DNA of 64,000 nucleotides from NCBI GenBank assembly GCA_951406725.2, contig OX597821.1, positions 108,872,001-108,936,000 of the forward strand. Direction: 5' to 3'. This DNA comes from Octopus vulgaris (Eukaryota). The notes below the pieces were generated by a model. The model saw only the letters and a list, made by a program, of their open reading frames with translations, did no database searches and was not told where the DNA came from. The position numbers and the translations under genes were made by a program. This document shows positions 1 through 64,000 of this stretch, one piece after another (positions within the stretch are counted from its first letter, which is position 1; every line of letters begins with the position of its first letter).

Positions 1-9
1 CAGACAGAC

Positions 10-52
<43 letters not shown>

Positions 53-67
53 TAGATAGATAGATAT

Positions 68-161
<94 letters not shown>

Positions 162-1023
162 GCACGCATCCTAAACACAGATTATAAATACACACATACA
201 CTCACACACACATACACATACATACACAAACATACACGCACACACGCACACACACACACATATATACACATACTTCCCAAAGAAAACAAACAAAAAGGAT
301 ATAAAAACAATGAACATATCTATAAATACTGAATGAATAACTTCTCAAGTGATCTGTGAATAATGTCTAGAATGTTCCGTTCCGTGCAACGTCGCATGGA
401 ATCGTATTTCTAGATTCTACTTTTCATAAACTGTACTCAAAGCAGTTCTTTATATTATTGGGCAACAAATATTCTAATGTTGACTTCATTCCTCTTCTTT
501 TCATTCTCTTCTAGTCTCTATCCAACCTCATTTATATTCTATTTTATACTATCTTATTTGTGGACTCCCTAAATCTCGTTCTTTCTACGACTTAACAAAG
601 ACTCGACTCTTCATCTATGTATATATATATATATATAATTATAATTAGGGTTCGGCTAATTGCTTCGCCACATACCGAATTTAGAAATAGGAGTTAAAAT
701 TCCTTATCTCCTACTAAAAGAATCATAGTCGGTGAAGCAATATAGGTGAAGCAATTAGCAGAACCCTAATTATAATTATGTGAATAATTTTACCTATAAA
801 GGTTATTTTAACGTACCAATCTACTTGGTAAAATCATTGATTAATTGATTAATTAATTAATTTGATTAATAGATTTTACTCTTCTATGATATATATATAT
901 ATATATATATTTGCAGACGTATAGACATATAGATACTCACAGATATACAACGAAACATAATATATGCTCACTACACAACGTATGTATGGATATACATAAA
1001 CACACAAATATATCATCATCATT

Positions 1024-1420
1024 GTGGTCATCATCATCATTCCACGTCCGTTGTCTATGCTGGCATGTGTTGGACGGTTCGACTGGGTGACACACTGGAA
1101 GGCTGCACTAGACTGCAGTCTGATTTGGCATGGTTTTCTACGGATGGATGCCCTTGCTAACGCCAACTACTTCGAGAGTGTAACGGGTGCTTTTACGTGT
1201 CACCTACACGGGTGCCATTAGGGTGACACCGGGCTGCTTTTACGTGCCACCGGCACGGGTGCCAATTTGCGCGACACCGGTGTCTGCCTCGACTGCGATT
1301 TTGCTCGGTTTGATGGGCTTTCTTCTCAAGCACGACATATTACCAAAGGTCTTGGTAACTGCCTCCGTGAGGCCCAACACTCGAAAGGAACTCAGCTACT
1401 TTGCCTTCTTGAGGCCCAGC
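1024..1420 (-). mobile_element. SINE/RTE-LINE-type 3' fragment with (TGA)n tail
   Basis: Minus strand reads gttggcgttagcaagggcatcc...ccgtccaacacatgccagcat...gatgatgatga. Confidence 0.5.
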
Positions 1421-2386
1421 CCTCGATAATTAGGGTACAAAGCCAGCAATTTCGGGGGGAAAGAATAAGTCGATTAGATCGGCACCAGTGTTCAACCGGT
1501 ACTTATCTAATCGACCTCCGAAATAATGAAAGACAAATTGTACCTCTGAAAAATTTGAACTCAGAACGTAAAGATGGACGAAATTCCGCTAAGTACTTTC
1601 ACCGACATGTTAACGATTCTGCACAGCTCATAGCCCTACACAAACATATATTATTTTTTAAGAACAAAATATTGTTTTGTCAAGGTAAGCCATCAACGGA
1701 CACTCCAAGGATGGCTTTGTTGACCGAAACTTCAAACTCACTGTCATTCTTAGACTTCCTAAAAAACAATACATATATAATCTTCAAAAATTATTTAAAG
1801 ATCATTCCGTTTCATATAAAATATGAATTTATATAAGATACAGTACAGGACACAAGCTGGCAGAACCGTTAGCACGCTGACCAAAAGGTTTAGCAGTACT
1901 ATGTTCTAGGTTCAAATGCAGCCGTGGTCGACTTTGTCTTATATCACTTCGGGATCGATACAATAAGTACCAGTTGAGTACTGGGGTCAATTTAGTCGAA
2001 TGTCCTCCTCCTCCTCCAGAAATTACAGCCTTGTACCAAGCTTTGGGACCAAAATCGATACTAAGGATAATATCGGTACCAAATGCTGGTACAAGGCCAG
2101 TAATTTCGAGTGGATGGGGGTTATAAATTATCGACTCTGAAGGATCAAAGGCAAGGTGGGACCTCGGCGTAATTTTGTAAACAGGATTAATATTAATGCT
2201 AAGAATAATTTTGATATTATATGCGCGCATGGTTGTGTGGTAGCAAGGTTGCTTCCCGACCATTTGGTTCGGGTTCAGTCCCCTCGTGCGGCACTATGTG
2301 CGTCTTCTATTATAGCCTCGGTAAGACCAAACCTTTGTGAGTAGATTTGGTTACCGGAAACTGAAAGAAGCTTTCGTACATCTATC

Positions 2387-2463
<77 letters not shown>

Positions 2464-2600
2464 GTATGTATATGCATGTATGTATGTTGCCTGTGTAATA
2501 AGAAGCTTGCTTCCCAACCACACGGTTTCGGGGACTGAGTCCCATTGCGTGGGAACTGGGGCAAGTGTATTCTATCATAGCCTCAGACCGACCAAGGCCT

Positions 2601-2755
<155 letters not shown>

Positions 2756-2803
2756 GCATACATATATATATACACACATATATATATACATATATATACA
2801 TAC

Positions 2804-2846
<43 letters not shown>

Positions 2847-3638
2847 GGTATGTTTGTGTGTATGTATGTGTGTGCGTGTGTATGTGTTTCTTTCTGAATA
2901 TGTTCGTCCTCCCCCACGGCTTCACAACCGGTGTCGGTATGCTTACATCCTCGTAATTTTAGCGTTTCTTCAAAAGAAATTGCTGGAATAAGTGCCAGGC
3001 TTTCAAAAACAAATGTACTGAGATCGATTCATTCGACTAAGAATTCCTTAATGCAATGCCCCAGCATGGCCGCAGTCTAATGACTGAAAGAAATAAAAGT
3101 TAGAAAAATACAATAAAACAAAACAAAATAAAGGGTACTATTGTTTTTGTTGCAGCAGTTATTGTCATCGCCGTTTTGGTTTTACTTTTATCGCAATTTC
3201 ACAAACAAGAATCGTTTGGTATTCTTTTGTAGTGTCCTGATTCTACAATCAGGCACGAAGAAAGGTATTAAAAGAACAAGAAATAATTAAAAAGAACACA
3301 ATAAACAAAGAATACAGCAGATTATAGTAGTTGGTGATTGTAGTATTTTCCGTGTAAGATTCTGATTATATCTATTGAGAATCTTTCGGCGATGCTAATC
3401 TTATGAAGTATAAAGTTCTTTAGTTCTTGGAATGTGGTTCCAGTAAATGATTTCCTCGGAAAAAAAAAATTGAGATATTTCGGGCAAAACATAATAAAGG
3501 ATAAGATGAAAGAAATAGTTTTCTTTCCAACATGAAACATGAAAGAAAGACTATTTTAAGTTTGAGGTTTTACTACTATGGCGTGTTATATAGGCAAGAA
3601 AATATAAAATACGTGTGGCGGTTTATCTGTTTATGTAC

Positions 3639-3754
<116 letters not shown>

Positions 3755-4310
3755 GCCTGTATGTAAGTACATCTATCTCTATGTATGTATACATGTATGT
3801 CAAATAAGTATATATGGATGTGTGTACGTACGTATGTATGTGTATGTAATTATGTATGAATGTATGTATGAAGGTAAGATTGCATGTATGTATGTATGCA
3901 TGTATATATATGTATGTATGTATGAATGTATGTATGTATGCGGGTATGTATATAAGTATATATGAATGTATGTACGTACTTATGTATGCATCTATGTATC
4001 TATCTCTCTGTGCATGTATGTAAGTACATATATATATGTATGCATGCATGTATGTATGTGTATATATGTATGTATTTATGTATGCGTGCATGTATATATG
4101 TAAGTGTTTATGAATGTATGTATTTATGTATGAACGTATGCATGTATGCTTGTGAGCCTGTTTCTGCCCATGTCTGTATATCTATGTATAGGCAAGAATA
4201 TAGTTGTATAAAAATACACATATATTTAGATACAAGTACATTTGAATGCATAAATGTATAGATGCGCGTATATATACAAACATATATATATGTTTATACA
4301 TATATTTATC

Positions 4311-4391
<81 letters not shown>

Positions 4392-4458
4392 GTATACACA
4401 TATATATGTATATATATGTGTATATGTGAGAATATATATTGCGTGAGTGTACATTTAA

Positions 4459-4528
<70 letters not shown>

Positions 4529-5223
4529 CAAGGTCGGCCAAAGATCACCTGACAGCAGCAGAAATCCATTTTATTCCAAGATTTATATACATGTAACAAC
4601 TGTATATATTTAATAAAATCATGTAAATATGAAACGTCATGAAAATTATTCGCACTGAAGTCCTTCTTTAGCGACACATTTTTCCAAATGAATAAATATA
4701 TTTGAATATTAAGTATTTAGGGAATTTTCATTTACTGTCGGGTGACTTGTGGCCAATCCTCTATACATACTTACATACATACATGTATGCATCTACACAT
4801 TCACATATACATGCAAAAATGTACATGTGTATATGTATTCATGTATGTTTCTGTGTCTCATGCTGCGTTTGTTAAGAGTTTACCTGTACATTCATGCATA
4901 CCTGATTCCACGAGTCTATGGAAGCACAGTTTCACCAGTGAACAGAGACATTTATATTTGCAAGAGAAGAATTTGATGGCTTCCTTCATATTAGACAGTA
5001 TAAATCTGACCAACAGGACAATAATAGTACACTGGTGTTACATTCATGGCAATGATATGAAGGATAAAATAATGGTTTTAAATGTTGGCCCATGGCCAGG
5101 AATTTCAGGAGATGGTGTAAGTTGATTACATCGACGCCGCTAACTATTTTTCCCGGCGTGCTAACGATTCTGCCAGATCACCGCTTTGAAAAAAAAAAAC
5201 AATAATAATAATAATAATGATAA

Positions 5224-5767
5224 ATGCCCTGATGCAGTACCAGGCAGTGGCTCTCAAGGCTTCTGATCTTAACTGATTGGAAGTGTTATCATGTAGATTG
5301 TTTTGTCTTAGTATAAAAGATTGGCTACAGCAAATATTCTGCTCAATACCACAGATTTGCTTGTCAGTTGTTTGACCATAACTAGTTGACCATGTACCTT
5401 TACGGCAGACGATATGTGCATCTCTGATCATGAGCAGAAGTAGTGGGGTAGCATCATAGCCGTGTGTTGAAAGGAATTCTTGGAGGTTTGGATAATTCAC
5501 ACTTGGAAACATGGATGGTTCGTTCAACATCCTTAAACAATCCTTATTCAGGAACCTTTTGAGTGGGATGGTCTACTCTACCAGAAAAAAATTCTAACTG
5601 GTCCCACCTGCATGTTGATGCGATGTTTATCTTGATATGAGATCACCATGTCGCTCACATATGATTGTGATGCATGTGCCTGGTGTACCCTTATTAGACG
5701 GGTAGTCATGATGGGTATACTGGGCTTCGTATATTTTACCCCAGTGTCACTTTGATGGAATACACTG
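5224..5767 (+). mobile_element. ~550-bp non-coding interspersed element associated with (TAA)n (family D)
   Basis: Homologous copies at 14230-14785(-), 15445-15998(-) and 60700-61231(+); partial copies at 16893-17075(+) and 17329-17550(-). Confidence 0.75.
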
Positions 5768-6709
5768 AAGAAGAAGAAGAAGAAGAAGAAGAAGAAGAAG
5801 AAGAAGAAGAAGAAGAAGAAGAAGAAGAAGAAGAAGGAGGAGGAGGAGGAGGAGGAGAAGAAGAAGAAGAAGAAGAAGAGTTTCAAATTGCGCCACAAGG
5901 GCAGCAATTTTGGGGGAGGCCTTGAGTCGATTACATCGACCCCAGTGTTCAACTGGTTTTTCTTTTCCCGTTTCCGAAAGAATGAAAGGCAAAGTCGACC
6001 TCGGCGGAATTTGAACTCACACACATGTACATGGGGTAACACAGAATGACACAGAATTTCAAAGAGGAACATAAAAGGACTAACACATACGCACACATGC
6101 ACTCACCCCCCGCCACACACACACACACGCTCGTACACGCACATACACATACACACAAGCAACACAACACAAGCGCTCAATGATAATTAAGAGTAATAAG
6201 ATTGATTAACATCCCTCCATCACTCATTAACAAATAGCTTTGTCGCTATTTCTAATAAATACATAGTGACGCTGGGGTTGATAAGGATCGACCCTGGATT
6301 CCATCCCAATTATAGCCACCAATATCATTAAAACAGACATTAACTAGTCCATACTTAATGGTGTATGTTAATTGGTCACTGATAGGAGTTTTGCGCACAT
6401 AGTGTGTCACGACTTTGTGAAATTATACACGCGCGCGCTCACACATATATACATGCACACTCACATATATAGATTTGAAGTACATACGCGACAATGCAAT
6501 AAGTATCAGTAAACACACACACACACACACGTACACATATATATTATAGTTATAATATTTACTTGGATGTGTAAGTTAGCGTCTATGAATAAATACATAC
6601 GTACATACATATATGATTGTACATATATATTATGAAACCCGTCCGCGTGTGTATCGTTGCCGATTTTTTTCCTCCGTCTTCCCTTCCTTGGATCTTTCCT
6701 TTTCCTATG

Positions 6710-6742
6710 TTTCTGACGAAGAGCTCCGCTCGAAACGTTAAA
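6710..6742 (+). ncRNA. Minimal hammerhead-like motif in a PLE pLTR-type fragment
   Basis: UUU-CUGACGA-A-GAGC(UCC)GCUC-GAAAC-GUU/AAA, with a very short stem I. Confidence 0.5.
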
Positions 6743-6845
6743 TCCTCCTTCTTTTTTTTCCTTTCCTGAGCGCCAATAACACTATACTTGTTCCAGGTCC
6801 TCGCGCTGTTGTGTTTTCTCTTTGTGGTTTCATGTTTGGATTAAC

Positions 6846-6893
<48 letters not shown>

Positions 6894-7056
6894 TAAAATA
6901 ATAAGGGTGAAATATTGAATATCAATTTGATTAATACCAGTGGTGTAGCATATAGAAAAATCTGAAGATTCAGAAAAATTATATTACATACATATATATG
7001 GGATCATCCCTCTTAAATGTATGTAATAAAATTTTTCTGAATCTTCAGATCTATAC

Positions 7057-7176
<120 letters not shown>

Positions 7177-7298
7177 ATCCCTCCGATGAAGGGATATTAT
7201 TATTCATTAAAATTCTAGAAACAGTTGTAAGACCTCCTATCTATAAAAGCTCTAATATCTATACAGCCTTGGTTTTTTATCTCATTACGAAATAAAAA

Positions 7299-7346
<48 letters not shown>

Positions 7347-8181
7347 CATATATATGTGTGTGTGTGTATGTGTGCTTGTGCGTCTGTGTTTGTCCTCCCA
7401 ACATCGCTTGGCAACCGATAATGGTGTGTTTACGTCTCCGTAACTTTTGCGGTTCGGCAAAATACGCCGATAGAATATGTAATAGTCTTACAAAGAATAA
7501 GTCATGTGGTCGATATGTTCGACGAAAGGTGGTGCTCCAGCATGGCCGCATTCAAATCACTGAAACAAATAAAAGAATAAAGAATATATATTTTTTTTCA
7601 ATTCCGAGCTGTGGTCATGCTGGGGAACCGCCGCCTTGCTACACTGTTATTTCTGAGAATCTCCTCTAATATGCGGCATTTGGTGAAGAATGGAGTTTGA
7701 TGTTGCTACCCTCATTTGCACCTCTTGCCGCAAGATAGGTTTATCTGGGACTCTCGACAGGAAGAGGTCCAGTTTTTAATTGAAAATACCTACATCCACT
7801 TTATGTAGGTCCCTCAGGCTCTTTCGGAGAATATTAAAAAGCTACGGGCCCCTGAAGCCTAGGCTGCTGCAGTAACTGGTCCTGAAGCGCGATAGCTTTG
7901 CTGGGAAATTTGGTACAGTGCAGTGTCGACACGTTCTGGCATTGGTATAGCTTTCAATGCCAAAATTTGGCACAACTCCTTATATATTCTTTAAATGTGT
8001 ATGTGAGTGTGTGTGTGTGTCTGTCTGTCTGTCTGTCTTTCTGTGTGTATAATTATATTATTTGCAAGTTAATCCCTCCATCTTTCCTTCTATCCACCTC
8101 CTCTCACTCTCTCTTTCTCAGTCTATCTATGTTTCTACGTATCTATCTATATATCTATCTATTTATCTCGCTGTGTGTGCA

Positions 8182-8315
<134 letters not shown>

Positions 8316-8337
8316 CAGACATATACAGACATATACA

Positions 8338-8420
<83 letters not shown>

Positions 8421-9283
8421 ATATATATATATATAATCACTTAAAAGTTCTGCGAATTGTTGTCAGTAGGAAAATATTGCATAAAAATTTGGAAAAGGAC
8501 AAAAAGTTTGATATATTTTATACATTACGCATTATTTTTATATATAGGCTATATGCTATATACTATATTTATATGTTTATATATATATATATATATATAT
8601 ACTCATATATACGTATGTATGTATATATATGTACATAGGTATATATACATATATGCATATATATATACATACATAAACATATATATAAGTATATATATAA
8701 GCATATATATATACATATATATACACACACGCGCATATATATATGTACATATATATATATATATATATTCATACATATACATCACAATTATATATATATT
8801 ACATATTACATATATATATATATAATATATATATCATATCCATGTATATTATCAATTATATTTTATGCATTATACATATTATATTATCTTCAGAAATAAT
8901 ATAGGATTTTATTTTTATTTTTTCTTATTAGCCATATATATATATATATTCTTTGTTTTGTTTTATCATTGTTTTATTAGATGTTGTTGGTTTGATTGTT
9001 TGGTTTTTCCCTTTTTGTTTTTTCTTTTTTTCGGGCGATGCAGATAGGATTATACTGTGAACGGCAAAGACCTTATCATTTTTCTGTGATAACCATTTGC
9101 CACAGTACATATGGCTTTAGCGATTAGGAACGACAGTTTGGTAATCAGGATAAACAACGAAATAAATAAAATAAAATAAAATAAAATAAAATAAAATATA
9201 TAATGTGTGTGTGCATGAGTGAGGGAGAGAGAGAGAGAGGGGGAGTGCGACTGCATGCACTTGTCTGCGTGATATATATGAGC

Positions 9284-9355
<72 letters not shown>

Positions 9356-10278
9356 ATATACATATGTATACACACACACACATATATATACGCATGGATG
9401 TATATATGTATATATATGTATATATATATGTATGTGATTGTATGAGCGTGGCGATCTTTGGCAAGTGTTTGTGTGGTTTACAAAACATAGGTGTGTATAC
9501 GTGTGTGTTGTCTCGGCAATATAAATGTGCCTTTCCCTATTTTTGTTCCATGAATATATATATATGTATTTGGTGCGGCATGGTTTTTTTTTTTGATTTT
9601 TGTTGTTTTTTCTGTTTGTTTTGTTTTCTTTTTTTTTTTTTGGTTATTTTAGGTGCAGGCATGTCTGTGCGCTTAAGAAGTTCGCTTTGCAATCCTATGG
9701 TTCCCGGTTCATTCCCAGGGTGTGTGATAAATATGATCAAGCGCCTACTACTATAGCCTCGGAACCATCAATACCTCGTGAGTAAATTTCGTGGACGGAG
9801 ACTGAGAGGAAGCCTGTTGTATGTATACGTGTATATGTGAGTATGTGTGCGTCCGTGTATGTGCGTCTGTGTGTGTGTTTGTTTCTCTTTTCATGTTTGT
9901 TGTCCTACAAGCTCGTGACAACCGGTGTTCTCTTGTTTGCGTCCCCGTAACTTAACGGTTCGGCAAGAACAATTAAAAAGTACACACACTCACACACATA
10001 CATACATGTATTTGTATGCGTGCATGTGTTTGTGTGCGTGCGTGCTTGTGTGTGCATGTGTGTATTTGTATGTGTGTATGTATGTGTGTGCGTGCGTGCT
10101 TGTGTATGTTTATGTATGTGCATGTGCAATAAAGTAGTCGTCTGTATGTGTGTATGTGTAAATGTGTATCCTTGGATATGAAGGATCGTTGTACATCCCG
10201 AAAGCTTTCATTCTAAATTAAATTTCTTTAATAGCGTATTGCAAAATTTACCATTAACCGTGAAAGAACCTTCAACAA

Positions 10279-10680
10279 GGTGGCAAGATGGCGGAATCGT
10301 TAGCACGAGGGGCGAAATGATTAGCGGTATTTCGTCTGCCGCTACGTTCTGAGTTCAAATTCCGCCGAGATTGACTTTGCCTTTCATCCTTTCGGGGGCG
10401 ATTAAATAAGTACCAGTTACGCACTGGGGTCGATATGACCGACTTAATCCCTTTGTCTGTCCTTGATTGTCCTCTCAGTATTTAGCTCCTTGTGGGTAGT
10501 AAACAAATAGATATTTCGTCTGCCGCTACGTTCTGAGTTCAACTTCCACCGAGGTTAACCTCGCCTTTCATTCTTGCGTAGTTCATTAATTAAGTACCAG
10601 TTGAACACTTGGGTCGATGTAATCGACACATCCCCTTCCCCAAAATGGCTGCTCTTGCGGCAAAATTTGAAACCATTGTT
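10279..10680 (+). mobile_element. tRNA-derived SINE family B with Nin/Deu-like core
   Basis: Head ggc..gagctggcagaatcgttagc, B box gagttcaaattcc, core gtcgactttgcctttcatcctttcggggtcgataa..aagtaccag. Other copies at ~13968-14180, 14864-15060 and 55077-55460 (+), and 1430-1630, 5880-6020, 24770-24965, 26140-26560, 35030-35230, 55615-55920 and 61260-61450 (-). Confidence 0.8.
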
Positions 10681-10857
10681 ATTATCATTATTATAGGCGC
10701 AGGACAGGCTGTGTGATAAGTAGGTTGCTTATCAACCACATAGTTCCGGGTTCAGTCCCACTGTGTGGCACCTTGCGCGAGTGTCTTCTACTATAGCATC
10801 GGGCCGACCAAGGCCTTGTGAGTGGATTTGGTAGACGAAAACTGAAAGAAGTTTATC

Positions 10858-10914
<57 letters not shown>

Positions 10915-11494
10915 TTTGTGTGTCTGTCTTTGTCTCTCCGACATCGCTTCAAAACTGATGCGTTTACATCCTCGTAACTTAGCTGTTTGGCAAAAGGGAC
11001 CGATAGGATAAGTACTAGGCTTACAAAGATTTTTTCGACTAAAGGCGGTGCTCCAGCATGGCTGCAGTCAAAGGACTGAAACAATTAAAAGAATAATTCG
11101 AGCAGGTACGTATTTGTTAAAAACATACCCGACACAAACAGCCAATGTCGCATTCCAAACACTTAAAGATGCTTTCACCATTTCGTATTCGGTCGGATGT
11201 TTGAAAGGCTCTGGAATAGTTTCCTTCACAATTGCCATCAAGTATGAGCGAACCCGAGACTGTGACAAAAAGATAAAGACTTGTTCCATAAGCTAGATGG
11301 TAGGAGCTGTATCGCACACGGGACCTCACTATTGCAAGACAGTTTTCTTAGTTTGGCTATGTATCAGCTCACTTTTTTAAACATATATGGGATATTCTGT
11401 AAAGTTTCAGAGACAGATTTCTGAAAAAGAGAAAAACATCATATAAAAAGGGAGGGATAACGGTAGAAAAGAGGCATATAGATGTATGTATGTA

Positions 11495-11549
<55 letters not shown>

Positions 11550-12353
11550 CATACACACACATATATATATGTGTATGTATGTATGTATATACATACATAA
11601 TCCACTTAATATATTTAAAAAATTTCCTTCTCGAGCCATGCCAGGTTCATAAGGGCCGCTTTCCCGGTTTCAGTGGCGTAGAAACTCCCCACCTAGACGG
11701 GACGCCAGTCCGTCGCAGGATTACTCATTTTTGCCAGCTGAGTGGACTGGAGCAACGTGAAATGAAGTGTTTTGCTCAAGAGCACAACGCATCGCCCGGT
11801 CCAGGAATCGAAACCACAACCTTACAATCATAATTTCAACACCCTAGATATAGATACATATAAATATATATATATATACATGCGTACATACATAGATGCA
11901 TACACACATACATACATACGATAAAAGAAGTGAGAGAATAGATGTTTATTCCATTTATTTACAGCTGTTTCATAATCTGTTATATAATAGATATTGCATC
12001 AGTATTCGCGCATATTATAGACTATATATATAAATTTACGAGTCAAAGTACAAATATATTCACAATTGTGCGGGAAAATATAACTTACAATTTAATCTTT
12101 AGAATTCTTCAGATTAGTTCAAACATTAATACCACTACAGAAAGCAAGGTTATATAATTTGGTTCACATTGACATGATGTGGGTAGCGCTGAGGTTGAAG
12201 GCTATTATAGGTGTTCAAAATGCCATGCAGCAGAATCGAACCTGAGAACGCATAGTCACCAATCACACAATTAGGCCGTACTGAGCTTCTTTGACAGAGA
12301 CAAACACATAAGGAATATGTAATGAAAAAGTGGTGATAATTCTGAAGAATAAT

Positions 12354-13081
12354 TTCTTCTTCTTCTTCTTCTTCTTCTTCTTCTTCTTCTTCTTCTTCTT
12401 CTTCTTCTTCTTCTTCTTCTTCTTCTCTCTTTTTCTTCTTCTTTTCCTCCTCCTCCACCTCCTCCTCTTTCTTCTTTTTTCCTTCTTCTTCTTCTTCTTC
12501 TTCTTTTTCTTCTTCTTCGTCTTCAGCTTCTTTTTCTGCTCCTTTTCCGCCTCCTCCTCCAACTTCTCCTCCTTCTCATCTTTCTTCTTCTTTTCCTTCT
12601 CCTCTTTCTCTCTTTTTCTCTTTCCTTCTTCTTTTCCTCCCCCCTTTTCTTCTTCTTTTCCTCCTCCGCCCCTCCTTTTTCTTCTTTTCCTCCCCTGTTT
12701 CTCAACATTCTTCTTCTTCGTCTTCTTCTTTTCCTACTCCTTATCCACCTCCTCCTCCACCTTCTCCTCCCTCTCCTCCTTCTTCATAACCATCACCATG
12801 ACCATCATCACCATCATCATCGGCATCGCCGTCGTTGTCTTTATCGTCTCCGTCGTCGTCACTTTCATCATCACCCTCGTCATCGTCGTCTTCGTTGCCG
12901 TTTTCGTCATCATCACCAAAATTAGCGCAACCCACTGGCACACCCGCGACACAATCTTCCCCCAACACCACAACCACCACCACCACTACAATCACCACTA
13001 CAATCACCACCACCACCACCACCATCATCATCACCATCACCTTCATCATTATCATCATCATCATCATCATTATCATCATCA

Positions 13082-13143
<62 letters not shown>

Positions 13144-13240
13144 CCGTCATCAATTTAATTTCTTCTTAAATTATAACTCATGGTTGTCATTGTAATTTTT
13201 TCCCAATGGTCTCCGCCAGAATTGCAAATACATGAAACAG

Positions 13241-13334
<94 letters not shown>

Positions 13335-13348
13335 TAATAATAATAATA

Positions 13349-13383
<35 letters not shown>

Positions 13384-13420
13384 TATATAATAATAATAAT
13401 GATAATAATAATAATAATAT
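12354..13420. repeat. Compound trinucleotide microsatellite block (TTC/TCC/CAT/CAC/TAA)
   Basis: Direct reading; this explains the homopolymeric ORFs. Confidence 0.95.
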
Positions 13421-13694
13421 TTCAAATATGAAAAGTATAGCATATAAATAAATCACATACACACACATATTCACAAAAAAAAAAAGAGAGATCTAAAATA
13501 AATTCGATTATCTGATTGCATTTTGATTTCCCACAAGAATGGAAATTTCTACCAAATTCAAAACAAGGAGAGATAAGACCAATGCTTTGGTTACAAAGAA
13601 AATTCGTTATCTTGCAACAGATTTATAATATAAATATAGCCACCTTCATTCTATTTGATAGAGTGATACATGTGTGTGTCTGAGTGTACTTACA

Positions 13695-13742
<48 letters not shown>

Positions 13743-13797
13743 TATAAAACATACCTACATATATGAGTGTGTATGTGTTTTAGCGGCCAGTTATTCA

Positions 13798-13886
<89 letters not shown>

Positions 13887-14229
13887 TATTATTATTATTA
13901 TTATTATCATTATTACTATTATTATTATTATTATGATTATTATTATTATTTACTATTATTATTATCGAGGCGGTGAGCTAGCAGAATCGTTAAGCACGCC
14001 GGGTGAAATGCTTTGCGGTATTTCTTCTGTCGTTATGTTCTGAGTTCAAATTGCACCGAGGTCGACATTTGCATTTCATCCTTTTGGGGGTCGATTAAAA
14101 TAAGTATCAGTTACGCACTGGGGTCGATGTAATCGACTTAATCCCTTCCCCAAAATTTGAGGCCTTGTTTTTCCACTAGAAAAGATTCTACTTCTTCTTC
14201 TTCTTAGTATTATTATTATTGTTATTATT

Positions 14230-14783
14230 GAGTGAGAGAGCAGTGCATGCCACCAAAGTGACACTTGGGTAAAATATACGAAGCCCAGTATACCGATCAT
14301 GACTACCCGTCTGATAAGGGTACACGAGGCACATGCATCACAACCAAATGTGCGCCACATGGTGATCTCATATCAAGATAAACACCACATGACCTTGCAG
14401 GTGGGGTCCAGTTGGAATTTTCTTCTGGTCGAGTAACACATCCCACGCAAAAGGCCCTTGAATAAGGATTGTTTAAGGATGTTGAACGAACCACCCATGT
14501 TCCCAAAGGTGAATTATCCAAACCTCTAAGAATTCCTTTCAACACATGGCTATGATGCTCCGCCACTACTTCTGCTTGTGATCAGAGATGCACATATCGT
14601 CAGCCACTAAGGGACATGGCCAACTGGTTAAGGTCAAACAAATGACAAGCAAATCTGTGGTATAGAGCAGAATATTTGCTGTAGCCATTCTTTTATACCA
14701 AGACAAAACAATGTACATGATGACACTTCCAATCAGTTAAGATCAGAAGACATGAGAGCCACTGTCGGGTACTGCATCAGGTC

Positions 14784-14785
<2 letters not shown>
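14230..14785 (-). mobile_element. Family D copy
   Basis: Reverse complement of 5224-5767, with (TTA)n on both sides. Confidence 0.75.
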
Positions 14786-14864
<79 letters not shown>

Positions 14865-15370
14865 GGCGACGAGCTGGCAGAATCGTTAGCACAGCGGAAG
14901 AAATGCTTAGTGGCATTTCGTCCATCTTTTCGTTCTGAGTTCGAATTACGCCGAAGTCGACTTTGTCTCTCATCCTTCCTCTGTCGAAAGCATAAGTACT
15001 AGTTGAGCACTGGGGTCGATTTTCTCGAAATTACTGGCTTGTGTCAATATATGAAACCATCATCATCCTCCACCTCCTCCTTCTCCTCCTCCTCCTCATC
15101 ATCATCATCATTATTGGCCTAGTGCTTAGGGTGTTGTACTCACGACTGCGAGATTATGATTTCAATTCTTAACCGGGGTGGTGCATTGTATTCTTGAGCA
15201 AAAAACACTCCACCTCGTGTAACTCTGCGATCGCTTCGACACCCGACGCCTTCCCCACTGTACATCCGTTCAGACATCATCGATTTGATCCCTAAAAACA
15301 AATCATTTGTGCAGATCGTTCGGCAACAGCGGATCATTCATATGTCGCCTACAACAAGAATCCATCATCA

Positions 15371-15444
<74 letters not shown>

Positions 15445-15998
15445 GAGTAAGAGAGCAGTGCTTGCCATCAAAGTGACACTGGGGTAAAATATACGAAGCC
15501 CAATATACCCATCATGACTACCCGTCTGATAAAGGTACACCAGGCACATGCATCACAACCAAATGTGCGCCACATGGTGATCTCCTTTCAAGGTAAACAG
15601 CACATGACCTTGAAGGTGGGACCCAGTTGGAATTTTCTTCTGGTCGAGTAGCCCATCCCGCTCAAAAGGTCCCTGAATAAGGGTTGTTTAAGGATGTTGA
15701 ACAAACCACCCATGTTTCCAGAGGTGAATTATTCAAACCCCAAAGAGTCCCTCTCAACACATGGCTATGATGCTCCCCCACTACTTCTGCTCGTGATCAG
15801 AGATGCACATATCGTCAGCCACTAAGTGACATGCTCAACTGGTTATGGTCAAACAACTGACAAGCAAATCTGTGGTATTGAGCAGAATATTTGCTGTAGC
15901 CCATCTTTTATACCAAGACAAAACAATGTACATGATAACAATTAGAATCAGTTAAGAACAGAAGCCATGAAAGCCCTTGTCTGGTACTGCATCAGGGC
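15445..15998 (-). mobile_element. Family D copy
   Basis: As above, and directly adjacent to the Dong LINE fragment at 16031. Confidence 0.75.
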
Positions 15999-16030
15999 TT
16001 TTATTAATTATTATTATTATTATTATTATT

Positions 16031-16702
16031 CAGTAGTTTTATTTTTATAGTGTGCTTTCACTTCACTACCGAGCGCAGCTCTGTGTGCCTTGGGTATGTG
16101 CTGTGATTTGTTGTGATGCTCTGATGGTTATTGTATGGAAAGTGTTCTGCGTAGGATGTGTGCAGTACCTAGTAGTGCAATTTTCTGTATGTTATATGTG
16201 TTTGTAAGTCCTGGTGTTTTTGTTATGTATTTGTCTGAATATTTTTTTATCATGCCTAATGCACCTACTATGATAGGAATTGTTTCTGTTTTCAGATTCC
16301 ACATTCTAGTTACCTCTATTTCCAGGTCTTTGTATTTTGAGAGTTTCTCCATTTCTTTTAGAGACACGTTGTCATCTGCCGGTATTGATACATCAATTAG
16401 AAAGCATTTTTTTTCTTCATGGTCTCTGACAACTATATCTGGTCTGTTGGCCTTAATTTCTCTGTCTGTGTGTATCGGCATATCCCAGAGTATGGTTGCT
16501 TTCTCGTTTTCTGTGACCTTTTCTGGTGTGTGCCTATACCATCTTTTTTCTGTTGTTATTCCATAATGTTGGCATAGCTTCCAATGTATGTAAGTTCCAA
16601 CTCTGTCATGTCTGTGAATATATTCCTTCTTAGCCAGGACTGGGCAGCTAGAGATAATATGATTTATTGTTTCTTGTCCATCTCCACATATTCTGCAGTT
16701 AC
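16031..16702 (-). mobile_element. Third R4/Dong LINE 3' fragment of the same family
   Basis: ORF 16128-16481 is almost identical to the RLE domain at 42661-43014. Flanked by (TTA)n on +. Confidence 0.9.
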
Positions 16703-16792
<90 letters not shown>

Positions 16793-16815
16793 GTTATTAT
16801 CATCATCATCATCAT

Positions 16816-16855
<40 letters not shown>

Positions 16856-17075
16856 ACATCATCATCATCATCATCATCATCATCATTGTCTTTGCACAGC
16901 GTGAAATACTGGAGATGTACTATGGTTATTAGCTGTTCATTGATCTTAAGTGACTAGAAGTGTTATCATGTAGATTGTTTTGTATTGCTATAAAAGATGA
17001 GCTGCAGCAAATATTCTGTTCAATACCACAGATTAGCTTGTCAGTTGTATGACCTTAATCAGTTGAACATGTCCC

Positions 17076-18300
17076 AGCACCTTCCGGAGTATTCGAGCAG
17101 TTCCAAGCAGTGCTGTTTTCTGCAAGTGCTCCACCCTTATTGCAGCCGTTATTTGTTCCATGTACTTCTAGAGATTTTTACTCACTGTTCCCAGGGTTCC
17201 GACAAGTATTGGTACTACTACCACCTTTTTTCATCGACCACAACTGCTTTACCTTCCAAGCTAACCTGTCATACCTATTGACTTTTCTTTCTTCCTTATT
17301 TTATCATCATTTTTATTATTATGATTATTGAGTGAGGGAGTTGTACATGCCATCAAAGTGATACTGGGGTACATATATACGAAGCCCAATGTACCCATCG
17401 TGACTACACGTCTGATATGGGTACACAAGGCACATGCATCATAACCATATATGAGTGACATGGTGATCAATTATCAAGATAAGCAGCCCATGACCTTGCA
17501 CGTGGGCCTCAATTAGAATTTTCTTCAGGTCGAGTTGCACATCTCACTCTAAACGCTTCGGTCTCTCATTTTAGATTTCCACCTGTCAGCTAGAGTCAGT
17601 ACTCTTAACTTCCGACATTGTTTGTTGGATGCATGAATTTGCCGTCTATTTCAATTTCTTTTCATCTGCTTGCTCTGGTGGTCGTCTTTCCCTTCATCAA
17701 TTCTCCCAGTTTCAGTAAATTTTGGGGGAGAATCTCTAGCTACCGAAAGTATTCTTTCTTCATTCTGCACAACAATTTTTCAAACCCATTATGACGGTGC
17801 TGATGGTGTCTTTTGCTTGTAGTAATTCTCAGCCTCCTTTTCTTGGTAAAGACAGTCGGTCGGAATTGCTTGTAATGTGAACGCGTTGTACATTCTGAGC
17901 ATATTTCTAGTTCTTCTCTCCAAGTTCTACAGCTCAAGTCTTTTTTCCATTTCAAAAAGAGAGTAGCATATCTCAGTACTAGTATAGCCTTTGTATTTTT
18001 GGCTTTAATGATATTCCCTTCATTTAATTTTGTTTCGAGCACCTCCCTAAAACCCCTCTTGAACTCTTTATTAACATTATCTTTCATTTCCCTTTCTGTT
18101 ATCCTATCTTTTTGCAACATCACCAAGAATTTTTATTCCTTATTATTCCACAGCAATCTAACGATGTTGTGGTAATTCAATGTTATCACAATTTATCATC
18201 CGGCCTCTCTTCATGCTTGGCACTGCGCACTTATTTACTACAGACAAGTATCCAGCATCTTTGCTGAATATTCTTGCTGTCTGGATAAGAGAGCCTAGGA
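17076..18300 (-). pseudogene. Fragments of an older R4/Dong-like LINE (RT C-terminal and RLE tail), interrupted
   Basis: TKLNEGNIIKA..LVLRY in ORF 17740-18126. LQKTALLGTARILRKVL reads on the minus strand near 17076-17130. Confidence 0.55.
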
Positions 18301-18432
18301 CTTTCTCAGTTTTTCCGGTTCAGTTCCATAACATAGCACCTTGGGCAAGAGTCTTCTACTATATATGGACTCGACCCGACTAAAGCCTTGTGTGTAAAAT
18401 TAACAAATGGAAACTGGCAGAAATCCATCATG

Positions 18433-18501
<69 letters not shown>

Positions 18502-19032
18502 ACGTGTGTGTGTGTGCGTCTTTATGCCCGATTTCGAACCCCATTAACACTTGACAACTAGTGTTTACGGCCCCGTAACTTAGCAGTTCGGCAAAATTCA
18601 ACGTATAGAATAAGTACTAAGCGGAAATGGAAACAAAAGTACTGGTATTCATTCGACTAAAATTTCTTCGAAGTGATGCCCCAGCATGGCCGCGGTCTAA
18701 TAAATGAAACAAGCAAAAGACAAATGATAAAAGGTAAAGGACTACAATAACTTATTTTTCATTCTTTTACTTGCTACCGTCATTAGATTGCGGCCATGCT
18801 GGAGCACCAACTTGAAGAGTTTTTGGTCGAATGGTAAAACTGGCAGTACCTTTTTTTAAGCGTTGTACTTATTCTATAGGGACCTCTGGCCGAACTGCTA
18901 AGTTACGTGGACCTAAATACACCAATACGGTTGTCAAGCGGTGGTGGAGACAAACAGATATAAAGACATACATACACACATAGACACACATACATCTACA
19001 GACATATACATACATACACGCACACATATATA

Positions 19033-19070
<38 letters not shown>

Positions 19071-19083
<13 letters not shown>

Positions 19084-19560
19084 TTAGAGACAAAACCACT
19101 ATTATGCAAATCAAACAAAGAAAGACTTAATCCAATTCATAAAAAATTTTATATAAATTAAATAAAATTAAATTAGCCACTACATAACTTAAAATTGAAT
19201 AGAAGATCTGAAAACCACCTGATGAATGTCCTTAGAAGAGACACGAAACAATTGTAGTGGCTAATTTAATTTTATTTAATTTATATAAAATTTTTTATGT
19301 ATTGGATTAAGTCTTTCTTTGTTTGATTTGCATAATAGTGGTTTTGTCTCTAATTAATATTATATAATATTTTACTATAAAATTTATTTAATTTATATAA
19401 AATTTTTTATGTATTGGTTTAAGTCTTTCTTTGTTTGATTTGCATAATAGTGGTTTTGTCTCTAATTAATATTATATAATATATTACTATAAAATTGGAT
19501 TCAATCCTAAATCTGATTTTTCCCTGTAAATTTGGATTTATTCCCTAATATTTATTATTA
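19071..19560 (+). mobile_element. Penelope-type fold-back terminal remnant (inverted arms 19071-19184 / 19253-19366, partial duplicate 19383-19480)
   Basis: ~114-bp near-perfect inverted repeat enclosing a hammerhead, inserted in the (TA)n tract of a SINE. Confidence 0.65.
19215..19260 (+). ncRNA. Minimal hammerhead ribozyme
   Basis: CCAC-CUGAUGA-aUGUC..GACAc-GAAAC-AAUU-GUA/GUGG, with palindromic stem III ACAAUUGU. Confidence 0.7.
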
Positions 19561-19614
19561 TATATATATGTATGTATGTATATATATATATACACTCAAA
19601 CACACATATATATG

Positions 19615-19708
<94 letters not shown>

Positions 19709-20198
19709 TACGTACATATATGTATATACATATACAACGGGCTTCTTTTAGTTACCGTCTACAAAATCCTCTCACAAGGCTCTGGAAGGCCCAGGGCCAA
19801 AGTAGAAAAAGCTTGCTCAAAGGCAACGCAGAAGGACTGAATCCGGAACCACATGGCTCTTAACACACATCCATATCTGTGCGTACATCATGTGCTCAAC
19901 TGATACATCTTCCTCGTTACACATCTTGCACTATGTACTAGCCGCGGTTATGTCTATCCCTGACCTAAATGACTGACTTTCAGCCGCCATGAATTAGGTT
20001 CTGTCTTTCCATCTTGTTCCTCATTTTAGGTGGCTGCTGGGAGTTTTTTTATATTAGAAAACTTCCGGTTTGTAACCTACACATACAGGTAATATCTTGT
20101 TTACGTATAGGTTATGTAAAGATATATAATAGAGGCGAGATGGTGCTGAAATGTTCTTGGTTTTTAGGGTGTCAGAATCTCTTCCTATGTTTGTGTGA

Positions 20199-20237
<39 letters not shown>

Positions 20238-20240
20238 TGT

Positions 20241-20690
20241 ATACAAGGGGGTGCTGAAAAGATCTGGCTGGAGGCTCAACCTTCCGAGTTCTTTTATAAG
20301 GCTTTAGAAAAACTGAAGGACCACTGCAATAAGTGTATGAATCTGAGAGAGAAATATATTCAATAAAATCATAATTAACTGATCCTCCTGTATTTTCTTT
20401 TGCCCAAAGCCAGGAACATTTTTCTTCTAATTCCACACACACACACTCACACATACACACACACATTTATACCAAGGGGTGCTGAAAAGTTCCTGGCCAT
20501 ATGGGTGTGCCGTAAGTTCTGGTTGGAGGCCTAAATTTCCGAGTTCTTTCCCAGGGCTTAGAAAAACTGAAGGGCTGCTGCAATAGGTGTTAGAACCTGA
20601 GAGGTGAATATGTTGAATAAAATCCTAATTAACTGATACTCCTATATTTTCTTTTACCCAAAACCACGAACATTTCAACACCCCTTCATA
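20241..20690 (+). mobile_element. Two mariner-type MITE copies in tandem (20241-20425, 20470-20690)
   Basis: Both begin ta(c)caagggggtgctgaaaag. The second ends acatttcaacaccccttcata, a degenerate TIR. Confidence 0.55.
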
Positions 20691-20852
20691 TATACAGACA
20701 TACACATATATGCGCACAAATACTTACATACACTAAAACACACACACACACACGTACACACGCACATGCGTACATACATAGATACATACATATATGCATA
20801 CATATATATTACAATTAATAAGAGGAATGACCACTAAAGTGGATTCCTATAC

Positions 20853-21267
20853 GCTAGAAATAGACGTCGAATCACCTTACCACAAAGAGTGTGTTCTCAA
20901 GAAAACAAAACCAGTAAACGCCAAAATGTAAAAAATAAGCAAAGCAAATGAAAATTTACAAAATAAAATGATAACATACGTATCATGATTTCCTTATTAC
21001 ATGAATTTTCTTTCGGGTGAACGTCTCTGTGTATAGTTCTGGGAAAAATGTTTTGAAATACGACAGGCTACGCTGAGGATTTAGAGATACTTGCATCTTG
21101 CATATTGCATTTTTCAAGTATTAATAATGAAATCATGATACGTCGGTAATCGTTTTGTTTTGTAAATTTTCATTTACCTTGCTTATTTTTTACATTTTGG
21201 CGTTTGCTAACATTTTTTCTTGGGAACACACACTTTGCGGTAAGACGATTTGACGTTTATCTTTAGC
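20853..21267 (+). mobile_element. Penelope-type fold-back remnant with a degenerate hammerhead (21070-21143)
   Basis: Diverged inverted arms ~20853-20998 / 21123-21267. Motif reads ACG-CUGAGGA-..AUACUUG..CAAGUAU..-GAAA-UCAUGA-UA/CGU. Confidence 0.55.
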
Positions 21268-21459
21268 ATATATGAATATATATATATAACATAAGGGGGA
21301 TCAGCCATCTGAATGTGGCTAGGGACAGGGCGGGGTAGTGGGGGTGTTACTGATGCATTTAGCCCCAGGCGATCGTCGACGTCACCAGAAGGGCTGACAC
21401 CATCTCGGTGTCCTTGCCAGCCTGCAAAGGAGATCAGCCTCCCGAAGATACGGATACTA

Positions 21460-21502
21460 CATACGGACCGGTTTCGAGGTTATTGCCTCTTGTCAACGCA
21501 TG
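21460..21502 (-). ncRNA. Type I hammerhead ribozyme (unit 1), U3-A8 core variant
   Basis: Minus strand reads CAUGCG-UUGACAA-GAGG(CAAUAA)CCUC-GAAAC-CG-GUC/CGUAUG. Stem I has 6 bp, stem II 4 bp, and stem III is the palindrome ACCGGU. Confidence 0.85.
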
Positions 21503-21817
21503 GCAAGTACCGTTCTTCGTTGAGGGACTCCCTCTACAGGCTGGATATATAGATTTTCACAGTAACCACAGTCACTGGCGTAGAAAATCCGTTCGAAAAC
21601 AATAATAAATCTCTGAGCGAGATATAAACAGTAACTGCTCTATAACATAAGGGGGATCAGCCATCTGAATGTGGCTAGGGACAGGGCGGGGTAGTGGGGG
21701 TGTTACTGATGCATTTAGCCCCAGGCGATCGTCGACGTCACCAGAAGGGCTGACACCATCTCGGTAGTCTTGCCAGCCTGCAAAGGGAGATCAGCCTCCC
21801 CGAAGATACGGATACTA

Positions 21818-21860
21818 CATACGGACCGGTTTCGAGGTTATTGCCTCTTGTCAACGCATG
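21818..21860 (-). ncRNA. Type I hammerhead ribozyme (unit 2)
   Basis: Motif identical to unit 1. Confidence 0.85.
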
Positions 21861-22177
21861 GCAAGTACCGTTCTTCGTTGAGGGATTCCCTCTACAGGCT
21901 GGATATATAGGGATTTTCACAGTAACCACAGTCACTGGCGTAGAAAATCCGTTCGAAAACAATAATAAATCTCTGAGCGAGATATAAACAGTAACTGCTC
22001 TATAACATAAGGGGGATCAGCCATCTGAATGTGGCTAGGGACAGGGCGGGGTAGTGGGGGTGTTACTGATGCATTTAGCCCCAGGCGATCGTCGACGTCA
22101 CCAGAAGGGCTGACACCATCTCGGTGTCCTTGCCAGCCTGCAAAGGGAGATCAGCCTCTCCGAAGATACGGATACTA

Positions 22178-22220
22178 CATACGGACCGGTTTCGAGGTTA
22201 TTGCCTCTTGTCAACGCATG
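22178..22220 (-). ncRNA. Type I hammerhead ribozyme (unit 3)
   Basis: Motif identical to unit 1. Confidence 0.85.
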
Positions 22221-22746
22221 GCAAGTACCGTTCTTCGTTGAGGGACTCCTCTACAGGCTGGATATATAGGGATTTTCACAGTAACCACAGTCACTGGCGT
22301 AGAAAATCCGTTCGAAAACAATAATAAATCTCTGAGCGAGATATAAACAGTAACTGCTCTATAACATAAGGGGGATCAGCCATCTGAATGTGGCTAGGGA
22401 CAGGGCGGGGTAGTGGGGGTGTTACTGATGCATTTAGCCCCAGGCGATCGTCGACGTCACCAGAAGGGCTGACACCATCTCGGTGTCCTTGCCAGCCTGC
22501 AAAGGGAGATCAGCCTCCCCGAAGATACGGATACTACATACGGACGCCCCCACTACCCCGCCCTGTCCCTAGCCACATTCAGATGGCTGATCCCCCTTAT
22601 GTTATAGAGCAGTTACTGTTTATATCTCGCTCAGAGATTTATTATTGTTTTCGAACGGATTTTCTACGCCAGTGACTGTGGTTACTGTGAAAATCCCTAT
22701 ATATCCAGCCTGTAGAGGGAGTCCCTCAACGAAGAACGGTACTTGC

Positions 22747-22789
22747 CATGCGTTGACAAGAGGCAATAACCTCGAAACCGGTCCGTATG
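22747..22789 (+). ncRNA. Type I hammerhead ribozyme (inverted arm); predicted cleavage after 22783
   Basis: catgcg ttgacaa gagg caataa cctc gaaac cg gtc cgtatg read directly on +. Stem I extends through cgaaga/tcttcg and ccagcctgtagagggag/ctccctttgcaggctgg. Confidence 0.85.
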
Positions 22790-23016
22790 TAGTATCCGTA
22801 TCTTCGGAGAGGCTGATCTCCCTTTGCAGGCTGGCAAGGACACCGAGATGGTGTCAGCCCTCTGGTGACGTCGACGATCGCCTGGGGCTAAATGCATCAG
22901 TAACACCCCCACTACCCCGCCCTGTCCCTAGCCACATTCAGATGGCTGATCCCCCTTATGTTATAGAGCAGTTACTGTTTATATCTCGCTCAGAGATTTA
23001 TTATTGAATATATATA

Positions 23017-23080
<64 letters not shown>

Positions 23081-23418
23081 AACGTATGTTTGTATATATG
23101 TGTGTGTGTATGTATGTATGTATGTATGTATGTATGTATGTATGTATGTAGCACGTCTGTTTCGGTACTGTTTGCTGGATAAATACGCATTATTTTTAGC
23201 GCCCTCACTGAAGAAGTACGGATGGCAAATTAATTTATTTTGCACATTGATACAGAAACTCGAGTTTGAAGGTAACTACAAAACTATTTTTCACTTTCAT
23301 TCCCTTCAAATTGTACTTATTCATGGTTTTGGCTTTAACTGATCTTTCTAGCATGTAAGGTGTCCTGTCAAAGGTCACCTCTTCAGTGTATAAATACGTT
23401 AATTGTTTATACACTATA

Positions 23419-23467
<49 letters not shown>

Positions 23468-23538
23468 TAGTTAGATAGATAGATACACACATATAGATAG
23501 ATAGATACACACATACACATATTAGCATAAACGTACAC

Positions 23539-23572
<34 letters not shown>

Positions 23573-23769
23573 GTGCAAACGCAACTGTGAGTGTGTTTCG
23601 AGTGTGTTGTGTACCTGCGCATCCACGCACATATATACATCATATGTCCACACGCGTACACATGAAATCTTCCTCGCAGACATAGACACCGTCTTAAAAC
23701 TGTCTGATTCTGGATTCTTCAATCATTTGTTTTCGAATTGGTTCAATTTATTAATTCATTTTCCTTCTT

Positions 23770-23832
23770 TCATTCTTCTTCTACTTCTTCTTCTTCTTCT
23801 TCTCCTTTTTCGTCGTCTTCCTCATCCTCTTC

Positions 23833-23864
<32 letters not shown>

Positions 23865-23956
23865 CTTCTTCTTCTTCTTCTTCTTCTTCTTCTTCTTCTT
23901 CTTCTTCTTCTTCTTCTTCTTCTTCCTGCATCCTCTTCTCAGCATCATCAACACCA

Positions 23957-23993
<37 letters not shown>

Positions 23994-24033
23994 AATCATC
24001 AACACCACCACCACCACCACCACTACCAACACC

Positions 24034-24067
<34 letters not shown>

Positions 24068-24118
24068 TCATCAACACCGTTATCATCATCAACACTGTCG
24101 TCATCATCATCATCATCA

Positions 24119-24159
<41 letters not shown>

Positions 24160-24355
24160 CCATCAACATCATCAACATCGACATCATCAACATCATCATA
24201 ATCACCATCATCATCATCGTTATTATTTGTGTTGTTGTTATTGTTATTGTCGTACGTATTATTATTGGTGATGCTGTTGTTGTTGCTGATCTTATTCATC
24301 TTCTTGTTGTCGTTGTTGTTGTTGTTGTTCTTCTTCTTATTATTATTATTATTAT

Positions 24356-24444
<89 letters not shown>

Positions 24445-24445
24445 A
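23770..24445. repeat. Compound trinucleotide microsatellite block (TTC/CAC/CAT/GTT/TAG)
   Basis: Direct reading. Confidence 0.95.
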
Positions 24446-24963
24446 CGTCATGGCAGCAGAGTTGAGGATGCACCGTAATACTGTGCACTGTGTCTTTTTG
24501 CACAGATTATCCATCCACCCACCACCACCTACTTCCATCTTCGCATTATCATTTCGCCATCGGTCTTTCACCTGTTCTTAATTATGAACAATCACCGAGC
24601 ATTCAACAACAACACCAACAACAACAACACCAACAACATTATCAATAACAACAGAAAATACAGTATAGAGTAAAAATCAAAAAGAGCAACAACGATGACA
24701 ACAGTGACAACGACAGCAACAACAACAATAAGGTAAAAAGAACCGTGATAATAATTCCTTCTATTCTAGGTACAAGGCCTGAAATTTTGGGGGAAGGAGG
24801 TGGTAAATCGAGGAGGAGGAGGAGGAGGTAAATAACTGGTACTTAATTTATCGACCCCGAAATGATGAAAGGCAAAGTCGACCCCGGCGGAATTCGAACT
24901 CAGAACGTAGCGCGGCAGATGAAAGCATTTCGTCCTGCGTGCTAACGTTTCTGCTAGCTCGCC

Positions 24964-24999
<36 letters not shown>

Positions 25000-25052
25000 G
25001 AAGAAGAAGAAGAAGAAGAAGAAGAAGAAGAAGAAGAAGAAGAAGAAGCTGG

Positions 25053-25092
<40 letters not shown>

Positions 25093-26963
25093 GAAGAAGA
25101 AGAAGAAGAAGAAGAAGAAGAAGAAGAAGAAGAAGAAGAAGAAGAAGAAGAAGAAGAAGAAGAAGAAGAAGAAGAAGAAGAAGAAGAAGAAGAAGAAGAA
25201 TGATAATAATTATCCTTTCTTCTAAAGGCGAAGGGCCTAAAATTTTGAGGGAGGAATCTAATAATGGTTTCAAATTTTTGAACAAGGCCTGAATTTTTGA
25301 GGTAGGGGATAAGTTAGTTAAATGGACCCCAGTGCTTCATTGGTTTTTATTATAGCAACCCCGAAGGGATGAATGGTAAAAGTTTGAATGTGTGAGTGCG
25401 TGCGCGTGCGTGTGTTTGTGTGTGCGCCTGCGTGCGTGCGCATGAACTTGTGCGTGTATCTGTGTGTGTACGTGTGTGTATGTACCTGTGTGTGTGTGAG
25501 TGCGCGCGCATGTACGCGTGGTCACATGTGTGTGCGTGTGTTTGTATATGTGTGTGTGTGCGTGTGTGTGTATGTGTATGTGTGCGCGTGTGTGTGTGAG
25601 TGTGCAGGCGGGCACGTGTGCGGTATTAATATTGCGGGATTTGTTGTTGCTCATTACTAGCATTAGTATAGGTCCATGCGCAGTGATGCGTGCTGCTACC
25701 TCCACCATTTGTTGATGACCTCCTCCTATTCCTCATGGATAAACATTTTGTACCACTCAAGTGACAATTCTCCAAACCATGGATCTGTTTGGGTAGTCGC
25801 TCCTGGTGAGGGTTTCGTGGGGCCGGAGTGTCAGCATCTTTTTGTTGCCTTTTACGAAACGCAGAGGAAACTTTTGGTATGTCCTTCAGTGTACTTATTC
25901 CTACGCAACCCAGGAGCAACGCGAAGTGAAGTGTTTTGCTTCAGACCTCAACACACCGGGAAGCGAACCCACGGTATGGCGATTGCAAGTGCAGGGCGTT
26001 AACAACTAAGTCATGCACCGTGTATTCCTAGCTCAGGCGGAAAACATAAAGGACGAAATTATTCCAACCAAAATCAGCGCGTTATTTTGTTATAGAAGCA
26101 TTTTAACAACGATCATATCATCTCCAAACTTTGACACAAAGCCTACAGTTTTGGAGACTGGCGTAAATCGATTACATCGACACCAACGCCCAATTGGTAT
26201 TTCTTTTATCGACACCGAAAGGATGAAAGGCAAAGTTGACCTCGGCGGAGTTTGAACTCCAAACATAAAGACGGACGAATTACCTATTTCTTTACTACCC
26301 ACAAGGGGCTAAACACACAGAGGACAAACAAGGAACAGACATAGGTATTAAGTCGATTACATCGACCCCGGTGTGCGTAACTGGTACTTAATTTATCGAC
26401 CCCGAAAGGATGAAAGGCAAAGTCGACCTCGGCGGAGTTTGAACTCAGAACGTAACGACAGACTAAATACGGCTACGCATTTCGCCCGGCGTGCTAACGT
26501 TTCTGCCAGCTCGCCGAAGTACCTCTAACCATTTTGCTTGGCGTGCTAACGATTCAGCCAGTATGTCGTTTTGTGTAATAACGATCATATTACCAAACAT
26601 GCATGTTCCATAATTTAAGACGGTAGGACGTATTTTAAGGGCGTGTTCGCTTATATTCCTTGCTGTGGAAGCAGCACATACAGGCACCTATGGGGGTGCT
26701 ATTGCGTAATTACGGGTGGGTATGGCTGTAAAGATGTAGATGTGTGCATACAAATATGCCCCAAAAATATATTCAGGGTATATTCATAGTTAATCTAATT
26801 AATCTAATTAATAACTGAATCCGTCATTAAGTGCAAATACACATTAAATTTTATGTGAGGACGTGTGCGTGTGAGTGTGTGTGTGATGATGTTTCTTGGA
26901 TAGAACTATTTTTCGTAATTATAATTACACGTAGATACAAGTATGCGTGTATAAATACACACA

Positions 26964-26998
<35 letters not shown>

Positions 26999-27080
26999 AT
27001 ACATGTATGCATCTGGCTATGGTCTCTCAATCCACCTATCAAATAATATATATATATACATATATATGTATACATACATA

Positions 27081-27181
<101 letters not shown>

Positions 27182-27263
27182 GTGAAACGAGGTGGAAAAA
27201 ACCGCCACTACAGTACTCAAATACCAGAGGTAGAGTGATATCACGTTTAATTATATATAAAGT

Positions 27264-27436
27264 AAGCAGCAGAAATATAACAAAAGCTGTTACTCAAATA
27301 CCAGTGGTAGAGTTATGCACGTTAACAAAAGCCGTTCGTGGGACAGTTTTCGTTAATTTTCTATTTTAACAAAAACTGTCCGACGAACGGGAACGTGAAA
27401 CTCTGAGTAGCAGCTTTTGTTATATTTCTGCTGCTT
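27264..27436 (+). mobile_element. Penelope-type fold-back remnant with a hammerhead-like motif (27376-27413)
   Basis: Arms aagcagcagaaatataacaaaagctgttactca and its reverse complement. Motif reads CUGU-CCGACGA-ACG(GGAA)CGU-GAAACUCUGAGUA/GCAG. Confidence 0.5.
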
Positions 27437-27450
27437 TTAAATAAAGTGTG

Positions 27451-27483
<33 letters not shown>

Positions 27484-27743
27484 GTATGTATGAGGACAAT
27501 AGAACAAGGTAGGATATGCAAAAAAATATTTTTATCATGAAGAAAATTTTAGTACCGGTTTCAGACTTTTCGACTTTTTCAACTTAGACTAAAGCATGAA
27601 AACAAATAAATTGTGCAAAAGTTAAATGAAATGTTTTTAAATATATTTCCATAATTTTCAAATACATGGGACATTTTCTTTTTTTCTCCCTCTCTCTTTC
27701 TTTTACTTTTATACACGCACATACACACACGTACATACATACA

Positions 27744-27841
<98 letters not shown>

Positions 27842-28131
27842 TTGGTGCAATCAAGAAAACTAGGACTCATTTTATGAGTATATGCATATTTCTGTTAACA
27901 TTCAGTACAAGTAGCACAGTGACTCAAGGTCCGAGATTTTCGTTCGTTAGCAGTATATCTACATATTCGCTGACGTATATATATATATATAGTATTGTGC
28001 GCATGTGTTTGTGTGTTTTTGTGTGTATGCTTATGTATATCGCTTCCCCGTCTGCGCGTGTTTTTGTGTGTGATTTTGCTCATGTGTGTGTGTGTGTTCA
28101 TTTGTAGATGGATAAATAGACAGATAGATAC

Positions 28132-28164
<33 letters not shown>

Positions 28165-28268
28165 GACAGATAGATAGACAGATAGGTTGACAGACAGACA
28201 GACAAATAGATAGATAAGGAAACAGGTAGATAGTTAAATAGATAACTATTTAGATAGATAGATAGATT

Positions 28269-28353
<85 letters not shown>

Positions 28354-29390
28354 ATATGTTTCTTTATTAGCCACACAGGGCTGCACACAGATAGAACAAA
28401 TTACAAGGTAGAGCTTTTCTTTTGAAGGTTTAAAAAAAAAAAAAAGGAAGGGGGAGTTTCGATCAAAAGGGATCGTAAAAGGAGAGAAAGAGGACAAAAA
28501 AAGGGGGGTTAAAAAAAAAGGGGGAGAGGAAAAAAAAAATTGATCAATAGGGATCGTTATCACATAAATGTCAATATGAAGTGTAAAGGGGAGGACAGGT
28601 GAGGTTTACCCGTGGAAAGAAAAGCCTACGGAAAAGACCACGGTAACCTCGGTCAATGGAGTCACATGTTATATTTCTTCTTTTTTTTTTTCCGAATAAG
28701 CAACTCTCTGTTTTCAATTTCTGGGTTCATAGGATCATGCTCAAGGTGGCTTCGTCATTCATACGTGCCATTCTTGCTACATTCACCCATCTTTTTTTAA
28801 AACATTCGCTAGACAAAACTTGCCTCTCTACTCTCACTTTCCTTTTCAAGTGGTACTTGAAGAAGTTGATGAGAGATTGACCAGAGAGGAATGTGTTTGT
28901 CTCCAATCCTTTCAGACGCGTCCACCAGATACATTCTTTCGCCATAGCCACAAGGATGATGAAAATAGCTCTTCCTTCCCGTTTGAAGGAAGGAGGCGTG
29001 ACAATATTGACGATAGACTCAGCTGATAAACCGACTCGTCCCACACGTGACAGCAGTTGTTCGACATAAGCCCACAGGTCGGAAATTGTTGGACACTGCA
29101 CGAGTGCGTGCAGAACGGTTTCGTCGCTCTGACCGCATCTCGGGCAGGTCGGCCCCGTGTTTCTCGAGCCGTGTCTGTAGAGCTTATCCCGAACGGGTAG
29201 CGCTTCTCGGTAGCACTGCCAGGCCAGGGATCTCTGGAAGTTGTCCATGGGCCCTGGCCCGAAAGTCGTCCTGAACAGGCGGGTCAGGTACTCCTCGTCG
29301 ACGTCCAGGTTCGCCCCGAGCTCGTCGTCGTACCTCCCCTCCACAAAACCCCTATAGAATGCTTTGGTTGTGTTGAAGTCACTCAAGGTC
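28354..29390 (-). mobile_element. L1/Tx1-clade LINE 3' fragment (zf-RVT/CCHC domain plus 3' UTR) abutting (GATA)n
   Basis: ORF 28727-29386 contains LAW..Y..ALPV, CPRCG..DETVLHALVQC and IWW.R. Pyrimidine-rich 3' UTR with AATAAA, then (TCTA)n. Confidence 0.8.
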
Positions 29391-30372
29391 GACCCAGGAC
29401 GGCAGAGTTGCTTGAGAGCAACGCGACACTCGCACAGATATACATGGGTACATACATAAATACTTGCTTACATCTATCCATATATTTAATGTGTGTGTAT
29501 CCAAACATCCCTACGTATTCAAATACATACAGCCATACATACACATATACATAGACACATATACATAGACACACATATGCCTAGACACACATACGTATAT
29601 TTACAAATATAGATGTATACAGGAATATACATACATACATTCATACCTATATGCATACATAAGTTATATACATAGATAGAATGTTGAAATTCCAATGAAG
29701 TAGGCCCTGATCTAGGTTAGAAACCGGCTCTTTCTCTATTGGCAAGAAATCTTGAAATAAACTAAATAATAAACATACATACATGCATGGATACATACAT
29801 ACATACCTACATACATATATACATATATACGTGCATACATACGCACGTACGCACAGAATATTAGTTTCGTAAGCATGTAAACAGAAATAGCCTGATATGG
29901 TATATATTTATATATAGACATTACGATATGAAACTCGATATCAATCAACCCAGCGTGTTAATACAACACTCTTCTACTGACGTATATCGTATCATTAACG
30001 TCGATCATTTTTAGTTGTTCTGATCAAACATATTTATAACTCGTTTGACATATTGTTATGCACAAGGGTTTGGTCAGCCCGGGTTTGGTACGCCCAAGGT
30101 GCCATGCAGTGCGACTGAACTCGTAACCGTGTCGTTGGTTACGTGTCATTGGTAAGCAAGCTTCTTAGCACACAGCCACGTCTGCGCCTATTTACGTGTT
30201 CATGTACGTATGCAAGCATACGTACATATAAGCGTATATGAACTTGTATATGTATGTATACATGTATGTGCATAAGTACGTACATATGTATGTATGTATG
30301 AATGTATGTATGTATGTATGTATGCATGTATGTATGTATGCATGTATGTATGTGTGCATGTATGTTTGTTTA

Positions 30373-30545
30373 TTCAGTTTATTTCAAGATTTCTTGCCAA
30401 TAGAGAAAGAGCCGGTTTCTAACCTAGATCCAAGTCTCCTTCATTTGAATTTCAACATTAACAACAGGGTATGTATGTATGTATGTATGAATGTATGTAT
30501 GTATGTATGTATATGCGTATGTATGTATGTATGTATATATATATG

Positions 30546-30578
<33 letters not shown>

Positions 30579-30741
30579 GTATGCATGTATGTATATATGT
30601 ATGTATGTATGTAAGAATGAATGAATGAATGTATATCATTGTTCAGTTTTATTTCAAGATTTCTTGCTAATACAGAAAGAGCCGGTTTCTAATCTAGATC
30701 CAATACTCGTTCATTGGAATTTCAACACGAACAACAGGGTA
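30373..30741 (+). repeat. ~100-bp element (retroposon 3' end?) embedded in (TGTA)n; copies at 30373-30471, 30642-30741 (+) and 29682-29766 (-)
   Basis: ttcagtttatttcaagatttcttgc..gagccggtttctaacctagatcc..aacaacagggta recurs three times. Confidence 0.6.
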
Positions 30742-30759
30742 GTTTTGTATGTATGTATG

Positions 30760-30793
<34 letters not shown>

Positions 30794-31032
30794 TGTATGT
30801 ATATATATATATATATATATATATACGTATATATATATATATATATATATAATATAAAATAAATATAAGAGTATGTCACTCTAGCCCAGTATCCAAAGGT
30901 TTCATACATGTTTCCCATGAAAGTCAGTACGTATATAAAAAATATTATATATATATATAATTTTACTTACAATATATATATATATATATATATTTTACCA
31001 TAACGATATATATATATATATATATATACAGC

Positions 31033-31063
<31 letters not shown>

Positions 31064-32788
31064 CGTGTAGATTTGTATGTATATATATATATATATATAT
31101 ATACGTTATATATATATATATATATATATATATACGTGTAGATTTGTATGTTTTGTTTTATATGTCTTGTCATGCGTATACTTGCACGTGAAGACATGCT
31201 CACATGTACTTAAATGATAAACTTTTGGACAGTTTTACAAAGTTTTACAGATCCAGGGATGGATTGCGTCTGTAGTCATACTCCTTTCAGCACAAGGCCT
31301 GAGATTTTGCGGGAGAGGGCTAATCGATTACGTCAGTCAAGCGTGTAACTGTTGCTTATTTCCTCGATGCCGAATGGATGAAAAGCAAAGTCGACCTAAG
31401 CAGAATTTGAACTCTGAACATAAATCCGATGTACTAACGATTCGATCTCTTATAGGTTAGTTAATTGCATTTTAATTCACACTCTTGGAGGTTATGCTAT
31501 TTTTTGTTTAATTAACAATTTGGTTTAACTATTACTACCATTTGTCTTAAATGTTCCTTTTATGGAAATGCTGTGAAAGCCATGTGCATTGCTGCTATTT
31601 CGGTGTTTTCCGCACCCCCAAAGGGCGTTTTCTTGTAACAGAAGTTTTAAATTGCGTTAATAAACAATAAAGATCAACTTATTAATAGCGTTTTAACTGT
31701 GTTTCTACTTATGTCAAATCTCAACGAAATATTGGTTTATGATATTGATGTATGACGTCATACAGAGTGCGTCGCACAACCGGGAATAAAGCAAACCACA
31801 AGGGGACAAAATAAATGCAATAAAGAGAAAGTAATACGAACAGCAGGCTTCGATTCCCAGGTCATATGATGTTTCCGGTTCGATCCATGATCAATGATGA
31901 ATCACATGATCACGCTGGATCATGATATGAATTCCATGAACCTAAAAATATGTACCGAATGTCCTTGTACTTTTGCCCTTCTCAGATCGCTGGGGTTGCC
32001 TTCTACGATGTTCTAAATCTGCTTGATGAACCCTAATCCTAACCCTGGCAATGTTGGGTTGTCGAGGAATTTTTTATCTTTTATTTGTTATTTTTTATCT
32101 CTTACTTGTTTCAGTCGTTAGACTGCGGCCATGCTGGAGCATAACCTTGAAGGAAAGTGGCCGAACGAATCGAGTCGACTACGAATTTTTATCAAAGCCC
32201 TGGAACTTATTCTATCAGACCCATTTGCCGAAGCGATAGGTAATGGGAACGTAAAAGCATAACACTAAATGTCAAGCGTCTTGTCATTTGAACAATAATC
32301 AGGTACCCAAGACTTAACAAAGAAGGGGTTCTAGATTTACTAGAAAAAAAGTCCCTAATTTATATTAAAGGACATTCTATCGTCTTAGAATGTAAGTCCT
32401 AGACATACACTGGCACTTAATAATACAGCTGTGGTCCAGTAAAGATGCAGTATGACCATAGCTGTTATCCTAATACAGCATCAGCAGATAATAGAGTAAG
32501 AAGGAAGTGGACCAGCGAAGACAATAGGATGCAGTGCTACTTAGAAAGTGAAGCTAAAAGAAAGGGTCTATAGAAAACAGATGTTAATACTTTGGATAGA
32601 GAAGGATATGTTTAAAGTGACTGGGCAGAGATTAGTAGATCAAGCTAACGCTATTAGGAGAAGAAAGTGGATGGCAAAACAGGATGCTGAAGAGATCACA
32701 AAAAAAATGGAAAAGAAAGACTAGGCAGTGGGAAAGACAAACAGCAACATAAGAGATACAGCTCAAACCAAAGAACCTAAAGGAAGAA

Positions 32789-33421
32789 TTACTATTTTTA
32801 AATCCCACAGCGAGAGATATTCAGCAACAGTACTTTGTAGTAAAGATTGTTTGCCAACACAACATGGCAGTCTCGGTTTAGGACGAATGTTGCTGTAATT
32901 TAGCTCCAGTAGACATCGTCTCCAGCTAGCTATACAACACGATATGTGTCCTCATATTTTCGAACAAGGGAATCTAGCACCCCAACTCAGCTCAAAACAA
33001 TATCTGTGTATCGCGATTTCCGGGTTATTTCCCTTCATCCGACAGAATAATTATTCGGCTAGAAATGGCACTGCAAAATTCTCGTTCGAAGTATATAGTT
33101 TTCAAAGTGACAATTAGTCACTGATCTATAAATCTGAAAATTACTATTTTTAAATCTCACAGCGAGAGATATTCAGCATCAGTACTTTGTAGTAAAGATT
33201 GTTTGCCAACATAACATGGCAGTCCTGGTTTAGGATGAATGTTGCTGTAATTTAGCCCCAGGAGACATCGTCTCCAGCTGGCTACACGACACAATGTAAG
33301 GAATGTAAGGACACATATCGTGTCGTATAGCCAGCTGAAGACGATGTCTCCAAGTGCTAAATTACAGAAACATTCGTCTTAAACCGGGACTGCTATGTTG
33401 TGTTGGCAAACAATCTTTATT
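32789..33421 (-). mobile_element. Second retrozyme-like insertion (352-bp unit x ~1.45 plus inverted arm), nested in a dead R4/Dong LINE
   Basis: ttactatttttaaat recurs at 32789 and 33141. An inverted copy lies at ~33306-33420. A 12-bp TSD ctaaaggaagaa sits at 32777-32788 and 33422-33433. Confidence 0.7.
33003..33046 (-). ncRNA. Degenerate minimal hammerhead ribozyme
   Basis: Minus strand reads UCUGU-CGGAUGA-A-GGG(AAAUAA)CCC-G-GAAA-UCGCGA-UA-CACAGA. Stem III is palindromic. There is one core mismatch versus CUGANGA. Confidence 0.55.
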
Positions 33422-34907
33422 CTAAAGGAAGAAGATAATAACAGCGTTACCAATTAGGAAGGGAGCACTGGCACCAGCAATTTAAGTGAGGAAGATCAGA
33501 AGATTTTAGATGGGTTGCAAGAAGTAATGGGTAAAGAAGTAATAAAAACACTGCCAGCATTAAAAGGCACCAACAGAAGGAGGCTATAAGAAATGACTAG
33601 GGAAGTAGATTCTGTTATCAGTAGAATAGATGCTAAAAATATAGGAGATACTAACTTATTGATCTACGCAGGAGGATTAGTAGTCACCAGAAGATTAGAT
33701 ATTCCACAAGGACATATTAAAATAGAATGAATATGGAAAAGGAGATTACAAAATAAAGTGAAGACTTTAAGACAAGATCGGGGTTGAATAGAAGCCTGGA
33801 AACTAAACGAGTTAGGAAACACAAGATGCAAATCTTCTCTTAAGAGAAGATACTTAGTCAAAAAGAAAGGATTTGGTACAGTAATAGAATAGTTGAAACA
33901 GCGTATTATAGCAGTTGCAGGCAAGCTCTCCGGATATCAGAAAAGAATAGATCAGTATCAACAGAATATATTATTTGAGACAGACCAGAGGAGATTTATG
34001 ACCAAATAAATAGTGAAGAAACGAAGTACTGAAGATGAGAAACCTAATGCAGAAGGAGCTAGAAAGTTCTGGAGTAATATTTGGGATAAACCAGTCAATC
34101 ATAATGGAGATGCAGTATGGTTAAAGAGGGTGAGAGAAGTAGTGAGTGATAAGCAGACAGATCTAAGACTAATTAGTGCATTAATGAGTAAAGTGTTAGG
34201 AAAAATGCCGAACTAGAAGAGCCCAGGACCAGATTTAGTTCAAGGGTAATGACTAAAGATGTTCAGTAGTTTACACGGGATGCAGAGGGAACAACTTCAG
34301 GATTGCTTTAATGGAGAAATAATACCAGATTGGATGACTAGAGGGAGGTTACACCTTATGAAAGATAAAAGCAAGGGTAATACAGCTAGCAATTAAAGAT
34401 CAATCACTTGTAGAAGCTGTTAACAGGAATGCTTTCAGAAAACATTTACGAGCACGTTGACAACCAGAATTTACTACCAGATGAACAGTTGCAGGAAGAA
34501 GGCTTGAGACACTTATGATCTATTATACACAGGTAAAGCAGTTCTAAATTAAAGCTAGAAAGAAAAATCTTACAAAAGCATGGATAAATTATAAGAAAGC
34601 CTGTGACAAGATCCCACACTCATGGAGGTTTGAGTATATTCAGTATATCAGACAACATAAGAGAATTAATTAGTTTAAGCATGGAGAAATGGAAAGCAGG
34701 TCTGTACTCAGGTGACACTGTCTAAGGGAAAATTGATATCAAGAGGAAAATTTTCCAGGGGGATTTCTTATCCCCTTTAATATTTGCATTATATTTGATC
34801 TCCCCGAATTTAGTATTAAGGAAGGCAAAAGCAGGGTATCAATTCAGAAATAGTAAAATTAACCATTTGCTCTACATGGATGATCTGAAACTTTTTTGAT
34901 GATGATG

Positions 34908-35022
<115 letters not shown>

Positions 35023-36599
35023 TAATAATAATGGTTTCAAATTTTGGCACAAGGCCAACAATTGCAGGGCAGAGGATTAGTCGACAACGTCAATCGCAGT
35101 ACTTAACTGGTACTTATTTCATCGGCCCTGAAAGGATTAAATGGGAAATCGACTCGGCGGGATTTGAACTCAGAACGTAAAGACAGACGGACGAAACGTA
35201 TCTAGAGCACTTTGCCCGACATGCTCACCGCTTTAATAAAAATGCTGGCTGGTTTATAGTGGAGAATCTTTCCTTATATGTATAACAGCTTTATCAGAGC
35301 AGGTCTTGGGCTAATCGAAAAAAAGAAAACGATAATAACCCACTAATGACACCATGAGAACTGACTCGTAGCCAAAAGCAAAAACACCACCTATTATACA
35401 ATAACAAAAACAACAGCAACAACCGCAACATTAATAATGGCAAATACTTTCTCTTTCATCGTTCTTTGATCACAAGTCTGTAATTATTTCATAACATCAT
35501 AATTATACATTTAGATTTAATATGGCGGAACAACAAACAAAAGTTTGAAATTAGGAAAATGTGGCCGGTAATTTTTATGAAGATCAATAAAAATAATAAA
35601 GTAATTGCAGAGATATTATACCGCAAAAGAAAACAAAATGAACATTGAGATACATACATCGGTTGTTAGTGTGTGCATTTTAATTCCTTATACGTAGATT
35701 GGACCATACGCAAAAATTTAATAACCCATATTTGGTCTATATTAGATATTAATGTTTCCTTATGTTCAGCAAAGTGGAGACACACGTCTTAGTGTTCAGA
35801 GCGGCGAACTCGCGGTCGAGGGATAGCGGGTTCGAGTCTCAGACCAGTCGATGTGTGTGTCTATGAGCGATACAACTAAGCTCCACGCCGCTCCGGCAGA
35901 AGGTAATGGCGAACTTCTGTTGACTCTTTCACCACAACTTTCTCTCTCTTTCCTCCTGCATCTAGCAGCTCACCTGCGACGGACCGGTGTCCCCTCCAGA
36001 TAAGGAACCTATACACCGATGAAACCGTGAAACCGGCTCTTATGAGCCAGGCATGGCTCCAGAAATAACAAACAACAACATGTTTGGTCTATATTAGATA
36101 TTAATGCTTCCTGATGTTAAGCGAAGGTGGTGAGCCGGCGGAATCGTTAGCACGTCGAACTAAATGTTTAGCTGCATTATTCTAGCTCTTTAGGTTGAGT
36201 TCAAATCCAACTGAGGTCACTTTTGCGTTTCTTCCATTTGGGGTCGATAAAATAAAGTACCAGTCAAGTAATTCACTTGCCTTCTCCTCTCGAAATTGCT
36301 GGCCCTTAATCCTGCAATGGATTGGCATCTCAGAAAAATTCGTAACACACCATAAGAGTTCTGGGACTCGAGAACCTAAAAATATAAAATTAAAATAGAG
36401 AGGAAATAGGAATGGCAGTGTGGTAAGAAGCTTGCTTACCAACCACATGGTTCCAGGTTCAGTCCCAATGCATGGTATCTTGGGCAAGTGTCTTCTACAC
36501 TGGACATCGGGACGACCAAAGCCTTGTGAGTAGATTTGCTAGACGTAAACTGAAAGACGCCCGTCGTACATATGTATATATGTGTGTGTGTGTGTGTGT

Positions 36600-36657
<58 letters not shown>

Positions 36658-37702
36658 GTGTGTTTGTATTCGCGTGTCTGTTTTTGTCTCCCACCATCGC
36701 TTGACAACTGATGTTGGTGTGTTTACGCTCCCGTAACCTAGCGGTTTGGCAAAGACACCGATAGAATAAGTGCTAGGCTTACAAAAACTAACTCGTGAGG
36801 TCGATTTGTTCGACTAAAGGCGATGCTCCAGTATAGTCGCAGTCAAATGACTGAAAGAATTAAAAGAATAAAAGAAAGAATATATGTATATACATACATA
36901 TATATATATGTATGTGCGTGTTTGTGTGTGTGTGTATGTGTGTGTGTGTGAAGGCGCGTGGCTTAGTGGTTAGAGCATTCGACTCACTATTGTAAGGTCG
37001 AGAGTTCAATTCTCAGCGACGCGTTGAGCAAGACACTTTGAGCAACGCAGCTGGCAAAATTGAGTTGTACCTGAATTTCAAAGGAGCCAGCCTTGTAATA
37101 TCCTGTGTGACGCTGGACCACCCTGAGAACAACGTTAAAGCTACATGTGTCTATGGAGTACTCAGCTACTTGCACGTTAGTTTCACGATCAGACTTTTCC
37201 GTTGATTTTATCAGCCGGGACCCTAAACGTCGTAAGCGACGAAGTGCTCCTTCATATATATATATATATATATATAGATATATAGATATATAGATATATA
37301 GATATATGCATATATACATAGATACATATATACATATATACATACATACATATATGTCTATATATATATGCATATATTTGCACAGGACGACATAAAACGT
37401 AAAGTACATGAAATAAAAAAAAACATGGAAAACAAACTTTTTGCGAATAATGAAAGAAACAAATGGAAAACGAGACGAGTAACATAAAGAACGACCCTTC
37501 ATCAGTTATTGGCTGTTTATCTACTCTACATTTCGAGCAATTACGACACGATGTGTCTTCGACAAAACAGTTGCTCCTGCAAAGCAAAATAAAATTTGGG
37601 ATTTGCGGAAGGTCAAAGTTCGTAACAAAACAGGTTAGTGAAAAACATACAGTAAAGACTGCGAAGCCATAACGAGGTGAGGTGACGAACGCTATATTTA
37701 TG

Positions 37703-37738
<36 letters not shown>

Positions 37739-37937
37739 AAAAAGGAGATGTGGAACACGAGTTGTGATATATCAAAAAAGGAAATGAAGAAAATGCTGAC
37801 AAAATAATTTAAGTAAGGGAGAGTGTATTTAATTAGGTGAAAGTTCTTTTTTTAAACAAAAAAAGAGAAAAATTGGGTTAGAATACAATGTTCTTTTACA
37901 GTTTTCTGTTTAGTAAAAGCGTGTAATCACCCAGATA

Positions 37938-39212
37938 TTAACACCATGACATGTCTGTTTCTACTTTTTTGTTGTGAATTTTAATGAGGATGTCGAGGAA
38001 GGGAATTTGTTGAGGGCTGTATTCCATTGTGAAAATGATGTTTGTGTTGAGCCCATTTATAAGGGTGTGAAATTCTTTAAGCTTCTCGATGGTTTCGGGC
38101 CAAAGGATGAAGCAGTCATCAAGATATCTCTTCCAGTTCTTCTCTATGTGTGTGTGGAGAGTAGTGCCAAATTGGTTAAGAACCTTATTATAGAGGGTGA
38201 TTTCCAGGTATGCCATGACTAGGTTGGCGTAAGTGGGAGCTGTTTTCGTTCCCATTGCCGTCCCTGATTTCTGTCTGTAGAATTTGTTGTTGAAGGTGAA
38301 GAAAGTATTCTCTAAGATGAATTTCAGTCCTTCTAAAATAAATTCCTTTTTGATGCGGTGTGGGAGTTCGTTGGAGTAATTATCCAGCCAGAATTGGATA
38401 GCTTCTATTCCTAGGTTGTGGGGGATGTTGGAGTAAAGATTAACTACATCGAATGTTACTAGCAGGGTTTGTTCAGCAAGAAGTGTATTGGGGAGGTGGT
38501 TGAGCATATCTAGATCGTCCCTTATGTAGCTTTTAATGTGTTTGAGGAAGGGCTTAAGAAGGGTATCAATGAAGTTGCTAAGGCGGTGGGTTTCGCAAGC
38601 GGGACCTGCTATTATAGGTCTCAATTTGAGGTCATTTGGTGAGGGGACATTGATTACAGAGTTTGTGGCTTCCTTGCATGCCTTACTTATTAATTCGCTT
38701 TTATGAATTTTGGGAATACCGTAGAAGAGGCTGGTTTTACTAGTGAAATTTGTGATGAAGTTGAATTCTTTGTTAGTGAGTTCTTCTTTGTGGGGGTTGA
38801 TCAGGGTTTTTAAGTTTCTCATAATTTTCTGTTGATTGTAGTGTTCAGCCTTTTCGTAATATGTTCCATTTTCCAAGGTGGAGAGTGCTAAGTTGATATA
38901 GTATTCTGTCTCCATTAAGACTACTGCACTTCCTTTGTCGGCCTCTTTAATGGTGATAGATCTTTCATTTTTTAATTTGTTTAATTCTTCCCACTCTTTC
39001 TTGTTGAGGTTTGGTTTGGGTTTTGATTTGTGTAAGTGTTGGTAAGGGAAGTTTGTAATGTGCTCACAGAATTCGTCTAGGATTTTATTTCTACCTTTTG
39101 GTGGGGTGTAGTTGCTTTTATTTCTAGCTAGTGACTCATCCTCATTGTGCTGGTCGAATAGCTCCTCACTAAGTTGTAATTTTCTACAAAATTCTGTAAT
39201 GTCCTCCTTCAT
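37938..39212 (-). CDS. Penelope-like element reverse transcriptase (truncated before the endonuclease)
   Basis: PLE RT motifs ADKG, FYGIPKIHK, LRPIIAG, FDVVNLYSNIP, QKSGTAMG, RYLDD and PFLDILI. An upstream LLSKGLKF motif lies near 39250. Confidence 0.92.
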   Translation of the reverse strand: MKEDITEFCRKLQLSEELFDQHNEDESLARNKSNYTPPKGRNKILDEFCEHITNFPYQHLHKSKPKPNLNKKEWEELNKLKNERSITIKEADKGSAVVLMETEYYINLALSTLENGTYYEKAEHYNQQKIMRNLKTLINPHKEELTNKEFNFITNFTSKTSLFYGIPKIHKSELISKACKEATNSVINVPSPNDLKLRPIIAGPACETHRLSNFIDTLLKPFLKHIKSYIRDDLDMLNHLPNTLLAEQTLLVTFDVVNLYSNIPHNLGIEAIQFWLDNYSNELPHRIKKEFILEGLKFILENTFFTFNNKFYRQKSGTAMGTKTAPTYANLVMAYLEITLYNKVLNQFGTTLHTHIEKNWKRYLDDCFILWPETIEKLKEFHTLINGLNTNIIFTMEYSPQQIPFLDILIKIHNKKVETDMSWC

Positions 39213-39698
39213 TTCGTAGTAGTTTGGACGTGGGGGGGGTGAATTTAAGACCTTTGGAGAGTAAGTTGAGAAGGTTGGGGTTGGGTTCTGTATTGGTTAA
39301 ATTGATGACTTTAATTACTTTCTGTTTCTCTTCCCTGTCCTGTGTTATTTTGTTTGCCTGTATCTGTGTGCTGTGTCTAAAAAATGGTTGGGGTAGAGGG
39401 GTTGTCTGTTGGTGTTAAGAGGTCCTGTGTGTTTGTTATATTCCTTGTTGTGAAATATGGTTCGGGTTCGTGGTTGTGGATAGAATGGGTTGTTCCTGTA
39501 TTGCGGGTTTTGGTGTGTGTTTCTTTGTGTCATGTTGGATTGTGGTGATATGAGTGGCCTACGTGGGTGCTTGTATCGAGTGGTAGGGGCTTGTTGTGTA
39601 TTGTGAGAGTTGAGAAAGTGAAAATGGAGAGATAATGGGAAAAAAACGGTGCGAGAAAAAAAAAAACAGTGTACAGTTCAGTGGTCCAACATGGCACA

Positions 39699-39739
<41 letters not shown>

Positions 39740-40508
39740 GTATATATATATATATATATATATACAATCAATAAACAATATGTATGTAAAAATAGGGAAT
39801 TAATTTTCATGTACCTTGTACTTATAAAGATACTCTAGCGAAAGGCTTCCGCTCAGTTTCCATCCATCTTACAAACTTAACTCACAAAACTTGGTATCCA
39901 TTTCAATAGAAATGAAACACCAACTAAATCCATAAGGTGCTCAGCAAAAGAACATAACTTGAACGCATGAACCACACCACAGTACACAGCTTTACCCTGC
40001 ATCAGTCTAAGACAATTTTAAAAGATTAAGTTTAAATTTATTTCTACAATTTTGATGAGAGTTTCAATTAGTTAATGTCTTTTCACCCATGAGACTGGGC
40101 TTCATCAGCGAGGCAATTTTCTTTATTACTTCAACTCAGTGAACTTCGAGTCATTCAGATTCCTAGGATAAATTACTAACATACAAATTAATGTACAGAT
40201 TAGCTGATCGTTTAATATAGAGACACCATTTTCTAAAATGAAGTCTGCATTAAAAAAACAATCTATTCATAATTTAAAGGACATATACATTAAGTACATT
40301 TAGTAACTCTATAGGTGTATATATGTATGTATATATGTATATATATATATATATAAGCAATAATAAATCTGCACACACACACATATATATATAAATATAT
40401 ATATATATATATGTATATATATACATATATATATGCATATATATATACATACATACATGTACTCACACACACACATATATGTATATATCTATATATCTAT
40501 GTATATGT

Positions 40509-40571
<63 letters not shown>

Positions 40572-40776
40572 TACATGCGTATATAAATACTTATACAATA
40601 TACATATTTTTTAAGTACTTATATGTGTTTTCACATACTAATTAAAATTACTTTTATTGAAATCAAATTAATGTTGATCTAGATTACAGTAAAATTTTAT
40701 ATATAAATACATACATGCACAGACGTATAGTTATACATGCTAACATATACAGACACAAACATAAATTCATATGTAC

Positions 40777-40851
<75 letters not shown>

Positions 40852-41184
40852 GTAGAGAGAAATGAAAGAGGAGCACTCCGTTGATTACGGCGCCGAAGGT
40901 CCCAGCTGATACGGAATAGCTTGCGCGTGTAATTAACGTTCAAGTGGCTGTGTACACCACAGATACATGTACCCTTAACATAGTTATCAGTGAGATTCCC
41001 CGTGATACAGAATGTGACAAAGCCGGCCCTTTGAAATACAGGTACTAGTAATTTTGTCAGTTGAGTACACTGGCGCAACGTGAAATAAAGTGTCTTGCTC
41101 AAGGGTACAGTGCGTCGCCGGGAATTGAACTCACGATCTTACGATCGTGAAAGGAATGCCCTAACCACTAAGCCACGCGCCTTC

Positions 41185-41275
<91 letters not shown>

Positions 41276-41630
41276 ACTCATAAGTTTATATGTGTGTGTG
41301 TGTAAGATACATATTCTTGTATACATATATTATATATATCTATATATGTGCATAAATGTATATGTATGTGATTGTGTGTGTGCGTACGTGTATGAGTGTA
41401 TGTATGTATGTATGTATGATGTAAATTTGTCTTCCAGAAAAAATGTCATTGTTTATCACCATATTTACCATTAACTGCAAGTGACAGACATTTAGTAAAA
41501 CAAATTCCATTGGCCAATCAAATCGCTGCAAACACTAGACCAAGTCATATTATATTCGCAGGGAATTAAGTGCAAAAATATTCAATTCGTGGACCACCAA
41601 AATTCCAACTCCATATAAAGTATGTGGCGC

Positions 41631-41784
<154 letters not shown>

Positions 41785-41810
41785 TAATAATTATTATTTA
41801 TTATTATTAT

Positions 41811-43117
41811 TGTCCCAGTTATAAGTTACAGCTACAATATCCTTAACTGGACACGATATGAACTGACCAAAATAGATAGGAAAACAAGAAAAATAATGAC
41901 AGGATCTAGGATGCATCACCCAAAATCTGACATAGAAAGACTATATATACAACGTATAGAAGGTGGTAGAGGCCTTATACAGCTGGAAAACTACTATAAA
42001 ATAACCACCATAGGACTGCAAAAATATCTACTTCAGAAGGAAGGAAAACTGATCCAGATAGCGGCAAAACACGAGCAAAACAAAAAACTGTTCTCAGTAT
42101 TTAAGGAAGCTGACAAATACAAACAAGAAATCATACCACCTAATAAACATGAAGAAGAAGAAGAAGAAGATGAAGAAACAACAAAAGCTATAAAACAAAT
42201 GAAATCCAAACTAAAAATAGAACAGCAACGAACCATGATAAAACGATGGCAAGAAAAGCCCCTTCATGGTAAATACTGGACTAAACTAAACGCAAAAGAA
42301 ATAGACAAAGAAAAATCCCAGCAATGGTTGAGAAGCTCAGGACTCAAAGCAGAAACAGAGGGATTTTTAATTGCAGCACAAGACCAAAGCCTCCCCACCA
42401 GAAATTAACAAAAACATGTAATGAAAAGAAATATTACAAGTAACTGCAGAATATGTGGAGATGGACAAGAAACAATAAATCATATTATCTCTAGCTGCCC
42501 AGTCCTGGCTAAGAAGGAATATATTCACAGACATGACAGAGTTGGAACTTACATACATTGGAAGCTATGCCAACATTATGGAATAACAACAGAAAAAAGA
42601 TGGTATAGGCACACACCAGAAAAGGTCACAGAAAACGAGAAAGCAACCATACTCTGGGATATGCCGATACACACAGATAGAGAAATTAAGGCCAACAGAC
42701 CAGATATAGTTGTCAGAGACCATGAAGAAAAAAAATGCTTTCTAATTGATGTATCAGTACCGACAGATGACAACGTGTCTCTAAAAGAAATGGAGAAACT
42801 CTCAAAATACAAAGACCTGGAAATAGAGGTAACTAGAATGTGGAATCTGAAAACAGAAACAATTCCTATCATAGTAGGTGCATTAGGCATGATAAAAAAA
42901 TATTCAGACAAATACATAACAAAAACACCAGGACTTACAAACACATATAACATACAGAAAATTGCACTACTAGGCACTGCACACATCCTACGCAGAACAC
43001 TTTCCATACAATAACCATCAGAGCATCACAACAAATCACAGCACATACCCAAGGCACACAGAGCTGCGCTCGGTAGTGAAGTGAAAGCACGCTATAAAAA
43101 TAAAAATAAAACTACTG
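41811..43117 (+). mobile_element. R4/Dong-clade LINE, 5'-truncated (RT C-terminus, CCHC knuckle, RLE endonuclease), inserted in (TAA)n
   Basis: ORFs 41896-42408 and 42421-43014 carry CRICG..ETINHIISSC, RHD, RPDIV and D....K..KY. The 3' UTR ends in (TAA)n. There is one in-frame stop at 42406. Confidence 0.9.
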
Positions 43118-43121
43118 AATG

Positions 43122-43186
<65 letters not shown>

Positions 43187-43229
43187 AATAATAATAATGA
43201 TGATAATAATAATGATAATAATAATAATG

Positions 43230-44578
<1,349 letters not shown>

Positions 44579-44895
44579 CAGCAATAGGTGTTGGTTGGTA
44601 CCTAATTCAGATATCAGGGAACCCAGTGATGTATAATAACATCAGATAACGTTCAAGTGGTTGAGCACTCCACAGAAGTATGTACCTTTTCACATACTTC
44701 TCAAGGAGATTCAGTGTGACGAGGCTGACCCTTTTTTGAAATACAGGTACTTCTCATTTTCGTTTTTGTCAGCTAAGTGGACTGGAGAACTGTGAAATAA
44801 AGTGTCTTGATATCAAGGACACAACACGCTGCCAAGAATCGAACTCGCCACCCTACGATCGCGAGCTGAATACCCTAACCACTAAGCCACACGCC

Positions 44896-44928
<33 letters not shown>

Positions 44929-45541
44929 ATATATATACATACATACATACATACATACACATGTGTATATGGGCTTGTGTATATATATGAATTGGATATA
45001 TATATAATATCAAAATGTACATATACATACATACGCAAACAGTTACATACATGTATGAATATATACATACATACATACATATATATATATATATATCATG
45101 TGGATCATTATTGTGAAAACAGAAATAATTGGAGTTTTTTTTTTTTTTTTCATTATTTCAAGAATATGAAGACAGCTTAAGCCATAACCTTAAGTCAACA
45201 GACAAACAACCAATAAATCGGCTAGGATAATCCTCGATTATCGATGAACTTCACCGCCATTTCTGTAATAACCTATGTCTTAAAATAAAAACACCAGCAA
45301 TGCAAAAATACAAAACAAAAATGTAAGAAAAAAAGTGACATTTCATTAAAATAAGAAATTCTGAGAGGGTAACAGCTGTTAACATATGTCCGCTTCCTTT
45401 ATCACCTTCCATGAATATCAAATTATCTGTCAGTACTTATCATTAAAAGACTCCATTATACAGTTTCACGTTACGAAATAGGTTGGTAGTAGTTGAAATA
45501 CTTTTCGTATTAATGAAATAAAATGCATCTGTGAATTTTAT

Positions 45542-45751
45542 TCTCTTTTATTCTTTTACTGGTTTCAGTCATTTGACAGTAACCATGCTGGAGCACCACC
45601 TTTAGTCGAGAACAAATCGACCCCAGAACTTATTCTTTCTAAAGCCTAGTACTTAGCTGTTCGGCAAAAGAGACCGATAGAATAAGTTACAGAGATATAA
45701 ACACACCAGCATCGGTTGTCAAGCGATGTTGAGGGGACAGAGACACACAAA

Positions 45752-45808
<57 letters not shown>

Positions 45809-45978
45809 TTATATATATATAATATACGACGGACTTCTTTCAGTTTCCGTCTACTAAATCCACTCACAAGGCTTTGATCGGCCCGAGGTTATAGTAGAAG
45901 ACACTTGCCCAAGGTGCCACGCAGTGGGACTGAACCCGGAACCATGTGCTTGGTAAGCAAGCTGCTTACCACACAGCC
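45542..45978 (-). mobile_element. SINE family A copy
   Basis: Reverse complement of the family A consensus. Confidence 0.8.
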
Positions 45979-46393
45979 TGGACAATAATTGTTAATTATT
46001 AATAATAAATAAATCATGTTGGTTTCGTTTCGTTTTATTTTCCTTAAGATTCAGATTTTGTTTTATTTTGAGGTTTCATTATTTTTTTTCCCGGTGTGTG
46101 TGGGGGTGGCGGGAAAGTTTTATTTTGGGAAGTTAATTGTAAAGGTCAGTCCATTGGTTTTTAATGGCCATGGCGCTGTTGCTGATTTTTTTTTTTTTTT
46201 TTGTTATGCCGTCTTTCTTTTGATCCAAACATGCTGTTAATATCCCAGGCGATTCTGTCTTCCAATTTATTCCATATTGATACTACAACTACAACTACTA
46301 ACAACAACAACAATAATAATAATATTACTGTTGCTGCTTGTACTGTTGCTGCTACTACAACCACTAGTACCGCTGCTCTGGCTGCTGCAGCTT

Positions 46394-46460
<67 letters not shown>

Positions 46461-46667
46461 AGCTGCTGCAGTTATTGTTGCTCTCTTTCTCTCTCACTAT
46501 CAATTTATACCTCTATTCTATTTTCCTTTTGTCATCTCTTCTTTGCCTCCCTCTCTCTCTCTCTCTCTTCCTCTATCTGCATATCTATCTATCTATCTAT
46601 CTATCTATATGTTGCTCTTTCTTTACTTCTCTCTCCGCTATTTTTACTTCTCTTCGTCTTCATTGTT

Positions 46668-46717
<50 letters not shown>

Positions 46718-47353
46718 ACAGTTAAGTTTTTCTTTCTTCTCTCCTTATTTACCTCTCTTTGACTATGACTCTTAGCTCTAAATGTCTCTCTGCTCTCCTA
46801 GTCTTGTCTTCCTCTTCTCTCTCTTTCGGCGGAATTTGAACTCAGAACGTAGGGGCAGACGAGATACCTCTAAGCATTTCGCCCGGTATGCTCTTGCTTT
46901 GTATTCACTCCTCGTTGCGACGCCATCACGACACGCGGCGTGTTATCAGCAGTGATTATCTCCATCCAGGTTTGACTAAACCCGATTTCTTCTGGTGAAA
47001 ACGAGAAATACAATGAAAAGAAGACACATACAAGCTGAGGAATGAAACAGAGAAATATATAGAGAGAGAAGGAGCAACGTTGTCCTTTTAAGACTGATCT
47101 CAACCCATTGGGTATTCCGGCCAGCTTATATCTTAAATTGCAAAAGTTCATAGGGAACATTAGTATTGATTTCGCGTTTAACGTAAGGACAGAAAGGGCT
47201 ATGGGCAATGCCACTTCTTTCAGACCCAAACCCAGCTAGTTTATATATGTATATATATATGTGTATATGTGTGTGTGTATCTATCAATATATGTGTGTAT
47301 GTTTGTGGTTGTTTGTATGTATGTATATATAACATTGTATATATATATATAAC

Positions 47354-47432
<79 letters not shown>

Positions 47433-48634
47433 AGAAACTCGTTTTGCCACCACTTGATTTCCGGTTCGGTCCCTCTCCACAGCACCTCCGCATGTACTTT
47501 TTACTCTAGCTTCGAACCAACCAATGCCTTCTTAGTCGACGAAAATGAGTGGATCGATGAAATTGCCAAAATTTGAAGCATTAAAAAAAAAAAACATTTT
47601 GAATCGGCCTCTATGCAACTTAAGGGTTTCGTGAACTCGTCTTAAGACCATTGGACTCGTTGGAATCGAGTTACCTGCAGCCGAATCAAACAGATTTACA
47701 TAAAATGTGTGTGTGTGTATAACGTTTCCACACACTTTGCGTTTATGAAAAGATAATGTAACCCATTCCTTTTTTTTTTTTTTCCTTTTTTTTTTACTTT
47801 CAATGATGACAGAAAAATGGCGTACGTAACACTCATGCTTTTCCCAAGAGAGTTATCCACGAAACCAAAGTATGAAATTTCAAATCTAAGACATAGCACG
47901 TGAATTATAAATTCAGTTACGTCTACGAGCAATTGTGTTCCAGACTCTCTTGAGTGCACCATGTATAAATGTTAAAATATGACATACAAAAATATAATTA
48001 ATTCTATACATTATAAATTACTAATTTATTTGCTTGTCTAGACAAGAATTTATTGTTTATTTGGTTAGTTGTTTTTGGTTGGTTTGCATCTTGTTATTAT
48101 CGTTATTGCGGTAGTTGATGCTTCAATTATATTAATGGTTAAGAATGGTTTCTCAGATTTTATTTGTAATATCGTAGTGAGAAATAGAAAACCAATGTAC
48201 GATCAAAAGGCCAACGTCGTAATATGGTGGAGCATAAAGTTCAAGACCTTATTACACTTAATTTCGTTTACTCTTTGGTAAACTTAGACCAAATTAAAGA
48301 TAATAATTCATCTGGTTTTAAATGTTAAATTTATTTACGTATTTTTTTTCGTTGTTTTTAATTGAGAAATTTACTAATTAAAGTGGTTATAAAATTGTGA
48401 AGGTAATTTGAACGCTACAATGAAATTTGATTATAATTATTATTACTAATTACAGAGCATTAATAAAATTAATCCTAACATATATCACTTGATAAGGGGA
48501 TTTCTCAGTGAGTGTGTGCGTATGTGTGTGTTGAGTTATTATTTTTTTATCTTGCTTTCTATTTTTTTCTTTTTCTTACTGTATATGGAATATAAGCTTT
48601 CATGCAAAATAATAAATATGCATACATACATACA

Positions 48635-48702
<68 letters not shown>

Positions 48703-48983
48703 CGTGATCGACCAGGCTATCAGATGTTGGTATATATCGCTAGTCACGCGCTTCGCATTGTTTTAGCCTTTAAATGACGCCACCCCGCTGGCTAAGCGAG
48801 CTGGTCCAACAGAAGAAAGAGCGAGAGAATGTTGTTGCGAAAGGGTAAATCAGGGATCACCTCCACTCCCTGCCGGAAGCCTCGTAGAGCTTTAGGTGTC
48901 TTCGCTCAATAAACACTCACAACACCCGGTCTGGGAATCGAAACCGCGAGTCTGCTACCCTAACCACTGGGCCATTGCGCCTC

Positions 48984-49037
<54 letters not shown>

Positions 49038-49269
49038 ATACAAGTAATGAGAGAGTCCACATGTGGTCACTCTAACGCTAGATATAGATGCACGAAGGGA
49101 ATCTACCACTAAAGAAATGTTCTCAAGAATTAATTCAACGCGCCAAGAATGTAAGCGAGCAGGAGAAGTGAAAAATAACGAAAAAATAGTGGTAGATTCC
49201 CTTCGTGCATCTATATCTAGCGTTAGAGTGACCACATGTGGACTCTCTCTCATTACTTGTATATATATG

Positions 49270-49354
<85 letters not shown>

Positions 49355-49393
49355 CTAGTTTCAGCTTATGAGCTGTGGCCATGCTGGGGCACC

Positions 49394-49426
<33 letters not shown>

Positions 49427-49428
<2 letters not shown>

Positions 49429-49596
49429 GCAGGAGTGGCTGTGTGGTAAGTAGCTTGCTAACCAACCACATGGTTCCGGGTTCAGTCCCACTGCGTGGCA
49501 TCTTGAGCAAGTGTCTTCTGCTATGGCCCCGGGCCGACCAATACCTTCTGAGTGGATTTGGTAGACGGAAACTGAAAGAAGCCTGTCGTATATATG

Positions 49597-49631
<35 letters not shown>

Positions 49632-49857
49632 GTTTGTGTGTCTGTTTTTGTCCCCCTAGCATTGCTTGACAACCGATGTTGGTGTGTTTACGTCCCCGTC
49701 ACCTAGCGGTTCGGCAAAGAGACCGATAGAATAAGTACTGGGCTTACAAAAGAATAAGTCCCGGGGTCGATTTTCTCGACTGAAGGCGGTGCTCCAGCAT
49801 GGCCGCAGTCAAATGACTGAAACAAGTAAAAGAGTAAAAGAGTAAGAGTAAAGAGTA
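49427..49857 (+). mobile_element. SINE family A copy
   Basis: Near-identical to 50505-50910. Confidence 0.85.
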
Positions 49858-50504
49858 TATATATATATGTGCATACATACATACATGCAATTAGAAAATG
49901 GAGAAAACCTCTGATTAACCAAAAAAAAAAATCAATTAGGCGACATCTGTAGCTTATTATTTCATACAAAACAAGACATAACTGTTATGTGTGTTGTGTC
50001 ACATAAATGTTATGTCATGTTTTGTATTAGATAATAAGCTACAGATGTCTCCCAATTGATTTGTTTGTGGATCTGAGGTTTTCTCCATTTTCTGATTATA
50101 TTTGATTCCTTATCAAATTTTGTTTATTCTATTGTTACCAGAACTCTACGAGCATAGCACGCTTGCATACCTCTGCCCAAAGATAACACGGGTAATTGAT
50201 ATTGATAGTATATACGAATATTTTATCCCTTAGTCGATTATTATAACCGCTAACTCAGCTTACCTTACATGCATATATATGTGTGTATATGTATGTATGC
50301 ATGCATGTATGTATAAAGAATTTAGAGACAAACCGCTATTAAGTTATTCCATCAATTGTGAAAAGATATTATCTATAATAACCACATAGAAATTAATTAG
50401 ATATCTTATAATTATTATTCTAAAAATCTCATAGCAAATCAAACATTATATTGAATTTTTTTCCCCTGTTAGCTTGGAATTATTACATTCCCTAATTATT
50501 AATT

Positions 50505-50910
50505 AGGCGCAGGAGTGGCTCTGTGGTAAGTAGCTTGCTAACCAACCACATGGTTCCGGGTTCAGTCCCACTGCGTGGCATCTTGGGCAAGTGTCTTCTG
50601 CTATAGCCCCGGGCCGACCAATGCCTTGTGAGTGGATTTGGTAGACGGAAACTGAAAGAAGCCTGTCGTATATATGTATATATATGTGTGTATGTGTGTT
50701 TGTGTGTCTGTGTTTCTCTCCCTAGCATTGCTTGACAACCGATGCTGGTGTGTTTATGTCCCCGTCACTTAGCGGTTCGGCAAAAGAGACCGATAGAATA
50801 AGTACTGGGCTTACAAAGAATAAGTCCCGGGGTCGATTTGCTCGACTAAAGGTGGTGCTCCAGCATGGCCGCAGTCAAATGACTGAAACAAGTAAAAGAG
50901 TAAAAGAGTA
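50505..50910 (+). mobile_element. tRNA-derived SINE family A (internal TG microsatellite, gtaaaaga tail)
   Basis: A box tggctctgtgg and B box ggttcagtccc. Further copies at ~2222-3100, 9652-9980, 10694-11094, 18310-18735, 36407-36880 and 49427-49857 (+), and 18760-19880, 45542-45978 and 56786-57134 (-). Confidence 0.85.
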
Positions 50911-52206
50911 TATCAGAATACAAAAAATGGGACAAGAACGCAAAAGATCCAGAGTTGGATGATACAAAAATGGACAACAAAACTTCTTGACAGATGATAC
51001 AAAAGGACAAGAAAAAACAAGGATGGGTCATTCGGAGTTTTCTTTCTTCAGTCGAGTCCCAGATTATGTTTGCAGTTTTGGCTGGTTACACTCGAGACTG
51101 CTCCAGTCTGGCCAGCCCCAAGGAAAATCAAAGAGCTCTAGTTCCCTTGGAAGAAAGCAGCGAATGTACACAAAAATAAGGACGGCAAAAAACGGAGAAG
51201 TGATACACAAATACAAATGAAAACAACAAGACATTAACAACAGGTGTCTTTCGACTAAGGACGAATGAAATTCAGCTGGCGTGTCTGGAAGTGAAGCCTT
51301 ACGGCGGGGACATAAGATTTCACAGGCACAGGGAGGAATATAGATGTTGCAAGGATGGTATTCGAACAAAGAAAGAAAGGTCAAGCTTGGCCGAACACCG
51401 GTCACGTGGAAGAAGATGAGAGAGGAAGAGGCAGAGGGATAGAAGAATTATGGAGGGACAAGAAAAAGAGAAGATACAGAGTAAAGTGAAAGAAGAGGGA
51501 AGGTGAGAACGAAGAGAAAGCCAGGAAATGTGAGAGAGGGGGAACGAAAGAAAGAACGAAGTAAATGTAAAGGGGCTTATAGAAAGAAAGAAACAAAGAA
51601 TGAAATAAGAGATTCGTACAATATATATATATATGTACTTACATATAAGAGACCAAAGTGTACGTACGCCGCTGTATATCCATACATAGATCCATACATA
51701 AATATATTCATATGTATATATGCACACACACACACACACGCACACACACAGATAAAATCTTCCCTCTCTCCCTTTCTCTCTCTCACTCACTCTCTGTCTC
51801 TCTGCCGTTCTCTCTCTATGATTCTCTCTACCTATAAATAATTATTTTATGCTTTTACTTGCTTCAGTCATTGGAGAGCGACCATGCTGGAGCGTGAACT
51901 TGAAGAGTTCAGACAAACGATTGAACCTTTTAGATAGTTCTAGTCTGTAACTTTAATAATCTCTTTTTGCTAAAGCGCTAAGTTAGGAGGACATGAAGGA
52001 ATAAACACTGTGTAACCATGTATGCTTTTGTTACTTCCGCCGCTTCACAACCAAACACAGTCTCACGCGTATACACTCATACAATCATATGTGTATATAT
52101 ATATATATAGCTAGATATGTCTATATATGTGTATATATATATATGTATGTGTACATATATGCATGTGTTTGTGTGTGCATCTATACATATGTGTGTGCAT
52201 ATACAA

Positions 52207-52256
<50 letters not shown>

Positions 52257-52530
52257 CAGAAACGTTGGATTATATCTCGTGAGCGAGCCGTCGTTTCTTT
52301 CCCACACATCTAGAAGGTTTGCACATGTGTGTAATTACATCGGTGGTGGTGGTGGTGGTGTGTGTGTGTGTGTGTACATAGAGACACGGAAAGAAAGGAA
52401 AGAGAATCAATGAGAGAGAGAGACGGAAAAGATAGAGAGAGAGAGATGCATAAATAGATGTAGGCAACTTAATACATATTTTTTAAGAAAAAAAAAATAT
52501 ATATATTACAAGTACAAACACACACACACA

Positions 52531-52571
<41 letters not shown>

Positions 52572-52714
52572 CAGAAACACAGAGTAGGTAAAACAATAGA
52601 CAGATGCATAGATACATAGGTATGTAGAAAGCGAGATGACAGATCGATAGCTAGTTAAGATAGGGACAGACAGAAGACAGACAGACGAACAGAGACAGAC
52701 AGGCAGATACACAG

Positions 52715-52992
<278 letters not shown>

Positions 52993-53763
52993 GCGTCAAT
53001 TTCTGCCTGTGTGGTTGTATTCTTGAATATCTATGTCTATGCGCATGTGTTTGCTTCTGTGTTCGTGTGCATATATCTACGTCTATATCTATGTGTGTGC
53101 ATGTATATAATATATATATATGTGTGTGTATATGGGTATACATCTGCTGATGTGTGTCTGTGTGTGTGTGTTTGTGTGCTTCTATAATTTACTCAAAACT
53201 TCAAATGGTGTTATATTTGTCTGAGAAATCTATTAAAATTGACCTACAAATAAGAAAACGTACACACTCACACAAATGCACACAGTAACATATATATATA
53301 TATATAAACACAAACAGCCAGGCATACGCACCACACACACACACAGACACAAACAGATACAAATGCACGCTTACGCGCAGTGGTGTGAAGTAATGAGTGA
53401 AGTAATGAGGGAAATGTTTGCTGTTGTTTTTATATTTTTTTTGTGTGTGTGTGAATGTAGTTATTTTGGTTTTACTGTTTTTGTCTTATTTTTCCTGTTG
53501 ACAAACTTGAAAAGCATCAATTTAGCGTATGCGCATGCGTTACACTGTTATCTGAGCAGGCTCTGCACTTCATCGTATTGCAGTGAGAAACATGAGGAAG
53601 CCACATAAAAACGTATCTGACTGCGGTTTGTGTCAAATAAATGGGAAACTTGTTTGAGGAGCTTAAGTCGTCGTCTGGCGATACGGTTTCGATTCCTTTT
53701 TGGAAGAAAAACTGACAATGCGAATTTGTTTATTTTGGACGACAGGCTCTCATATGCTGAAGC

Positions 53764-54146
53764 GGAGGCGCAATGGCCCAGTGGTTAGGGCAGCGGACTC
53801 GCGGTCGTAGGATCGCGGTTTCGATTCCCAGACAGGGCGTTGTGAGTGTTTATTGAGCGAAAACACCTAAAAAGCTCCACGAGGCTCCGGCAGGGATGGT
53901 AGTGATCCCTGCTGTACTCTTTCACCACAACTTTCTCTCACTCTTACTTCCTGTTTCTGTTGTACCTGTATTTCAAAGGGCCACCCTTGTCACTCTCTGT
54001 GTCACGCTGAAGATCCCCGAGAACTACGTTAAGGGTACACGTGTCTGTGGAGTGCTCAGCCACTTACACGTTAATTTCACGAGCAGGCTGTTCCGTTGAT
54101 CGGATCAACCGGAACTCTCGTCGTCGTAACCGACGGAGTGCTTCCA
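53764..54146 (+). mobile_element. tRNA-derived SINE family C
   Basis: A box tggcccagtgg and B box ggtttcgattccc. Related heads or tails at ~35785-36080, 36950-37250 and 59381-59760 (+), and 40868-41183, 44645-44898 and 48700-48985 (-). Confidence 0.8.
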
Positions 54147-54232
54147 TTCCATATGCTGAAGCAGTTTCGATTATTTGGAGGATAAGTTATCATCTGGCAG
54201 GGCGGTTTCGATTCTTTTGGAGGATAAGTTAT

Positions 54233-54836
54233 GGATCTTTACCTTTTGACCTACAGATTTAAAAAATAATTTTTTGTAACTAAACACTTTAAAACTTCGA
54301 ACACTGCTAAGAGTAAAACATGTTTTATATGACACATTCTACCATTTTTGAGAAAAACTTATATTTACGAAGATATTTCACCTTAAAAGTTCTCGTATTT
54401 CGGTAATTTCAACCAATCAATGACGTGTATTCAGCTGAATAAAATTAGCGCCGTTGTTTGTCAACAACAACTATCGGCGGTGTATTTTTCGTTTGTCATT
54501 GTTATTTATGACATCGTTCGTGTGTTTGTACTGATTTTAAGATTTTAGGGTTGGGGCTGTCATAAATAACAGTGACAAACGAAAAATACACCGCCGATAG
54601 TTGTTGTTGACAAACAACGTCAGTAATTTTATTCAACTGAATACACGTCATTGATTGGTTGAAATTATCGAAATACGAGAAATTGAAGGTGAAATATCTT
54701 CGTAAATATAAGTTTTTTTTTCTCAAAAAAGAGTAAAACGTGTTTTATATGACACATTCTACCAGTGTCCGAAGTTTGAAAGTGTTTAGTTACAAAAGAA
54801 AAAATTTTTTTTCTGTAAGTGAAAAGGTAAAAATCC
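54233..54836. mobile_element. Fold-back MITE with ~280-bp arms and agttat TSD
   Basis: Termini ggatctttacctttt / aaaaggtaaaaatcc. agttat at 54227-54232 and 54837-54842 interrupts a local ~41-bp repeat. Confidence 0.75.
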
Positions 54837-55922
54837 AGTTATCATCTGACAGGGCGGTTTCGATTCTTTTGGAGGAGAAAGCTGTTATCTGGTGATGCGT
54901 TTTTGTTCGCTTCGGTGGGAAACTATTTTCTGGCCATGCTGTTTCGTTCCTTCTCTTTCTTCCTTCGCCTTTAGAGTTGTTACAATAACGAAAGCACCAC
55001 ACGTACATATGAATGTAGGATTTCTGTGGAATTGTTCGAAGAGAAGTTCTCTCAAACAATATTGGTTTCAAATTTCAGGCGGCGAGCTGGCAGAAGCGTT
55101 AGCATATCGGACGAAATGTTTAGCAGTTTCATCTGTCTATACATTCTGGATTCAAATTCCGCCGAGGTCGAATTTACCTTTCGGGGTAGTTAGCATATCG
55201 GACGAAATGTTTAGCAGTTTCATCTGTCTATACATTCTGGATTCAAATTCCGCCGAGGTCGAATTTACCTTTCGGGGTAGTTAGCATATCGGACGAAATG
55301 TTTAGCAGTTTCATCTGTCTATACATTCTGGATTCAAATTCCGCCGAGGTCGAATTTGCCTTTCATTCTTTCGGGGTAGTAAGTACCAGTTGCGTACTAG
55401 GGTCGATCTAATCGCCTGGCTCCCTCCCCCAAAAAGTCGGGTCTTGTGCCTAGTGTAGAAAAGAATACTGGCTTCAAATTTAAACAAAGTACCAGCAGTT
55501 ATGAAAAAACTGGATAATATTAAATACCGTTGACCCAAGTAAGTTGCTTGTAGTTTATTTTAAGGATGATGGGGGAATAAATAGCAAAGCTGACCTCGGA
55601 TTAATTTGAACTCAGGTATTTCGTCTGTCTTTACCTTCTATTTCTTTACTAACCACAAGGGGCTACACACAGAGGGGACAAACAAGGACAGACAAACGGA
55701 CTAAGTCGATTATATCGACCCCAGTGCGTAACTGGTACTTATTTAATTGACCCCGAAAGGATTAAAGGCAAAGTCGACGTCGGCGGAATTTGAACTCGGA
55801 ACGTAACGGCAGACGAAATACCTATTTCTTTACTACCCACAAGGGGCTAAACACAGAGAGGACAAACAAGGGCAAACAGACGGATTAAGTCGATTATATC
55901 AACCCCCAGTGCGTAACTGGTG

Positions 55923-56430
55923 CTGAAGTGCGAACAGCTGTGAAGGGAAATCGTCGAATCACCATCCGTAAGTTATCAGAGGATATGCAGATTAGTTACG
56001 GTTCAGTTCAGTCCGTTATCACTGAAGATTTGGGTATGAAACACGGGTCTGCCAAATTTGTGTCAAAACTGCTTCCAGCCAACCAAAAGCACACACGGGT
56101 TTCAGCTGCACAAAATTTTGATTATGTTGTGGACGATGAAAACATTTTGAAACCTTTGCGTAGGCTTCTGAGCAAATATCACCAAGCTTTTAGCAAAATT
56201 TGATGCAGATTCTTTGTTCAACTTTCTCTGTCATTATCAATGCGAGGATCACACGCTACACACCTTCCTTCCAAGCACTGCTGTAAACAGCAGAAGTGAG
56301 CTAGAACGTTAAAACTTAGTGCGCATGCACAGCAGAGTTCAAAGACAGTTTGTGCCATATGACTTTACTCTGCGTACTTTTGCTTCGTTACTATAGCAAC
56401 AGTCCGGATACTTATTGTTCAGCCCAAGTA
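55923..56430 (+). mobile_element. Mariner transposon remnant (transposase HTH fragment and right end)
   Basis: ORF 55928-56203 contains RRITIRKLSE..IS.GSV..I.EDLGM...AKFV.KLL. The region ends ..cagcccaagTA. Confidence 0.7.
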
Positions 56431-56740
56431 TGCATGCATGCATGTATGTATTATGGGAACATGCAATCCCAGAATCAAGACTGCAGAATCGAAGAAATCA
56501 AAACACACTAACAACGGTTCTTTTCTTATACTGAATCCATTCCGCCGAGAGTTTTCTACCAGTAATTTAACATTATATCACCGTGAGGCACTTCAAATCC
56601 CACCAACGCAATTTGCAATGACTTTATCGGGCCTACTGCGTTCTCCATCTTGCCTGTTTATTATTTGCCTCTAACCAGGCCTGCAGGCTGAAAGCTCGCC
56701 ATGACGAATACTTCTTTATTTCTCTCTGTCTCTCTCTCTG

Positions 56741-56771
<31 letters not shown>

Positions 56772-56785
56772 ATCATATATATATT

Positions 56786-57134
56786 ACTCTCTTTTACTCT
56801 CTTTTACTTGTTTCAGTCATTTGACTGCGGCCATGCTGGAGCACCGCCTTTTAGTCGAGCAAATCGACCCCGGGACTTATTCTTTGTAAGCCCAGTACTT
56901 ATTCTATCGGTCTCTTTTGCCGAACCGCTAAGTGACGGGGACGTAAACACACCAGGGCTACAAACACATACACACACACACATATATATATACATATATA
57001 CCACAGGCTTCTTTCAGTTTCCGTCTACCAAATCCACTCACAAGGCATTGGTCGGCCCGGGGCTATATCAGTAGACACTTGCCCAAGGTGCCACGCAGTG
57101 GGACTGAAGCCGGAACCATGTGGTTGGTTAGCAA
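56786..57134 (-). mobile_element. SINE family A copy
   Basis: Reverse complement of the family A consensus. Confidence 0.8.
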
Positions 57135-57385
57135 TATATATTCTGATTATTTATGTATATACATACATGTATGTATGTGTGTGTATATGTATGTATCTGA
57201 TCTTATATATATGTTATTATACATATATATATATGGACATGTATGTGTGTATATATGTATGCACGCATGTACACAGACCCAGACATACACACACATATAA
57301 ATGAAGGTGTATGTGCATGTGTGTGGTATGAAGATGTATATAAATATACAGAAAGACAGACACCCTGTTAGATAGATAGATGTAA

Positions 57386-57434
<49 letters not shown>

Positions 57435-57499
57435 CAAACATACAGATAGATAGATAGACAGACAGGCAAACTGACAGACAGACAGACAGACAGACAGAC

Positions 57500-57538
<39 letters not shown>

Positions 57539-57540
<2 letters not shown>

Positions 57541-57697
57541 TGTTTCTTTATTAGCCACACAGGGCTGCACACAGATAGAACAAATTACAAGGTAGAGCTT
57601 TTCTTTTGAAGGTTTAAGAAAGAAAAAAAAAAAAAAAAAAAAAAAAAGGAAGGGGAGTTTCGATCAAAAGGGATCGTAAAAGGAGAGAAAGAGGACA

Positions 57698-57698
<1 letters not shown>
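57539..57698 (-). mobile_element. Short 3' end of the same Tx1-like LINE, embedded in (GATA)n
   Basis: Near-identical to 28354-28498, with (GATA)n on both sides. Confidence 0.8.
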
Positions 57699-57766
<68 letters not shown>

Positions 57767-57779
57767 CAGACAGACAAGC

Positions 57780-57894
<115 letters not shown>

Positions 57895-58579
57895 CAGATA
57901 GACAGACAGGGAGGAAGGGAGTAGTGTAGATATTGTCAGAAAGCAGGAAATAAAACAGTGGGATCGTATTTTAGAGTTGCGTGGGTCATAGAGATAGACT
58001 GGTTGTGACAGCAACAACAACAACATCAACAGCAAAAACAACGCGTATTGTGTTGCAATCTATAGCGTCAACGACCAATGTGAAATATATGCCGCCGGCA
58101 TAATAATAAAAATATAGAATTGACTGAAGAAATACAAATGGAAAGAACAAAGAATATGGTAAGGCTGGAAGAAAATATCATTACAACAATAAACAATAAT
58201 AAATGTAGAAGCAATATGGGTGAATATAATAGCAACAGCAATGAGGATAACTGCGGCAGTGGCTAGAAGATATACGACCGATGTGTAAGAAACCCGACCA
58301 AGAAAACAAAGCAAGACTTGATGGCGACGATGACGATAAGAAAATAATAACTAAAATGTAAAGAGCAAAATTAAATAAATAAATAAATAAATAAATAAAG
58401 GGGAAATGGTGGAATATGGAAGAAAGCCATGAAATATCAAAGAATAATGGTGTTAGCTGGCAGTTATCAGGTTCTGGTGGCGAGAACCATGTTGTACGGC
58501 TTCTGTTCCAAATGGAAAATGTGTTTTGGAAATCTTATCAACGTCCACAGCTGATATGAGAATACGAGCGACAGCGACG

Positions 58580-59000
58580 ACACCACCGCCAATAACAATA
58601 AAACCACCACCACAAGCACCACCACCACAGCCACCACCACAACCACCACCACCGCAACCACCACCACCACAACCACCACCACAACCACCACCACAACCAC
58701 CACCACCACCACCACCAAAGCCACTACCACCACCAAAGCCACCACCACCACCAAAGCCACCACCAACAACAACACCACCACAACCACCAACAACAACAAC
58801 AACACCACCACAACCACCAACACAAACACCACCACCACAACCACCACCAACAACAACAACACCACTACAACCACAACCACAAACACCACCACCGCCACAA
58901 GCACCACCAACAACAACACCATCACAACCACAAACACCAACAACAACAACAACAACAACACAAACACCACCACAGCCACCACTAACACCACCTCCGCCTT
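58580..59000. repeat. Degenerate (CCA/CAA)n microsatellite
   Basis: Direct reading; source of the Pro-rich and Gly-rich pseudo-ORFs. Confidence 0.85.
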
Positions 59001-59939
59001 TAACATAGCTACTGCAACCACCATTAGTAAGAAATAGCCCAAACAGCAAAAATAGCGAGCAACATGAGCTAAAGCAGTCATACCGAGAGTAGTAGTGCCG
59101 TCACCACCACCACCAACAACAACAACAACAGCAACAACAACATCAGCAGCAGAATGGATATGGTGGATGTGGACGAGGGCAACAATGAAGGCCAACAGCA
59201 GCATGAATAACAGAAAGATAAGCAAGGATTAACAACGGAGACTACAGCAGCAGCAGCAGCGGCAACAGTAACAACAACAACAACTGTTAAATGAATAACG
59301 AAGAGGAGGTCAAAGACAGCAGCGACGACCATCTGCAGCATGAACAGCATCGATGCAAGACTAGAAGCAACAACAGCAGTGGAGGCGCCAATGGCCCGGT
59401 GGTTAGGGCAGCGAACTCGCGGTCAGAGGATCGCGGTTTCGATTCCCAGACTGGGCGTTGTGTGTGTGTTTATTGAGCGAAAACACCTAAAGCTCCACGA
59501 GGTTCCGGCAGGGGGTGGTGGCGACCCCTGTTGTACTCTTTCTCCACAACTTTCTCTCTCTCTCTCTCTTTCTTCCTGTTTTTTGTCCCCCAACTTCCTA
59601 CGCAACCGCTGAGCCTGGATGCGCATTCATCCATCCATCCGCCGATGCTCTCAGTGTCGGGGGTTGACCTGCTTTCCCTTCTGCGGGTCTTACGAATAGC
59701 AAAGGACCACGTTTCGGACTTCTCCCACTCGCGTGCTCTAGGACGAAGACCGTTCGCTCAACTGCAACAGCAACAGCAACAGTTGATAGTAACGTTAACA
59801 GCAGGAGCAACAACAGTTATTTATACAAATCAGACAATGAACGTCTATGCCACCTTAGGATTGAAGGTGGCAGAAATCATATTTCACTTGAAATGTCCTC
59901 TCAAGCAACCATCACCGAGTTTAGAGTGGATATAACAGA

Positions 59940-60514
59940 CGAATGCCATATTTGTCATGTGAATTTGGTTGAACGATATTTCGGCATCTAGTGTGCCTTC
60001 CACAGATTCAAATATCACATGTCAATCCACTTCATTTCTTTTTTTTTCTGTCAGGATTGCACAGGACTGAGGTAACTCCTCCAGAAATTATAGAGAAATA
60101 AATACAAGAATACCATAATCATCTTGTGACATTGGTTGAATGATATTTTAGCAACTAGCGTGTCTTCCACAGGTTCAAAAATTACATGTCAGTCTACTTA
60201 ATTTTTTTTTTTTTTTTTTTTTTTTGTTAAGGTTATATAGGACTGAGGTAACTCCTCCAGAAATCATAGAGAAATAGATAATGGAGTGCCATAGTTATCC
60301 TGTAAAATTGGTTGAACGATATTTTGGCATCTAACGTGCCTTCCACAGGTTCGAAAATCACATGTCAATCAACTTCTTTTTTATTTTTCTTTTGTTAAGA
60401 TCTTATAGGACTGAGGTAACTCCTCCAGAATTTCACTGGATAACTATGGCACTCTTCTATTTATTTCTCTATAACTTCTGGAAGAGTTATCTCAGTCCTG
60501 TATAATCTTAGCAA
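59940..60514 (-). mobile_element. Third retrozyme-like array (~3 diverged units of ~167-176 bp plus inverted arm at 60438-60514)
   Basis: ggactgaggtaactcctccagaa and ttggttgaa..ttccacag each recur three times. The terminal ~77 bp is the reverse complement of the unit. Confidence 0.65.
59969..60011 (-). ncRNA. Hammerhead-like motif with CUGUGGA core (decayed copies at 60136-60178 and 60312-60354)
   Basis: Minus strand reads UUGAAU-CUGUGGA-A-GGCA(CACUAGA)UGCC-GAAA-UA-UC/GUUCAA, with an outer CAUGUGA/UCACAUG extension of stem I. Confidence 0.5.
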
Positions 60515-60558
60515 CAACAACAACAACAACAACGATGATAATAATAATAATAATAATG

Positions 60559-60604
<46 letters not shown>

Positions 60605-60636
60605 TAATAATAACAATAACAATAATAATAATAATG

Positions 60637-60699
<63 letters not shown>

Positions 60700-60702
<3 letters not shown>

Positions 60703-61231
60703 CCCTGATGCAGTACCAGGCAGTGGCTCTCCTGGCTTCTGATCTTAACTAATTGGAACTGTTATCATGTGCATTGTTTTGTCTTGGTATAAAAGATGGG
60801 CTACAGTAAATATTCTGCTCAATACCACAGATTTGCTTGTCAGTTGTTTGACCTTAACTAGTTGACCATGTACCTTTGCGGCTGAAGATGTGTGCATTTT
60901 TGCTCACGAGCAGAAGTATTGGGGGCGCATCATAGCCGAGTGTGGATAGGAATTCTTGGAGGTTTGGATAATTCACCTTTGGGAACATGAGTGGTTCGTT
61001 CAACATCCTTAATCCTTATTCAGCAACGTTTTGAGCGGAATGCTCTACTCGACCAGAAGAAAATTCAAACTGGGCCCCACCTGCAAGATCATGCGCTCTT
61101 TATCTTGATATGAGATCACCATGTCGCGCACATATGGTTGTGATGCATGTGCTTAGTGTACCCTTATCAGACGAGAAGTCATGATGGGCATACTGGGCTT
61201 CGTATATTTTACCCCAGTGTCTCTCTCACTC
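60700..61231 (+). mobile_element. Family D copy
   Basis: atgccctgatgcagtacc...ctcactc, flanked by (TAA)n. Confidence 0.75.
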
Positions 61232-62009
61232 AATAATAAAAATAATAATAATCCCTTATACTAAAGGCACAAGACTTGAAATTTTGGGTGGTGGAGCCAG
61301 TCGATTACATCGACCCCAGTATGCAAAAGTTACTTAATTTATCGACCCTCGAAAGGATGAGAGACAAAGTCAACATCGGCGGAATTTGAACTCACGAAAT
61401 GCCGCTAAGTATTTCGTTCCGCATGCTAAGGATTCTGCCAGCTCACCCCCCTTAGTTACAATAATAAGAACAATAACAACAACAACATTGGTGGCAATAA
61501 CAACAATGTCGATATTGGAGAGAGAGAGAAAAAGGAATGGTATAGCAAAACGGCGGAACAAATGCGACAACAAATAAGAGCAAATTAAGCAACAACAACC
61601 TCAACAAGAAGAAGAACAATGCCAAATCATTTCACAAATAAAACACCAAAAAGTATTTTAAAAAAAACAAAACCAACAGCAACAATCACAACAACATTAG
61701 CGATTATGACAGCAAGAGAATATAAGGGCATGGCAACAGTAACGACATGAAAAATAACAAGAAATACCTCTCTGAAACCATTAGCAGCACTCAAGAGAAG
61801 AAAAATATACAGATTGAAGAATCAAAATTCACCACCACCCAACTAGAGAGTCGGAGACAAAGAGTGGCATTTTGAACGAAACACGTATGTGGTCACATAC
61901 ACAGACACACACACACACACACACACGCATGCGCAAACAAACAAACATATACACCTATACACACAAGTTCTTGCAATGCATACATGCGTAGATATATGTA
62001 TATATAAAA

Positions 62010-62087
<78 letters not shown>

Positions 62088-62137
62088 GTATATATATTGT
62101 ATTCATGTATATACACACATACATACATACATACATG

Positions 62138-62196
<59 letters not shown>

Positions 62197-62577
62197 TATA
62201 AATGGATGTATGGATATAGATATATACAAACAGAACATCAACATTGGCGTGCCAATGACGGCGAAGTCGCTTTTCTTCTGATATCCTGATAACTTTTTTG
62301 CACACACATGCACGCACACACACACATACACACACTCACATACGAACACACACATTCATTAACAAATATCCTTTAACATATACACAGTAATTCACATATA
62401 TATATGCATAACCGATAACTCACTGTCCCTGCTTTTCCATATCTGTCTTTCTCTGTCACTCACTCTCTCTCTCTCTTTCTCTATCCATCTATCTATTTCT
62501 CTATACGCAGCTATACAGATATACAGAGATAGAGGTGAAGATACATACATACATACATACATACATACATACATACA

Positions 62578-62611
<34 letters not shown>

Positions 62612-62779
62612 CATACATATACATATATATACATATATATAAACATATAGTCGTAAAAGAATTATTGATAACGAACATAACTTACGCACCGATACAAAGC
62701 GAATGAAGGCAGATAACCCTTATTAATCCCCTATTATCTATCTAAAAGTAAATATAACACCTTCAAAAGTAATTACGCT

Positions 62780-63493
62780 ATGAATACTAGTAAAAATATT
62801 TGGTTAATAATTCCTTACGGGAGACAAATTAAATCTAATCTCCCACTGCTGTTTCGTCAAGCTATTGCTAGGAATTTTCCAAACAATTCTAGATATTACT
62901 CTATAATCAATTCACATAAGGTTAGGATAGGTTTTTCAAACACAAAAAATCTCTTGCAAATTATCTCTTCTCATAATAACAAACTGTTAAATATTAATAC
63001 ATTTACTAATACTAACATTAATTTAGCTAATACCATCCAACCCTCTAGAAATATTAATAACAAGGTTATTGTATCTGAAGTCAATTCCAATAGAATTAAG
63101 TTTATGTCAAGTAACTCTAAGATTAAAAATTCTATATACCAGTGTATAATCAGTATTCGTAATAAAGTACGATTTTACATTGGAAGCACATCGTTAGAGT
63201 TATCTAAAATAATTTCTATCCATTACTCAACATTTAGGGATAGAAATAAACGGAATAGTACCGGTCTCAGCAAACTGATTTGGGATTTAAAAGACCACAA
63301 TGAACAATTTCATTTAGAATGGTTGATCCTCTCAATTTCGATACCATCTGACAAAGGCAAGAAATTCTGTCTTTTCTGCAATTCTGAGCTATTTTTCATT
63401 ATTTTTTCTAAAAATACTCTAGTAAACACGGTTATAGAGCAAGCATACAGATGTAAGCATTGGCAAAAACATACATTTAGTGCATATAAGTAA
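62780..63493 (+). CDS. Penelope-like element C-terminus with GIY-YIG endonuclease (5'-truncated)
   Basis: IYQC...FYIGST, T.LSK.IW.LK and C..C..E...N...E...C.H motifs, typical of PLE GIY-YIG ends. Confidence 0.8.
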   Translation: MNTSKNIWLIIPYGRQIKSNLPLLFRQAIARNFPNNSRYYSIINSHKVRIGFSNTKNLLQIISSHNNKLLNINTFTNTNINLANTIQPSRNINNKVIVSEVNSNRIKFMSSNSKIKNSIYQCIISIRNKVRFYIGSTSLELSKIISIHYSTFRDRNKRNSTGLSKLIWDLKDHNEQFHLEWLILSISIPSDKGKKFCLFCNSELFFIIFSKNTLVNTVIEQAYRCKHWQKHTFSAYK

Positions 63494-63694
63494 TCTCTAT
63501 CATTATATATAATTTAAACTTTAAATTCCTTTATATTTAACATTCACTATTAATATCCCTACTCTTTCTGTTAGCTACTTATGACGTTATAACATATAAC
63601 GTTTTTTTAAACAATATTAATAGCGTTCTGTCTATCGCTATATAAATCCATCATTTTTTGCTAAAATGTCTTATTGACGAGTTTCGTTTTTTTC

Positions 63695-63780
63695 ACTTTC
63701 CTGAGGAGAAGATTGCATTGTTTATACCATTTATTCTTTTGAATAGTATCAGTGGAATTTTCGAAACATGTGTCGAAAGT
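63695..63780 (+). ncRNA. Hammerhead ribozyme in a Penelope pseudo-LTR; predicted cleavage after 63774
   Basis: ACUUUC-CUGAGGA-GAAGAUU...AAUUUUC-GAAAC-AUGU-GUC/GAAAGU, ~200 nt downstream of the GIY-YIG stop codon. Confidence 0.8.
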
Positions 63781-64000
63781 AAAAATATTTGATTACACCT
63801 GCGTTAACTCCATTTTTTTATTCATATTATTCAAAATATTCAACGTAAACACGAAGTTTCTACCTTTATAAACAAGGAGTTACAACACCTTTACTTGTGA
63901 GATTTTTGCTGCCCTGGTAACTATTTATTTATTTTTCCGTGTTAATTGTTAATACACTCATCTATTTATAATACAAATATATATATATATATATATATAA

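Follow-up and report, generated by a model that had tools for sequence, protein, structure and literature searches.

The window analysed here is a 64,000-nt stretch of the Octopus vulgaris genome (assembly GCA_951406725.2, contig OX597821.1, positions 108,872,001 to 108,936,000 of the forward strand), taken from a 2.8-Gb assembly that is rich in microsatellites. It contains an insertion built from a tandemly repeated unit of 359-360 bp. The units of the forward array, termed arm A, start at 21285, 21641, 22001, and 22360, and the fourth of these ends at unit position 186 when 22001 is numbered as unit position 1. Arm A adjoins an inverted arm, termed arm B, in a head-to-head arrangement (Table 1). 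With the predicted hammerhead on the minus strand, the plus strand would be the cDNA strand, as the earlier annotation had assumed. The sequence across the arm junction is unique in the assembly, and a single open reading frame of at least 120 aa overlaps the element, which is a 138-aa frame that simply runs from stop to stop. A first-pass annotation of this DNA had proposed that the whole structure arose in one insertion event, and the 15-nt duplication at both ends bears this out. The same 15-mer occurs six times within the window when both strands are considered.

Table 1. Features of the two-arm insertion, in window coordinates
Feature	Position	Strand	Description
Left target-site duplication	21273..21287	+	TGAATATATATATAT, 15 nt; final 3 nt are also the first 3 nt of unit 1
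Arm A	21285..22545	+	3.5 tandem units of 356-360 bp; begins at unit position 1
Unit 1 hammerhead (U3-A8 core)	21460..21502	-	predicted cut 21465/21466, read through
Unit 2 hammerhead, type I	21818..21860	-	predicted cut 21823/21824, read through
Rare T, unit position 159	22159	+	matched by A at 22808 in arm B
Unit 3 hammerhead, type I	22178..22220	-	predicted cut 22183/22184, read through
Arm junction	22537..22547	+	3 nt beyond predicted bond 22542/22543; 2-nt microhomology AC plus one mismatched G
Arm B (inverted)	22544 (or 22547)..23006	-	463 nt; outer end at unit position 319, one full unit, inner end at 60-63
Arm B complete hammerhead	22747..22789	+	predicted cut 22783/22784, read through
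Tail	22966..23006	-	41 nt, unit positions 319-359; at the outer end of arm B only
Right target-site duplication	23005..23019	+	TGAATATATATATAT; first 2 nt overlap arm B; runs into (TA)n

The locus, which is known from the assembly sequence alone, is likely to be real. By the features listed above, the element is a copy of a dispersed, noncoding 359-bp tandem repeat with a predicted hammerhead, arranged in two head-to-head arms. The best reading is that it represents a nonautonomous, Penelope-type retrozyme.

Additional repeats lie nearby. Just to the left of the insertion, an inverted repeat (20850-21275; arms 20913-20999 and 21122-21208, 90% complementary) is repetitive in public contigs and is possibly another two-arm element or a MITE. 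An older sister element at 32789-33420 has a period of about 350 bp, a similar tail, and an inverted arm that lacks the tail, and it carries a decayed hammerhead-like motif on the minus strand near 33020-33050. Isolated hammerhead-like pattern matches were also observed at 19219 (plus strand) and 27582 (minus strand), the latter with a U3-A8 core and GAAACCGGTA.

On its minus strand, every unit carries a type I hammerhead that is predicted by a descriptor match. The pattern (C3/U3)UGAN(G8/A8)A ... GAAA ... NUH is present together with helices I, II, and III, and three complete motifs are found in arm A, one per unit. The predicted parts are a 6-bp helix I (CAUGCG/CGUAUG), the core UUGACAA, a helix II of GAGG/CCUC, the GAAA segment, a palindromic helix III (ACCGGU), and GUC at the cut. 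In unit 4 the predicted scissile bond falls at unit position 183/184, and the ribozyme and cut site given in the first-pass annotation are correct for a hammerhead that cleaves after GUC on the minus strand. Rfam hammerhead models returned nothing at gathering score in the window and nothing at E<=10 in 22000-22360, which is likely due to the core variant and the minimal helix III. With the motif missed by Rfam, the hammerhead was established by the descriptor and by variation among family members.

This variation supports the assignment, since the core change is compensatory and the helices are kept. Across the sampled loci there were 202 descriptor matches, comprising 38 with the canonical C3-G8 core (CUGACGA) and 164 with the compensatory U3-A8 core, 15 of which belong to an autonomous family described below. 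The repeat family alone therefore contributes 38 and 149, respectively. Helix II is paired at 4/4 positions in 193 of the 202 matches, and helix I at 6/6 positions in 167. The U3-A8 change is known from Penelope-like elements of Schistosoma (accessible text of PMC4209133).

Copies of the repeat are numerous enough that its architecture can be counted. A 17-nt motif from the start of the unit has 399 exact matches in the genome, and its control has none. Sampling 139 elements yielded 65 simple head-to-head pairs, 67 single arms, and seven complex arrangements. The outer arm ends in this sample cluster at unit positions ~1 and ~317. Among the 57 pairs in which both ends are canonical, 54 combine position 1 with ~317, three have position 1 at both ends, and none has 317 at both ends. 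Random pairing would be expected to yield only 28 such mixed pairs (P=2e-13). In 54 of 57 canonical pairs, one arm is thus accompanied by an inverted, 5'-truncated copy, and just one of the two ends bears a tail. The same pairing holds for all 19 further canonical pairs that were read by eye in an unselected set of loci (99 of the first 100 listed among 297 matches).

Target duplications of 7-14 nt, mostly 11-14 nt, were found in 17 of the 25 two-arm loci whose flanks are not (TA)n. Runs of (TA)4 or more lie no more than 25 nt from an end in 99 of the 139 elements, a raw count without genomic background that is in keeping with a bias for (TA)n or AT-rich targets. Arm divergence is 1.7% inside a locus versus 5.1% between loci (48 of 49 loci). 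Away from the canonical starts, arm ends are scattered at about 0.0035 ends per nucleotide, and the overlaps at arm junctions are mostly 0-8 nt long.

These counts bear directly on how the two arms were made. We conclude that each arm is likely to be a separate target-primed cDNA produced by a Penelope-like enzyme, and that the junction between them is likely to be a chance truncation. The first-pass annotation had offered a different model, in which reverse transcriptase ran off at or near the self-cleaved 5' end of the RNA and then snapped back onto its own nascent cDNA to copy unit 4, unit 3, and the end of unit 2. This model predicts that the inverted arm should lie inside the first arm throughout the family. 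At the present locus it does, but the prediction fails at 32 of the 54 mixed pairs, where neither arm lies within its partner and fold-back copying is therefore impossible. Containment occurs in 22 of the 54, and is not commoner than in shuffled pairs (28.6 +/- 3.0). Furthermore, many tail arms include positions 317-359 that are absent from the partner, and hence an RNA template is needed. Arm B itself ends at the fixed second start site of the family (319), an end point that is not a prediction of snap-back and would occur by chance in about 2% of cases unless a nuclease cuts there. Self-priming has nevertheless been proposed for head-to-head Penelope copies (available text of PMC3846280), as has nuclease resolution to account for the tail (available text of PMC8557442), and a tail arm does lie inside the other arm in five of the 54 pairs, the present locus being one of them.

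The first-pass annotation also drew attention to the proximity of the junction to the predicted cut. The forward array was reported to end as CATACG|GAC at 22537-22545, 1-3 nt past the bond, and both the coordinates and the letters hold, with the last base 3 nt past the bond. The interpretation as run-off at a cleaved 5' end does not follow, however. The cDNA of a cleaved RNA should end in CATACG, and the GAC present here is complementary to the GUC belonging to the other cleavage product, so run-off is unsupported. The AC could be microhomology with arm B, which would place the end of arm A at 184-186; an end at 183 is compatible only with an untemplated G. A priori, a junction this near the bond has a chance of about 4% per two-arm locus.

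If the ribozyme had left its mark on these insertions, then array ends or inversion points in other copies should be enriched at the GUC site, and no significant enrichment was observed. The first collection drew on 133 loci and comprised 200 arms whose starts are canonical; exact duplicates, edge copies, duplicated segments (L072, L073, L136, L170), a 21-nt chance match (L138), and one further locus (L030) were left out. Queries spanning the cut site had been used to choose part of its loci, which biases this collection against enrichment; two of the 200 arms end at 183-186 (2.1 expected) and five at 181-187 (3.7 expected). A second collection of 177 passes, anchored upstream at 152-171, is biased towards enrichment because it includes the present locus and L179. 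It holds no end at 183, and seven ends at 181-187 versus 4.5 expected (P=0.17). In the unselected set, none of the 99 passes ends at the bond, one ends at 183-186 (1.4 expected), and five end at 181-187, or within about 3 nt of the bond (2.3 expected, P=0.085). Of the 97 passes in this set that reach position 178, 90 continue to 191 or beyond. A subset overlapping it has four ends at 181-187 versus 1.5 expected (P=0.062).

An exact-pattern search of the whole genome gave a similar picture. The templated G follows the bond in 258 matches, and another base does so in two, neither of which is an arm end, as one carries a 1-nt deletion and the other is unrelated sequence. Nine matches deviate at 187, of which six are point changes and three are arm ends at exactly 186 (the present locus, L173, and L179); these genome-wide counts cover ends at 183 and at 186. 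Exact run-off at the bond is rare or absent, and there may be a slight, nonsignificant excess of ends close to it (181-187).

Most copies instead read through the site. At least one bond is crossed by 135 of the 200 arms, which rules out a cleaved linear monomer as the template. At least two bonds are crossed by 19 of the 200, and the earlier suggestion that a multimeric or circular ribozyme RNA was reverse transcribed is upheld by this finding. Because other copies read through the cut site, the location of the junction 3 bases from it is likely to be a chance truncation point, and it cannot be used as a fossil of ribozyme cleavage.

A hybrid history can also be envisaged, in which arm A ran off the cleaved 5' end at 183 and acquired a G without a template before being fused to an arm B that had its own priming event. 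Such a history would account for an end no more than 3 nt from the bond and for the slight excess at 181-187, and it leaves only the G to be explained if the AC derives from arm B. We nevertheless consider it unlikely. It requires that a G was added by chance and that position 61 was substituted, and arm A had already crossed three intact ribozyme bonds before it ended. Moreover, three in four true run-offs should appear as an arm end at 183 followed by a base other than G, and none of the 260 genome-wide matches is of this form.

The annotation had stated that the inverted arm copies unit 3, and in one respect this is correct: the T at unit position 159 is common to unit 3 and arm B and is found in only two of 125 passes at other loci. 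Unit 1 is deleted at 159 and is thus untypable there. Arm B is not a perfect copy, since it lacks the 1-nt deletion of unit 3 at 247 and has its own deletion at 105. These two indels are its only differences from unit 3, as compared with five differences from unit 1. When aligned with the stretch of the array at 21960-22422, arm B shows three differences, and in the two other registers it shows six and six.

A match to so rare a base needs a cause. If both arms were primed from adjacent sites on one RNA, arm B should resemble unit 1 rather than unit 3, and this counts against dual priming. The shared T159 fits the snap-back model, for which the geometry is suitable at this locus, and it likewise argues against dual priming here. 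Containment of arm B in arm A, closest to the register of units 2, 3, and 4, is a further point in favor of that model. Even so, given the absence from arm B of the unit 3 deletion, the GAC beyond the bond, and the family-wide counts, we judge snap-back to be very unlikely. The match to unit 3 can arise if both primers read one heterogeneous multimeric RNA, or else through conversion inside the hairpin, polishing, or snap-back. A template whose units were already unlike, or later conversion between inverted copies in register, is the likely source of T159.

In this family there seem to be templates composed of unlike units. One locus with a canonical C3-G8 core (L245:1178-3361; G000:C3, about 51.54 Mb) has an arm of 1895 nt in which three sites vary with a period of three over five units, such that unit 1 equals unit 4 and unit 2 equals unit 5. 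The template may have been a circular trimer, or three units may have been duplicated locally. At another locus (L098), there are four sites at which the first units of the two outer arms match each other but not the second unit. Among other two-arm loci, a rare allele is common to the second arm and the first unit three times, and to the second arm and a later unit once. A strict version of dual priming can be formulated, wherein one enzyme dimer would prime both target strands from two fixed sites 41-45 nt apart on one multimeric circle and roll around it in each of the two reactions, with T159 and L245 marking heterogeneous circles. We put this version forward tentatively, as possible rather than probable.

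A fold-back read or an assembly artefact might also create an inverted arm. The array is palindromic, the differences between its units are mostly single-base indels in homopolymers, and among the short-read contigs listed none bridges the junction. Four runs of public contigs yielded fragments of many copies and were uninformative; among the pieces listed, none extends across the junction and none gives a clear empty site. Among the public runs listed as containing the repeat, none is an RNA data set with certainty; the single candidate may be DNA. An artefact would not be expected to leave flanks that are not mirror images, a target duplication at both ends, or an outer end at the canonical tail site, and the same architecture recurs in 65 of the 139 sampled elements. 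Polishing could still account for the T159 match by itself. An artefact is accordingly a highly improbable explanation.

Dual priming by a Penelope-like enzyme remains our preferred explanation, and it may proceed as follows. The minus strand would be transcribed as an uncleaved multimer or a circle. A GIY-YIG nuclease would then make nicks in the two strands of an AT-rich target, offset by about 12-15 nt, as suggested by the target duplication and by in vitro work on another element. Synthesis from one nick would begin at unit position 1, and that from the other nick at ~317, which is 41-45 nt further 3' on the RNA; the ends are observed at these positions, and priming would be their cause. 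The growing arms would pass ribozyme sites and stop at scattered positions, as is seen in the copies. Finally, the two cDNA 3' ends would be joined through microhomology of 0-8 nt. The available text of a study on an anole element (PMC11167929) describes cutting and extension of both strands in vitro, starting at two RNA sites on either side of the tail, with unprocessed RNA being preferred.

The mover is likely to be the enzyme of a Penelope-like element, as far as sequence can indicate. A reverse transcriptase fragment of 452 aa lies in the window (37938-39296, minus strand) and shares 98% identity with a young family whose 784-aa frames are intact. Two young, intact families were traced from this fragment, and their 784-aa frames contain reverse transcriptase and GIY-YIG domains, although the GIY-YIG score of one copy (L217) is just under the Pfam cutoff. 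The second intact family (L216, L217, L218, L222) has a U3-A8 hammerhead with GAAACCGGUA, partial tandems, and head-to-head pairs in which one end is tailed. Its copies end at one of two distances past the cut, about 57 nt or about 92 nt, and its helix III is mostly ACCGG, as in the 359-bp repeat. All three of its head-to-head loci that were seen (L216, L218, L222) combine one short and one tailed arm. Clear tail homology with the 359-bp repeat was found in neither of the two intact families examined, and tail-based pattern searches for an autonomous partner gave three matches and one match, none of which is a partner.

Several related sequences were encountered. Sister noncoding families (L182 and L224:6008-6300) have the same tail and downstream motif, and contig depth over the tail is far above that over the rest of the unit in three runs, which suggests that much more abundant relatives exist. 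Within the window, a 258-aa frame (62717-63493, plus strand) looks, on inspection by eye, like the nuclease region at the C terminus of a Penelope-like element; it has no Pfam match. Several near-identical fragments at 16128-16703 and 41791-44147 resemble the C-terminal part of a non-LTR retrotransposon protein.

The value of this family lies in its being a short, young repeat with hundreds of copies, which lets the known inverted-plus-tail structure of Penelope insertions be counted. The counts favor two RNA-templated priming events over self-priming, and indicate that uncleaved RNA is the usual template, in agreement with the in vitro results for the anole element. On structural grounds, they also speak for the proposed mobilization of animal retrozymes by Penelope-like elements. 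A full-text literature search, with subscription papers and supplements outside its reach, found no paper that, judged by its listing, reports a count of this arm pairing.

Inverted insertions of another kind are produced by LINE-1 twin priming, in which primers from the two target strands generate cDNAs that cover different parts of the RNA, and the inverted part is joined by microhomology. In the octopus repeat, by contrast, the two arms span the same sequence, and each has a fixed starting site.

The repeat is closer to the metazoan non-LTR retrozymes described by Cervera and de la Pena (2020; PMC7229834), which have since been tied to Penelope-like elements (bioRxiv 10.64898/2026.07.22.740005). 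In the accessible text of these two sources, such retrozymes share with the octopus repeat noncoding tandem units that measure 150-450 bp and each carry a single type I hammerhead, target duplications of more than 4 bp, and co-occurrence with autonomous Penelope-like elements. At least two complete motifs, dispersal, and target duplications are all seen in the octopus repeat. It differs in its mostly U3-A8 core and in the frequency of tailed head-to-head pairs, which make up close to half of the sampled insertions; the accessible text of PMC7229834 does not use the word "inverted".

Conversely, an inverted truncated copy and a tail of 30-40 nt at one end are standard for Penelope-like elements (available text of PMC8557442 and PMC3846280). 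Endonuclease-positive Penelope-like insertions resemble the octopus repeat in having a partial tandem with an adjoining inverted 5'-truncated copy, a tail at one end, a (TA)n bias, a hammerhead near the 3' end, and two reverse-transcription start sites (available text of PMC8557442, PMC3846280, and PMC11167929). Unlike these insertions, the octopus repeat has no open reading frame of its own, its tail measures 41-45 nt, and the whole element is one short repeated unit. The U3-A8 hammerhead of Schistosoma likewise has a short palindromic helix III, predicted to act as a dimer, in addition to the same compensatory core change (accessible text of PMC4209133), whereas in the octopus repeat the C3-G8 and U3-A8 cores both occur inside one family and helix I is extended.
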